Source of the DNA: Flaccisagitta enflata
Taxonomy: Eukaryota
DNA: 64,000 bases
Reading direction: 5' to 3'
Assembly: GCA_965153355.1 (NCBI GenBank)
Contig: OZ231126.1
Location: 40,982,001 to 41,046,000 of the forward strand
The notes under the pieces are model-generated. The model was not told where the DNA came from, did not search any database, and was given only the letters and a program-made list of their open reading frames with translations. The first letter of the stretch is position 1. The number at the start of each line of letters is the position of its first letter. Positions 1 to 64,000 of the stretch are shown here, piece by piece. A program made the position numbers and the translations under genes.

Positions 1-289
1 TAAGCACTTCTAAAAGTGTGTGTTCAACAAAATATTAACCGGGTTCACTTTTTACACAAATTAAGCAATGATTATTAAACAGAAGCTGGGTCTAAAAAAT
101 CGTTTGTTGCTGCGAACTTCCTTCTGAAGCTGTTAAATTGCGCAGTATTTTTTATGGTTGTACGCCATATGATTGATCTTTTATTCACAGCACAGGGTAT
201 GTGGTAGAACATACAGCACACAGAGAGAAAAACAACAAGAAAGAGAGAGAAAAAAAAAAATTGTAACAACACTAATAAATCACAGATAC

Positions 290-3133
290 TTATTCGACCT
301 CATCAGTCTTTAAAAATTTGTAAAGATGACGTAATATTTCATTGTGAGAATTACATAATCCAGTTTGGAAAGAAAGTCGTCGTTTGGCAAAAATAGTAAA
401 AAGATCATTGTAACCCAATCCAGTACGGAAAGTTCGAATGCTTTCCCAATGATTGAACGTAAATATTTTTCGAATAGCATTGTTAAGAGCAGAATTGCAT
501 TTTGACATTTCTGAAGAAGAAAACTCCTTAACATCAGATGCGTAACTTAGACTAGGGACGCAGCACGTATACAACAAATGCATTAGTACAGTTTCACTCC
601 CGTAGGTAAAAGAATTAAAGATAGAATTGAAAGATGAATAGAAATTCCTTAGGTCGTTTCGGGGACTAAATGATAGGTTTTTTCCCGAAACAATTATTGC
701 ACCCAAGTATCTCCATTCTTTAACAAACTGAATAGGTTCACCATTCAACGTTGTAGAGCACGGAGGATTATTATGATTTTTTCCAAAAAACATTGATTTA
801 CTTTTTTTCGGGTTGAAAGAAAGACAATATTCAGAGCAATAATCAACACAGATATCGAGCATTTTTTGCATGGCCTTTCTGGATGGTGCAATTAAACATA
901 AGTCATCCGCGAAGAGCAGTGACCCCGTAAAAATATGATCGACATAGCAACCAATTCCCTTTTTTCTTAATAACTTAACAAGATCGTCAATGTACACCGT
1001 AAAGAGTTTTGGGCTTATGACGCCGCCTTGTTTGACCCCGGAAGGAACAGAGTAAGGGTTACTAAAAGCGCTTTGCCATTTACAGCGGTTTTCCATATTC
1101 GAGTACCAGTATATCAGCAAGTTGATGTAACAAAGAGGAACATTACGCTCAATCAATTTTAGAAATAAACCTCGATGAGAAATCTTATCGAAAGCCTTAG
1201 AACAATCTAAGAACGTGACAATAGTGCTTGATCCGTGCTTGGAGAAATAATCTACAGTAGACCGTAAAACATATAAAGCATGGCTACAGGAATGTTTTCT
1301 TTTAAATCCAAATTGTAAATTATCAGTTTGAAGAAAAGAATCCATTTTTAGAATAAGCAAGTTTTCTAAAAGTTGAGAAAAGATATTCGAGAGTGTAACA
1401 GGTCGGTAATTACTAGAATCATTTATATCACCATCTCTGTCTTTAACAACTGGAGTAACAGTGCCGTTCAAGAATGCACAAGGAACATAATTGTGTTGAA
1501 CCAAACCATTGAAAAGTATATTCAAATGAATGGCAAGTTTAGGACTACCAAGGAAAATATGTTGACTACGAACAAATCCTCCGGTTGCTTTACCTAATTT
1601 CAATTTACTTAACGACGTAATCATATCATTCCATGAAAAGTAAAATTGACCGAGATCGTCATTACCATGCAATTTCGTGTATTGGTTATGAGCATCAGAA
1701 AACCGTTTATCTAAGTTTGAATGAGCTTCCGTTTTAGGTGCATTATAAACATTGCTAAATGTGTTTTTGAAAGAATCCGAAATTTGTTGTTCATCTACAA
1801 AGCCATCAATACGACAAACATTTTCACTATTAGCATTCGTAGAATTAAAACGTTTCCAAAAAGTATTGTAATCATGAGAAGCTAAAGCATCGTTTAGATC
1901 ATCATTTACTTCCTTATTCGCATCTTTTTTTGCTCTTCTGACAGCAATTTTGTAATTGTAATGAGACTTCTGTTTTTCACAAAATATGGGCCCGGATCTA
2001 GGACAGCCTGCTAATTTCCACAATTCACAAGAATCAATACTTTTTTGCTTCAAGTCAGTAAGCCCATCAGACCAAAAATGCCGTGCAACGCCATGTTTTT
2101 TGCGCGGAAGTGTTAAATCAGCCTTGATAATAGCATTACAAATATCGTGAAAATATGATTCAAGAGTATGACAATGCTGAGAAACATTACATGTAGAGCT
2201 ACCATGTAAAACAGTTTGGGGAATCGAAATTGAATTCAAATTATTTTCCATAGACTGTTCGTAACATTTGATTTCATCTTCATTTAATGAGTTCCAAGGA
2301 ATATAAGAGGTGGTGGATTTTTGTTTTTTGCTAAACATTTGGCATGCAATGTTCAAGTTCAATTCAACGGGAGAATGATCACTAACATTATTACCGTAAT
2401 GTCGTATACATGGATTAGAGATCAGTGGGGAAAGTGATTCACTTATCAAAATACCGTCAATCAAGGAGTAAGAATTTCTCTTTGGTTCACATCTAGTGTA
2501 ATCAACCATTGGATCAAATGCAGGATTAAGATTGAGAGCTGAAATCAGACCAAATTTTTCCATTAAGTCGTGAATAATTGGAGTGAAGGGATGAGATGGG
2601 TCAAAGATATTACAGTTCATATCCATTAGTAGAATAAATCGACAGTTACTATTTGTTGAAAGAATAGAATCTATGTAACCAACAGTATCATGGTAAAGTA
2701 ACAATTGAGTATCCATATTTCTTGTATCGTGAAAAGGTAAATAGGCATTAATCAGTAATATCTCACCTTGTTCAGAATTCAGTTTCATAACAGAGACACG
2801 ATCATGCTTATATTTGTGAATTGGAGTCAGAGCAAAATTAAGGGATTTGCTAAAAACAAAACCTGTGCCTCCATATGGGCGGCCTTTATGAACAGAAGAT
2901 GCAGTTTTTTCTTTCATTGCAGAAATACCATATCCATCGTAATTAGGATGAATACTACTCAATCTATTAACACCCAAATGCTTACGAAAAGATGGTTTCA
3001 ACCAGTGTTCTTGCACAGCAAAAATTCCATATTCTTCATGATCACATTGATGATAAATGAAATCCTTACTTCCCGTGAATCCGTTGATGTTGTGGGAAGA
3101 TAATTTGATTGAGATGGTATCCGAGTCAGACAT
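290..3133 (-). CDS. LINE ORF2: apurinic-like endonuclease plus reverse transcriptase, 947 aa
   Basis: Endonuclease motifs HNING, VQEHW, GRPYGG, NAYLP, IDGILIS, SDHSP. RT motifs YRPVTL, QFGFK, FLDCSKAFD, GVKQGGVISPKLF, FADD, RYLG. No RNase H domain seen. Confidence 0.96.
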   Translation of the reverse strand: MSDSDTISIKLSSHNINGFTGSKDFIYHQCDHEEYGIFAVQEHWLKPSFRKHLGVNRLSSIHPNYDGYGISAMKEKTASSVHKGRPYGGTGFVFSKSLNFALTPIHKYKHDRVSVMKLNSEQGEILLINAYLPFHDTRNMDTQLLLYHDTVGYIDSILSTNSNCRFILLMDMNCNIFDPSHPFTPIIHDLMEKFGLISALNLNPAFDPMVDYTRCEPKRNSYSLIDGILISESLSPLISNPCIRHYGNNVSDHSPVELNLNIACQMFSKKQKSTTSYIPWNSLNEDEIKCYEQSMENNLNSISIPQTVLHGSSTCNVSQHCHTLESYFHDICNAIIKADLTLPRKKHGVARHFWSDGLTDLKQKSIDSCELWKLAGCPRSGPIFCEKQKSHYNYKIAVRRAKKDANKEVNDDLNDALASHDYNTFWKRFNSTNANSENVCRIDGFVDEQQISDSFKNTFSNVYNAPKTEAHSNLDKRFSDAHNQYTKLHGNDDLGQFYFSWNDMITSLSKLKLGKATGGFVRSQHIFLGSPKLAIHLNILFNGLVQHNYVPCAFLNGTVTPVVKDRDGDINDSSNYRPVTLSNIFSQLLENLLILKMDSFLQTDNLQFGFKRKHSCSHALYVLRSTVDYFSKHGSSTIVTFLDCSKAFDKISHRGLFLKLIERNVPLCYINLLIYWYSNMENRCKWQSAFSNPYSVPSGVKQGGVISPKLFTVYIDDLVKLLRKKGIGCYVDHIFTGSLLFADDLCLIAPSRKAMQKMLDICVDYCSEYCLSFNPKKSKSMFFGKNHNNPPCSTTLNGEPIQFVKEWRYLGAIIVSGKNLSFSPRNDLRNFYSSFNSIFNSFTYGSETVLMHLLYTCCVPSLSYASDVKEFSSSEMSKCNSALNNAIRKIFTFNHWESIRTFRTGLGYNDLFTIFAKRRLSFQTGLCNSHNEILRHLYKFLKTDEVE

Positions 3134-4496
3134 TGTCCTGGTCCTGTCTGGAGGTTACTCCATCATCCGTTTGACGGCGAGGGCCAAAGAAGTGACGGAT
3201 GGTTATCCCCTTTGGCCAGAATTCCTCGTCTTCAATCTTCTCCAGGTCCTGTTTTTTGATGACGAGTTTGTAAGATTGGAAAGCGTCATGTTTTGTTGTC
3301 AGTTGTTCGAGACTGACGACGTCGACGCCTTTTGTATCCTGAACGTATTGTCGGAGTTCGTCGACGGTGGTGCCGTTGGCTATTCGACCAACATATTTGG
3401 CCACCGTCATATCAACACCTCTGATCGAGACGAGACCATTGCTGACGCTTTTTCCAATGATCACTTTTGCTCGTGAGGAATCGCGACGCCGCTGTTGCTG
3501 TCCTTGTTGTTGTGGATGCTGTTGGCGGCGTCCTTGCTGCTGGGGCCGTTTTGAGCTGAGAGCCCCAGCCCAATCCCTCGACGCCTTTGCCGCCGATGGG
3601 ACGCCGATGGGCGCGACAAACGATGGAAAGGAGCCGGGTGCAGTGACCGGCGCCACAGGAGACCGAGTTGAGTCGGAGGATGAAGATGAGTTCTCACGGG
3701 CATGACCATCTGGCGAAGATGGTGCATCAGCGGCTGCCGACGCTACTGCCGCCGAAACTTCCGGCGCTGCCGACGCTGCCGACGCTGCCGACGCTGCCGA
3801 CGCTGCCGACGCTGCCGATGAAGACTCCGGGCCCAATGAATCGACTGAAGCCACCAACGTCTCCGTTAAGTTATTGGCAGGAAACGCTGAGAGAGTTGAC
3901 TCCGTTTGAGCCGCGGAATTTGACGCTGCAGGAGCCGAAACCGACAAGGACTCTGCCCGTAATGGCAGAGACTTTCTTGGCGACGAGAGATGCTCTGGTA
4001 GAAGTTTCTTTCTAGTCGGCGTTAATGGTTGCCGCGTATCCACTCGAAGATTATTTTCAAATGAAAATTTTAGGTCGTCTTTGGTAGCCGCAGTCGTTTT
4101 AAGCGTTTTAATGGACCGGCTCACGTTTTGAACAGAAGCGAGAATTTGTTCAAGCGTCGCAGAGCCGTCTTTTCCGTCGACAACACGTGGAATACGTGAC
4201 AGATCAGCCGCGACAAACACTGGCGCAATTGCATCATCATGATCAAGAGCCATCATTTTTTCAATGACGTCAGACAAATCCTTCGTGCGTTGGTCCGTCC
4301 CACGCCGAGGTGGAGCGCGGAGGCCGATGGCGTCAAAAAACTTCATTTTTTCAAATTCAACTTCTTCAGATGAGTAGAATTTTCCACATGTTTCAACGAT
4401 AATATCCTTTGGTGTTGAGAGGATTTGGTTTTGTACGAAACAGAGCAGTTCAGAAATAATCAGTTTCCCACTGAGTGGCTTGGCCATTGTGGCCAA
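3126..4496 (-). CDS. LINE ORF1 nucleic-acid-binding protein, 456 aa
   Basis: N-terminal ELLCFVQN...FVAADLSRIP block of the kind seen in invertebrate CR1/L2-group ORF1s, a low-complexity linker with (SAA)n from a 9-bp repeat, and a C-terminal RRM-like block (YVGRI...FQSYKL...FWPKGITIRHF). Overlaps ORF2 by 8 nt (ATGTCTGA). Confidence 0.88.
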   Translation of the reverse strand: MATMAKPLSGKLIISELLCFVQNQILSTPKDIIVETCGKFYSSEEVEFEKMKFFDAIGLRAPPRRGTDQRTKDLSDVIEKMMALDHDDAIAPVFVAADLSRIPRVVDGKDGSATLEQILASVQNVSRSIKTLKTTAATKDDLKFSFENNLRVDTRQPLTPTRKKLLPEHLSSPRKSLPLRAESLSVSAPAASNSAAQTESTLSAFPANNLTETLVASVDSLGPESSSAASAASAASAASAASAAPEVSAAVASAAADAPSSPDGHARENSSSSSDSTRSPVAPVTAPGSFPSFVAPIGVPSAAKASRDWAGALSSKRPQQQGRRQQHPQQQGQQQRRRDSSRAKVIIGKSVSNGLVSIRGVDMTVAKYVGRIANGTTVDELRQYVQDTKGVDVVSLEQLTTKHDAFQSYKLVIKKQDLEKIEDEEFWPKGITIRHFFGPRRQTDDGVTSRQDQDNV

Positions 4497-4951
4497 AGCC
4501 CGAGGTCAAAATAATCAAGACTTCGAGTGATTCAGTCAGGGTTTTTTTTCGGTTAAGAGAGAAAATAATCAGGACGACGGAGAGAGGTGTTGCTCCGACG
4601 AGGTCCAATGAGTTTTTTTTGAATATAAACATATAAACATGCGATTGGTAGAAGGGGAGCGCAGCAGAGAAAATATTTTTTGAAAACAGCCTCAGATAGT
4701 ATTTTGTATCAAGAAATACACGCGTTCTCGCACGCCTTTTCAGCAAAACAAGGCCATTTACAAAGACCCCCTTTCGCGAATGGGCGGGCAAGGGCAGAAT
4801 AGCAAGCAACGCACATATTTTATTATGGTTACCGACGGACGAATTGACGGACGGGTGGAAAGACCAACCGACCGAGAGTGTGTGTGTGTGTGTCTGTCTG
4901 TCTATCTGTCAGTCTATATGTCTGTCTTCCAATGTATGCAAGTGTGTGAGC

Positions 4952-5056
<105 letters not shown>

Positions 5057-5083
5057 GAAAGAGAGAGAGATCGCAGCGCATAC

Positions 5084-7472
5084 TTGATATGCTCCAAACT
5101 CGGCCACTGTTGCTGAGTACAGTGGATATTGAGGAATGGGAATCATGACTCCGACGGGACGATCGGCCTTCTGATCGGGAAGCACCAACTTCATTATCGT
5201 TCGAATACCGTCAGATGCACCTGAATTGAGTAGCAAACGAAAGAACATAACTATTGCGGGTAGGCCTGTCATCACGATAAAAGTCTAACAAGTGACGCGG
5301 TGTCACAATATCGTTGCGGGCGGGAGGGCAGGGGCTTCCTACCAAATCCACACTCTACAACCATACTCAACAGGTCGCCCAAGGGCAAAATGTGGTCAGC
5401 CATACCCGTTGCCCTGCTTTGCATGATTGTGAAATGGAGTGAAAGGAAGCAGGGCAGTGGCCCCAAAGGGGCCGAAGTCCTGTAGAACACAGGGGGACTT
5501 TCATTCATCATTCCGTTCATCCGTCCGTCCCTCCGTTCCCCCCAGGACCTCCTCGGCCTTAAAACCGCCCTCTCAGGACTGAAATCTACCCTCTCAAGCC
5601 TTGAATCTGTGAGGGCAGATTTCAGGCCTGAGAAGGCAGATTTCAGGCCTGAGAGGGCAGATTCAAGGCCTGAGAGGGCAGATTTCAGGCCCGAGAGAGT
5701 TAATTTTAGGCCTGAGAGGGCAGATTCCAGGCCTGAGAGGGCCTGGGGGGACAAATGGACGAACGGACGAGCGGAATGACGAATGAAAGTCCCCCTGTGT
5801 TCGTCAGGACTTCGTCCCCTTCGGAGCCGCTGTCCGCAACTAAGAATTGTGAACTCCAGCGAAATTGAAACTTCTGCACTTTTTGGGCAGCGGCCCCGAA
5901 GGGGACGAAGTCCTGTAGAACACAGGGGGACTATCGTTCGTCCGTCCGTCCGTCCATCCGTTCGTCCGTTCGTCCGTTCGTCCCCCCCCATCAGGCCCCT
6001 CAGACCCCACATCCAGCCTCTCAGGTCTCAAATCCGGCCTCTCAGGCCTCAAATCCGGCATCTCAGGCCTCAAATCCAGCCTCTCCGGCCTCAAATCCGG
6101 CCTCTCAGGCCTCAAATCCAGCCTCTCAGGCCACAAATCTGGTCTCTCAGGTCTCAAATACAGCCTGAAAGGCCTTAAACCTGGCCTCTCAGGCCTCAAA
6201 TTAACCCTCTCAGGCCTCAAACTAGCCCTCTCAGGCCACAAATGAGCCCTCTCAGGCCTTAAATTAGGGCTCACAGGCCTCAAAGTAGCGCTGTCAGGCT
6301 TCAAATCAGACCTGATTGCCATTTAAGCCTTGGGAAAGCCTTCAGACTCTTGAAGGCCTTCAATCAGTGCACTATAGCATCTCATCAATGTTGTCAGGCA
6401 GGACGAACGAAAGTCCCCCTGTGTTCTACAGGACTTCGTCCCCTTTGGGGCCGCTGCCCTGCTTCCCCTCACACAAATTCACAATCATGCAAAGCAGGGC
6501 AACGGGTATCGCTGACCACATATTGCCCTTGGGCGACCTGTTTTTAAACTGTTACGTTAACTCACCTGTTGTCATGAAAATGTCCTCCCAATTGGCAGGA
6601 ATGCCACCATCTCTTTCCTCGATGTACTTGGCAACGTCGCGTCGAACCAACTCAATTCCAGGGCTCGCTTAAAACAGAGAAACAATCGCTTATTTCAATG
6701 ATACTTTGGGAGATACATTCATTTGTCAGAGGAGAACAAATGCTCGAAATGCACAGAAAAGAAAAAAAAAAGAAAAGAAAAAAAAAAGAAAAGAAAAAAA
6801 AAAAAAGAAAAGAAAAAAAAAAAAAAAGAAAACCTGAACCTTATTGTCTCATGCGGATGGGCAGGAGCAGTGAACCTCATAGAGTGCTTCAAGATCGACC
6901 GGCAAGCGGCTTATACCAAGGAAGAAAACAAAAACAAACCAGCAATTTGATTACTCACCTGTGTAACTACCGACGCTTTGTCCCTGGCAAGCTTTGAGAA
7001 GCTGCTGCGACCTGTCGACGACGTCTTTGGGGTAGTTGGCTACGTCGACGATTTGCGGATCAACGCAGGCGGCGATCGTTTGCCGGATAAACGTGTTGGG
7101 CTTCATCCCGACAGCGTGACAATCGCCGATGTTGGCGCGAGTCACGGAGGCGAAAGGCTTATTCGCACCCTACAAGGTATGAAGATGATGGTCGAGTTTA
7201 GAGAAAAGTGCCCACAAATGCCATGTCAATCGTCAGGCAGTAGAACGTGATAGATTTCATCCTTACGATTCTGTTAGCGAGAAGTCAAAGGCCTACATCG
7301 TCATAGAAGATAGGTTGGTAATGTATAAAGACCAACAGCAACAACACTCATTGAAGTCAGAGAGGCAAACGGCTTCTTAGGAAATCTTACATGGTAAACA
7401 ACAACAACAACAACAACAACGCTTAGTGAAGTCAGAGAGGCAAACTGCGTTTTTGGATATCATCATGAAGTC

Positions 7473-7563
<91 letters not shown>

Positions 7564-7793
7564 GAGGCAAAGGCACACTGGCACTGAAAAGAGATCATTA
7601 TGAAAAACAGCAGGAAAGAAAAAAGTGGAATACACCCAGCATGATTAATTAGACGAACCACAACAGCATGAAAAGAGATCATCATCTATTACAAATTGGC
7701 AAAAAACACAACGACAACAATAGGCAATACTCGCACGACATCTATAGCGATGATGAGGACCGCGTAATGCGGAAATCAAACAACAACAACAGC

Positions 7794-7824
<31 letters not shown>

Positions 7825-7826
7825 GC

Positions 7827-7858
<32 letters not shown>

Positions 7859-8971
7859 CCTGTTGAAGTTCCTTTTCAAGGGCGACGGCTCTGGCGACGA
7901 TCGGGCCTCTGACGGCATACTCGACCAATTTGATGCGTGGATTTAAAGTCTCTTCCGTGAGAACCTTCCCACCTTCCTGTGATTTGATGAGTGGACAAAA
8001 AGAAACATAGGAAAATACTGATGTGAGTTTTGTTACGCGATGGTTTGCTTAAAAGTCTATTTTGAATGCCTATCCGTTCATCTGATGCAATTTTTGACCT
8101 CTTGCAATAGGACCGAAAAAGGTCGATAAGACGGTTTCGCATTCCACTCACTCAACCCGGAAAAACCTGTTTTTCTAAATACATCCATGCCACGGCATTT
8201 TGCAAACATACCATGTTTCTAATCGCGATCGAGCCTTGATCCACTTATCAGATATAAGTTTAATGCTTTCTTAATTCTTCATATCGTTCTGAAATCACTT
8301 CAAATGAATCATGTGTTCCAAAAAAGGGTTATGAAATAAGCCAGAATTTGGACCAAAAAGAGGTGAAAACAGATCGTTAAAAATGGAGGTCAAACTCAGT
8401 GATGCCTTTAACCTCAGCAAAAAGAACCTCAAAGTCAAATGTGAAAACGGGAAGGGAATTTTTAGCAAGAAAATGGAATCGTAAAATTCTTTATTAGAGA
8501 TAACATTTCAGATGTAATCATTTGAATAAATTCGTTATCTAAGACTTTGGTTAATGTTTAGAAAACCACTAAAAACGAATTACAGATAATTTGAAAGAAG
8601 GAGACCAATTGATCACGAAGCGTCCGTTCATTTATTCATTCATTTATGAATTTTTCCAAACATAGCAATTAGCAAATATCAGCACATAAGTATCACCCAC
8701 TTCAAATGTGTTAAGAACCAAAACTCACTCATTCATCCACTAACTTTTTTTTTCTGGTGGTACTATATTCACACACTCATTCATTCAATCACACATTCAT
8801 TCATTCATTCATTCATTCATTCATTCATTCATTCATTTATTCATTCATTCATTTATTCATTCATTCATTCAATCACTCATTCATTCATCCATCATTGATT
8901 GATGTAATTACTAAATAATCTACCTGGACATGTCCATTAACTCCGTTGGTATCTTCCACTTTGTGCGTCAT
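5084..8971 (-). CDS. GPT: Alanine aminotransferase, 5' part (205 codons); remaining exons lie beyond the window start
   Basis: GT-AG exons with consistent phases: 8971-8924, 7976-7860, 7169-6959, 6667-6566, 5220-5084. Translation MTHKVEDTNGVNGHVQ/EGGKVLTEETLNPRIKLVEYAVRGPIVARA.../GANKPFASVTRANIGDCHAVG...GSYT/ASPGIELVRRDVAKYIEERDGG.../GASDGI...GVMIPIPQYPLYSA, which carries hallmark ALT motifs. Exon 1 is less certain than the rest. Confidence 0.93.
5369..5833 (-). mobile_element. HINE/DINE-1-like element, family D (GGGCAGCGGCCCC ends, 21-bp internal repeats)
   Basis: About 45-bp subterminal inverted repeat, GTCC-type microsatellite, 21-bp repeat CAGGCCTGAGAGGGCAGATTT and terminal stem-loops. 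Reverse copy of 5883-6543. Confidence 0.7.
5883..6543 (+). mobile_element. HINE/DINE-1-like element, family D
   Basis: Starts in a T-run with GGGCAGCGGCCCCGAAGGGGACGAAGTCCTGTAGAACACAGGGGGAC, with its inverted copy at about 6413-6459. Contains (GTCC)n, an array of 21-bp CTCTCAGGCCTCAAATCCAGC units and 3' hairpins, and ends CCTGTTT. Confidence 0.75.
7471..7859. repeat. (AAC)n microsatellites in ALT intron 2
   Basis: Pure (AAC)n at 7473-7563 and interrupted (AAC)n at 7778-7859 abutting the exon 2 donor. Confidence 0.95.
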
Positions 8972-9283
8972 GATCACGTTCGAAAAGTAATTTGGTTTCA
9001 GAGCTTTATGCAAGTACCAGTAGGATCGTACGGAGCAGTCATTCCAATTCCAACTTGGCCTTGACCTTGTTTAGTTTTCGAAACCAGATAAAATTGTCCA
9101 AAAAATCGCCGATAAAAAAGAAAGGAAATGTTTTTTTTTACTCCAGAGTCAAATTTAAGCCAGATTACCAAATTGAGAGAAAAAGAGAGAACTTAGATTC
9201 TTCTTTTTTATGAAACAAAACTTACAGGGGACGACGCGACATCGAATGAACGAACTAATTTAGGCGTGTATTAAGCAAGAGTG

Positions 9284-9348
<65 letters not shown>

Positions 9349-9460
9349 AGGAGACGTCCCAGAAGGATGAAAATGAACGGAAGCAACACGCTTAAAAGTT
9401 GGAAAATAAGAAAGATAAAAAGATTGCCAGTTTTAAGGAAGGAAAAAGCAAAAGAGAGAG

Positions 9461-9535
<75 letters not shown>

Positions 9536-9580
9536 AGAGAGCCAGAGAGCGAGCCTGAGAGCCAGAGAGCAAGCCAGGTA

Positions 9581-10919
<1,339 letters not shown>

Positions 10920-13021
10920 TAGCGAGTCAGAGAGCGAGTCAGAAAGCGAGCCAGAGAGAGAAAGCTAGAATGAGGGGGGCAGAGAGAGAGAACTAGAATG
11001 AGGGGGCAGATAGAGACAGACAGTAAGACAGAGACAGAGACGCAGATTAATCCTTCAGGAATGATGACCTTTGAAGCTGATTGACGTTAAACGGAGAGAG
11101 AAACGAAGAAATACGGATAAAGAATGGCGAAAGACAGAAGACTGAACAGCCCGACGATTGACGATTTAATATATGTATGAATGTGTTTGAAAACAAACAA
11201 GACGATGCACGATCAAAACTTTGACCTACATATGGACACGACTTTTTAGCAGGCATTATTACTACCTATATTCCATCGCGTTGGCAAAGAGAGAGACAGA
11301 CAGAAATATGTTCGGATATATAGACAGATAGACAGACAAGCAGACTGTAAGAAACAAAATGACCTTAGTAGGAGTTCGACCAGTTTGAAGATGTCATTCT
11401 TCATCTCTTTCAAATCACGAATAAAATGTCGCGTAAAAAGAAAAAAAAGCCGGGAAAGCCGTCGATTGTCCTTTGATTTCTTTTCCTCTTAATTGAGCTG
11501 AATCTTCAAATAGACTACATGATGATATCAGCCTAAACCAGTTTATTAAGCGGCAAATTCAAACTATGAAAACTGAGCGATGTGTCGAGGAGTAAGAGCT
11601 AGAATTTAGGTCGATGTCCGAACATGCGATGATCACGAGTGGTACACGAGAGTAACACGTGGTTGACAGGGAAGTGACACGCGAAGGACATGAACATGTA
11701 ACGCGAGTGGCACGCGAGTGACAGGCGACCTACATGATGGCGGCACATGAGTTACACACTTGGTTGATTTGCTTTTGAGTGGTGAAAGATGAAGAAACTG
11801 CGAGTTACATGCGGTAGACACGCATTGAGGCGCGCGGCATATGTGAGAACAAGACCAGATGCACAGCTACCGAAGTCGCGTGCGGGTGGGCAGGGCAGTG
11901 ATAAAAAAGGCTAACTTAAGCATTTGGGCAGGAGCAGTAAAACAAAAACCGCCTGTGACACCAAGAAAACTAACGCGGACAGACAGACCGACCGACCGAC
12001 GGACACAGCGGGTTATAGAGTCGCGTGCACGCGATTATAAATTTTATCTCACTGGGCCAATTAGAAGTATGTTTTCCATACTTTTTATGCCAAAGCGTTT
12101 TTCCGCCTAATTGTGGGACATGTGTTACAAGTGCTAATCCCGCTAGCGATACACAAGGAAAACCCTCGGAATAGAAGGACAAATTGAGCAGGTGACAGTC
12201 CAGATGACATGAAAGTGAGCAAAAAGATGACATGCTGAGTCCTCAATAGAAAGGTCAGACAGCCCCGCTCTCGTAACAGGGTGACCATGTCACGTAATCA
12301 ACCACTCGTCGTTGTAACGGTTATTCGTGACGTCACATACGCCGTTAGTTGTCGTAAGTATTTTCGTCTGTGGTTGGAGGCTGTAGTTGTCGTGGTCAAA
12401 GTTGTCCCTATTATCGTCGTCTCTTTGTACGGAGATAGTCGTCGTCATCATCACTACGCGATATTGTGTCCATTCGTCGTCGTCAACGACCTCTACTATT
12501 TTGTCCCTCGTCGCGTCGAGAAAGGGAGGTCGTCTTCGTCAGCGTCATCACTTATATAAATTGGTCGACGTCTTCACCGTCATCGTCGTCGTCGTCGCGT
12601 TAACGTCACCGTCATCGTCGCCACACCCCTCAAAACCCTCACGAAGCGGTTGCGTCAGTACATGATTGGTCCATTACTAAACGTGTCTTTTCGTATGACC
12701 AAACTCGTTGCTCATGTGACTAAACAGCGTGTCGGGGCTACAAAACATCTCCCCTAGGAAAAGGGACTACCAAATAGGCACTGCGTCAACATTGTATAAA
12801 CATCAACGGTTCATCGTGCATGTCAAGCGCAGGAACAGATCACAACAACTGGTTTTGTCGATGTTTAAAAGAAACAGGTTTTTTTTTTATCAGTTCTGAT
12901 TGTAAACCTTAGCATTGCATTGGTCGTCACGAACCAACCAACCTAATCGAACGTAGAGAAAGTCGTTTTTCGGCGTAGAAAGAGAAATGAGGGAATCATC
13001 TGAATCTGGTTGTCTAGACTA

Positions 13022-13363
13022 CCGTATTTTTCTCCATTTAGCGTCCCCCCCTCCAAAAAGCGCCCCCCACCTCTTTTTTTCTTAGTATTACACTTTTCAG
13101 AAGAGATTTGGACAGAAATATTTGGTAGAATGATGAAATAATACAACACAATGAACCATTTTCAAAGACTTTTAAACAGACATTTGCAATGAATATCTCA
13201 ATTTTGAGTCAAATTTAGCATTTTGTAAGCCTTTCATATATAAGATAGACTGAATGACAATTCATGAACAATATAAAGAGGGCGCTAGCTAATTGGAGGG
13301 TTAAAAATCAAAGTCACAATTCAATTTCAAAAGCGCCCGGGGCCCTTTTTAGAAAAAATACGG
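13022..13363. mobile_element. pogo/Tc1-like MITE, family G (CCGTATTT termini, TA TSD)
   Basis: TA|CCGTATTTTTCT ... AGAAAAAATACGG|TA. Its right part matches 50060-50146. Confidence 0.75.
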
Positions 13364-13408
13364 TATGTCTGTTGGTTAGAGAGTGAGTGAGTGAGTGAGT
13401 GAGTGAGT

Positions 13409-13453
<45 letters not shown>

Positions 13454-14249
13454 GGAGACGGACGGACGCACGCACGCAATTAAAGTTTAGTTACACGTAG
13501 TTACCCAACGAAAAGTCAAACTTTGGAAAAGGCGTGAAGAAAGGAGGCTGAATTACAGGAAAACGGGCCTTGGAGCAGGTCCAAGAGCCATCTGGCAAAA
13601 AGAAAAGAAAGAGAGAGAGACAGAGAGACAGACAGACAGATAGACAGACAGAGAGACAGAGAGACAGAGAGAGACAGACAGACAGACCGAAGAAAGAATT
13701 GTCGCAAAAGCGTTTGATGGTCAGTACGTGACTTCCATCGCCAACAATGGCTTGGATGACTTTTCAGATTTAAAGTTAAGATTAAAATCATAAGGAAGGG
13801 CAATAATTCTTAAGGTAGGATTATAGCCTTGAAATTGGGATTTCAACCTGGTTGTTAAGATTTAGGCTTGAAGGCTAGAATTTGGGCCTTGAAGCAAACA
13901 TTTGGATTCATGGCAATGCTTTAGGCTATTCGGCAATGAGGTACTTATTTGAATCTCAAATTTAAACCTTATGATGTATTCTGGACCTGAACACTGAGAA
14001 CTGAGCTGAAAACTACTTATAAAAGCGAATGAAAAAGAGGGAGGAGAATGGGAAAATTCCTCAAGTGTAAAACGTAGGTTAACGGCCCTTTTGGGGCCGC
14101 TGCACAAAAAAGAAAAAGACAGACTAACTTACAGAGTAAAAAGGCCAACACCTATAAGTCGCGTGCCAGACTTTCAGATTGACATAGAATAACTAAGAAG
14201 GACTTAGTATATCCTAAGATGACTTAATATGACTTAAAAATTGATAAAA

Positions 14250-14516
14250 ACAAGGCCGGATACACGGCTACCCCAGTCACGTGCGGGTGGGCAGGGGCTG
14301 TAATTGAGGTCACCAGATCATTTGGGCAGGAGCAGTGAGGCCAAAAACGGCAAAACCCCCAAAAAAGTAAAGTGTGACGGACCGACGGACCGACGGACGG
14401 ACCGACGGACCGACAAAGCGGGTTGTAGAGTCGCGTAGCACGCGACTAAAAAGTAAAAGTGTGACGGACGGACGGACGGACAAAGCGAGGTGTAGAGTCG
14501 CGTGCACGCGACTAAA
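14250..14516 (-). mobile_element. HINE/DINE-1-like family A copy with a duplicated hairpin end
   Basis: AACAAGGCCGGATACACGGC stem-loop, (GACC/GACG)n microsatellite and the AGTCGCGT..ACGCGACT hairpin twice (about 14428 and about 14496). Confidence 0.75.
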
Positions 14517-14805
14517 ATTGCAGACGGACTGATAGCCAGACAGATAGAGCAAGGTTAACGGCCGATAATTTCTTTTTATTCAAATGCATATTGTAAGTGT
14601 TCTTCCGTTATGTGTTTTGTGCACCTTTTGCTCCTCTTCTTAACACCACTTCTTTCGGATCTGAATTCAGACATTAAGATAGCAGAAGTTCAGACTTTGA
14701 CTGCTCATAAAATAATCAACCACGGAGAAACGACCCTGAAAGGGGCGTCCACAAAATGTAAATCGAGTGAGGTTTCGAGTAGCGGCGCTACTCGCTACTA
14801 CAAGA

Positions 14806-15202
14806 TGTAACACATGCGCCACATTTAGGCGGAAATTGATCTTTTTAGTCGCTCAAATATAGCCCCTGCCCAACTGCACGCGACTTCGGTAGCCTTGTAT
14901 CCGGCCTTGTTTAGTGAGGATTAAGTCATGATTTCAACATTAGAAGTATAAGAAAACCTCCACAACTGAATGGAGTAAGTATATTTACTAAATTTAGATC
15001 ACCGTAGCCTCCGTAGGCTTAAACGATGGCATAAAGATGTCCTATGAATGCAAGAAATACTGTCTTGTATTTAATCCCGCAAAAGCTGCCTTTTAAGAGC
15101 TGAATTTCCGCATTTTTAAATTTTTTGTCAGTTTACCCAGTATTGCGCTTTATAGGGGCCAAAAACTGTGCCTTAATGCCTAAATGTGGCGCATGTGTTA
15201 CA
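14806..15202. mobile_element. MITE with TGT...ACA termini (25-bp TIR)
   Basis: TGTAACACATGCGCCACATTTAGGC at 14806 and its exact inverse ending at 15202. No TSD visible. A related end lies at about 12103-12129. Confidence 0.65.
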
Positions 15203-15456
15203 GGTCTGGCGCCGACTAACCGACGGACCGACTGACCAACGGACCGACTAACCAAACGATCTGACGAACTGACGGACCAACACAGCCACGTACGCGTGTC
15301 TGCTACTAGAAAATACGGAAAAAGGAAAAAATATTTGCCCAGAAAAGTCATGGTGACTCAAAGGCAGGAGGAAAAACTCCATCCGTGCTAGGATGAGGAC
15401 ATAGAGGAGGAGGAAAACTGTTTACCACCCTTTGCTTTTCTTCCGATTTATTTTCC

Positions 15457-15487
<31 letters not shown>

Positions 15488-15769
15488 CTTCTTCTTCTTC
15501 TTCTTCTTCTTCTTCTTCTTCTTCTTCTTCTTCTGCTTCGATTCGTTAGAATATCTGTTTTCGCAACCATTTTCCTCCTTTCCACCTTAAATGTAGCATG
15601 TACAGGTGGAAAGACTATTCGTACTACTGTATTCTCGGAAGGAAAGAATTTGTTTTTCATTGTTACAGTACGTTGGCAGCAATAGGGCCTGTACAAAGAG
15701 GGCCTCATACTGAGTCATACAATTTCGCTGTTATTCTGAAAGCCGATGGTCCAAGGCTATGTGTGAATA

Positions 15770-15980
15770 AACAAGGCCGGATACACGGCTACCCCAGTCG
15801 CGTGCGGGTGGGCAGGGGCTGTAATTGAGGTCACCAGATCATTTGGGCAGGAGCAGTGAAGCCAAAAATCCCAAAAACCCCAAAAAAGTAAAGTGTGACG
15901 GACGGACCAACGGACGGACCAACAGACCGACGGACGGACCGACAAAGCGGGTTGTAGAGTCGCGTAGCACGCGACTAAAA
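15770..15980 (-). mobile_element. HINE/DINE-1-like family A, representative copy (about 14 copies in the window)
   Basis: 5' hairpin TAGTCGCGTGCTACGCGACT, (GTCC/GTCG)n, 3' subTIR CACGCGACT, stem-loop GCCGTGTATCCGGC, T-rich flanks, no TSD. Other copies at about 11848, 16263, 16665, 17130, 21133, 26343, 41517, 51570, 53462, 57738, 62110 and 63977. Confidence 0.8.
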
Positions 15981-17546
15981 ATTCACCATGAAGTGACTCA
16001 AAACAAAACTGACAATAAATTTCTATTTGTTGCATGTCACCGCAATATCTCTTTCAATAGAGTAGGGAAGTCAAGATCGCTTGGTCCCTTAGAGAATCGA
16101 GCAAAAAAGGCTGTGTCAGGATTTCATTCATGGTTGGAACACAAGCCAAAGCGATATCAGAAGCTAAATTAGGCTCTAGTGAAGTGATAAAAAACTGATA
16201 TCTTGTCATTTATAGCCATTATTGTGGATCGCCAGATCCACTTAGTCCTGGGAAAGTTTTTTTAAGTCGCGTGCTTCGCCACTCTACACCCCGCTTTGTT
16301 GGTCCGTCCATCTGTCTGTCACACTTTACTTTTTTGGCGTAAATGGGGGTTTTGACCTTATTGTTCCTGCCCAAAATGTTCCACTGACCTCAATTATGGC
16401 TCCTGCCCACCCGCACGCGACTGGGTCAGCCGTGTATCTGGCCTTGTTTTTTTGTCATTATCATTTTTTTTTTCATATTTTTTTCTTTTTTTTTCATATT
16501 CATATCATTCAGTCATTTTTTTTTATCCCCAAAATGTGTCCTCACCTTAGTCTTTTGTTTGTCTTTTTTTTTCACTCAAGATGTCTCGTCATATCTCTTT
16601 TTAAATCTTTTGTTTTTGCATCCTCAACTTTTTTTTTCCATCTATCATATTCTACAAATTTTTTGTCGCATGCACCCGACCCTACAACCCGCTTTGTTGG
16701 TCCGTCGGTCCGTCCATCGGTCCGTCCATCCGTCACACTTTAATTTTTTATTATATTAAAGTTATATCAAACCATTCTAAGTCATTCTAAGTCATTCTAA
16801 GTCATTCTAAGTTATTCTAAGTCATTCTAAGTCATTCTAAGTCACTCCAAGTTATTCTAAGTCATTCTAAGTTATTTAAGGTCACTTAAGTCAAATAGGT
16901 CAAAGTAGTCATTTCAGTCATTTTATGTCTTTTTAAGTCATTTAAAGTCGTCTTGGGTCATTCTAAGTCATGTTGGGTCAATAAAAGTCATCTTAAATTT
17001 CTTATGTCCCGCACGCGACTTATAGGTGTTGACCTTGTTTTCATCCAAAGAATGTCCTCATGTTAGTCTTTTGTTTGTATTATTTTTTTTCTCTCAAGAT
17101 ATCTCCACATATCTCTTTGTAAATCTTTTGTTTTTTTGCATCCTCATTATCCATCATATAATATAATTTTTAGTCGCGTGCTACGCGACTCTACATTCCG
17201 CTTTGTCGGTCCATCCGTCGATCAGTTGGTCCGTCCGTCGGTCCGTCCGTCCGTCGGTCTGTCCGTCCGTCACACTTTACTTTTTTGGGTTTTTGCGGTC
17301 TATGGCCTCACTGCTCCTGCCCAAGTGATCAAGTGACCTCAAATACGGCCCCTGCCCACCCACACATGACTAGGGTAGCCGTGTATCCGACCTTGTTTTT
17401 CATCCCAAGAATTTGTCCTCACCTTAGTCTTTTGCTTGAGTTAAGGTGTTTCTACATATCTCTTTATAGATCTTTTGTTTTTTGCATCCTCATCATCTAT
17501 CATATTCTGTAGTCTTTTTTATCCTAAGAATGTATCCTCACCTTAG

Positions 17547-18463
17547 TAGTATCCCGCGTAAGACCAGTTTTGTGAAAGTTACCATGCCAACTCGCTGTGT
17601 TATGAAGCCTTTAGTCCTTTCTGATGATGTCAGAAGAAAGAAAAACTAATATTTCTATCGAATAGCAAATGAACTATTAATTTAAAGATGACATGTCAAA
17701 GGCTCATTTTCGCTCGAATTTTTGCTTCATTTTCGCACGATCCTCGCAGTTATGAGAAAATTGATTAATTCGTTCTTCCATCTGAAAGCCGTCCAAAACT
17801 TTAATTGTTACAAACAGTGATAGAAAGATAGAAAATACATACCAACACGTCAGAGAAGGTGGAAAAATACACTTTTCTTACGGCAAAATTTCCAAATTTG
17901 AGAAAACCACAATATGCAAATTAACTTGCTAATTGAGCGAACTCGGTGAAGCGATTAGAATCTGATCTAAAGTGATACGGAAAGACTTTGAAAAGGCATT
18001 GGAATGAATGCATGTGATGATTTGATAAAATAATATTCATACCAAGTCTTTTTTTAAAAAGTCGCCTCTATTAGAATAAGGGCAATGTTGCGATGAAAAC
18101 CTTATTGTACATGAGAAATACGGCATCTCCCCCTCCCTCCAGGAATTTACAGAAAAAAAAAATAATCGTGGGTGAATTTTTCATATCCAAAGTTTCTAAG
18201 GCGTCACTTCCACTACCCAATCAAATGAGAGTCATGAGACTTATTCTATTGTATCTATTGTATCTATCGTATCTATCGTATATATTGTATCTATTGTATG
18301 TATTGTAAATACGAGCTTATTGGCCCATTTACAAAGATATGCATGTGTGCGGCATGAAAATGGAACTGTGAAACAACTGGGTCTGTGCTTCAGATGTTTG
18401 TTCATGTCTTAGTCCTAGTCCACTCTGTTTGTCTGTCTGTCTGTCTGTCTCTCTGTCTCTCTG

Positions 18464-18529
<66 letters not shown>

Positions 18530-20576
18530 CTGATGCACACGCACGATGATGGAGCATCAATAGAAAATTCTTACATGAGGACTTGTAGGAACAAAATCAC
18601 GCGCTCATCTAACAGACACGCACACACTATCCTTGCCACATATAACCCCGTGAATGTCCAAATTCCCATTGCATGAGCCTCTACAGCACAGACAAAAGGA
18701 AGATTTCTTTTTTTTGTGTGTTTTATTATTGTATTTGCAGCAACACTTACAGTGGAAGTTAGTCTCTTAAATTATCAAAAAATAACATTTTTTGCTGGCG
18801 GTTTCCCTCTTTCGTAATTTATTTCTGCATTTCAAATTAGCGGTTTTCTCATAATCCCAGGGGTGTATAAAGTTGAGCGGCTTTTGATTTTATTCCCCCC
18901 CTGCCTTCAATTTTCTTCCCTGCGACGCGTCGCATTGCGTTACAAAATCAATGATTTTCTTCCCCACAAAGCAATAAAAAAGTATGTTATAGGTTTAAAT
19001 AGTGTTAAAATGTGTTGTAGTAATCAGATACTACCATTTGAAACTACCAAAAGTGTTAAATCTTCAAAAAATTTCTTTTTTCTTCTTTTTAAACTTTTTT
19101 TTCCCCATCTCCAAACCTTTTGATTTTATTCCCCCGTTGGGGGAATGCTCAACTTTATACATGCCTGCATAATCCATCGAACATTCTCGTGTATTAGTCA
19201 GTTTTTTTACTTCAACATTAATTTTACTATTCAAATGACAGGATACGTCTCTGATGAGCAAAATGCAGCACTAGTAAGACAATCTTCCATGTTTGAAAAG
19301 TTATTTAAAAAGTATAATCCTTATTTGCCGAGAATATTATCTTGCTTTCATTGAAGCACTAAACTTCGCTTATTTTAGTGGTTTCCTTGTTACTTAACGA
19401 TAATTAAATGAAACAAGCCCGACCGGGCAACGATGTGTTGGGACTGTGTCTCTGCGTGCATTGACTTTGGCGCTAAACAAGTGACATATATGGAGATACA
19501 GATGGACAGACAAATGAAGCGACAGAGTAGTGGCGGCTCTCAAAAAACGTTTCTCACTGTGGTCAAAATCCGCCGAGAAACGCGGAAATCGCACTGGCGT
19601 TACGGACGGACCGACAGACGGACTGACGGACTAACCCTCCTATAGAGATGCATTCGTGACGGACGCATCTAAAAAGAAGTAAAAGGCTGTTAAGGCTAAT
19701 AGATAAATCGCAAAATCAGAGACTTACAGCTATTCTTGAGTCTTAGCTTGAAACTTGTGTAGGTTTAAAGCTTTTTGAGAACAGTGTGAAAAGGCTGACC
19801 CAAGCACCCGGTAATGTAAAAATTGCCAGAAAATTTAAATGGTGGTTGTCTAACTGACTATGAATTATGTTATATTCGTCCAAAAATATGACAGAAGCAC
19901 ACCGTAGCATACCAAATAATCACTAACAATGTTAAGATAAACATGGTCATTAGACCTAAGTCGCGTGCATCAGCACTTTCAAAAAGAGTCAGGTAGACAG
20001 ACCAACAGACCCTTTTTTAAAAGTTACTTGAAATAACATTTTAAATGCCTTTACTTTTTTTGTAGATTTTCCATATTGTTCGATGGGAAGTTTGCACTTT
20101 GTCAATTCTCCATGTTATTCAATGAGAAGCTTCAGGGGGAACGTAGGGATGGACAGATGGACGGACGGAAGGACGTACATAATATTTGCCCCTGTGTCCT
20201 AAAAGGACAGAAGGGAAATTCATGACTTATAACTATTAGTCCTCATCATTTTCCAGTTTAGTAATGACTGCTAGTCGAGAAACCGTTTCATTTTGAGATT
20301 CGCCAATTAGGCAGCTAGAAAGAAACTTTCTACGGTGTGAATAAAAGCCATAAAATCAAATGGCAACCCATCAACAGACTGAAGGGTTGACCAACTGTAA
20401 TAGCGGGTTTAAGTGCCGCATGCAAGTGACTAAAAATCAGTTTGACTATCCTTTGTGTTTTAAACTTTTAATAGTGGGCTGGCTCATTAGGAGAGCTGCG
20501 TGTAAATGTTACGTTTCATTTTCCATTTCAGCACATCTATTTATAAACAAGGACAACAACAACATTGATCACAATG

Positions 20577-20642
<66 letters not shown>

Positions 20643-21110
20643 TTGTCATGGTAAAAGAAAATGCATGATCTGAAACTTTTTAATCGTGTACAAGTGTACA
20701 ACGCAATACAACATCTGCCTTGTTGGTTCATCGGTTGGTCAGTCTGTTGGTTAATGTTGTGAATCCAACTTTGTTTTTAGCTCGAATTTCATAGATAGAC
20801 TGATGGACCAGACAGACAGTATGACAAATCCTCTTTTAAGTCGCCAGAAGAAAATACTCCTTGACGCTGCGAGGAAAAAACGCCAAATTGGCGTGTGCCT
20901 GCTCTCGTTGAGGTTCGATTTATCGACTTTGGCTTGAAATCCACCACTCGAAACGACGTCGAAATGGCAAAAAGTTATATTCTTAAAATTAAAAGTTCAT
21001 TTGCTAAATTTCCTCAAAATGAGTTAAAACTTTGCAAATATCTTCTATACACCTTCTAGTGCTGGAAACATACCGAGTTGGGCCTTGTTACACCTTTAGG
21101 CGGGATACTA
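17547..21110. mobile_element. 3.6 kb non-autonomous DNA transposon (TAGTATCCCGC TIR, 7-bp duplication) with nested inserts
   Basis: TAGTATCCCGC at 17547 and GCGGGATACTA ending at 21110. ACCTTAG flanks both ends. The empty site CTCACCTTAGTCTTTTG is seen at about 16541 and 17418. Confidence 0.7.
18858..19167. mobile_element. hAT-type MITE
   Basis: TIR CAGGGGTGTATAAAGTTGAGC / GCTCAACTTTATACATGCCTG. 8-bp TSD CATAATCC at 18850-18857 and 19168-19175. Truncated relative at about 31423-31700. Confidence 0.88.
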
Positions 21111-21476
21111 ACCTTAGTCTTTTGTTTGTATTTTAGTCGCATGCTACGCGACTCTACACGTTGGTCCGTCGGTCCGTCCGTCCATCCATTGGTCCGTTGG
21201 TCCATCACACTTTACTTTTTTTGGCGTTTATGGGTTTTTTGGCTATACCGCTTCTGCCCAAATATAGCCCCTGCCCACCCGCACGCGACTGGGGTAGCCG
21301 TGTTTCCGGCCTTGTTTTCTCTCAAACTCACGATGTCTCCACTCATCTCTTTGTAAATCTTTTGTTTGTGCATCCTCATCCTTCATTACATTGTGTGATT
21401 TTTTTTTTCATCCCAAGAATGTGTCCTCACCAGACTGGGCCAGAACCCTTATGGCGTCAGATCGGCTAACAACAGC

Positions 21477-21542
<66 letters not shown>

Positions 21543-22856
21543 TCAGCAATCAAATACCACAGAGCTTGAAATGCTCACTAATTTTGGCACTTCACTAATA
21601 GTCGGGGGTTTGTTCATTTCTAAATTTCATCTCTAAAGTTTTTGTTATCATAATGTTGTTATCATAATAAATGTTGTTATCATAATAAAAAAAAAGTGAA
21701 AAATGAAAAAGGAAAAGTAAAAAAATGAAAAAGTGAAACAATGAAAAAATGAAAATGTAAAAAAATGAAAAAATGAAAATAAAAAGTGATAAAGAAAATG
21801 CGAAAAAAAAAGAATAAAAATAAAGAAAAAGTCAAAAAAATGAAAAAAAAACAATACTGAAAAATGAAAAATGAAAAAAAAAGAAAGGAAAAGTGTGAAA
21901 ATATAGAGATACACCAAGGGCATGAACGCCAACTTATGTTTGGCAATTGGTGACAATCAAACGTGACAATAGGTTCAAACAGGTGCAGTGAGGTTTTGTA
22001 TTTTGGAAGATCTCTTTAAAAAGTGTGCGCAATATTTTTTTTCACTCTTCCCATATGTGTGAAAAATACCCATGAGTAAAAAAAATGAATAATGTCCCCT
22101 CCAAAACGCGGCATATTAACGACATAGGACGCAGAGCCAGATCGGACGAGCACTTTCCAGTCACACCTTTCCATGGGCTGTTGCAATTTTTTTTCACATA
22201 TGTGATCATGACGAGTGTCGTCACATATCATATTAATGCTATCTCATACCTCGATAGTCAAAAATGAGTAACATGCTCGAGTAATGACGTTTTATGGGTG
22301 AAAATTGCTGAGAAAATGGCCATAAACGAAGGAAAATGAGTTCCCTGGCCTGTATTATCAATGAAGTTGTTGAAACAATCTGACAAAACCAACGCTTCCG
22401 GTATAAAAACAATGGAACGTATAACTAATCCTAGGTTTATTTTCACTACAAAAAAAATCTGGCGGCTTTAGGGGCAAAAGTATGCTCATAAAAAAATTCT
22501 GAAGTGAAGATGTCATGGTGACCTTCAGAAATTGATTATTAGTACAATTTTTGTAATATTATCTAAAATAGCTATCAAACAAGCAACAAGTGGGGATTTT
22601 TTTTGTAGAATTACTATAAATATATGTCATAGAGTATTGTTACTCAGATTTGACCAATGAGGAGCTTTTTTTATATGCTAAATTGATTTTCAGAGTGAGG
22701 TTCTCACTCTTTATCAAGGTTTCGAAAATATTATTTTCATTTTTGAGAATTAAGAATAGCAAAATTAAAGAAAAAACTAACTTTTCTAAAAACATACGGG
22801 CCTTGGTATGATAAACAGCTAGCCCGGTATGTTTTTGTTTTTTTCATTTTTTCATT

Positions 22857-23002
22857 TTTAGATGCGTCATCGCATCTCTATAAGAGGGTCTGTCCGTCCG
22901 TCCGTCGGTCCGTCCGTCGGTCCGTCCATCGGTCCGTCGGTCCGTTACGCCTCTTCTAATATCACGCAGATGACGCATCTAGTTGCCCAATCGGGCTTGT
23001 TT
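22857..23002 (+). mobile_element. HINE-like family C, representative copy
   Basis: TTTAGATGCGTCATCGCATCT hairpin, (GTCC/GTCG)n, GACGCATCT subTIR, GCCCAATCGGGC stem-loop, TTGTT end. Other copies at about 19410-19675, 51833-52778 and 52780-53054. Confidence 0.75.
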
Positions 23003-24569
23003 ATGCAAATTCTTAATTCTCAATAAATTAATTGTGTCATCTTTTTTCTTATTTTTTTCTTCAGATTTTCCTTGAAATCGGCAAAGATTGCCAGACAAAA
23101 GACAAACATATCGGGTTCAACCTTAGTCGTAGGGGAGTGAGTAGGGACATTATCAAGGCTGGACATGGGTCATTTAAAAAAAAGTACATTGGGCAGGGGC
23201 GGTAGCATGTTCTAGCAGAGGCAGAAATTTGCTGAAATCATTGATTTTCCAACCCCCTAAAAAAGTTTCAACAGATCACAAACACAAAATTACAAAAAAC
23301 ACGTACCCCATGCAGATATGTATGAATGTATGAATGAATGTATAAATGAATGAATGAATGTATAATTGAATGAATGAATGAATAACTGAAAGACAGGACG
23401 AGTGAATGAATGAATGATTGAATCAATCAATCAACACAAGAGAGCACGAGAAGCAGGAGAGAACTCAATATCTTGTCGCGTGCGGGTGGGCAGGGTTATT
23501 TAAGCAAAAAGCCCAAAGAATTTGGGCAGGAGCGGCAAGACTCGGGAGACCAGCTTGCGGGATAGCATGCAGCAAAAGGAACACATGTGCGCATGAAAAT
23601 GTGCAATTTCACCTGAAAATAAGGATCGGAAAATCGCAAAAAAAAAAAAAATGGGAATGGACGGACCAGCACTGCGAATTCTACAATCGCGTGTCCGCAA
23701 CTAAAAACAAGCCCAGCAGGCCAACAATCGCGCGTTCCGTTTTACAACTGCACACACCTATATACAAACTCCTGCCTTCCTTCCTTCCTTCCGTCCATCC
23801 TTCCTCCCTCCCTCCCTACCTCTCTCTTATCCTTCTTCTTTCCCCTCCTTCCTTACTTCCTTTAGATACTACTGATTTTACCTTAAATTAAATACCAAAA
23901 AAGTCTTTACAAGTTATGGATGTGAATGAGGGACTGAAGGATGGAGGGATCAACTGAGCAACGAGTCTCTGTCTGTCTGTCCGTGGGGAAACGAGGGTTT
24001 TAGAGGCGTTTTGCTCATATTAGAGAGGAAAGAGTCCTTTCTCATTCTTTTTGAGCAGCGGCCCTGAAAGGATCGATGACTCAAGAGGAATTTTCTCCTC
24101 CTCTTCCTTCTCCTCCTTCTCCATACCGCCCCCCCTCCAGGCCCATATCTCAGCCTTGAAGCCCATATCCAAGCCTCAAGGTCCAAATCATAGTCTTGAG
24201 ATCCAAATACCAACCTCAAGGCCCGAATCCACTATGAAAGCTGAGCGACTCAAGGAATGCAAATGTCTTATGTTTGCAAAAAAGCCAATTGTATTTCTTT
24301 TAAGTGTTCATAGATGTCCTCGTAATTGTTTCTGCAGGAACTTGCAATGATTTATAAAAGAGCATCCAAAAATTAGCCCCCTCCTCATCTTCCTTACTCC
24401 GCCTTAAAACTCTTCAGCTTCTCTTCTTCTCTTGATGATTGAGAACTAATTTCATTGTGAACCGCACTCTGCAATTCACTTTAACTTGGCTCTTTTGAAT
24501 TTTTTTTCTTTTTATAAATTTTTTTTACATTCAAAACTTAAAAAAACCAAAAGACTTTAAATAAATGAT

Positions 24570-25430
24570 ATAAAATGTCTCAAAATGACAAAAATAACAA
24601 AATTGACTAGAATGACAAAAATAACGTAAAATGCCTTAAAACAACTTGGAAGAATTTAGAATGACCAAGAATGACTTAGAACGACTTAAAACAACAAAAA
24701 TAACTAAAATGACAAAAATGACAGAAATAAATGAAATAACAAAAATGACAAAAATGACATAAATAACTGAAATAATAAAAATGACTAAAATGACAATAAA
24801 TACTAAAATGACAAAAATGACTAAAAAAACAAAAATGACAAAAATAACAAAAATAACAAAAATAACAAAAATGACAAAAATGACTAAAATGACTAAAATG
24901 ATTAAAAGGACAAAAATAACTGAAATAAAGAAATGACTTAAATGACAAAAATGACTAAAATAACAAAAATAACAAAAATAACAAAAATAACAAAAATAAC
25001 AAAAATAACAAAAATGACAAAAATGACTAAATTGACTAAAATGACTAAAATAACAAAAATGACAAAAATGACAAAAATAACTGAAATAATAAAAATGACA
25101 AAAATGACAAAAATGACAAAAATGACAAGAATGACTAAAATGACACAAATGACAAAAATGACAAAAATAACTAAAATGACTCAAATGACTAAAATGATAA
25201 AAATGATAAAAATAATAAAAATAATAAAAATGACAAAAATGACAAAAAAATGACAAAAAATGACAAAAAATGACAAAAATGACAAAAATTACTAAAATGA
25301 TTAAAATGACTAAAATGACTAAAATGACTAGAATGACTAAAATGAAAAAAATGACTAAAATGATAAAAAATGATAAAAATGATAAATACGACTGAAATGA
25401 CAAAAATGGCTGAAATGACAAAAATGGTTT
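24570..25430. repeat. 9-bp minisatellite (AAAATGACA / AAAATAACA / AAAATGACT)
   Basis: Degenerate tandem array that produces the spurious (MTK/ITK)n and (FCH)n ORFs. Confidence 0.92.
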
Positions 25431-26983
25431 TTCCATATTTTTTTCCATATCCCTTACCTTATTTCTATGACATACCTTTATTTGCATCATCGTCATCATG
25501 AAGATATATCCTTATCTTTATTTAAAGAAATATATGTATATCCTATTGATAATCATAATTTTTATGATAAAACTAAATAGCAGTTAACATACAATGGCGA
25601 ATGCCACTGGTTTACACAAACTCGCGATGCTAGCATCGATGATGATCCCTGTTTTGACTCACCGCGATCGGCGCTCGCCATCAGCAGAAATGGATCGCTG
25701 AGTTGCAATGAGATTTCCATGTGGATTCCCGCAAAGGCTGGCCAAAACTACCATCAAACTATATATCTGGGTTCCTTATTCAATTCTGCACACAGTGATG
25801 TAAAAATTTCCGTGGCAAAAGGCGGCAATGAAATTTTTTTTCTTTTCCATAGGAATGTACAAAATTTCTGCACATTGAGACCATATCATCCATGCTAGAT
25901 GCGCTCATAGCAAGTTGAAACTTGACGATGACATCAAGAACACTTGTATTGACATTGTTCAATGGTTGTATTCAATGAGAAAAATACTGCCTTTTTTCGC
26001 TAAATAAGAACCACTCGAAACAGTGTGGAATCCCATCTTGTAGCCAAAATCCTATCTTTGAGGCCCAAATTCCGGCCTCAAGGTTTATGGGCTTCAAGAC
26101 TTGGATTTGGACCTCGAGGCTGGGATGAGGGCTTTGAGGCTGGTATATGGGCCTGGAGGTTGTGGGGGGGAACAGAGAAGGAGGAGAAAGTTCCCAGTGT
26201 GAAAACATAGGTCATCGACCCCATTGGGAGCGCTGCGTTGCTCCCCCTCAACTTCATCCACAACCTTCTTTGGCTGGGCACGGGTACCACTGACCATCTA
26301 ACGCTTTTGCGACTATTTTTTCTCTTTTTTTTTCATTCCTTTTTTAGTCGCGTGCTACGCGACTCTACAACCCACTTTGTCGGTCTGTCCGACCATCCGT
26401 CCGTCGGTCCGTCCGTCTTTCACACTTTACTTTTTTTGGGGTTTTTGCGGTCTTTGGCCTCACTGCTCCTGCCCAAATGATGAAGCGACCTCAAATATGG
26501 CCCCTGCCCACCTGCACGCGACTTAGGTAGCCGTGTATCCGGCCATGTTTCGTTCTTCCTCTGTCTTCTCGTTGGTTTATCCATCCATTCTTCTGTCCGT
26601 CTGTCTATAATGATTGAGTCTAAAATTGCCAATATGAGCGTTTATAGCAAGGTTTTGGACAGCGGCCCCAGAGGGGCTGATGACCTATGCTTTCAGACAT
26701 GGGGAAATTTCTTCTTCTTCTTCTTCTTCTTCTTCTCCTTCTTGTTCTTGTGTATCCCCCCCCCCAGCCTTGAGACCCAAAGCCCAGCCTCGAGGCACAT
26801 ATACCATCCCCACTGTGCCTGCCCAGATACGTGTTCAGTCTCGTTCATCACTGCCTCTGCCGTGTATCCGGCATTGATTACTCTCATTTTCATCCTGTTT
26901 TATTTCTTTTCAATGCTTACTTGTTTTGATTTTTTTGCACAATGTTTTGTTTTGTTCTTTCTTTCTTTCGTTCTTTCTTTCTC

Positions 26984-27047
<64 letters not shown>

Positions 27048-28298
27048 TTGTCCTAACACTCTTGCTCAATAAGTTTGTTATCAAACAGCATCATTTTTGC
27101 TGCTCTTTCATATGAATGAATGAATGAATCAATCAATGAATTAATGAATAAATGAATGAATCAATGAATGAATGAATCAATTGATGAATGAATGAATGAA
27201 TGAATGAACAAACAAACAAACTAACAAACAAACAAACAAATGAACAAACAAATGAACAAACAAATGAACAAACAAATGAACAAACTAATGAATGAAGTGA
27301 TGACTAACCATAAAGAAAATGCAAGGATGAATCAAAAATCTGATATGGTCATCATTGGTATGGAAGATAATGTCATGAGGATTGAACGAATGAAAGATTT
27401 GATTGATGGATTCAAAGATGAATGAATAGTAAAACATATGATTGAATTTAAGATAAATTGATGAATGATACATAAGAGAGATTTTGGTGCTATGGTACGA
27501 ATGAAAAAAAAGTAGTCTTTTCTTGATTAGGTTGAGAAAACAAATCATGGAAATTTGCATAAATGAATAAATTTATGTGGGATAAATTGACACTTACGCA
27601 GTATCGATCATTGATGAAATTACAATTATTGAAAACTTCTGTGATTTCCCCCCCCCCCCGTCCATACTTTTATGAAATATCAGTTTTTAGTAATATTTAG
27701 CTTAAAAATCAATATTTTGCATCAATTCTTTTTGCAATGTCCTCAGTAAACAATGCCTATCGATAATCAAAAGTCGATTAGCTTCAAGTCAATGATCCAT
27801 TTTTTGACCCATTTGGCTGGAATCTGCCTGGCTTTTCTTGCTCTGCGTCATACAGAGTAACACAGATTTGGAATCACAAGAACTCAGATTTATTGAGTGT
27901 AAGTCGAACGAGAAAGGTTGGTCTAAGACGGGCAAAAAGAGGGCATGGAGAGGGCATGGAGAGGGCATGGAGGCAGGGAAATCAGTGCCAACGCGAGGGC
28001 ATTTAGGGAAAGGAGAGCACTGAAGAGCTGATGGTCTTGGAAATGATCATTTCATCTTTGGATGACGTTGAAATTAAGAACTCCTGGCATAATCATTGCA
28101 CGGATTGCCTTTCAAATAAAATGCGTTTAAGTCAAAATTATAAGTTTTGATTGAGCAAAAACAAAATAGCCGCAAGTAAGGACTGTTGTTTTGGGTCGAA
28201 GGAACAATTCCTTTTTGGAATAGTTTTTTTTTTAAATTGATGACATCCGAGTTGCATTCACAAAATGCAAAACTACCTCACGCTCCACGTGCGACAAC

Positions 28299-29320
28299 TC
28301 AGGAAGGAAACCACTTGCAACAGCGAGAAATGGCCTTGACCCAAATGCGGTACGTTGCCATAATTTTGTCCCTTTCTTGCGTGGATCGTGGAATGAATAC
28401 AGCTTTTGTCTTGCGCAACTGGCTCACTTCTTCGGTATCCTAGGGACGAAAATGGAGACCTAAACGTTACTTATGGGCGTTACGTAGTGCGACTGGGCGG
28501 TCGGACCAGTTTATATACGTAGATGCAATGACACGACAAATTTCCACGGAAGAAAGGAAAGAGGTCAACACATAAGGGACACCATAGAGGGGACAGAGTG
28601 AGAAAGCAAAATAAGGTTGAACAAAAATCAGTGATAGAACTGCTATGAGCTTTACCACCTTCATCCGTCTTCGTTACCTTCCAGACGCCGGCGGCGATTC
28701 CAGCGAGAAATGCGGCGCCAAGAGCCGACGAGTCGCAGTCGTCGGGGAAGTCGAGCGAGAGTCCCGTCAAGTCGGCGACCAGTTGCATCACAAATCGATT
28801 CCGCGACACGCCGCCGTCGACACGGATCAACCGCAGTCTGAATCAAAGAATGAAAGCTGTAGATCTTTTTTACTTTTTCTCCTTTACCTCTTTTGTTCTT
28901 TTGGTTTTTTGTTTGTTTGTTCTTTTGTTCTTTTGTTCGTTTGTTCTTTTGTTCGTTTGTTCTTTTGTTCGTTTGTTCATTTGTCCTTTTTTCTTTTGTT
29001 TTTTCTTTTGTTATTTTGTTTTTTCTCCTTTTGTGTTTCATTCTTTTTATCTTTTCTTGTTTTGTTTTTCTTTCTTTTCTTTTGTTCGTTCTTTCTTGTT
29101 CTTTCTTCATCTATTCTTCACTTCTTTTGTTTTTTTTCTTCTCCTTTTGCTATTCTTTTTTTCTTCCATTCTCTTTCGTTCTTTTGTTTTTATTTCTGTT
29201 CTTTTGTTAGTTCTTTGTTCTATTGTTTTACGTTCTTTTGCTCTATGTTCTTTCGTTCTATGTCTTTCTTTCCATGTCTTTCATAGTCTGTATGTGTCTG
29301 TCTGTCTGTCGGTCTGTCTA

Positions 29321-29414
<94 letters not shown>

Positions 29415-32400
29415 TGTCATTTCTGTCCTATTATCTTTCCTTTTTCTAGAAGCGTTCTTACTGCGACGTATCGACGGCTGGATCAGAAGTGGCCAAAGAG
29501 TATATGTGGTACATTCTAAAGGCGAGGGACTCTAGCAGAGCGCGGACGATTTGCGCTTTGGTGGTGGTGGCTGTGATCCCGATGATTCCGGTGCAAGCGT
29601 CATCGTCATTGATTGGAGCCTACAGATTGGGGAGAGGGGCGGGGAAGAAAATGCATTGAGGATGGACTTTTTTGAGAACAGGTATTGGAGTTGTCTAAGT
29701 GGGTCGGTACAAAGAAGGCAAGTTGTTAGATAGGCAAATTGTAGAAAATCACAAGAATATTGAAATGAGATTTAGAAGTTAAACCAACCCCGGCCCCTTC
29801 GTGATGGAAAAGCAACGCTGAGTTTCTGTCATAATCTCAGTGTCTCAACCTTGGATACGCTTTACCAGCAAACAGCATGACTGGATTTCTCTCAGAATAG
29901 TTAGCCATCAGACTTTATTTCCTCACTTGAATGCCGCTGAATGCGGGAATGAAGCAGATGCCTCCGGAATCTGCGGCCGAGTTGGCGATCATCTCCGATT
30001 CTTCGGGCGAATCGAAGAATCCTGCCGAGATGCCCCACAGAATCGTCGTGCCAGTGTCCATCGAACATCCCTCGGCCGAGTAACAAATCAACTCCTTGAT
30101 CTTCCAACCTGGATGTGAAATACAACCGAGAAGTGGATATGGCAGGGGGGTGGGTAGTTCAATTATCTAGATCTTAGACGTTTCAATGCTTTACAGTTTG
30201 TTAGATTAGAAACCATGAATCCGATTCTTCTGAAATCGGAATGATTATTGACATGTTCGGTGACATGGTAGCAAAATGTTTGGATAGCCTTTTTGGGCCA
30301 TTGGCTACCCTCCTCCTACTCTCAACCCGAAAATCGTTCTTACCAATGATAGGATAGAGTCCGGCAATGGTGGCTAAGGGTTGTAAGGCGGTGTTGACGT
30401 TGCAGAAGGTGCCGGTGCCAAAAGTGGCTTTCACGTCACCTTTGTGAAATCCGCATTGACCAAACATGGCCGCCTGCTGATCACCGACAGCGGCGTTGAC
30501 GGGAATGGCAGCGCCAAAGACTTGGGCGTCCGTGTGGCAAAAGGGTCCCGTCGTATCGCGCACTTCCGGCCAAATGTGGTGAGGCAAGCCTACTAACGTC
30601 ATCATGATCCAACTAAAACGACCAAAAGGATCCATGGTGAGAATTTCTTAACTTTCACTAGGCAATTCTAGTTCCTTCAACGCTCATTTAAAATTGAATA
30701 CCTATAGTCAAGGATGAAAGGGTCGTACAATCCTGTGGCAGAAGCGCAGGAATAATCAGTGGCGTGGACCCTTCCTCTGACAATTTCCACAGTAACCAGG
30801 TCTCGATGCAACCGAATTTCACTTTTTGATCCCTGAGAATTGACTCAAGATGGGAAATGGCATTTCTTTGTTACTTCATATCAACTAGACCATGACCGAT
30901 CGATGTTTACGCTTATGGGCGACTATAAACATGAAGCTTGGTTAGTCCAAAGGCAGTGACCTAATCTGAAAGCAATGACCTAATTTCTTACTTCTAAGCA
31001 ATGACCTTATTTCTAATTCCTAGCAATAACCTAATTTCTTACTTTTAAAGTATGCTTTCCAGCTTTGGCAAATGGGAATAGCAATACCTGATTCGGTCAC
31101 GAAGCCGTTGATTGTTGTCGATCATCCATCTCAGTCTAACTCCGACTTGGGCCAACGAAAACTCCATATTGGACGCCAAAAGGAACTTTTTGACGCGGGA
31201 TATTTGAAACAAAGCAAAGGCCACCCAGTGGTATGCCTGCAACGCCATCAGTCTCAATCGTTTAATCACAGTTAAACCCCGCTCTTACGGACCCGCCACT
31301 AACGAAATTCCAGTCTCACTGTTTATTTCCTTTTTGGCTATAATAGATTTTCACCTATAGGTCACCTATAGGTCACCTATAGGTCACCTATAGGTCACCT
31401 ATAGGTCCTACAACAAATAATTCAGGGGTGTATATTATTGAGTCGCTTTTGATTCCCCCCCCCCTTTGATTTTCTTCCCTGCGTCGCATGTTTATATCCA
31501 TGATTTTCTTCTCCATATAGCAATGAAACTATGTAGTTAAGGTTTAAATAGCGTTAAATTGTGTTTTACTAATTGAGTTTTATGATTTGGTACTGTCAAA
31601 AGTTATATTTTCCCCAAATTTCCTTTTTTTCTCTTTTTTTCCCCTTTTGATTTCCCTCCCCATCTCCAGACCCTTTTATTTCCCTCCCCCCCCCCCACCG
31701 ATATAAATTGACTTACTCTGCCGACATAACATCATTTAAAATGTCCACGCAACCTTGAACAAGTTCACCTTGAGCGAAAGAGAGCGATTCCAGTCCTTGA
31801 CGTATTGAATGGCTCTTTGGTCATTGCATACGATGAGATTGTGGAATGGTTCCCCAGTTTCCGAGTCCCAAGTCGTGAAAGTGTTCCGCTGAGTAGAAAT
31901 ACCGATGGAGGTAATTTCAGTCGCGCTAACCTGTGTTTAGGGTTAGAGGTAAGATGCTATCGTCGAAACAATCAGTCAATCAACTGAACACTAGATGATA
32001 ACATTCGGTATGCAAGCTAGTAGGCTTTAATAATTGCCCAAATAAGTCAGTTTTAGAATGTATTTATCATAAATTTTATGTTCAAATGTGCCAGATGGCT
32101 AAGAGTAATTGTGTGGGCGTGGGCATTTTTTATTTCGTAATGGGGCGAAATGAAAGATCAAAAGTTATCAATCAAATCATCTTAGTTGCTTAGTCGACCT
32201 GGGCATTCGACAAGGCGTTCCTGTAGCAAGTTTGGAACTGACGCCAAAGTTGCTCGGGATCGATTTCAACTCGACTGGGCTCGGGTCGCAGGATGACGAT
32301 TGGTTCCGAATGACGACCCAAAATATGACCTTTGCTGTTGTAAATCAAACACTTCATCAGCGTCGTGCCTTTTGGATTATGGAAGAACAAAATCAGGCAT

Positions 32401-32725
32401 TAAATACTAAATACCTTGTATTTCCTGCATTTATCGCCCCCCTCTAAGTAGCGCTCCCCCCCTTTCTAGAAAAAGAGCTCATGACAAAATTTTTCATTTG
32501 AAAAAGTCTAATTGTAAATAGTTCTTTTTTGCTAAAAACACAAGAATGATATACCAATAAAGGCGGCTCTCGCCGACCGGAAAAAAGTCATAAATGGGAG
32601 TCTCCTTTTCAGTGCATGTTCTTCTGTGTGCATCTCATGATGTCTGGTTGACTCCTGCCTGGTTTTGTCATTCAATCTGTCTCTCTGTGTCTCTTTTTTG
32701 GTATTCCTTTGTCTTTGAGTGTGTT

Positions 32726-32759
<34 letters not shown>

Positions 32760-35700
32760 TGTGTGTACACTCATAAAAAAAAGGACGATATACAATAAAT
32801 AAATATCGTCGTTGTTGTATAGCAACGGACGTTATTGTATTTCAGCAATACAACGAATTGTACAGCAAATACAACGAATTGTACAGCAAAAACAAAAATT
32901 GGATAGCAAAAACAAAAATTGTACTGATTCCCCCGAAAAAATGCAAAAAAACAAAAAATGTATCGGGAAGATGGCCGTCTCTTTGCTGTACAATTATTGA
33001 AATAAAAATACAATTATTAAAAAATTTGGACTCTGCCAAAAAAAGGCAATTTTCGAGTCCATGGACAGTATAATTTTTGTATTTAACAGACTCTAAACTT
33101 TTTCGGCCATCGCGAAAAAAAATTAGAGTCAAAAAACGGTTTAATAATTGTATTTACGAGACTCTAAAATTTTTCGGCCCTCGAAAACAGAAAGTTAAAG
33201 TCCAGGAACAGTATAATTATTGTAATTACAGACTCTAAAATTTTCCAGACCACGAAAAAAAAAATTAGAGTCCATGAACAATATAATTTTTGTATTCAGG
33301 GGACTCTAACTTTTTCACGCGAAACGAAAAAAAACCCAGATTTTCTTAAAGTTTCAAGCTTGTTCAAAAATTGTATTTTGCGCAGAAATAGAGTCCGAAT
33401 TTGTTCTTTTGTTTCACGCAATGCTGCAATGAAAGCAAGAAGACATCTGTGATTGTGAAGGATGATATTGCGCCTTTGTTCAGCCTCACTCGGGATCGCA
33501 GATTCAGAAAAGAAAAAAGAGGAAGAGGAAGAGGAAGAGGATGAGGATGAGGAAGAGGATGATTATCGAAGTTTAATAAAAAAAATCATTATACGCTTTG
33601 ACGCGCGCGGGGGAGAGGCTGCTGAAAATAAAAAAAAAAAAAAAAAAATACGAGACTCATAATGTTACACCCATTTTACCGGTGCTTTCACTACCCGTCT
33701 TTTTGAGTCTTTTTTGTGGGTTTTCTCACGTTTTTCTCATCTCTTCAGCTGGACCGTCACGAAGGAACGAATAACAAAGTCGTCACGAAGCTTTGGTTTA
33801 GCGAAACATGGCCCAACAACATCGAGTGAAGAGGAGCCTCTGACTTGGCCTCATTGCACTGTGTTCTAAGAGTGACTCAAAATTGGGCAAAAATTATCTG
33901 ATGGATTTATTATATTATAATACTTTAAACTAATAAATAATAAATGAGAAATGTTATTTTTTTTCTTTTTTTTGTCATTTTTGTCATTTTTGTGAATTTT
34001 GTCAACTTTGTCAACTTTGTCAACTTTGTCAACTTTGTCAACTTTGTCAACTTTGTCAACTTTGTCAATTTTGTCAATTTTGTCAATTTTGTCACTTTTG
34101 TCACTTTTGTCACTTTTGTCACTTTTGTCACTTTTGTCACTTTTGTCACTTATGTTTTTTTTTTTCATTTTTGTCATTTTTGTCACTTTTGTCACTTTTG
34201 TCACTTTTTTCACTTTTTTCACTTTTGTCATCATAGTCATCATAGTTATCATAGTCATCATAGTCATCATAGTCATCATAGTCATCATAGTCATCATAGT
34301 CATTCTAGTCATTCTAATCATTCTAGTAATTTTAATGATTTTAATTATTTTCTATTGACAATAATGAAAAGAATGACAAAAAATGACAAAAATAATATTT
34401 TTCATATATTCTTTATAATTTTGCAGTGTTATAACATGAGATATCCATCAGATGATTTTTGTCCAATTTTGAGTCGCTCTCAGAACACAGTGCATTGTAA
34501 GAAGCTCGACTGCCGCCGCCGAGGACGCCACTTTGAACGTCTCTCGACGCCACAGTTGAGAACCAATTTTTATCAAACGCAAGGAGGAAGTACTTCAGAC
34601 CATAGACTAACACTATCTCTCACGGCATCATCCAACTCGACCGCCAAGGGCCTCATTTACGTCTTCAAAAATCGCCGAAGTTCGAGCGCCGCCGCCTACG
34701 CCTTCAATCGACTCTCGAGCGGCCAATTCCACTCCAATCGTCGTCAAACGCGGGAAAAACGTTCATCAGGGTCAACTCTACGATTATCTTGTCCGCCATG
34801 CTGAGTTTCTATCGTCAAGTGCCTCGTTGACGCGACTAAAAGTCGTCAAACCGACAATAATTCTCCCAACCCACAGACCCCCCCGGGGTGAATGCTGAGT
34901 GTCCAGCAAAGTAACCCTGGGGCCGATGCTTCGAGTTCAACAGTGGCCGAATTCAACAACTCCAAGGAGCCCAAGACTTGGCCTGGCAACAGAAGCCGTC
35001 GAGGGCAAACACTGATCCCGCCCACAGCCTTGGAGATAGGCCATAAAGGGGGTTTGGTGCACAAGCCACCACCCCACCCATAGGGTGAGCCGAACAGACA
35101 GTTCTAAGCAGACAAACTTATTACTTTCACCCCTTCTACACTCGAACTCTACTTAACAAAAGTGCATCAATTTACACTATTGCAATTTATTTCCTTACAT
35201 GTCCACGACTTCGGGGGCCTCAACGAGGCACTGGCGCATCGACAATCGACTTCAGCTCGCGTCCACAGACTCCACGGGTCCGTCACTAGCAGCCGAGATC
35301 AACAGATTCGATCCGCCATCAACCCAACACCTCGTTGACGATCTGCAGTTCGCCAAAGTTACCAAAGATCAATTGGGGTACTTCGAAGCGGATGCAACTT
35401 TGACGATGCGCTGCGGCCAAACGCGTGAAGCAATTTTGACAATTTTTTGCATGAAGATCCCCAAGGACCTCCTCTACGACTTCCAACCGTCAGCAGCCCA
35501 TTCTTTCATTGATTTGGGTCCCCGCTTCGCGAATCCGTGGAGGGCCTACGGAGCTCTGGCGGAAAACAACTTACCATTATATCATCAACTTCAACGCGAG
35601 TGGTAGCCCAAACCCCTCGATGGATTTGGCTATAAATCGCTGTGGAGCTCCCCCTTGATGTGTTCTTTCAAACGTAACTCTGAGTTCCCGCCCGAATCCA

Positions 35701-38700
35701 TGAGAACCGGGTGTCGCCTTCGAATCCGTTTCCGATTGCATCACTCACTGCAGACTCTTGAAGGATCCGTCAATATCTCGTCGTTTGCATTGTGCATCTT
35801 TGACAAGCCACTGCGCCTCAACCAGTTGAAGCAACATCGTAAAAACGAATACAGAGGTGCACCAACAGTTGCTGAACAACATCAAACTGTCATTTCCCGT
35901 CCGACTCATCGCAATCGAGTTGTCCCTCAAAACACTCAAAAACGCCTTCAACTGAAGCACTTGACGAGGCGCTGCAGCCAAACCACTTGGAGAAGTGCCC
36001 TAAGACTAAGCAGGCGTCTACATCAACTAAAGGGCTAACAAACGCGACCATCCGCGACCCTCTAGCCCCTCCCGTTCTCGAGCAGTGCTTCGACAAAACT
36101 GAAAATGTCACCAAAACGCCTAAATCTGAACCGCACAGTGGATCACAACAGGGAAAAATGGCGAAAAAACCTATCTCCAGCTCTTAAAAGAGTTCGGAGG
36201 ATTCGAAGATCATTGATAGGCTCTCCTGCTGAATCTGCCTACGCTATTTTTGAGAACGTCGCTCCAACCGTTTCGAGATACAGAGCGTCAAAGCAAAAAA
36301 TCTTCACAGCGCCGAAAACGGATTTTTGCCATATTCAGAAAAACCTCAATTTCTCCGTGACAAAGGATGCGAGCGAAAATTCTCAATTGACAGTTAGTGC
36401 CGTGAAGTCAATGTGAGGTCCCCAAGCATGAGAAATTTACCGTTTTGAAATAAAGTGATGAAATTGCAAATAAAAAAATTTCAATTTCAAAGAAAAACTT
36501 AGATTTCTTATGAAGAATGTCGGAGTTCTGAAAAATTGCATGTTGACAGTTTATGCCGTGCCAAAGCTAACGGTGATGTCCGTGTCTACGAGAAATCTAC
36601 CGTTTCAGCGCCAGAGACCGGCAAAGTTCTAAACCCAAAAATTTCCGAACTTCAAGCCGTAATCAACGCAGTTGACCATTATGATATTGATATGAAGAAT
36701 TAGCATATAAACAGGCACTTGATCCAGATTTTAGGCAACTTTCAACGCCAGGACTGGTTTACAGTTCAGGAAAATCCTACTCGGTGATTCATACAACTAC
36801 GTTGATGTCTCAAAACAGTCCCGCTAAACCGTTTGTTCCGCTCAATTTTTGAAGGAAGATATTTGACGTCATTGAAAATTTTAGCGAGAAGACAGTTTAG
36901 CGAGGAAAAATTTTAATAAGAAAAAATTTTAGCAAGAAACGGTTCAAATGAACAAAATTTAACCAGAAAAAATTTTAACGAAAAAATTTTAACGAAAAAA
37001 AGTTTTAACAAGAAAAAAATTTAGCAGAAAAAATTTTGCGAAAAAAATTTAGTTTATAAGATTTAGCAAGAAAAAATTTTAGCGAGAAATATTTTAGCAA
37101 AAAAATTGATTCAAAAAAATTTTAACAAGCAAAAATGTTGATAAAAAAAATCTTAGCAGAAAAAATTTCAAAATCGACGTTTTTCGTTATAATTTTTTTG
37201 CTAAAATTTTTTCTTATCAAAATTTTTCATCGCTAAAATTTCTTCTCGCTTAAATTTTCAATAACGTCAAATATCTTCCTTCGAAAATTGAGTGGAACAA
37301 ACGGTCTAGCGGGACTGTTTGAGTCATCGACAAAGATGTACGAATCACCGAGTGGGATTTTCCTGAACTGTAAACCAGTCCTGGCGTCATTTAAAGTTGC
37401 CTAAAATCTGGATCAAGTGCCTGTTGATGTGCCAATTCTTCATATCAATATCATAATGGTTAACTGCGTTGATTACGGCTTGAAGTTCGGAAATTTTTGG
37501 GTTTAGAACTTTGCCGGTCTCTGGCGCTGAAACGGTAGATTTCTCGTGGACACGAACATCACCGTTAGCTTCGGCACGGCATAACATATCAATATGCAAT
37601 TTTTTAGAGCTCCGACATTTTTTGTCACCAAAGAAATCTAAGTTTTTCTTTTGAAATTCGGAAATTTTTATTGGCAACTTTCAGTCTTTATCTCCAAACG
37701 ATAAATTTCTCATGCTTGGGGACCTCGCCATTGACTTCGACACGGCACAAACTGTCAAATTGAGAATTTTCAGTGCTCAGGCATCCTTTGTCACGGAGAA
37801 ATTGAGGTTTTTCTGAATTTGTGCTTAAAAATCCGGTTTTCGGCGCGCTGTGCTGAAGATTTTTGGCTTTGGCGCTCTGTATTTTTGAAACGGTTGGAGC
37901 GACGTTCTCGAAAATAGCGTAGGCAGATTCAGCAGGTCGAGATCTATCAAATTGATCTTCTTTGGAATCCTCTGAACTCTTCTAAGAGCCGGAGGTAGGT
38001 TTTTTCGCCATTTTTCCCTGTTGTGATCCACTGTGCGGTTCAGATTTGGGCGTTTTGGTGACATTTTCGGTTTTGTCGAAGCACTGCTCGAGAACGGGAG
38101 GGGCTAGAGGGTCGCGGATGGTCGCGTTTGTTAGCCCTTTAGTTGATGTAGACGCCTGCTTAGTCTTGGGGCCTTTCTCCAAGTGGTTTGGCTGCAGCGC
38201 CTCGTCAAGTGCTTCAGTTGAAGGCGTTTTTGAGTGTTTTGAGGGACAACTCGAATTTGGCTGGCCTAAACTCTTTGAAATGGGCCTTTTTACCGTGGCA
38301 TCGTGTGCATCAGTTGTTGCTGCAATGACATGCTGATTTTTGAGAGGCTGGGATGCTGCTGGCGTCGACGAGGCACTTGAGAAGCTTGTTGAAGGATCCT
38401 CATCGAAATAGACATCAAAATCAGCCAATTCTCTTTTTATATCAGCAAACATTTTTCTCTGCTTCTCTTGAATGTTGTGAGTCCGACATTGAACAACAAT
38501 TTGTGGTAATTCTCACCATTTCCATCCTTCTGATTCGTGGGGGCCCTTGAGGGCGACGTCGACGAGCAGCTGCAGCGATTCCGCATCCTCAACGCCGCCA
38601 ACAACGTCGCCAACAGCGTCCACGACGTCCACAACGCCCCCAACAACATTCCAACATCCTCAACGTCGCCAAGACAAAGAAAAGGAGTCCCCAGTCTTGG

Positions 38701-41700
38701 CCCTTTCGAAGGGTTGACTTGGGCGCCCATCGGATCCGCCCGGGACCTTGGAGATAGGTCGGAAAGGGGATCTGGTGCAGGAGCACCCACCACTACCACG
38801 TGGTGAGCCAGAGCAGAGAGAAGACTAGTCTAACCACTCTTAACTTACTCTCTTTCACCCCTTACCGACAGAACTGACAGCCACCAAGATCTCTGATTAT
38901 CTTAATTCATGCTGTTTGTTCATCATTCTTTTATCCACATGTCCGCGGGGATCAACGCCATCAATCGACTGCGGGAGGCTCGAGTACATCCCAGTACACT
39001 TCACTACGTCCATCCGCATCCTCTCGACCACCCACGAGGCTCGCAGACGTCCAGCAGCTCGTCGTCAACATCCCTCAAACTTTGAAGACTCTGGCATCAA
39101 CAACCTCAACACCAGGCGCAGACGAACGGCTCCCACGCCCAAACGACGAGCCCCACGACCATCAGACGCGGTAAACACGTCCACCACATCGTTGGGTAAC
39201 AACATCCATCGTCACTTCGCCCATACGAACCTCCAGTGGCTCGTCATCCGCATCACCAAGTCGTCCTCGTCGAGCTTTCGCCGCCGCCTAAATGTAAACG
39301 TGACGCCAACTTTGAAGAGACGCTGACGCCGAACCTGCGAAGGAATCTGCACGAAACTCGAGCTCCAACTACCTTGGTATCGACTCTAACAACGCTGAAA
39401 GTTTCAACCTCCGGACTCAAAGGGTTCGAGTATATTCCCTCACACTCCTTTTTGCTCTCAAATTCGCCATTTTCGACGATCCTCCAACACCCTCGGTTTC
39501 AATCGTCTCTCGACGCCGCGATTCGACTTCTATCAGCACCAAAACGATACCAGTGGTACTCCAAGTCGTCCTCTTCGAGATTCTGGACCAACCACGACGA
39601 TCCTCCACCCCCAAGCAGCCCGTCCGCGTCAACAAACTTCAAATTCGACAAACCTCCATTTCCGGAAATTTCAATCGTCTCTCGACGCCAGAGTTCGGGT
39701 TTGATCGTCACAAAAATTGACAGGCATGTACCTCTAAGTGTCCTCTACGACATCCACCACCAGCAGCGACCGTCTTCAGCCGCCAAGCAGCCCGTCCGCG
39801 CGACGAAAGTTCGGGTTCGTCGAGCCGCCGCCGCCGGCGACTTTAATCGTCTCTCGACGCCAAAGTTCGAGTTGGATCGTCGTACAAACCAACAGGCATG
39901 TACCTCTAAGGGTCCTCTACACCACTCACTACCAACAGCGACCGTCATCAGCCGCCAAGCAGCTCGTCAGCGCGACGAAAGTTCGAGTTCGTCGAGCCGC
40001 CGCCTACAACAACTTTAAGTCAATCCCAGCGGCCCAATTCTTCACCAATCTTCGTGAATTCGCTCGTGGAGTGATATCAACTCGTCCACCACCTTCTCCT
40101 CTCGCGCCATCGTCATACTCAAACGCCAAGTCCCTCGTCAAAGCGAACAAACCGCATCACTTCGCGACCTTCGCTTCCAAAGACTTCATGCTTCACTTGA
40201 CGACCTGCTGCGCGACTGAGAAGCTCGAGACCGGTTCACCATCGTCTAGTAGTGTCTCCTCAACTTCCACTTCCATCCTCAACTCGTCAATCAACTCCCA
40301 AGTCTCCCGTTGACGCGACTGAAGTCGCATACTACTAGAGTTTCAAAGCAAAGAAGTGGCCATATCTGCCAAACGGCTCGTCAGAGGAAAAATCCGCTGG
40401 ACGATCTCCACCTCTGGTATAAGTCAAGGTTGCTGAATCAGCAGACATGTCGCTACATGGGTTTTTATGAACTCAACTCGTTTTACTCCTTAACTCAGTG
40501 ACTACTGTATGCAAATGAGCTCTGCCCAAGAAAGTTGTGTGTAGCAAGAATACACATTGTTCGTTCTGCTTTACAATAAACTTGTATCTGATTCATCCTG
40601 AATCCTGGACTTTTTATTTCTACAAGGCCTAGAGCCTTAAGTATGATTAAATACCCCAAAGGGGTAGTTGAATGACTTTAAGGGCTGAATGCCCCTGTAA
40701 AGACTTGTACTGTGGCGTAGCCTTGTGTCTTATGTTGTAACTGTAACTACAACACCAAACTTGTTTGGAGTCCAAGTTGTGGCTATTGCTCACAGCTACA
40801 AATTGTTTATTTTGAACCCCTCAAACATGATCTTTGGCTTGTATCTTTTTTATGCATCACACTGTAAGTCGAGGTCGGCCTTTCAGCAGACATACAGCTC
40901 CATAGCCTAACTCGTTCATTACTCGTTTTCTTCATCAAATGACCAGCAGCAATATGCAAATCAGCTGAGCTGAAATTCTCATATCCAACAGAAGTATTGT
41001 TATTATCAATATTATCATTATTGATACTGTTATTGTTAAAATTAATACTAAGTCCATGTTATTGACGTGCTGATTGACTCGTGCAGTACTATTGTTGTAT
41101 TGAGCACGACACGTGCAATGCAATGGTTGTATTGAGCACAATTTGTGCCATACAATTGTATTGAGCACGAGTCGTGCTCAATGCAACAATTGTATTGCAC
41201 GAATCGTGCTCAGTCACCTAGAAGACAAACAAATACAAAATTATATGGAGCACGACTGCAAACTATTGTGTCCACCATGTAATACCATCGGCATTGGCAT
41301 GTGATAGTTTTGTTTTGTTATGTTATTATTAAAAACAAAAACAAGAAAAACTACAGCCACTTATTTCCCACGTTTTGTTGATTTGTGAAAGCAACAAATT
41401 TGTTCGTGCCTGATTTCGCTAGGACCTGTGATGATGTTGTTAGTTCAGTCAGAACAATGGGCATTCGTTTAAAATGATTATAGTCAGTCAGATCCAGTTT
41501 AATGGTCTTGCCAAGATTAGTCACGTACACGCGACTGTACTCCTTGCCGTGTCGGTCGGTCGGTCGGTCGGTCGGTTGGTCGGTTGGTCGGTCGGTCGGT
41601 CGGTCGGTCGGTCGGTCGGTCGGTCGGTCGGTCGGTCGGTCGGTCGGTCGGTCGGTCAGTTGGCCGGCCGGTCGGTCGGTCGGTCCGTCCGTCCATGCGT

Positions 41701-42253
41701 CTGTCCGTCACATTGATAAATTCCGCCCGAATTTTGCAGTACTGCTCCTGCCGAACCGTCCGCGACTGGATTGCCATGTATCCGGCCTTGTATTAGTGAA
41801 CTGCTATAGCCAGCAAGGAAACTACCCTGCGCTCAGGGTAGTTTCTTTGCTGGTTTTTTTTTACTGGCTTTTCGGCTATACAATTTTTGTATTCAGCTAT
41901 ACAATTATTGTATTTACTACGGGTTCTGGCGCTGAAATACAATTTTTGTATTTTTTTTTCCTGCTCGCTGCCGGCTCCTTTTTTATTCAATTATTGTATA
42001 AATTATGGAATACAATAAATAAATATCGTCGCTACAATAATTAAATATCGTCGTTTTTTTATACAATTTTTGTTTTTTCCTATACAATTGCTATACAATC
42101 GTCATACAACTCGTGTATTTGCTGTACAACTGCTGTACAATTGCTGTACAATTCGTTGTATTATCTAAAATACAATAACGTCCGTTGCTGTACAACACGA
42201 CGATATTTATTTATTGTATTTTTGGAAAGTTTTATGAGTGTATGTGTGCATGT

Positions 42254-42307
<54 letters not shown>

Positions 42308-45300
42308 AATGTGTATGTGTGAATGTGTATGTGAATATGTGTGTGTGTGTGTGTGCGTGTGTGAAATTGCGAATGTGTGTGTGTAGGGGGGTGCACTTTG
42401 AAAACGTTTACCGATTTGGTGGAATTTTTTATTTTTCTTGACCCTAACCCTTTATCTTACTCGTTGAAGCGCGTAGAGAGTGCTTTTTGGCTTCTCCGTT
42501 GAATATCCTCTCCCCAAATGGCGTTTTTTGCTCCAACGCATGTGCGGTCATTTTTTCACCAAAATTTGTCGAAAATAGTCTGGATGTATCATTCTTCACT
42601 TGAATCACTAATTAGATATTCTTTAAAACGCCATAGAGCTGTTTTGAGTTTAGTCGCTTATTTCACATTTTTTTTATCTGCGACGCGTCGTCTATGGTTT
42701 AACAGGTTTCTCAGTATAGCTTCTATTTAGAGATTCGATTTTTCCATTTGACCCAGTCGCTTCATTCAAAATCGAGATACATTGTTAGGCTCTGCACTGT
42801 TCACCTGTTCTGTTGTATTCACAACACCCCGGCGTCATTTTTTCTCTTTATTCTTTCTTTTTCTTTTTAGTTGCGGACACGCAACTCTATAAGAGACTTT
42901 GTCCGTCCGTCTGTTGTTCCGTTGGTCCGTCCATTCATTACGCTCGAGTTGATGCTGCAGTTGTTTAATTGTGTGATTGTGTCGGCGGGGAGTGGGGTTG
43001 GGGTGAGGCTGGGGGTTGGATGCCCCTGTCCACCCTTCCGCAACAATATTGTGACCCCGCATCATATGTTTTTAGTTGCGGACACACGGTCCGTTTGTCT
43101 GTCACGCTTGAGTTATCACAAAAACGCGTATTTAAGTTTCTGCAGTTGGTATTTATTGTGAGTGAGTGAGTTGCAGGGGGTGTGGTTGGGGTGAGGTTGG
43201 GGGTTGGGTGCCCCTGCCCACCCGTCCGCAACGAAATTGTAACCCCCTGCCACTTGTTTAATCGTGTGCTACGCGACTCAGCTATTCTCCATAAGACGAT
43301 TCAATGCCTTAGTTTTTTGGGGGGATTTCTCGCTAGAGGGCGAAAATTTAATTCGAGCAGTACCAGGTTGTGATAATATAAGGCCAGATACACGGCCATC
43401 AGTTGCGGACGGGTGGGCAGGCGCGTTTTCCCACTTTTTGACTCGATCATTACGGACCAACGGACGGACGGACCATCGGACGGACGGACCGACGGATGGA
43501 CAAAGCCTCTTATAGAGTTGCGTGTCCGCAACTAAATAGACGTCCTCGACTTAATCATGTATACCCACGATGCTACTGTTTGTCTATCCGTCAGTTGGTC
43601 CATCCATATTCTTATTTTCCGCGGTCTTTGGCCTCACTACTCCTGCCTTGATGCTCTTATGATCTTGAATACGGCTCCTGCCCACCCGCACGCGATGGTA
43701 GTTGGGTCCTTCATATGGCAAAAGTTTGCAGTATCGTTTTGCCTTATTCACATAATGTGGGGGAGCAGAAACTATGAAGATCAGCGTTTCTCAAATTTTC
43801 AAAATTCTGTTTTTAGTTGCGGACACGCAACTTTATAAGAGGCTTTGTCCGTCGGTTTGTTGGTCCATTGGTCCATCAGTCTGTCGGTCCCTCGGTATTG
43901 ATTGAGTTGAAAAGGGGGTAAACAAGTGTTTAAGAAGCTTTTTGTGCATGTGTTGGTGTTGGGAGGGGGGTTGGGAGGGGTGTTGGGTGTGGATGGGGGT
44001 TAGATGCCCCTGCCCACTTGTCCGCAACGATATTGTGACCCCGGGTCACTTGTTGTTTTATCATTAAAGTTTTCACAAGAATCCTAGAAACCAACAAAAT
44101 CTTGTGTAGTTCTGTTTCTAAACCAAGCAATTATTTGTTTTAGAGAATTTCAATATATAAGTATAGACTTAGATATCAAAACATAAAGTATGATAAAGCT
44201 TATTTAAAAAATAGATAAAAAAATTCTATAAAGAGAAATAATTAGTTGTAGCTTTTTTGAATCATATCAGTAAATTGATTTTTCTACTGCATTAAGCCAT
44301 TATGCAAATAAGGTCCTGCAAATTTTTTTTTACAAAATGGAAGATGAACAATTTTCGATAAAGAAAAAATTGTAGGAATCCTAAAATTAACCCCTCCTCA
44401 TTAAGTAAAGCGGGTGAAAAGAAATTCCCGACTTTTACTATATAAAGCACCCAACTGGGGTAGCCGTGCTTCCGGCCTAGTTTTCCTAAAGGAATTCTTT
44501 TCTTACACTCATTTTTGGGCAGCTGCCCCAAAGTGCAATTTTTTCTGATATGGTGGTCCCTTCTTGTCCCCCCCCTCTGAAGCCTCTCAAACCCCAAATT
44601 TTGCCTCTCAGACCTCAAATCCGACCTTTCCAACCCCTAAAATAATCAGGCCTCTCAGACCCCAACAAGTCAACCAACGATCGCACATGGTCAGCAGTAC
44701 CCGATGCCCTGTTTGGAATGATGAGCTGAAAAAGTGGAGTGAGAGCAGGGCAGCGGTCCCAAAAGGCCGATGTCCTGTAGGACACGGGGGTGACTTTCCA
44801 TACGTCCTGAGAGGGCATAGTTGAGGCCTTAGAATCAATTTTCCATGATATTCAATGGGAATTTTGCACCTTTTTCAATTTTTTGACAATTTGCCATGTT
44901 ATTCAATGGAAATTTTACATTTTTCTTATTTTCATCAATATTCCATGTTATTCAATGGGAAACGTGCATTTTTTTGCTTTTTGCACGTAAAATTTCAAGT
45001 CTTGATTTTAATTTATGTGGTCACAGTGAAATTTCAAAGTTGATCATTACAAAAATAAGAACTGAATTGTGACGATCACTGACCAAGCCTTGTAGTTAAT
45101 TCTTTTTTTCCACACAGCGCCTCACACAAAAATGCGCGACGCTTTTGTGCCTCAATCTAGTAAAATTTCTTAAAATCAAAATTGACATATCTCGGGAACT
45201 ATTTGAGCTAGCCCGATGATATTTTGCATGGTTGATATATACATCAAGAGGGTTCTTTACCTTATTTCTGGTGCGTCTCAAAGAATGTCGAGTGGTCCCA

Positions 45301-48300
45301 ACAGACCAACCAGCCTACCAGATAAAAAAATTAAAAAATGCCATAACTTCTAAAATAATTGTCCAATCTGGTTGAAATTTTGCATGAAGCTTCCTTAAAG
45401 GATTCCTCGTCACAGGCATCATGCATCATTAGGAGCTTGAGGGAGAATTTTTTTCTCCAACCGCCCACCCAACCAGAAACGGTTCTTATAGCAATTTTTT
45501 TCAAAAACTCAAAAAAAAAAAAAAAAAAATTCAGAAACATGATCACACATCATTGTTTTAAAACTATCAATAAAATCTTTAACGTAAAATTGATTTTTTT
45601 AGTGTATTTGGCAAAATTTTTAAGTAACAAAATTGCCAATAATGTGTTTTTAGGCCTAATTTGTTTGAAAAATGAGCTTTCCTAAGAAAATCCAATTATG
45701 GATTTGTATGTAATAAATGGTAAGCTACATGACAATGTATAGTTTTGTTCAATTTTATAACATTTGAAATTGATGAATTTCACCCCATCCGCGGACCGCT
45801 GACCACAACACCAGTCATAATCATATCACTAACAAGATCACTATTTATTTTCAAAAACTATAGTCATCGTGAAAATAAATATAAATATAAAAACATATCC
45901 TATGAAAGAGTTTATTTAAAAAGCAGATTATCAGTTCTTTAAAAAGCTTCAAAATTACAGTCGCCGACTGGGGACTGTAATTTTTGAAGCTTTCTCGTTG
46001 CTTAAACGCAACTCGAGAAGATACACGACGAGACAGCAATTTCAAGACAAAAAAATATTGTTTTATAGATGACAAAACTTGATAAGGATAGCAATAGTGG
46101 ATGATGATAATGACAACAATAAATGATAATAACAACAAAAATCTAAGAAAAAAATATTAAAAAAGTTTTTCAGAATAATTAAAAAAAAAAAATTGAAAAA
46201 AATTCTTTAAAAAGATTTTAAAAAAACTTTTGAAAAAAATTTACAACAAAATTTTATAAAAAAAATTTCTGAAAATTTTCTAAAAAAAATTTTCAAAAAA
46301 AAAAAAAAATTCTTAAAGAAATTTTCAAAAAAATTTTCAAAAAAATTTTCAAATTTTCAAAAAATTTCAAATAAAATTTCAAAAAATTCAAAAAAATTTT
46401 CAAAAAATTTTCAAAAAAATTTTCAAAAAAATTTCAGAAAATTTTCAAAAATTTCAAAAATTTTCAAAAATTTTTCAAAATTTCAAAAAATTTCAAAAAT
46501 TTTCAAAAATTTTTCAAAAAATTTTTCAAAAAAATTTAAGTTGAAGATGCCAGTAGTCGAGGATGATGACAGTAGTTGCGGATGATGACAGTAGATGAAG
46601 ATGATGACATTAGTTGAAGATGATGACAGTAGTTGAAGATGATGACAGTAGTTGAAGATGATGACAGTAGTTGAAGATGATGACAGTAGTTGAAGATGAA
46701 TCTTGAAATCCATGATGGCAAACCTAAAGAAAAATCAGTATGTAATAAATGAGCAAGTAGAAGAATTCATCAACTCCAATCCTCAATATAGTTCACCTAA
46801 GTCCTAGTAACATATTACTACATTAATAAGCTAATATCTCATAAACCAGACTTCAGATTTAATTTGAATTTTGTAGAGGTTATTCATTCACTACCCTCTA
46901 CTTATGTACCAAATTAGAAAAAAATTCACATACCTTTACTACCCTTTGCCTATATAAATTGCCTAAGTCATAGTAACATATTACTACATAAATAAGCTGA
47001 TATCTCATAAACCAGACTTCAGATTTAATTCGAATTTTGCAAGGGTTATTTATTCACTACCCACTACTTGTGTACCAAATTAGAAACAAATTCACATACC
47101 TTTACTACCCTTTGCCTATGTAAATTGCCTAAGTCTTAGCAACATACTACTACATAAATAAGCTAATATCTCATAAACCAGACTTCAGATGTAATTCGAA
47201 TTTTGCAGGGGTTGTTTATTTAGTACCCTCTGCTTGTATACTAAATCAAAAAAAATTCACAAACCTTTACTACCCTCTACCTATGTAAACCACCTCAGTC
47301 CCAGATAAATATTACTACAAAAATAATAGGCAAAGGGTAGTAAAAGTTTATAGATTTTTTTGAAAATTGGTACACAAGCTCCCATTGACATAATAATAAC
47401 ACTGGTAAAGTTTCATGAACTTCTGAAGTCTGGATCAAAAGATATGAGAAGGTTCTAGACAGACACACAGACTACACGAACAGGCTATTTCATAGTCACC
47501 GACGAAAACTGTTCCTCGAGGACAAAAACAAAGAAATTGTCTTTGTTATAAGGAATAAAAGCATATTGATCTATCTCACTGCACTATACAAATTGGGTCT
47601 TACAAACAGAAAGATGAACAATTTGATGAAAGGGTGAAAATGAATTTCCAACTTATGCTATGAGAAGCACCCAAACACTCCACAGAAACAGCAGAAGCAG
47701 TCGGCGGTGGGTCAAAGATGGGATTTTGATAGAATTTGTGTTAGCTGCTACAATTTGCTTGGTCACAGGGTTTTCTCAAGCAATGAATCAGCTTCAACTA
47801 CACGCTTTTCATTTTATAAGAACATGGATTTTTTAAGTCAGTCTCGACGTTCTTATCTTTAGCTTTTTTTTCAGGCTCAAGCGTTCTTAATATGTTCTTT
47901 TTTTTTAACTAAATAATTTCTTTATAAATCTATATCTATATTTATATAATGGTTTGTTATTTTAAGCAATTATCTAAGAAATATAAGATTAAAATTTAAC
48001 AAATAATGAATTATCATTGTAGAAAGCATTATCAAAATATCTATTATTCAGGGTCTTTTATTTTATTTCACTACTTTTTTGAAAACTTTTTTTCTTTTTT
48101 TCAAATCTGAGGCTCAGCATGTTCTTTACATGTTCTTATTTTTTGGCCAAATAAACAGTGTTCTTATAAAAAGAAAAGCGTGTAGCGAAATTATGTAGAT
48201 AGATGAATCATCCATGGATCGCTCATGGTCAGCGATACCCGAGGCACTGCTTTGAATAATTAGCTGAAGAAGTGGAGTGAGAGCAGGGCAGCAGCCCCCA

Positions 48301-50399
48301 AGGGGAGAAGTTTCATACTTCCTGAGGGGGCATATTTGAGGCCTAAGGAGCAATTGTCTATGATATTAAATGGGAGTTTTGCATTTTCTTAATTCCTTGT
48401 TACGTCGCCATGTTATCCAATGGGATTTTCACATTTTTTTTTTCATTTTTATCAATTTTTTGTAAATTTTCCATGTTATTCAATGGAGAGTTTGTATTTT
48501 ATCAATTATCCATGTTATTCAATGGGAATTTGAGGCTTGAGAAGCTTGGAGGGGGAAAGGACGGACAAACAGACGGACGTACGGATGGATGTATGGAAAT
48601 TCACCCCAGTGTTCTACAAGATATCAGCCCTTTGAGGCCGCTGCCTAAATAGGATGTCGATTATTGGTATTTCCTGTCTGACAAAGCAGGGTATAGAGTT
48701 GCGTGTCCGCGACTAAAAAGAAAATACAGAATAAAAGAAAAGTGACTTCGTATATTTAAATACCCGTATATCTAAATACATGTGAAAAATTTCTTAGCTT
48801 GACGATCGCTTGTACTCTGTCTCTCTCTATCGCGTCCATTCGCTTAATTGCTCCTGCCAGATCATTTGCGACTATTGTCCTGTGTTGAGCTTCTTCGTAA
48901 CAAGATCGATATTAACACATTAATTGATGCCCGTTGTGACGAGGATAAGTTGATGCTCAAAATCGGTCTCAGAAGAAAGAGCCAGCAGGAAAACGGATTT
49001 ACCATGTTTTGTTAACAGCCTGGAGGAGGAGTCATCTTAAGCGGCATAAAATTTTTGAATGAGACTGGAATAAAAGATTGGATGGGGATGGACCCAAAAA
49101 AGTGACGAATGAATTAAGTTGGGGCATCAAAAGTAGCTGTATCATCCTCAAAGCGTCGACCCTCGTCGGGAAGTAGCCACATCGCGTCAAACATGAAATG
49201 TGCACAGTACCGAAAGACATGGGAGAAACGTTTTATCGATTTTACGGCGAGAATAAGCTTCAAATACCGTCTCTAGAAAGGTATATGTTTGCTCGTTTTA
49301 GCATCAACACCCCGTATAACAAGACTAGGTTTTTTTTGCAAAATTTTTGATGAAATCATGGGAGAGATGTAGGGAATAATTTTTGGCAAATTACGCTTAC
49401 CAGCTATAATAAGGAGTTAAGCCCGATGTTTTGGGCGAATTTTTGAAATTTCAGTTTTACCCTACGACTGATTCCACCAAATCGGGTCATGTTTTCAAAG
49501 TGGGGTGTGTGTGTGTCTCTCTTTAGCTTTCTCTTCCTCTTTCCTTTTTTATTCTCTTTCTCTCCCTCTCTCTTTCTCTCTCTTAAGCAGAGTATAATGC
49601 AAAAGCTAGCGTCATAAAATTTAGGGCCAATTTGTTTAACATGTTGACTCCTCTCTCTTGTTATATGGGGATAAAAAATAGGATCAATGAAAAATATCGA
49701 TTTTTGCAAAAAATGCGAAAAAATATTAAAAGATTCAAAAATTCAAAGCGCCAAAACTAATGATCGTAGAGACTTCTGGTTGGCGCCATTTTAAAGAGAA
49801 AAAAAAAGCTCTTTCTCAGCTATAAATATAAAAAAGATGTATCATCCCAGCCCAAAAACGGCACAGTTTTCTAAAATTGTCTCGAATCCAAAATGGAAAA
49901 CTTTATTTCTCCCCTGCGTTTCAAAAAGTCGAATTATGTAATTCGACTTTTTTCCAACATTGCAAAAATATTTTTATTGTTAAAATGCTTTATTGCTTTT
50001 AATTACAAAATATTTATCAATAGCAATAAGTTTCATGTAAAATCATCTATACATGAGCGAATGAAGGGGCGCTAATTGCAGGTTAAAAAGACAAGGTTTC
50101 ATTTCAATTTCAAAAGCGCTCGAGGCGCTAATTACAGGAAATACGGTAATCCTCAACATATTACGTCAACTTGATATTACTATTGTATTTTCTCATTATC
50201 TCTCAGTATCAAGGAACAAAAGAACTAATTTCTCATACTATCACTCAATTTTTAGAAAGAACAATCAATAAATACCAATGTCAATGGCGGCGATCAAGGG
50301 CGTTGACGCCGCCACCTGATCTTCCACTTCTCTTCCCCTTACACGACGCCGAATGTCGCATTCCAACACCGCGTCGCCGCCACTTTCACTTCCGCCCAT
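28299..50399 (-). CDS. GK5: Glycerol kinase 5 (FGGY family), 10 exons, about 548 aa if a 1-nt deletion in exon 5 is corrected
   Basis: GT-AG exons: 50399-50276, 32368-32199, 31930-31769, 31236-31088, 30832-30702, 30612-30344, 30108-29927, 29619-29462, 28837-28678, 28439-28299. Motifs IAAIDIG/TT, VEIDPEQLW, IGISTQRNTFTTW, GK5-type insert (WNRSLSLK...FLLAS), HATDYSCASATGLYDP, GDQQAAMFG, FGTGTF, YPIIGWKI, PAFSGIQAPIND, RVDGGVS, LGAAFLAG. Confidence 0.93.
33857..34492. mobile_element. Transib-like MITE with RSS-like TIRs
   Basis: About 50-bp TIR starting CACTGTG. 5-bp TSD CATTG at 33852-33856 and 34493-34497. Interior is 9-bp tandem repeats (TTTTGTCAA/C, CATAGTCAT). Confidence 0.88.
35915..38254. 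repeat. 2.3 kb inverted duplication (arms about 35915-36935 and 37195-38254)
   Basis: TCGAGTTGTCCCTCAAAACACTC... is mirrored by ...GAGTGTTTTGAGGGACAACTCGA, and matching ORF fragments appear on opposite strands. The spacer is A-rich about 14-bp repeats (AAAAATTTTAGCRA). Confidence 0.92.
39490..40030 (+). repeat. About 170-bp diverged GC-rich tandem repeat (3+ units) with coding-like character
   Basis: Recurring TTTAATCGTCTCTCGACGCC...CAGGCATGTACCTCTAAG...CAGCGACCGTC...GCCAAGCAGC at about 39500, 39672 and 39843. Related units at about 34540 and 34705. Confidence 0.75.
42865..44055. mobile_element. Cluster of HINE-like family B copies
   Basis: TTTTAGTTGCGGACACGCAACTCTATAAGAG hairpin start, TCCGCAAC subTIR and terminal stem-loop. 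Copies at about 42865, 43070, 43380 (reverse) and 43811, plus another at 58370-58508. Confidence 0.75.
46550..46700. repeat. 19-bp minisatellite GTAGTTGAAGATGATGACA
   Basis: About 7 tandem units following an A/T-rich low-complexity tract. Confidence 0.85.
46796..47450. repeat. 166-bp tandem repeat (about 3.2 units) followed by an inverted partial unit
   Basis: Units start at 46796, 46962, 47128 and 47293 (CCTAAGTC...). Inverted fragment TAGGCAAAGGGTAGTAAAAG...TCTGAAGTCTGG at about 47327-47450. Confidence 0.9.
47801..48182. mobile_element. MITE with CAC termini and TA TSD
   Basis: TA|CACGCTTTTCATTTTATAAGAACA ... TGTTCTTATAAAAAGAAAAGCGTG|TA. Related element at 61239-61737 with the same GTTCTTA subrepeats. 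Confidence 0.8.
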
Positions 50400-51395
50400 G
50401 ATTCAGGGCAATTGGTATGTTTATGGTTTCACAAGGCCAACACCTAAAAGTCGCGTGCGAGACAAAAATAACTGATTTGACTTGACTCCTTATTCTATCT
50501 CAACAGAAAAAAAAAAGTCAAATATGAAACCACATGGGTAGCAAGAGAATTTACCCAATTTGCAAAACCAATACAATGATACAATGATTTCCGGACAAAC
50601 CTTTGTTGTCCAGAGTCGAGAATATGTCAGGTAAAAGGTTAGCTATTGACAAAACAGTATTCCAATGAATTCAAACAGCTATTTCCTGAAAAATATGGTA
50701 TTTCAGGTGAAATTGTGATTTAAAGTGTGTTTTTCCAAAAACTTTTAGGTGGCTTTTTTTCAAAAATTGTTTGAAAAAAGCCAATTTAATCCAGCCGGTT
50801 TAATCCGGCTTTTTTCAAATGGCTAAAATTAGTGTGCCAACTCAGTCGGAAATAGCACGGCCCATTATAGCACACCGAGATTATAGCAGCCTCATTTTTA
50901 CAAAAAAAGACAAGTAAAGGCCAAAAGACAAGATAAAGCTGATATCATGCGAAGTAAAAGATATTACAGTAGTGCTGATAATGATGTTAATGCGGTATTT
51001 TCATTCGTCAGCATATAAAAGCAACAGAAACATACATTCACATACAGTCCTACATATCTGGTTGTCCCTGAGTTCAGTTTTTTACTTTTTTTTTTCAAAA
51101 AAATTGAGTAGAGAATGTCATTGTTAAAGAAGCTTAGAAGATAGGGTTGCCGTGGCCAAACCAGGCCGCGGTAAGTTAGGTTAAGTTACCCATTGTATCT
51201 CCAAAGCCTGATGATTTCATATCTGTCCTCGTTTTCATTCCATGACGACGCCCTCAGACGCCATAAAAAAAGAAACAGCGCATGACTTTGCAAAAGCTAC
51301 AACAATGTCGTCAAAAATTACAGGATATTTTCACATTTAATGTTTTTTTGCTCAGTTAAGAATGATCGAAGGCAAAGAACAATGACAGCAACATC

Positions 51396-51511
<116 letters not shown>

Positions 51512-51966
51512 CGGCAATTATGATAACGAAAACAACAACGGCAATTATGACAATGAGGTATTGGACTTTTTAGTCGCGTGCTACGCGACTCTATAAGCCA
51601 CTTTTTGGTCTATCCATCGGTCCATCGGTCCGTCTGTTCATCACAAAGTTGTTTTAAAACGTTTTTTCGAGTTTACATTTTTGAATACAAAAGAAGACAC
51701 TCAGAGTCAGAGATAGAGACTACTAATTAAAGGTCATTTTGAATCTGTCTGTCTGTCTGCCTGTTTGTCTGTGTCTCTCTGACTTTTTTGAAAATGCCCA
51801 CGCACGCGACTTAGGTCTAATCATGACCTTGTTTTTAGACGCGTTCGTCAGGAACGCATCTCTATAAGAGGGTCTGTCCGTCTGTCGGTCAGTCCGTCGG
51901 TCCGTCACGCCTGCAAAAATCGCATTTCTCGGCTATTTTTGGCCACGATGAGATCCTTTACCGAAT

Positions 51967-52608
51967 CACAGCCCTCTCACAGCAAGATCCGGAGAAAAGT
52001 AACATTACTGTAGGTTTCTTCATTGTTTTGTTTTGTTTTGTTTTGTTTTGTTTTGTTTAGAATCTGAGCTCCATTTACTGGAACAAATGATGATAAAATC
52101 TTGTCAAGAGCGCTTTTTGAGATTTTCATAAAAATTGATGGTTTTTACCCTTTTTTTCAATGTAGATTCTACTGGGTATTTTGAAAATCTTTTTTGACAG
52201 CATTTTTGAATTCCTGATGAAATTACCATTCATTTGATAGGTCGCACTGTACAATTTCATCCAAAACTGCAATTTTCCATTTTTAAACCACCGTTACGAT
52301 TTTGCAATGGTGGCTTAAAAACTGAAAATCTTATTTTTATGTAAAAGTGTATGTTGCGACCTATCAAATGAATGGAAATTTCACCAGGCATACAGATTTG
52401 ATGACAACAAATATTTCTGAAATACCCAGTTGAATCTACAGGAAAAAGAAGGCTAAAATCCATCAATTTTTATGAAAATCTCAAAAAGCGCCCTTGACAA
52501 GATTTTATCTTCATTAATCCAGTAAATAGAGCTCAGATTCTACACAAAACAATGAAAAAACCTACAGTGATGTTACTTTTCACCTGTTCTTGCTGTGAAA
52601 GGGCTGTG
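51967..52608. mobile_element. Fully palindromic Transib-like MITE inserted in a family C HINE
   Basis: CACAGCCCT...AGGGCTGTG termini, arms complementary over about 300 bp, 5-bp TSD CGAAT at 51962-51966 and 52609-52613. The neighbouring family C copy shows the empty site. Confidence 0.88.
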
Positions 52609-54292
52609 CGAATCAAGTGATCGATGAACATGTTATGAGAGCTGCCTTAACTACTCGGTCGTTTTATCTGTCTGTTCTTCCATCTGTCGGTTCGTCCGTC
52701 TGTCTCATCTTATATGTCACATGTTAAATACACGTAGAGACACAGTTCGGACGCATCGTTGCCCGGTCGAACTTGTTCTTTTTAGATGCGTCCTCGCATC
52801 TCTATAAGAGGGTCTGTTGGTCCGTCGGTCCGTCGGTCCGTAACGCCTGTGGGAAAACCGCGTTTCTCGGCTGTTTTTGGCCTCGGTGAGATTCTTTACT
52901 GAACCAAACGATCGACAAACATGTTTTGAGTCTCCTTTAAATACTGCTCAGTCGTTTCATCTGTCAGTTCGTCCATCTGTCTCTCCATTCATGTCACATG
53001 TTCAATACACGCAGAGAAACAGTCCGGACGCATCCTTGCCTGGTCGGGCTTGTTGGTCAATGGTAGGACTCCACATCAAGTTCCAACCAAATCAGATAAA
53101 AATCGCCATGTTATCCCATTCTTATCAATACTAGCCCAAAAGCTGGGATAAAAGTTTTGTATGGTGTTGGGTCAGTTGGCCCGTTAGAAATTTCATGAGT
53201 AATAAAGACGCGTTGATTTCCTACCCTTCCAGGGCACGGACCGACCGACAAAGCAACTTTTGCGACTAAAAATGGAGAACGTAGAGGAATTTTGATATAG
53301 ATAGACACATACTCCGCGTTACGTTTGTAAGAAATATCTAAAATTCAAGAATGTTTTTTGATGAAACTTGAGAAAGAATGTTCATAGAGAAGGGCTATGA
53401 AATGGTTTCTCATGCGAGAAGTAATATTTTTGTTAATTCGATTAAAATAACGATCTTTAGCTTTTTAGTCGCATGCTACGCGACTCTACACCCCACTTGT
53501 CAGTCCATCCGTCGGTCCGTCTATCACGCTTTTTTTTGTGTGTTTTTGTGGTCTATGGCCTCACAGCTCCTGCCCAAATGATCACGTGACTTCAAATATA
53601 GCCCTTGCCCACCCGCACGCGACTGGGGTAACCGTGTATCTGGCCTTGTTATTTACGTCGTGAATTGATAGAAACAAGCAACCACTCAAAGGCTAACCTT
53701 TACTGACAAAAACACGTCAGAAAGCCGGTTCTACCGGTTCGACCGGTTCGACCGTTCGTCGATTTTCTTTCCATCAGATGATTATTATGACATGAAATCC
53801 ATCTCCATTAGCTAACTTTAGATAGTGATAATGGATTTAAATAACTAATAACAACTAAGTGTAATTCCACTAATTCATAAGAATCTCTTACTACAATCTG
53901 GGGTCCCTCACTTTGTATTACTCTAAAATCAGGTCTTAATCATTGAACGATTTCTGCCAGTTTTTTTCTAAAATTTTCTCTTGATTTTCCCGCCCCGCCC
54001 AGCCGCACGCGACTGGTTTAGTTTTCCGGGGCACTTGTTCTCGATGGACCGAAGCTGAGTGGGTCATATTTGAAATAGCTATCATAAGTGGAGCCACTCG
54101 GGATTTCGCATGTAAGAAATGTAATATTTTTAACACTCTTTGGTAATTGATTTAGCAGAGGTGTGGGAAACACGACTTCCTTAATAGAGTAGCGTGGGCA
54201 GGGGTAGCCATGACAAAAGGCTAATCAAATCATATTCAGTCTATGCGGTAAAACTTGATAACAGTGAACAGATGGCACCTCTCCCCCCCCAC

Positions 54293-55132
54293 TACGTCGG
54301 TGAGAGGCCCTGGAATTGCCGTTTTTACCCAATATGGGCGTTGCATATTGTGAGGTAACCCAAAATAAGCCAAATCAGCCCTTGAGCGAATTTGAATTCA
54401 ATTGGTAACCATCTTCAGGGTGCGTATCTAGGGTAAAAATAAGCTTTTTTGACCCTTTTTTTTAATTCCTTGCTCAAAAATCGTGACAATGACTTGAAAC
54501 TTGGCAAGGATAAGCCCCAAATGAGTATCTATAAGCAAACAAAGCAAATAAAGAATTGTCACCAATTCTAGTATGGGTTTATACAGTAAAATACGGTGAA
54601 TATAGCCTTTTCCCCTTTTTTAATGATACTATCACAAAAATGGATGCAGTCCTCAAAAATTGTGTGGAATTGCCCCAAGTGAATGTCTACATGAATAACA
54701 ATCAAAAAAAGATTTTTTACTTTGCTAAGATTGAATTTATGCAGTAAAACACTAAAAATGACCTTTTTTGCCAATTTTTCCATTTTTGAGCGAGAAATTT
54801 AAAAAAGGCTAAAAAGCCTCATTTTTACAGTATTTTACTGTGTAAACCCATGCTAAAATCGGTAAAAAATCTTTTTTTGGTTTACTTGCTTGTTGATGCT
54901 CACTTGAGGCGTGTCCTTGCCAAGTTTCAAGTCATTGCCGCGATTTTTGAGCGAGAAATTTAAAAAAAAAAGCCTAAAAAGCTTATTTTTACCCTAGATA
55001 CGCACCCTGAAGATGGTTACCGATTGAATTCAAACTCGCTCATGGGCTAATTTGGCTTATTTTGGGTTACCTCACAATATGCAACGCCCACATTGGGTAA
55101 AATCGGCAATTCCAGGGCCTCTCACCGACGTA
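54293..55132. mobile_element. Palindromic (foldback) MITE with 8-bp TSD, hAT-like
   Basis: TACGTCGGTGAGAGGCCCTGGAATTGCCG... mirrored over more than 300 bp. CCCCCCAC at 54285-54292 and 55133-55140 is low complexity, so a TA-TSD reading is also possible. Confidence 0.8.
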
Positions 55133-55551
55133 CCCCCCACCCTCTGAAAGCTACAGTTGTCATCTGGTCGGCCACATCAGCTGATATACTTCATTAAACA
55201 ATAACTTCCATTAAGTATGACTTCTTATCCTCAAATACTGAAGCACTTTGATAAATTAGATCAAAGATTTTCTTAATTGGACATAGAAAAGTTATTTAAG
55301 GATACACACATAAAGAGGACATAAGGCATGGTACACGGTATACAGACAGACAGACAATTTTCACACCGAAGTCACAACATTCGTAAAAGAAAAACGGCCC
55401 TTTCCCTAAACCGATATATGCTGCACTCCAAGGACTGACCGACAGCCATTACAAAAGCCTTTTTTTTGTAAAACAGATGACATGACAGACGTTTTTGGCT
55501 CGAGATTAAAAGACTTTACTAGCTTTGAATTTGCAGCTAACCCAAGAAAAT

Positions 55552-57416
55552 GAAGAAACCAAAAACGCTTAACCTTTATGTTTGATATTGACCAACCATG
55601 GGAAGCTACCTTGACCGGAAGTAGGTGCCCACTATGTTATCGCCCAGACTCTGGCTCTGAAAGCATAGATAGCCAATATCGTAAATAAATAGCAAATATA
55701 TTTCTCCAAATTGGTGATACATCTACAAAAATGGATACCAGTCCCTGGTAGGCCATCACATAAGGGTAAGAATCACCAAAAAAAATCACTTTACATCCCT
55801 GGTGAACAAAAAGATAAACCTGTTTCTTTTGCTCTTCCCCCGCTCATAGAATTAACATTGGAATTTACTGATTGATTTTTAAAAAACATATTTTGTCAGG
55901 GCCCCGCAGAGGATTTTGGGGGCCCTATACAATCAATAAATCCGCCCCCCCCCCGGTTAAGGCCGATTGTCAGCTTGAATAGTAACATATGCCACTTATC
56001 CAGCTCTCTTGAGCGGTCAGGCGATAGCTGGGAATGGCTTAAAAAAAAGAAAACAATAGCCTAACAGTAACAGCAGAATATTTTGAACTATAAGCAAAGA
56101 GCTTGGTTTTGCACTTCCTTCAATCAGGGGCCTTAGTTTGTATTGAGCCTTTGACTTTTTTTCTTTTTTTTTTTCTTTTTTTTTTCTTTTTCTTTTTTCT
56201 TTCTTTTTGGGCAGTGGCCCCGACGGGGTTGATGACCTATGCTTTCACACATATGGGGGATTTTCTCCTTCTCCTTCTCCTCCTTCTACGTCCCCCCCCC
56301 TCAAATCCCAGTCTCGAGGCCCAAATTCCAGTCTCAAGGCCCAAATCCCAGTCGCGAGGCCCAAATCCCAGCCTCAAGGCCCAAATCCTAGCCTCAAGGC
56401 TCAAATCCTAGCCTGAGGTCCAGATTTAGCCCAAATCCAGCCTTAACGTGGCTCAGCCAAGAGGCCCAGATCCCGGCCTTGAGGCCCAAATCTCAGCCTC
56501 CAGGTTAGGATTTGGGCCTTGAGGCTAGGATTTGGGCCTTGAGGCTAGGATTTGGGCCTTGAGGCTGGGATTTGGGCCTCGAGACTAAGATTTGGGCTTT
56601 GAGACTGGAATTTGGGCCTCAAGACTGGGATTTGAGGGGGGGAGGGACGGAGGAGGAGGAGAAGGAGAAAATCCCCCATATGTGTGAAAGCATAGGTCAT
56701 CGACCTCTTCGGGGCCGCTGCCCTGCTCCCCCCTCAACTTCAACCACAACCTTCTTAGGCAGGGCACGGGTACCGCTGACCATCTAACGCTTTTGCGACT
56801 ATTCTTTTTCCTTTCTTTTCTTTCTTTTTTCTTTTTTTTCTTTTCTTTTTTTTCTCCCCTTCCCCCTTTCTTTCCTCTTTGTTTCTATAACAATTAAGGG
56901 GGCCCTCCGGGCCCCCTGAAGGCTCGGGCCCCTATAATTTGTATAGGTTGTTTAGGCCTCTGCGGGGCTCTGTATTTTGTAGTATTGAAAAAAAACTTAG
57001 AAACATCTAGATATAAGGCAACCTGAATATGAAACCTTGGTCTCCTTTTCACATATCAGTGATGATTTGGTCTTAATTTACTGGTGATCGATGCTAAATG
57101 AAAAAAAGACCGCTGACCCCAGTTATTTTGAATAAATTCGGCCTCACCAAGCCCGTTTAGAGCATTGTACCCCCACCCAAATGGAAAAAATCAACTAAAA
57201 TTGTGATGAGTACTTTCCATACAAACCATTTTCCTTCAATTCCCACTTTCTTGACTTCATTTTTTTTTTCATTTTTAGATTTTGACTATATCAGCCATCT
57301 CAGCTTCCAGAGCCTGAGTCTGGGCGATTTCGTAGTGGGCACCTACTTCCAGTCAAGGTATCTTCCTATGGCTGGTTAATATAAACCATATAGCAGGTTG
57401 GCGTTTTGGTTTCTCC
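55552..57416. mobile_element. DNA element with about 130-bp diverged TIRs hosting a hAT MITE
   Basis: GAAGAAACCAAAAACGC...GGAAGTAGGTGCCCACTA...CGCCCAGACTC is mirrored at about 57285-57416. TSD not resolved. Confidence 0.7.
55897..56972. mobile_element. hAT MITE containing a family D HINE (about 56205-56805)
   Basis: TIR CAGGGCCCCGCAGAGG / CCTCTGCGGGGCTCTG. 8-bp TSD TATTTTGT at 55889-55896 and 56973-56980. Confidence 0.88.
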
Positions 57417-59036
57417 ATTTATGGCATAAAAGTGCCCTCTGAGGTACTGAGAAGGGTCGGCCCAGTGGCTTACAGAATCAGTGATAGTCCCTACTTAAGA
57501 TTCAAAGATGACATTCACTATTACACTAAGAATTTCTCATAAAGTTCTCTGCTACCTGCGCTCACAGGGTACTGTAAACTGTTACCAAAGCTGATAGTAC
57601 TCGAACCAATGAACTTGGATTGTTCCAAATTTCATGCAGGCAAACAAAGAATGAAGAACAGATTTGGCAACAAAAAGATTTTATAATTGACTTAGATGTA
57701 AAAATGAAGGAAGAGCAGACAACCCAAAGGTACAAGAAACAAGGCCGGATACACGGCTACCTAAGTCATTAGCGGGTAGACAAAAAAAATTGTTAACGTT
57801 CAATGGCACTATTTGGCGGATAAATTTTGATAAAGTGAGAGTCTCAAAAAATATAAAAAAAAAAAAGTAAAGTGTGACGGACCGACCGACCGACCGACAA
57901 AGCGGGTTGTAGAGTCGCGTGCACGCGACTAAAAAACATTTAGAGGGAAAATACTAGCTAAAACTAAGTCATTAGCGTCTAGACAAAAAAAATTGTTAAG
58001 GTTCAATGGCACTAAAAATTGGCGGATAAATTTTGTATAAAGTCTCGAGATTCTCATTAAAAATATAAAAAAATCGTAAGGATAAGTAAAGCGGGCACCA
58101 TACTAGCATTGCGTGAGAACATATTATCAATATACACTTGGCAGTGGAGAATTGAATTGCCATATGCTGTATGATTTTTTTCAGTTAGCCCCGCCGCGTC
58201 AGATATTGGAAGAGGGGGGTGGGGGTTTAAAATAATGTATCATAGTTATGTAAAGTACATTAAAGATTCATTTGGATCACTTCATATGATTTGTCCGGAT
58301 GATTTATTCGATGCTCGTCCCACAACGTAAAAATTTCAAATGAGTTTACCCCGCCATCGTTTTCATAAAAAACAGGGCCGGATACACGGCCATCAGTTGC
58401 GGACGGGTGGGCAGGGGCGGAAATGCGCGTTTTCCCACTTTTCGAATCGATGGTTACGGACGGACGGACGGACAAAGCCTCTTATAGAGTTGCGTGTCCG
58501 CAACTGAAAAATATTAATCATCTGGAAAATTGAATAGCTTCTTTAAAAACTGACCACGATTTAATTAGATGGAGCAAATCATTTAAAGTGTTATATAACA
58601 TCGTACCGGCGAATCAAAGACAAGACTTCATCACAAATTCTACCCTGGATCACCCCATGATGACGTCACGAATTTCCATATTCAGAATTGAAGTACTAAA
58701 ACCCCATAATGATACCACATAACACTACTGACAGTATGATATACAGGCAATGAACTACATCCTAAAAACTCCGTACATTTCTATGAGAACGCAACGTTCA
58801 GTCTCAGTCCTGGTTCATTCCCCGACCCATGTCTAACAGTAACAGTAACGTTCCATGCAGATGTTGATTGATGTAAGACTAGGCGAACAGCTTTCATTTG
58901 ATATGCGTCGGAGAACAGGATACGAGTAGACGCGCCGTAACTGCCGCGAATGGCGCAAAAGACCGTAGTAACGCTAGAGGCGGCAGTGCACTGCTTGTGG
59001 CGTTCCCATAAAACAAATGATAAGGCGAAGAATTCG

Positions 59037-62000
59037 TTAAGTAGTGAGTTTCGGAGGCATGTAGTTGCTTTTTGCGCCAAGAATGGGGGCACTGAACAAA
59101 AATACAAAAGAAATATTTGAAGGGGTGAGTCAGAGCTTGCGGTGTCCATGTCATGTTTCTCATCTTCTGTGTGCGTGGTCAGTCTCTCAGAATCAGTGTC
59201 TCTTTGTCTAGCTGTGTTTATATGTGTGCTCATGTGTGTGATTTTGTGTGTTTTTCTCCGTGTGTTTTTCTCTTTGTGTGTTTCTCTGTGTGTTTCTCTG
59301 TGTGTTTCTCTGTGGGTGTTTCCTTGCGTGTGTTTCTCTGCGTGTATTTATTTATTTCGCTACACCTCTTGTTTTTCCTATCAGTACATCTCTTTTTTAC
59401 TATCAGTATGTGCTTCTGTCAGTGTGTCCTATCAGTGTGTCCTTCTATCAGTGTGTCCTTCTATCAGTGTGTCCTTCTATCAGTGTGTCCTTCTATCAGT
59501 GTGTCCTTCTATCAGTGTGTCCTTCTATCAGTGTGTCCTTCTATCAGTGTGTCCATCGATCAGTGTGTCCCTCTTTAAGTGTATCTTTATCAGCATGTCC
59601 CTCTCTCACTGTGTCCCTCTCTCACTGTGTCCCACTGTCAGTGTGTCCCTCTGTCAGTGTGTTCCTCTCTTAGTGTGTCCCTTTCTCAGTATTCCTCTCT
59701 CAGTGTGTCCCTCCATCAATGTGTCCTTCTTTCAGCGTGTCCTTTCAGTGTGTGTTTTTATAAATCTATCTTTCTATCAGTGTGTATATCTATTAGTGAG
59801 TATTCCTATCAGTGTGTCTTTATATCAATGTGCCATTCTATCAGTGTGCCGTTCTATCAGTGTGTCCTATCAGTGTGTCCTTCTATCAGTGTATCCTTCT
59901 ATCAGTGTGTCCTATCAATGTGTCCCCCTATCAGTGTGTTCTTCTATCAATGTGTTCTTCTATCAATGTGTCCTTCTATCAATGTATCCTTCTATCAGTG
60001 TGTCCTTCTATTAGTGTGTCCTTCTATCAGTGTGTCCTTCTATCAGTGTGTCCTTCTATCAGTGTGTCCTTCTATCAGTGTGTCCTTCTATCAGTGTGTC
60101 CTTCTATCAGTGTGTCCTTCTATCAATGTGTCCTTCTATCAGTGTGTCCTTCTATCAGTGTGTCCTTCCATCAGTGTGTCCTTCTATCAAAGTGTCCTTC
60201 CATCAGTGCGTCCTTATATCAATGTGTCCTTCCATCAGTGTGTCCTTCCATCAGTGTGTCCTTCCATCAGTGTGTCCTTCTATCAAAGTGTCCTTCCATC
60301 AGTGTGTCCTTATATTAATGTGTCCTTCCATCAGTGTGTCCTTCCATCAGTGTGTCCTTCCATCAGTGTGTCCTTCTATCAATGTGTCCTTCTATCAATG
60401 TGTCCTTCCATCAGTGTGTCCTTCTATCAATATGTCCTATCAATGTGTCCTTCTATCAGTGTGTGTTTCCATCAGTGTGTGTTTCTATCAGCGTAACTTT
60501 CTATCAGCGTGTATTTCTATCAGCGTATCTTTCTATCAGTGTGCCATTCTATCAGTGTGCCATTCTATCAGTGTGCCATTCTATCAGTGTGCCAGTCTAT
60601 CAGCGTGCCAGTCTATCAGCGTGCCATTCTGTCAGTGTGCCATTCTATCAGTGTGCCATTCTATCAGCGTGCCATTCTGTCAGTGTGCCATTCTATCAGT
60701 GTGACATTCTATCAGTGTGACATTCTTTCAGTGTGCCACTCTAGATTCTATCAGCCCGAAACTTTCTATAAGCCCGTGACTTTCTACCGATCAGTTTGTC
60801 TTTCTTTCGGTCAGTCTGAGTCTGTCCCTTTCTTTCTCTGCTCACGAGGTATCGGGGAAGCAGTTGAAGGGCTCTTCTAGCGCGGAGACTGTTCCGTCAT
60901 CGTCAACGTTGACGGGATAACGAAGCAGTTTGACTTTTTCTTTCTCTCCGTCTTCGAAAAAGGCGTCAGGATCGTCCTCTTTGTACCGGTTCCAGTACTC
61001 GGTCGAAATCTCCTTCACCTGCGAGACAATGTGGAACCGTGACATCTTAGCTCAGATTATGGTTGGGTCAGATCATGATTACAAAGCATCCGGTCAAGGT
61101 TAGGTCAGTTAGGTCAGTTTGTTCCAATTATCGGGATTTCGCGAAAGAAAAACCCCGCAAACTCACGTCAAATCCAAAAATTTGAATGAAAGAAAGTAAT
61201 TTCGCAGTTACAGAACAGAGAGAGACCGTAACAGAGTACACTTTTTTTTTTTTTATAAGAACGTCATTTTTTGAGCAAGCCTTCAATGTTCTTAAATTTT
61301 CAGCAGCTTCAAGGCTTGAACGTTCTTAAATTGTTCTTAATTCAAACGCACTTTTTAGCCTTCAATTAAGAACGTTCTTAATTAGTTTTAAGTTGGTCAT
61401 TAAGGAGAAAATGAAGGAAAATGTCAATGAAACAATAAAGAAGTAGATTTAAACATTTTAAATGAATTAAGATCAATGAAAGTAGAAAAATATATGCTAT
61501 ATAAAGTGAGACATGATTTGCTGAACAGAAAAGATATGGAGTCTGTCCATTTACAAAGAACAATTGATTAAAAAAAAACAGAAAAAAAATGTTCTTAGAT
61601 TTTTAAGATTTCAAGCCTAATGTTCTTAATTTTTTCAAGAAATGAAGCCTTCCAATGTTCTTAGCATGTTCTTAAATTTTTGACGATTTGAAGCCTAACG
61701 TTCTTATAAACTTGGTTCTTATAAAAAAAAATAAGTGTAACTCATATAGCCTGCATAAAGTAATCGTCAAACCTTTTCCACGCATTCTCTCGATCCTGGG
61801 TTATCAATTTCCTCGTAACATTCTCCCAAATGTGCCGACCAAAGCGCTTTTCTGAATGTATGGATGGATCCACGTGGATTTCCGTCTTCACTTTCTTCCG
61901 TGACGTAGTCAGGCTGCCAGGCACCGATCGCAATCTCACTGTCACGATTACCACCTGAGTGAAAAAGAAATAATGTAGGTATCATCTTTTTTTACGCGAA

Positions 62001-63633
62001 GTAAATTTGTATGGGATTTTTCAAAATATATGTAGATATTCTTTATTAATGAAAGTTAAATTTATGTGGCAAAACGACAGACCAAATGACGGCCAAACGC
62101 GGCTAAGAATGAATACTACGCGACTCTACAAACAGCTATCTTCGACCATCAGTTGTTCCGTCGTTTAGTCTATTGTTCTGCCACATTTTACTTTTAATAC
62201 TTTGTATTTGGGTTCACTGCTCCTGGCCAAATACTCTTGTGACCTCAAACTCAGCCCCTGTCTACCCACACGCGACTGAAGTAGCCGTGTATCTGGCTTT
62301 GTTGTTACAGGAAAATGTTTCAGGATTGAATACATATTTCTCATCCATCTCAGTGTCAGATATAAATGTTTTGGGTATCAGAGGGGATGTCTAGTTTGTC
62401 TACACATTGTAAGCAAACAACTCTTTACCTAACGATCTTTGGTTGATGTTTGCCGATCCAACAATGATGTAGTCGTCATCGACGATAAGCATTTTACAGT
62501 GGACGTAGATAGGATGACGCATCGTGTAGCGAACCTGCACGAAAAAAAAGAAAAGAAATTGGTTTGTATTTGGAACAACAGCCAATTTTTACTCATTGAT
62601 TAATCAAATCTTTAATTTCTGCTTGGTCGTTAAAACTCAATGATAATCTTCTTGCCCACTGACTCTTTAACGCTGTTAACGCTTTTTAAATGATAACACA
62701 AATTCATGTTCGCCCAAAAATTTCTTTTTGATTTAACGGTATTCAACTTGTAAGAAAATCCGGGTTCAACATCCTTAAGGTTTCGATATCAAATCACATT
62801 CAGTCATTAATTCTTTCATTCATTCATTCATTCATTCATTCATTCATTCATTCATTCATTCATTCATTCATTCATTTCTCGATGCTCACAAGTTCGGCTT
62901 TGGTGTTTTCTGGCGGCGGAGCGATATCTTCCGGAATGTCGTTTGCACTTTCGCGTTTAGCCAAACAAAAGAACATCAAATAGTCCGTCGGCGTCCCCTC
63001 GGCTCCCCACTCGGCAATCGCATTTGCCACGATCGTGTACATCATTTGCATTGTCCTGATAAAGTTGAAACATTGAGTTTAAAATGTTTCTAGGCTCATC
63101 GGAAAGATGGCATTGGAAACGAGCCAACGATCGCGTCATTGCTTTCATCAATCCCATCATTCTTATCAATCATAACTTTTCATTTTAAGAATAGAAACAT
63201 TGTAAAAATCATCACGCGTAGTTTCATAGCACAATCATCCTCATCATCGTCACCATCATCCTCATCATCTTCCTCATCACCATCCTCATCGTCAACATCA
63301 TCCTCATTGTCATCATCGTCATTATCATCATCTTCATCGCCATCGTCATCCTCGTCATCATCCATCAACAATGTCATTGTCAGCATTCCTTAGGTCGCGT
63401 GAACATGACTGTTTTTTCAGTTTGTTAGCCTGTGAGCCGGTCGTTGTGGAGAGATAAAAAAAGACTCAATTCTTTGTTCACCTGTGTTGCCAGTAAAGGA
63501 TTTCTTGTAGGGCTGCTGTCGTCGGGTCTCCTTCGGGGAACATGGGAATGACGATGTAAGCGGCAAAAGGCTCTCCAGCGGCGATTTTGTCCCGGACCTT
63601 GAAGGCGATCTCGGCTGGCACAGTGTGGTTCGC
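59037..63633 (-). CDS. Phospholipase D, plant PLD-alpha/delta-like, 3' part (277 aa); 5' exons lie beyond the window end
   Basis: GT-AG exons in consistent phase: 63633-63482, 63055-62890, 62534-62429, 61954-61773, 61018-60846, 59091-59037. Translation [57 protein letters not shown]...[14 protein letters not shown]...[42 protein letters not shown]...LLRYPVNV...[22 protein letters not shown]. The second HKD motif is intact. Confidence 0.93.
59400..60740. repeat. 16-bp minisatellite ATCAGTGTGTCCTTCT filling the last PLD intron
   Basis: About 1.3 kb tandem array, which explains the [16 protein letters not shown] pseudo-ORFs in all three frames. Confidence 0.95.
61239..61737. mobile_element. MITE with CAC termini and TA TSD in a PLD intron
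   Basis: TA|CACTTTTTTTTTTTTATAAGAAC ... GTTCTTATAAAAAAAAATAAGTG|TA. Confidence 0.75.
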
Positions 63634-64000
63634 CTAAAATCATGAGGGAAAAGAAAGACACTTAAACACAGCTGCTGAATTGATGATATAATTAAGCAGG
63701 AATTGGGCTTTGGGATGAGATGAACAATCAAGAGACGCGTGGCTACAATATTGACGTGGGCGGGTGGACAGGGGCGTACAACCCTTCTACTTTTCACACA
63801 CACAAACCATCAGATCTGCGGCATCAAAAATGCGTGTTTTTGACCAATGCAATGGGCGAAAAAAAAACATCATAAAGAGTCGCTAGTCTGCGACTTAAAA
63901 ACGATGCAACGGCCAACTGACTCCAACGGCCAACCAGGAAGGCACGACAAGCTGCGCTCAGGTTCCCTGGTGTTATGAAACAAGGCCGGATACACGGCAA

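What the first reader, a model, noticed from the sequence alone, without database searches (positions are those of the whole stretch)
33857..34492. Transib-like MITE whose ends read as 23-spacer V(D)J recombination signals
Seen: reading inward from the right end gives heptamer CACTGTG (34492-34486), exactly 23 nt of spacer, then ACAAAAATC (34462-34454), an 8/9 match to the RSS nonamer ACAAAAACC. The left end gives CACTGTG, 23 nt, then GCAAAAATT (6/9). The TSD is 5 bp (CATTG). Established: Transib is the relative of RAG1, makes 5-bp TSDs and has RSS-like TIRs. Inference: this genome hosts or hosted a Transib/RAG-like transposase recognising a near-canonical symmetric 23/23 signal, which is informative for the origin of the 12/23 rule. 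No transposase is present in this window.
Basis: partly seen in the sequence, partly recalled or inferred. Interest (0 to 1): 0.7.

Follow-up and report, generated by a model that had tools for sequence, protein, structure and literature searches.

The report
Transib mini-transposon with V(D)J-like ends
This is an ordinary non-coding jumping element of the Transib group, whose ends are long known to resemble antibody-gene recombination signals, but looking for its parent revealed a second Transib family in the same genome that carries one short-spaced end and a row of long-spaced ends and appears to choose among them when it jumps, much as antibody genes choose among segments.

Summary
It is a non-autonomous Transib made of two copies of the 3' end of a 5,239-bp autonomous element found elsewhere in the genome (L149: intact 741-aa HzTransib-like DDE transposase, GRP motif, TSD CAATG, no RAG2). 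33 of 38 independent family sites have perfect 5-bp TSDs. Across three end types the nonamer is conserved (0.85) and the spacer is not (0.42). But heptamer-23-AAAAAAATC is the published Transib consensus (PMC1131882), CACTGTG is a minority variant (4 of 43), and most near-identical copies are passengers of one insertion in a larger element. The scan found this kind before on other DNA. Alone: interest about 0.2.

Side result, outside the window: a subgroup I-type Transib family (intact copies, 99% identical) has 12/22-spaced ends, and its 22-type end is a tandem array of 2 to over 28 whole signals. Orphan arrays end at a unit boundary (10 of 12) and rejoin the TSD (6 of 10 clear), as expected of excision at an inner signal. 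I found no description in five literature searches. Overall 0.5.

The parts
33852..33856 (+). left target-site duplication CATTG
33857..33971 (+). left terminal inverted repeat, A-type end (copy of the parent's 3' end)
   Evidence: arms 83% complementary; 81% over 108 bp to the parent's 3' end
33857..33863 (+). heptamer CACTGTG
33864..33886 (+). 23-nt spacer
33887..33895 (+). nonamer-like block GCAAAAATT (family form ACAAAAATC in 41 of 43 A ends)
33972..34377 (.). non-coding interior of 9-bp tandem repeats (TTTTGTCAN-type, then CATAGTCAT-type); the TTTTGTCA-type repeats are an expansion of subterminal repeats also seen in the 3-kb A/B elements; element length varies 536-1039 bp among copies at this site
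34378..34492 (-). right terminal inverted repeat, also A-type
   Evidence: (78% over 121 bp to the parent's 3' end)
34454..34462 (-). nonamer-like block ACAAAAATC
34463..34485 (-). 23-nt spacer
34486..34492 (-). heptamer CACTGTG
34493..34497 (+). right target-site duplication CATTG
32768..42240 (.). larger repeated host element (9.5 kb, inverted ends starting CACTCATAAAA, TA on both sides, 71-bp subterminal repeats at 33041-33334) that carries the MITE as a passenger; probably CACTA/EnSpm-type (label recalled, not tested)
   Evidence: (copies share 1.1 kb of left flank up to the same breakpoint)

Best explanation
A non-autonomous Transib element (MITE) of an HzTransib-like (subgroup II-type) family. 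The family's transposase binds each end through a terminal CAC heptamer (cleavage site) and an AAAAATC block 23 nt further in, probably by its GRP-led helical domain, cuts, and inserts with a 5-bp duplication into CA(A/T)TG-like targets. The autonomous element has two ends of different sequence but equal spacing (23/23); because both are 23-type, any two can pair, so elements built of two 3' ends (A/A, as here) are mobile as well as A/B and A/C ones. This copy inserted once into a larger repeated element and has since been multiplied mostly as its passenger. Shown: anatomy, TSDs, shared end with an intact transposase gene, conservation pattern, passenger status. Inferred: which protein part reads the nonamer, the hairpin cleavage chemistry (from HzTransib/RAG), and that L149's own protein moved this copy.
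For: L149 3585-8823 (G000:C2:47301084-47306322): 5,239 bp, TSD CAATG, A end identical to the family form but for 2 nt, C end CACTGAG+23+CTAAAAATC, one intact ORF. Protein: only PDB sequence hit HzTransib 6pqn, E 7.8e-50; profile of 22 sequences E 4.2e-116 to HzTransib, 5.5e-7 to amphioxus RAG1L, about 1e-4 to RAG1; AlphaFold model pLDDT 78.6, best fold match HzTransib 6pqx TM 0.87 over the target, then RAG1; D311, D420 invariant in the alignment, E658 by alignment to HzTransib; KRGRPNK at 120-126. 38 independent flank classes (5 A/A, 31 A/B, 2 A/C), 33 of 38 perfect 5-bp TSDs, 52% GC, G last in 26 of 33. Pairwise identity over end types A, B, C: heptamer 0.71, spacer 0.42, nonamer 0.85, positions 40-60 0.33; over 7 end types of three families 0.74, 0.39, 0.77, 0.27; 0 of 5000 shuffles reach the nonamer value in any window. 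25 loci (21 distinct places) share the CATTG site.
Against: Only one intact copy of the parent type was found (searched with a 48% identical relative; 25 of 25 candidates scored); it has a C end, whereas the commonest independent insertions are A/B, so their mobiliser may be an unseen relative. 5 of 38 sites lack a perfect TSD. GRP motif and A-rich block do not co-vary strictly: L151/L152 lack both, but L156 has GRPK and no A-tract at 33-37. The parent's motif is GRPN, not the GRPR/K that contacts the nonamer in RAG1 (bioRxiv 2023.08.20.553239, passages). Four of the seven end types were picked up by filters that favoured A-rich ends or likeness to A, so the 7-type figure is biased upward; B and C were found by TSD alone and are not.
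Confidence: 0.9

Rival explanations
1. The element is a Transib MITE, but was moved by another transposase than the L149 type: an unseen relative with a B end, or the sister family L153/L154, whose 3' end has the same ACAAAAATC at the same place.
For: 31 of 38 independent sites are A/B and none of the fetched A/B elements showed a transposase match; L154's end is CACTATG+23+ACAAAAATC; the MITE arms match A/B elements as well as or better than L149.
Against: L149 shares the whole A end, spacer included, and A/B and A/C interiors match L149 on both sides of the gene; the L153/L154 frames fetched are broken and their spacer differs.
Confidence: 0.25
2. One reading: the ends are substrates of a RAG-like (RAG1L/RAG2L) enzyme with a near-canonical symmetric 23/23 signal that illuminates the origin of the 12/23 rule.
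For: Right end is 6/7 and 8/9 to the RSS consensus with a 23-nt spacer; RAG1-family fragments exist in the genome (L072 matches PF12940 at E 1.6e-12).
Against: The element that carries this end encodes an HzTransib-like protein with no second gene; no A, B or C end near the RAG1-like fragments; the pattern is the published Transib norm.
Confidence: 0.04
3. A foldback or other MITE whose RSS likeness is chance.
For: AT-rich ends make A-tracts common; the interior is simple repeats.
Against: Shared end with an intact Transib, 33 of 38 5-bp TSDs, block conservation across unrelated spacers.
Confidence: 0.01

Closest known systems
Non-autonomous Transib elements (TransibN1_DP, TransibN1_DM, TransibN1_SP, Hopper; Kapitonov and Jurka 2005, PMC1131882, passages read)
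   Same: CAC ends, heptamer + 23 bp + AAAAAAATC-like block, 5-bp TSD, GC-rich CASTG/CAWTG-type targets, 23-type at both ends as in most families.
   Different: New host; three end sequences of one family in one genome show the spacer drifting around a fixed nonamer; built of two 3' ends; amplified as a passenger.
HzTransib of Helicoverpa zea / subgroup II Transib (PDB 6pqn, 6pqx; Tao et al. 2022, PMC9435367, whole text)
   Same: The parent aligns over residues 207-718, lacks the alpha11-alpha12 stretch of ZnB and the CCGHC tail, same fold.
   Different: About 27% identity in the fold match; the parent has some 200 residues N-terminal to the part matched by the solved construct, with a GRP-led helical region.
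Vertebrate RSS and RAG1/RAG2
   Same: Heptamer-spacer-nonamer layout, 23-nt spacer, GRP motif, RNase H DDE fold.
   Different: No 12-type partner, no RAG2, mobile element rather than a recombination signal; family heptamer is CACTATG.
For the side family (L159-L166): subgroup I Transib (PMC9435367) and the 12/23-type families Transib5, Transib2_AG (PMC1131882); PflRAGL-A (bioRxiv 2023.08.20.553239, passages)
   Same: Ends offset by 10 bp, ZnB stretch shared with RAG1L, zinc-knuckle-like tail, GRP motif, 5-bp TSD, no RAG2L.
   Different: The long-spaced end is a tandem array of whole end signals, and orphan arrays look like footprints of cutting at inner signals; not seen in the texts read or in a term search of the PMC9435367 supplement (its figures were not visible).
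For the array: KolobokP solo LTDRs and LTDR excision (PMC9587614, passages); MULEs with tandem TIRs (PMC3310237, passages)
   Same: A DNA transposon with more than one usable or duplicated end; in KolobokP, partial excision leaves parts behind.
   Different: There two (rarely three) long repeats; here up to 28 or more 71-bp signals on one side against a single differently spaced end. In the MULE paper the inner TIR appeared not to be used.

Membership tests
Transib (non-autonomous) | 5-bp target-site duplication | tested here: met
   CATTG here; 33 of 38 independent sites perfect
Transib (non-autonomous) | ends CAC-heptamer, about 23 bp, A-rich nonamer, with conservation in two blocks | tested here: met
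   definition from PMC1131882
Transib (non-autonomous) | ends shared with an element encoding a Transib DDE transposase | tested here: met
   L149
Transib (non-autonomous) | GC-rich target preference | tested here: met
   TSDs 52% GC against window bins mostly 35-45%; modest
Transib (non-autonomous) | nick-hairpin cleavage | not testable with these tools
   inferred from HzTransib/RAG; no footprints of this family were sought
Subgroup II Transib (parent L149) | loss of alpha11-alpha12 in ZnB and no CCGHC tail | tested here: met
   about 35-residue gap against L158-L166 and no C-terminal cysteine motif; no such gap against HzTransib
Subgroup II Transib (parent L149) | place in a tree with named references; CTT2 tail | not tested
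   no named reference sequences were available as ids; only profile E-values
RAGL transposon (RAG1L + RAG2L) | RAG2-like gene inside the element | tested here: not met
   one long ORF in L149; the genome-wide PF03089 search rang nowhere and is uninformative
Vertebrate RSS pair | 12/23 spacer asymmetry | tested here: not met
   A, B and C ends are all 23-type at 38 of 38 sites
Vertebrate RSS pair | cleaved by RAG1/2; RIC score | not testable with these tools
   no RIC model or assay available
Subgroup I Transib (side family L159-L166) | asymmetric ends | tested here: met
   shared TGATGGG-A-tract starts after 12 nt at the 5' end and after 22 nt at the 3' end; same offsets in MITEs L173, L174 with another spacer
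Subgroup I Transib (side family L159-L166) | alpha11-alpha12 stretch of ZnB | tested here: met
   profile aligns to amphioxus RAG1L in one stretch 333-701, E 1.1e-18, while the HzTransib match splits around 433-500
Subgroup I Transib (side family L159-L166) | CTT1 tail CX2CX3GHX4C | tested here: inconclusive
   CX2CX3GEHX4C at 724-738 of L160, one residue longer; the three cysteines are invariant in 15 sequences
Subgroup I Transib (side family L159-L166) | place in a tree with named references | not tested
   best PDB score is still HzTransib (E 4.2e-32)

The most novel reading that the evidence does not exclude
The same genome holds a natural control pair for the 12/23 question. The window's family is 23/23 and freely pairs like ends. 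A second, recently active, RAG2-less Transib family has one 12-spaced end facing a tandem array of 22-spaced ends, picks one member of the array at each excision, leaves the outer signals joined to the flank in a coding-joint-like scar (short trimming, one or two palindromic extra bases), and may be restricted to 12/22 pairing: a transposon-borne miniature of V(D)J segment choice that predates or parallels RAG2.
Probability: 0.55. Interest if true: 0.78.

Novelty: new member of a known kind. Interest (0 to 1): 0.5.

Why it matters
The MITE itself adds a host and a clean demonstration (three spacers, one nonamer, one intact transposase) to something known since 2005: about 0.2. The novelty label refers to it. 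The value lies in what the parent search turned up, which I would class as a new variant of a known kind. In RAG the nonamer-binding domain enforces the 12/23 rule (bioRxiv 2023.08.20.553239) and RAG1 without RAG2 is reported not to prefer 12/23 over 12/12 (PMC8355894, passages). Two intact transposases from one genome, one with 23/23 ends and one with 12/22 ends, GRP motif, RAG1L-like ZnB and a zinc-knuckle tail, make it directly testable whether a RAG2-less Transib enforces asymmetric pairing. Genomic scars showing choice among many long-spaced signals would be a natural precedent for selecting among arrayed RSSs, and a route by which a transposon seeds dispersed minisatellites of recombination signals (over 2,600 exact units in two sequence variants).

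Tried and rejected
Conservation among copies of the A end: uninformative. RAG1-family hits L031-L036 as parents: no A, B or C end near them, no protein match in the 35 oriented loci or the 20 further loci. Single-sequence AlphaFold of the parent: pLDDT 33.8, not used. Pfam on the parent: no family. RAG2 search: nothing rang, controls included. A strict link between GRP motif and nonamer: fails on L156. A genome-wide census of all 23-spaced ends across families was not obtained, so the cross-family comparison rests on 7 end types from fetched loci. An empty host site for the CATTG insertion was not searched. Expression: no RNA holder listed for the L160 gene. Array at C2:20.02 Mb first looked orphan, but the interior resumes after an insertion: rejected as a footprint. 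L211/L190 (junction 7 nt inside a unit) and L196 (no TSD) do not fit the footprint model. L159 and L177/L178 have non-matching flanks at their two ends, unexplained. The far end of L189/L171 was not fetched. Earlier notes on this genome: none. No tree was built and no complex was predicted.

Full report
OBSERVATION. The element runs 33857-34492 (636 bp) between two CATTG pentamers. Reading inward, the left end is CACTGTG, 23 nt, GCAAAAATT and the right end CACTGTG, 23 nt, ACAAAAATC. The inverted repeats extend about 115 bp at 83% complementarity and the interior is 9-bp tandem repeats. One RSS-like site of this quality occurs in the window against 0.04 expected (100 block shuffles). The window is G000:C1:40982001-41046000 of a 794-Mb, 9-contig genome; it is an animal by its noggin gene, otherwise unnamed.

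COPIES. A DNA search gave 212 matches from 40 of 741 candidates scored; the end pattern has 130 hits, control 0, of which the first 100 were listed. The closest copies are not independent: they share both flanks, with 1.1 kb of left flank up to one breakpoint at window 32768. That is the end of a 9.5-kb host element (32768-42240, inverted CACTCATAAAA ends, TA on each side). 25 loci, 21 distinct places, are this one CATTG site; at it one group has CACTGTG at both ends and another CACTTTG/CACTATG, so the near-canonical heptamer is not a fixed trait. I fetched 35 listed A ends that had no listed partner and 20 further stretches around a second end type. Most belong to non-coding elements of 2.3-9 kb (one of 18.5 kb, L079-L080, fetched in two pieces and not in the count below) whose other end is different: B (CACTGAC + 23 + CCAAAAATC; 36 hits) or C (CACAGAG + 23 + TTAAAAATC), both first found by TSD alone. 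Merging sites whose flanks differ at 3 or fewer of 20 bases gives 38 independent sites: 5 A/A, 31 A/B, 2 A/C; 33 of 38 have a perfect 5-bp TSD, 52% GC, CA(A/T)TG-like. Loci in which no partner end was found were not counted.

PARENT. PF12940 found six weak hits; searching with two of them gave 22 and 104 matches, many with open frames over 700 codons. One, L149 3585-8823, is a 5,239-bp element with TSD CAATG, the A end downstream of the gene, a C-type end upstream, and an intact 741-aa ORF. Its only PDB sequence hit is HzTransib (E 7.8e-50); a 22-sequence profile scores 4.2e-116 on HzTransib, 5.5e-7 on amphioxus RAG1L and about 1e-4 on RAG1; the model (pLDDT 78.6) matches HzTransib best and RAG1 next. 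It has KRGRPNK followed by helices, the two catalytic aspartates invariant and the glutamate by alignment, no alpha11-alpha12 stretch, no CCGHC tail and no second gene. By the criteria of Tao et al. (PMC9435367, whole text) this is subgroup II-type; I built no tree. Both MITE arms match the parent's 3' end. Against a simple parent-daughter link: the commonest elements are A/B and no B-ended gene was found.

NONAMER TEST. Among end types they can: A, B, C give pairwise identity 0.71 / 0.42 / 0.85 / 0.33 for heptamer, spacer, nonamer and the next 21 bases; adding the two ends of sister family L154 and of MITE L140 gives 0.74 / 0.39 / 0.77 / 0.27; 0 of 5000 shuffles reach the nonamer value in any 9-base window (the four added ends were found with filters that favour A-rich ends). 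The block is therefore under constraint at a fixed distance. It is not universal: L151/L076 and L156 have CAC ends and 5-bp TSDs without it; L151/L152 also lack GRP, but L156 has GRPK.

COMPARISON. Kapitonov and Jurka give the Transib consensus as CACAATG, 23 bp, AAAAAAATC, with 5-bp TSDs, GC-rich targets, most families 23-type and a few 12/23 (PMC1131882, passages; also PMC8355894, passages). The finding is thus the textbook Transib end. Mechanism, as inferred: equal spacing lets any two ends of the family pair, which is why A/A elements arose and moved at least five times.

SIDE RESULT, OUTSIDE THE WINDOW. The larger group (L158-L166; 767-791-codon open frames; L159, L160, L161 over 99% identical) is a different Transib. 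Its profile aligns to amphioxus RAG1L in one stretch across ZnB (E 1.1e-18) and to the RAG1 nonamer-binding region weakly, though HzTransib still scores best; it has GRP and a CX2CX3GEHX4C tail. Its ends share TGATGGG plus an A-tract, beginning after 12 bases at the 5' end and after 22 at the 3' end, which in RSS terms is a 12 and a 22 spacer. TSDs match in L160 (CGGTA), L161, L163, L166 and L165/L170, and do not in L159 and L177/L178. Two MITEs keep the 12/22 offsets with another spacer (L173, L174). So far this is the known subgroup I type. The unusual part: the 3' end is a head-to-tail array of 71-bp units (129 bp in L163), each a whole end signal, 2 to more than 28 per element. Two unit variants have 489 and 2,164 exact genomic copies against 16 5' ends within one mismatch (diverged 5' ends are missed) and 13 exact array-to-interior junctions of one variant.

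If the enzyme can use an inner unit, the outer units should stay behind, joined at a unit boundary to the old TSD. I checked this. Of 8 arrays listed, 3 were orphan. Of 21 arrays listed (first 38.7 Mb of C1) I sampled 14, favouring short ones: 4 led into element interior, 1 was unresolved, 9 were orphan. Of these 12 orphan arrays, 10 stop 0-4 bases before the next heptamer position, read by eye; 9 or more of 12 in a 6-base window has a chance of 4e-8 if breaks were uniform (the window was set after seeing the first three). Both sides were visible in 10: six rejoin the outer TSD clearly (L204/205 exactly; L188 and L207/206 after trimming 4 and 2 bases; L203/212 with an extra T, L209/198 with extra TG, L186/187 with an extra T and one TSD base lost), two partly, two not. 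The extra bases are palindromic to the adjoining end, as hairpin opening would give (inference from V(D)J, recalled). In contigs of four public runs (at most 4 samples, 2 studies, one possibly the assembly's source), loose ends of many different sequences pile up at unit tails (positions 946 and 1230 of L188; 3-21 contigs per run and place; only the best-supported rows shown). Abortive gap repair after full excision is the main rival, but it would not break at unit boundaries. That the enzyme is restricted to 12/22 pairs is only hinted: every two-ended element of this family that I saw was 12/22, but they are few and were mostly found through the gene or the 12-type end.

Five literature searches (titles and abstract starts) and a term search of the PMC9435367 supplement showed no Transib with an array of ends. 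The library lacks most subscription papers and Repbase, figures were not visible, and bioRxiv supplements are closed. Nearest parallels are KolobokP partial excision (PMC9587614, passages) and tandem-TIR MULEs (PMC3310237, passages). The RAGL-A preprint (passages) notes that asymmetric TIRs, CCGHC tail and GRPR/K motif have each been seen in Transibs.

VERDICT. The finding is real, and a new member of a known kind (about 0.2 by itself). With an intact parent, a clean nonamer test and a contrasting 12/22 array family in the same genome, I score 0.5.

Noticed in passing
L159-L166, e.g. L160 2665-8605 (G000:C3:41132964-41138904): Subgroup I-type Transib family with intact, over 99% identical copies, 12/22-spaced ends and a tandem array of whole 3' end signals.
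   Followed up: yes
L186/L187, L188, L204/L205, L207/L206, L209/L198, L203/L212: Orphan arrays of the 22-type signal joined at a unit boundary to the target-site duplication; look like scars of excision at an inner signal.
   Followed up: yes
L189 and L171 1-110 (G000:C1:38987.3-38987.6 kb): A short array followed directly, in the same direction and without loss, by a 12-type end; could be an inversion (hybrid-joint-like) product. A noggin gene (PF05806, E 2.4e-35) lies 2.3 kb further on.
   Followed up: partly
L072 5045-6184 (G000:C6:12.746 Mb): RAG1L-like fragment, PF12940 E 1.6e-12, ending in an exact CX2CX3GHX4C motif; no ends or RAG2-like neighbour identified. L073 is a similar broken fragment.
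   Followed up: partly
L151 679-8961, L076 3900-7233, L156 2855-7461: Transib families with CAC ends and 5-bp TSDs but no A-rich nonamer; L151/L152 lack the GRP motif.
   Followed up: partly
L154 3249-7800; L140 264-857: Sister family of the parent (broken frames) and a 594-bp MITE, both with 23-spaced A-rich blocks and unrelated spacers.
   Followed up: partly
L149 position 4530, minus strand: An internal end-like site (CACTATG, 23 nt, A-run) inside the parent, facing its 3' end, without a matching TSD.
   Followed up: no
L164 ORF: Long open frame, but asparagine in place of the first catalytic aspartate (GFNG for GFDG).
   Followed up: no
L131/L136/L162 (G000:C2:47.87-47.89 Mb): Two copies of the array family 17 kb apart in opposite orientation, arrays facing each other.
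   Followed up: no
window 32768-42240: Host element with TA-flanked CAC ends, 71-bp subterminal repeats and an internal inverted segment (about 35950-36500 against 37700-38250, seen by eye); right-flank copies 99.6-99.9% identical, so recently amplified.
   Followed up: partly
window 290-4505, minus strand: Apparently intact LINE: 459-aa ORF1 and 954-aa endonuclease-reverse transcriptase ORF2 (PF00078 E 3.2e-30).
   Followed up: partly
window about 5075-5200, minus strand: Exon-like peptide resembling alanine aminotransferase (recalled; no Pfam hit).
   Followed up: no
L054 1322-6001 of the oriented locus: An A/A MITE sits just upstream of a 1560-aa open frame that looks like a Helitron-type protein with a peptidase-like N-terminus (recalled motifs, untested).
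   Followed up: no
L184 229-238: Ten Ns hide the outer end of one orphan array.
   Followed up: no

What the first reader, a model, noticed from the sequence alone, without database searches (positions are those of the whole stretch)
59037..63633. Plant-type (PLD-alpha/delta-like) phospholipase D in an animal-like genome
Seen: [52 protein letters not shown] and the C-terminus [22 protein letters not shown]. Established, from my recall of the families: these match plant C2-domain PLDs (IPMWPEG, NINQRS, ...YLPPILTT end) and not animal PX-PH PLD1/2 (NINDRS). The gene has canonical introns filled with host repeats and neighbours GK5, so contamination is unlikely. Inference: an ancient eukaryotic paralogue lost from most animals, or a horizontal acquisition. 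Similar genes may already be annotated in some invertebrates.
Basis: partly seen in the sequence, partly recalled or inferred. Interest (0 to 1): 0.7.

Follow-up and report, generated by a model that had tools for sequence, protein, structure and literature searches.

The report
Copepod-derived plant-type phospholipase in arrow worm
An arrow worm (chaetognath) carries four working copies of a membrane-lipid-cutting enzyme usually called plant-specific, and its family tree places them among the versions found in copepods, which suggests the predator's ancestor took the gene from its prey.

Summary
The window holds the last 6 exons of an intact, spliced, expressed C2-domain phospholipase D (C2 + two HKD + PLD_C; 791 aa, 815 with an extra 5' exon; all introns GT-AG), not a PX-PH PLD1/2. 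The host is a chaetognath (MedPost Hox with all chaetognath-diagnostic residues, same contig). It has four divergent C2-PLD copies plus an ordinary PLD1/2-type gene. The gene is not plant-derived: C2-PLDs occur in several protists and form a multigene family in crustaceans, already auto-annotated 'PLD alpha 1-like'. The new point is the tree: the four copies form one clade, sister to a copepod clade (100/99), nested inside crustacean C2-PLDs. Crustacean monophyly without the host is rejected (AU p=0.0014 and 0.0003), and a one-residue insertion is shared with that copepod clade. All 16 organism-named relatives among the top 120 hits are crustaceans. Best reading (0.65): one ancient copepod-to-chaetognath transfer, then duplication and intron gain. 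Rival (0.25): old paralogue lost in most animals. Most relatives are unnamed and other animal genomes were not searched, so absence elsewhere is not shown. I found neither point in print, nor in this scan's earlier notes.

The parts
63482..63633 (-). C2-PLD coding exon 13 of 18 (residues 515-564; IPMFPEG motif)
   Evidence: covered by spliced RNA contigs, joint to the next exon skips 426 nt
62890..63055 (-). coding exon 14 (residues 565-620)
   Evidence: same RNA contig continues across both flanking introns (table 8)
62429..62534 (-). coding exon 15: second HKD motif (H632, K634, D639) and GSANINQRS
   Evidence: joint skipping 474 nt
61773..61954 (-). coding exon 16 (RDSEIA region, start of PLD_C)
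   Evidence: joint skipping 754 nt in 3 runs
60846..61018 (-). coding exon 17: PLD_C domain; carries the one-residue insertion shared with the copepod sister clade
59037..59091 (-). last coding exon 18 with stop codon
   Evidence: loose ends of RNA contigs at 60846 read this exon (table 7)
59092..60845 (-). last intron (1754 nt), mostly a short-unit tandem array
63634..64000 (-). part of intron 12; exons 1-12 (C2 domain, first HKD H316/K318/D323) and an extra 5' exon lie beyond the window at G000:C1:41046197-41074055

Best explanation
An active C2-domain phospholipase D that entered the chaetognath lineage once, long ago, from a copepod lineage, then duplicated to four copies and gained most of its introns in the new host. 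How it works (inferred from the family, not assayed): the N-terminal C2 domain binds Ca2+ and docks the enzyme on anionic membranes; the two HKD motifs form one active site that cuts phosphatidylcholine or phosphatidylethanolamine through a phosphohistidine intermediate and releases phosphatidic acid. This gives the animal a Ca2+-gated route to phosphatidic acid beside its ordinary PLD1/2-type enzyme. Shown: gene model, splicing, domain make-up, intact catalytic residues, host phylum, tree position. Inferred: activity, Ca2+ control, transfer and its direction, feeding as the route.
For: Host phylum: locus L034 on the same contig has K3, A14, R18, Y20, V21, Q6, LTRRRR 26-31 and E59 (read by eye), the residues listed for chaetognath MedPost in PMC5431905. 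Tree: host plus named copepods 100/99, crustaceans plus host 100/98 (21 rows, LG+C20 PMSF); four host copies one clade 100/99, host plus copepod clade 99/96 (25 rows); same grouping 0.999 in a 245-row FastTree. AU rejects crustaceans without host: p=0.00137 (10 named rows), p=0.000308 (15 rows). Indel: spacing of 18 residues between two C-terminal anchors in 6 of 7 host-clade rows and 64 of 79 sister-clade rows, against 0 of 11 and 0 of 38 in the other crustacean-clade groups and 5 of 110 outside. Site patterns: host+copepod 16, copepod+malacostracan 5, host+malacostracan 3. Sister clade is copepod: Lepeophtheirus and Caligus are named in it, and the calanoid spliced leader of PMC4664967 starts transcript L072 (and in part L068) inside it and L083, L085, L086, L126 in the next clade out. 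Range: 16 of the best 120 hits carry an organism name and all 16 are crustaceans; the only named animals in a second search are two crustaceans. Introns: host copies share few (window gene 4 of 17 with the C3 copy, 3 of 17 with the second C1 copy); 6 of 8 copepod-type genomic loci have 0-1 (2 of those 6 are partial). Function: both HKD intact in the window gene and the C6 copy; D23, D37, D89, D91, D97 in the C2 loops; orthologue model pLDDT 91, TM 0.89 to plant PLDalpha1 against 0.55 to human PLD1.
Against: A C2-PLD labelled Clim_evm (I read this as the holozoan Corallochytrium, from recall) falls next to the crustacean clade in the 52-row quick tree (SH-aLRT 89; unresolved), so the family may be old in the animal stem. 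PMC8406910 reports a PLD orthogroup in Artemia and a tardigrade; its type could not be determined. Two of 8 copepod intron positions coincide with host introns, which fits common descent as well as DNA transfer. A gene tree cannot separate transfer from hidden paralogy. The C3 and second C1 copies share 9 introns, so some gain was early. Rows for the careful trees (21 and 25 of 245) were chosen after seeing the first tree, each tree is one search, and the 52-row careful search did not finish.
Confidence: 0.65

Rival explanations
1. Vertical inheritance with hidden paralogy: C2-PLD was in the holozoan ancestor, duplicated before the protostome split, and one paralogue survived only in chaetognaths and copepods while others survived only in crustaceans.
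For: The family is old and patchy: named members in Entosiphon, Leptophrys, Porphyridium, Chara and a Clim_evm entry. Malacostracans hold several deep paralogues. Two intron positions are shared with copepod-type loci. Possible Artemia and tardigrade PLD family. Gnathiferans lost many gene families (PMC12460157), so patchy retention is common.
Against: Needs many independent losses (other spiralians, insects, chelicerates, nematodes, deuterostomes, and this paralogue in malacostracans). No non-crustacean animal among the named hits. A calanoid paralogue clade lies outside host+sister clade with moderate support, so the host branches among copepod paralogues. Few introns are shared among the host copies.
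Confidence: 0.25
2. Transfer in another direction or from a third party: chaetognath to copepod, or both from an unsampled protist or parasite lineage.
For: Host and copepod clades are sisters, and monophyly of the sister clade without the host is weak (0.675; 87/87), so direction is not fixed at that node alone. Many rows are unnamed.
Against: The pair is nested inside crustacean diversity (100/98; AU). Crustaceans hold far more lineages of the family than the host does.
Confidence: 0.07
3. Direct acquisition from a plant or alga (the plain reading of 'plant-type').
For: Best solved structure is Arabidopsis PLDalpha1; motifs match plant C2-PLDs.
Against: Identity to copepods 49-52% against 39-41% to Chara and angiosperm rows; never groups with plants; no shared intron with plant alpha-type loci.
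Confidence: 0.02
4. Contamination of the assembly by copepod prey DNA.
For: Closest named relatives are copepods.
Against: 17 introns with host repeats, four copies on three chromosome-scale contigs, a 112.6-Mb contig that also holds MedPost, only about 50% identity to copepods, and 84-85% orthologues of two different copies in other samples.
Confidence: 0.01

Closest known systems
Plant C2-PLDs (PLD alpha, beta, gamma, delta, epsilon); Arabidopsis PLDalpha1, PDB 6KZ8/6KZ9
   Same: C2 + two HKD + PLD_C architecture, length about 800 aa, 38% identity and TM 0.89 over the whole chain for the orthologue model.
   Different: Outside the plant clades, so no member of a plant class; 17 introns against the 3-exon alpha and 10-exon delta plans (10.1101/807719); found in an animal although that paper calls the subfamily plant-specific.
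Crustacean C2-PLDs auto-annotated 'phospholipase D alpha 1-like / gamma 1-like' (Lepeophtheirus, Caligus, Homarus, Penaeus, Hyalella and others)
   Same: Same architecture, 44-50% identity to the named rows aligned, one clade with the host copies. The copepod subclade shares a C-terminal insertion.
   Different: Host is a spiralian. Copepod-type genomic copies are mostly intron-poor, host copies have about 15-17 introns. I found no paper that treats these crustacean genes as a family.
Animal PX-PH PLD1/PLD2
   Same: Two-HKD catalytic core.
   Different: No PX or PH domain, C2 instead; NINQRS against NINDRS; a separate PLD1/2-type gene exists at G000:C8 near 47.87-47.88 Mb (its PX-PH part was not recovered).
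Animal-to-animal transfer of a functional gene, e.g. fish type II antifreeze protein (recalled, from no call)
   Same: Intron-containing functional gene with a tree that conflicts with the species tree.
   Different: Here between phyla, ancient (about 50% identity), followed by duplication; no near-identical introns remain to prove it.

Membership tests
C2-PLD subfamily | N-terminal C2 domain, no PX/PH | tested here: met
   Pfam C2 at 7-114 of orthologue P0005, no PX/PH hit; exons mapped in the host at 71-91% identity
C2-PLD subfamily | Two HxKxxxxD motifs | tested here: met
   H316-K318-D323 and H632-K634-D639
C2-PLD subfamily | PLD_C (PF12357) C-terminal domain | tested here: met
   E=5e-17 on P0002, 99% identical to the host C-terminal half
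C2-PLD subfamily | Fold of plant PLDalpha1 over the whole chain | tested here: met
   Orthologue model, TM 0.89 to 6KZ8; the host's own joined protein was not folded
C2-PLD subfamily | Acidic Ca2+-binding residues in the C2 loops | tested here: inconclusive
   D23, D37, D89, D91, D97 present; their role is assigned by recalled C2 pattern, no ion modelled
C2-PLD subfamily | Ca2+-dependent phospholipid hydrolysis and transphosphatidylation | not testable with these tools
   needs an assay
Plant PLD alpha or delta class | Groups inside the plant class in a tree | tested here: not met
Plant PLD alpha class | Alpha-type intron positions | tested here: not met
   Recurring positions 18/0 and 638/1 in 16 unnamed plant-type loci (rough models) are absent from all host copies; no 10-exon beta/gamma/delta locus was compared
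PX-PH PLD1/2 | PX and PH domains | tested here: not met
Horizontally acquired gene | Integrated in host chromosome, spliced, expressed | tested here: met
Horizontally acquired gene | Nested in donor clade, species-tree constraint rejected | tested here: met
Horizontally acquired gene | Absent from the recipient's relatives (rotifers, other spiralians) | tested here: inconclusive
   no non-crustacean animal among named hits, but most hits unnamed and lists cut at 120
Chaetognatha (host) | MedPost homeodomain with K3, A14, R18, Y20, V21 | tested here: met
   L034 against PMC5431905; one marker only

The most novel reading that the evidence does not exclude
A prey-to-predator gene transfer between animal phyla: an early chaetognath took a copepod C2-PLD, kept it under selection, expanded it to four genes and filled it with introns. 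The crustacean family is itself an undescribed Ca2+-gated phospholipase D branch in animals, so two plankton lineages use a signalling enzyme that textbooks reserve for plants, and more copepod-derived genes may sit in chaetognath genomes.
Probability: 0.6. Interest if true: 0.8.

Novelty: new member of a known kind. Interest (0 to 1): 0.63.

Why it matters
Transfers of working protein genes between animal phyla are rare and usually disputed (my knowledge). This one has a chromosome-scale locus, spliced transcripts, a rejected species-tree constraint, a shared indel and an obvious feeding link, so it makes the idea that predators gain genes from prey testable in a named pair. Separately, it corrects two statements in the papers read: that C2-PLDs are plant-specific (10.1101/807719) and that invertebrate genomes hold a single PLD gene (PMC6435507). 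Copepods, shrimp and sea lice would then have a second, probably Ca2+-controlled source of phosphatidic acid. If the rival is right, it is still an ancient enzyme family lost from most animals.

Tried and rejected
Cuticle domain PF00379 in G000: 0 matches, but the control rang nowhere, so not used to exclude an arthropod host. ESM Atlas: only clusters commonest in Streptophyta; says nothing on animal range. First spliced model of the C6 copy was noise in its 5' half because those exons lay outside the fetched stretch; redone, still rough. Plant intron models used truncated guides and were discarded; those are rough. The 52-row careful tree did not finish in two calls; only its quick tree is cited. 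Rows left out of the 245-row tree: proteins under 560 or over 1120 aa, five isoform or near-duplicate entries and one double-length entry (P0001). Literature: nine searches listed no paper on animal C2-PLDs or on this transfer; one search lists two shrimp transcriptome papers that hold the label 'phospholipase D alpha 1-like' (listing only). PMC12460157 has no 'phospholipase' in its main text and no PLD term in 3 supplement files. The Artemia orthogroup was not found in the 12 of 18 supplement files searched; the other 6 may bear on it. Subscription papers are not covered. Earlier scan notes: none by sequence, one unrelated by words; the look-up by place gave no answer.

Full report
Observation. 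The quoted peptides lie on the minus strand in six exons between 63633 and 59037. The gene runs on beyond the window. Guided by 84-85% identical database proteins (P0004, P0005) I mapped 18 coding exons over G000:C1:41064341-41041037: 791 residues, no internal stop, 17 of 17 introns GT-AG; an independent spliced alignment gave the same exons. A further 5' exon 9.6 kb upstream gives an 815-residue form like P0140/P0142. RNA contigs from 3 of the 4 runs laid (two studies) follow the exons and skip introns of 754, 474 and 426 nt; the fourth run gave no such joint.

What it is. The orthologue has C2, PLDc and PLD_C domains and no PX or PH. It scores E=4e-167 against Arabidopsis PLDalpha1 and 7e-31 against human PLD1, and its model (pLDDT 91) matches PLDalpha1 at TM 0.89. 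Both HKD motifs are intact. The genome holds four such genes: this one, one 1 Mb away on C1, one on C3 and one on C6, 47-57% identical to each other. It also holds a PLD1/2-type gene on C8 and a PLD3/4-like exon on C6 (the PLD3/4 label is from recall). So the C2 enzymes are additions, not replacements.

The host. Of 30 homeobox loci translated, L034 on the same contig shows K3, A14, R18, Y20 and V21, the set that PMC5431905 (passages) gives for chaetognath MedPost, three of them absent from rotifers. That is one marker, but a diagnostic one. Six of 17 introns share repeats with the host's homeobox loci and none with 8 copepod-type loci. Contamination is excluded in practice.

Relatives. Of the best 120 hits (2873 found), 16 carry an organism name; all are crustaceans, 2 copepods and 14 malacostracans, some auto-named 'PLD alpha 1-like'. 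A search from a distant member named two more crustacean rows and otherwise plants, Chara and a red alga. Look-ups named C2-PLDs in Entosiphon, Leptophrys and an entry labelled Clim_evm, which I read from recall as Corallochytrium. The family is thus old and patchy, not plant-specific as 10.1101/807719 states (passages), and invertebrates do not all have a single PLD as PMC6435507 states (passages).

Tree. In a 245-row FastTree the 7 host-clade rows are sister to a 79-row clade (0.999) inside a 135-row clade whose named members are all crustaceans. With LG+C20 PMSF, host plus named copepods has 100/99 and crustaceans plus host 100/98 (21 rows); with 25 rows the four copies are one clade (100/99) and join the copepod clade at 99/96. 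Forcing crustaceans together without the host is rejected (p-AU 0.00137; 0.000308; the second set includes unnamed rows assigned after the first tree). A one-residue C-terminal insertion is in 6 of 7 host-clade and 64 of 79 sister-clade rows, 0 of 49 other crustacean-clade rows and 5 of 110 outside. The calanoid spliced leader of PMC4664967 (passages and Table 1) opens 9 of 79 metagenome loci; of the six placed, L072 and L068 (3' part of the leader only) fall in the sister clade and four in the next clade out. So the host probably branches among copepod paralogues, with moderate support for that deeper node (SH-aLRT 86; 85/91 for one row, unresolved for another).

Introns. The host copies share few positions (4 of 17 and 3 of 17 for this gene; 9 between the C3 and second C1 copies). 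Of 8 copepod-type genomic loci, three have none, three have one, one has two and one has six; 2 of their 8 positions match host introns, and neither recurring plant alpha-type position does. This fits an intron-poor founder that gained introns after duplication. It does not decide between transfer and descent. Lineage-specific tandem duplication is typical of chaetognaths (PMC12460157, passages).

How it works. By the family's established chemistry, the two HKD motifs form one site that hydrolyses structural phospholipids to phosphatidic acid, and the C2 loops bind Ca2+ and membranes (PMC5215601, passages). Five aspartates sit at the expected loop positions, so Ca2+ control is likely. None of this was assayed.

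Verdict. The enzyme is a new member of a known family, already auto-annotated in crustaceans. Its origin is the interesting part. I put 0.65 on one ancient copepod-to-chaetognath transfer (that chaetognaths feed mainly on copepods is my knowledge), 0.25 on hidden paralogy with wide loss, 0.07 on another direction or donor. The main gap is range: most relatives are unnamed, no other animal genome was searched, and PMC8406910 (passages, 12 of 18 supplements) mentions a PLD family in Artemia and a tardigrade whose type I could not determine. Nine literature searches listed no treatment of animal C2-PLDs or of this transfer; PMC9607936 (passages) does not mention animals. Interest 0.63.

Noticed in passing
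G000:C1:95183542-95218360 (L051, L052): About 53 of the 150 homeodomain matches in the genome lie in this 35-kb stretch, many about 250 bp apart, same strand, divergent from each other: a giant multi-homeodomain gene or a dense array.
   Followed up: no
L023/L024, L028/L029, L032/L033, L038/L039/L040: Near-identical homeobox loci in inverted pairs 25-120 kb apart, one also on another contig: recent duplications or assembly duplicates.
   Followed up: no
G000:C1:41074055-41074029: The extra 5' exon gives an N-terminus of the pattern M-N-F-F-K-R; a similar start occurs in copepod proteins of the neighbouring paralogue clade. Possible membrane-targeting basic tip.
   Followed up: partly
window 290-3154 and 3126-4505 (minus strand): Intact LINE-type element: 954-aa endonuclease/reverse transcriptase frame (RVT_1) with an upstream 459-aa frame.
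   Followed up: partly
window 28480-28842 and 30201-30647 (minus strand): Glycerol-kinase-family exons; FGGY_C hit on the first only.
   Followed up: partly
window 4829-5284 (minus strand): Exon resembling alanine aminotransferase by recalled motif; no Pfam hit.
   Followed up: no
L016:8979-9359: NAD-binding (renalase-like by recall) gene 1.6 kb downstream of the C6 PLD copy.
   Followed up: no
protein P0237: Long-branch member of the crustacean clade with C2 and PLD_C but no precomputed PLDc hit: perhaps a catalytically dead C2-PLD.
   Followed up: no
window 59400-60760: Short-unit tandem array fills most of the last PLD intron.
   Followed up: no
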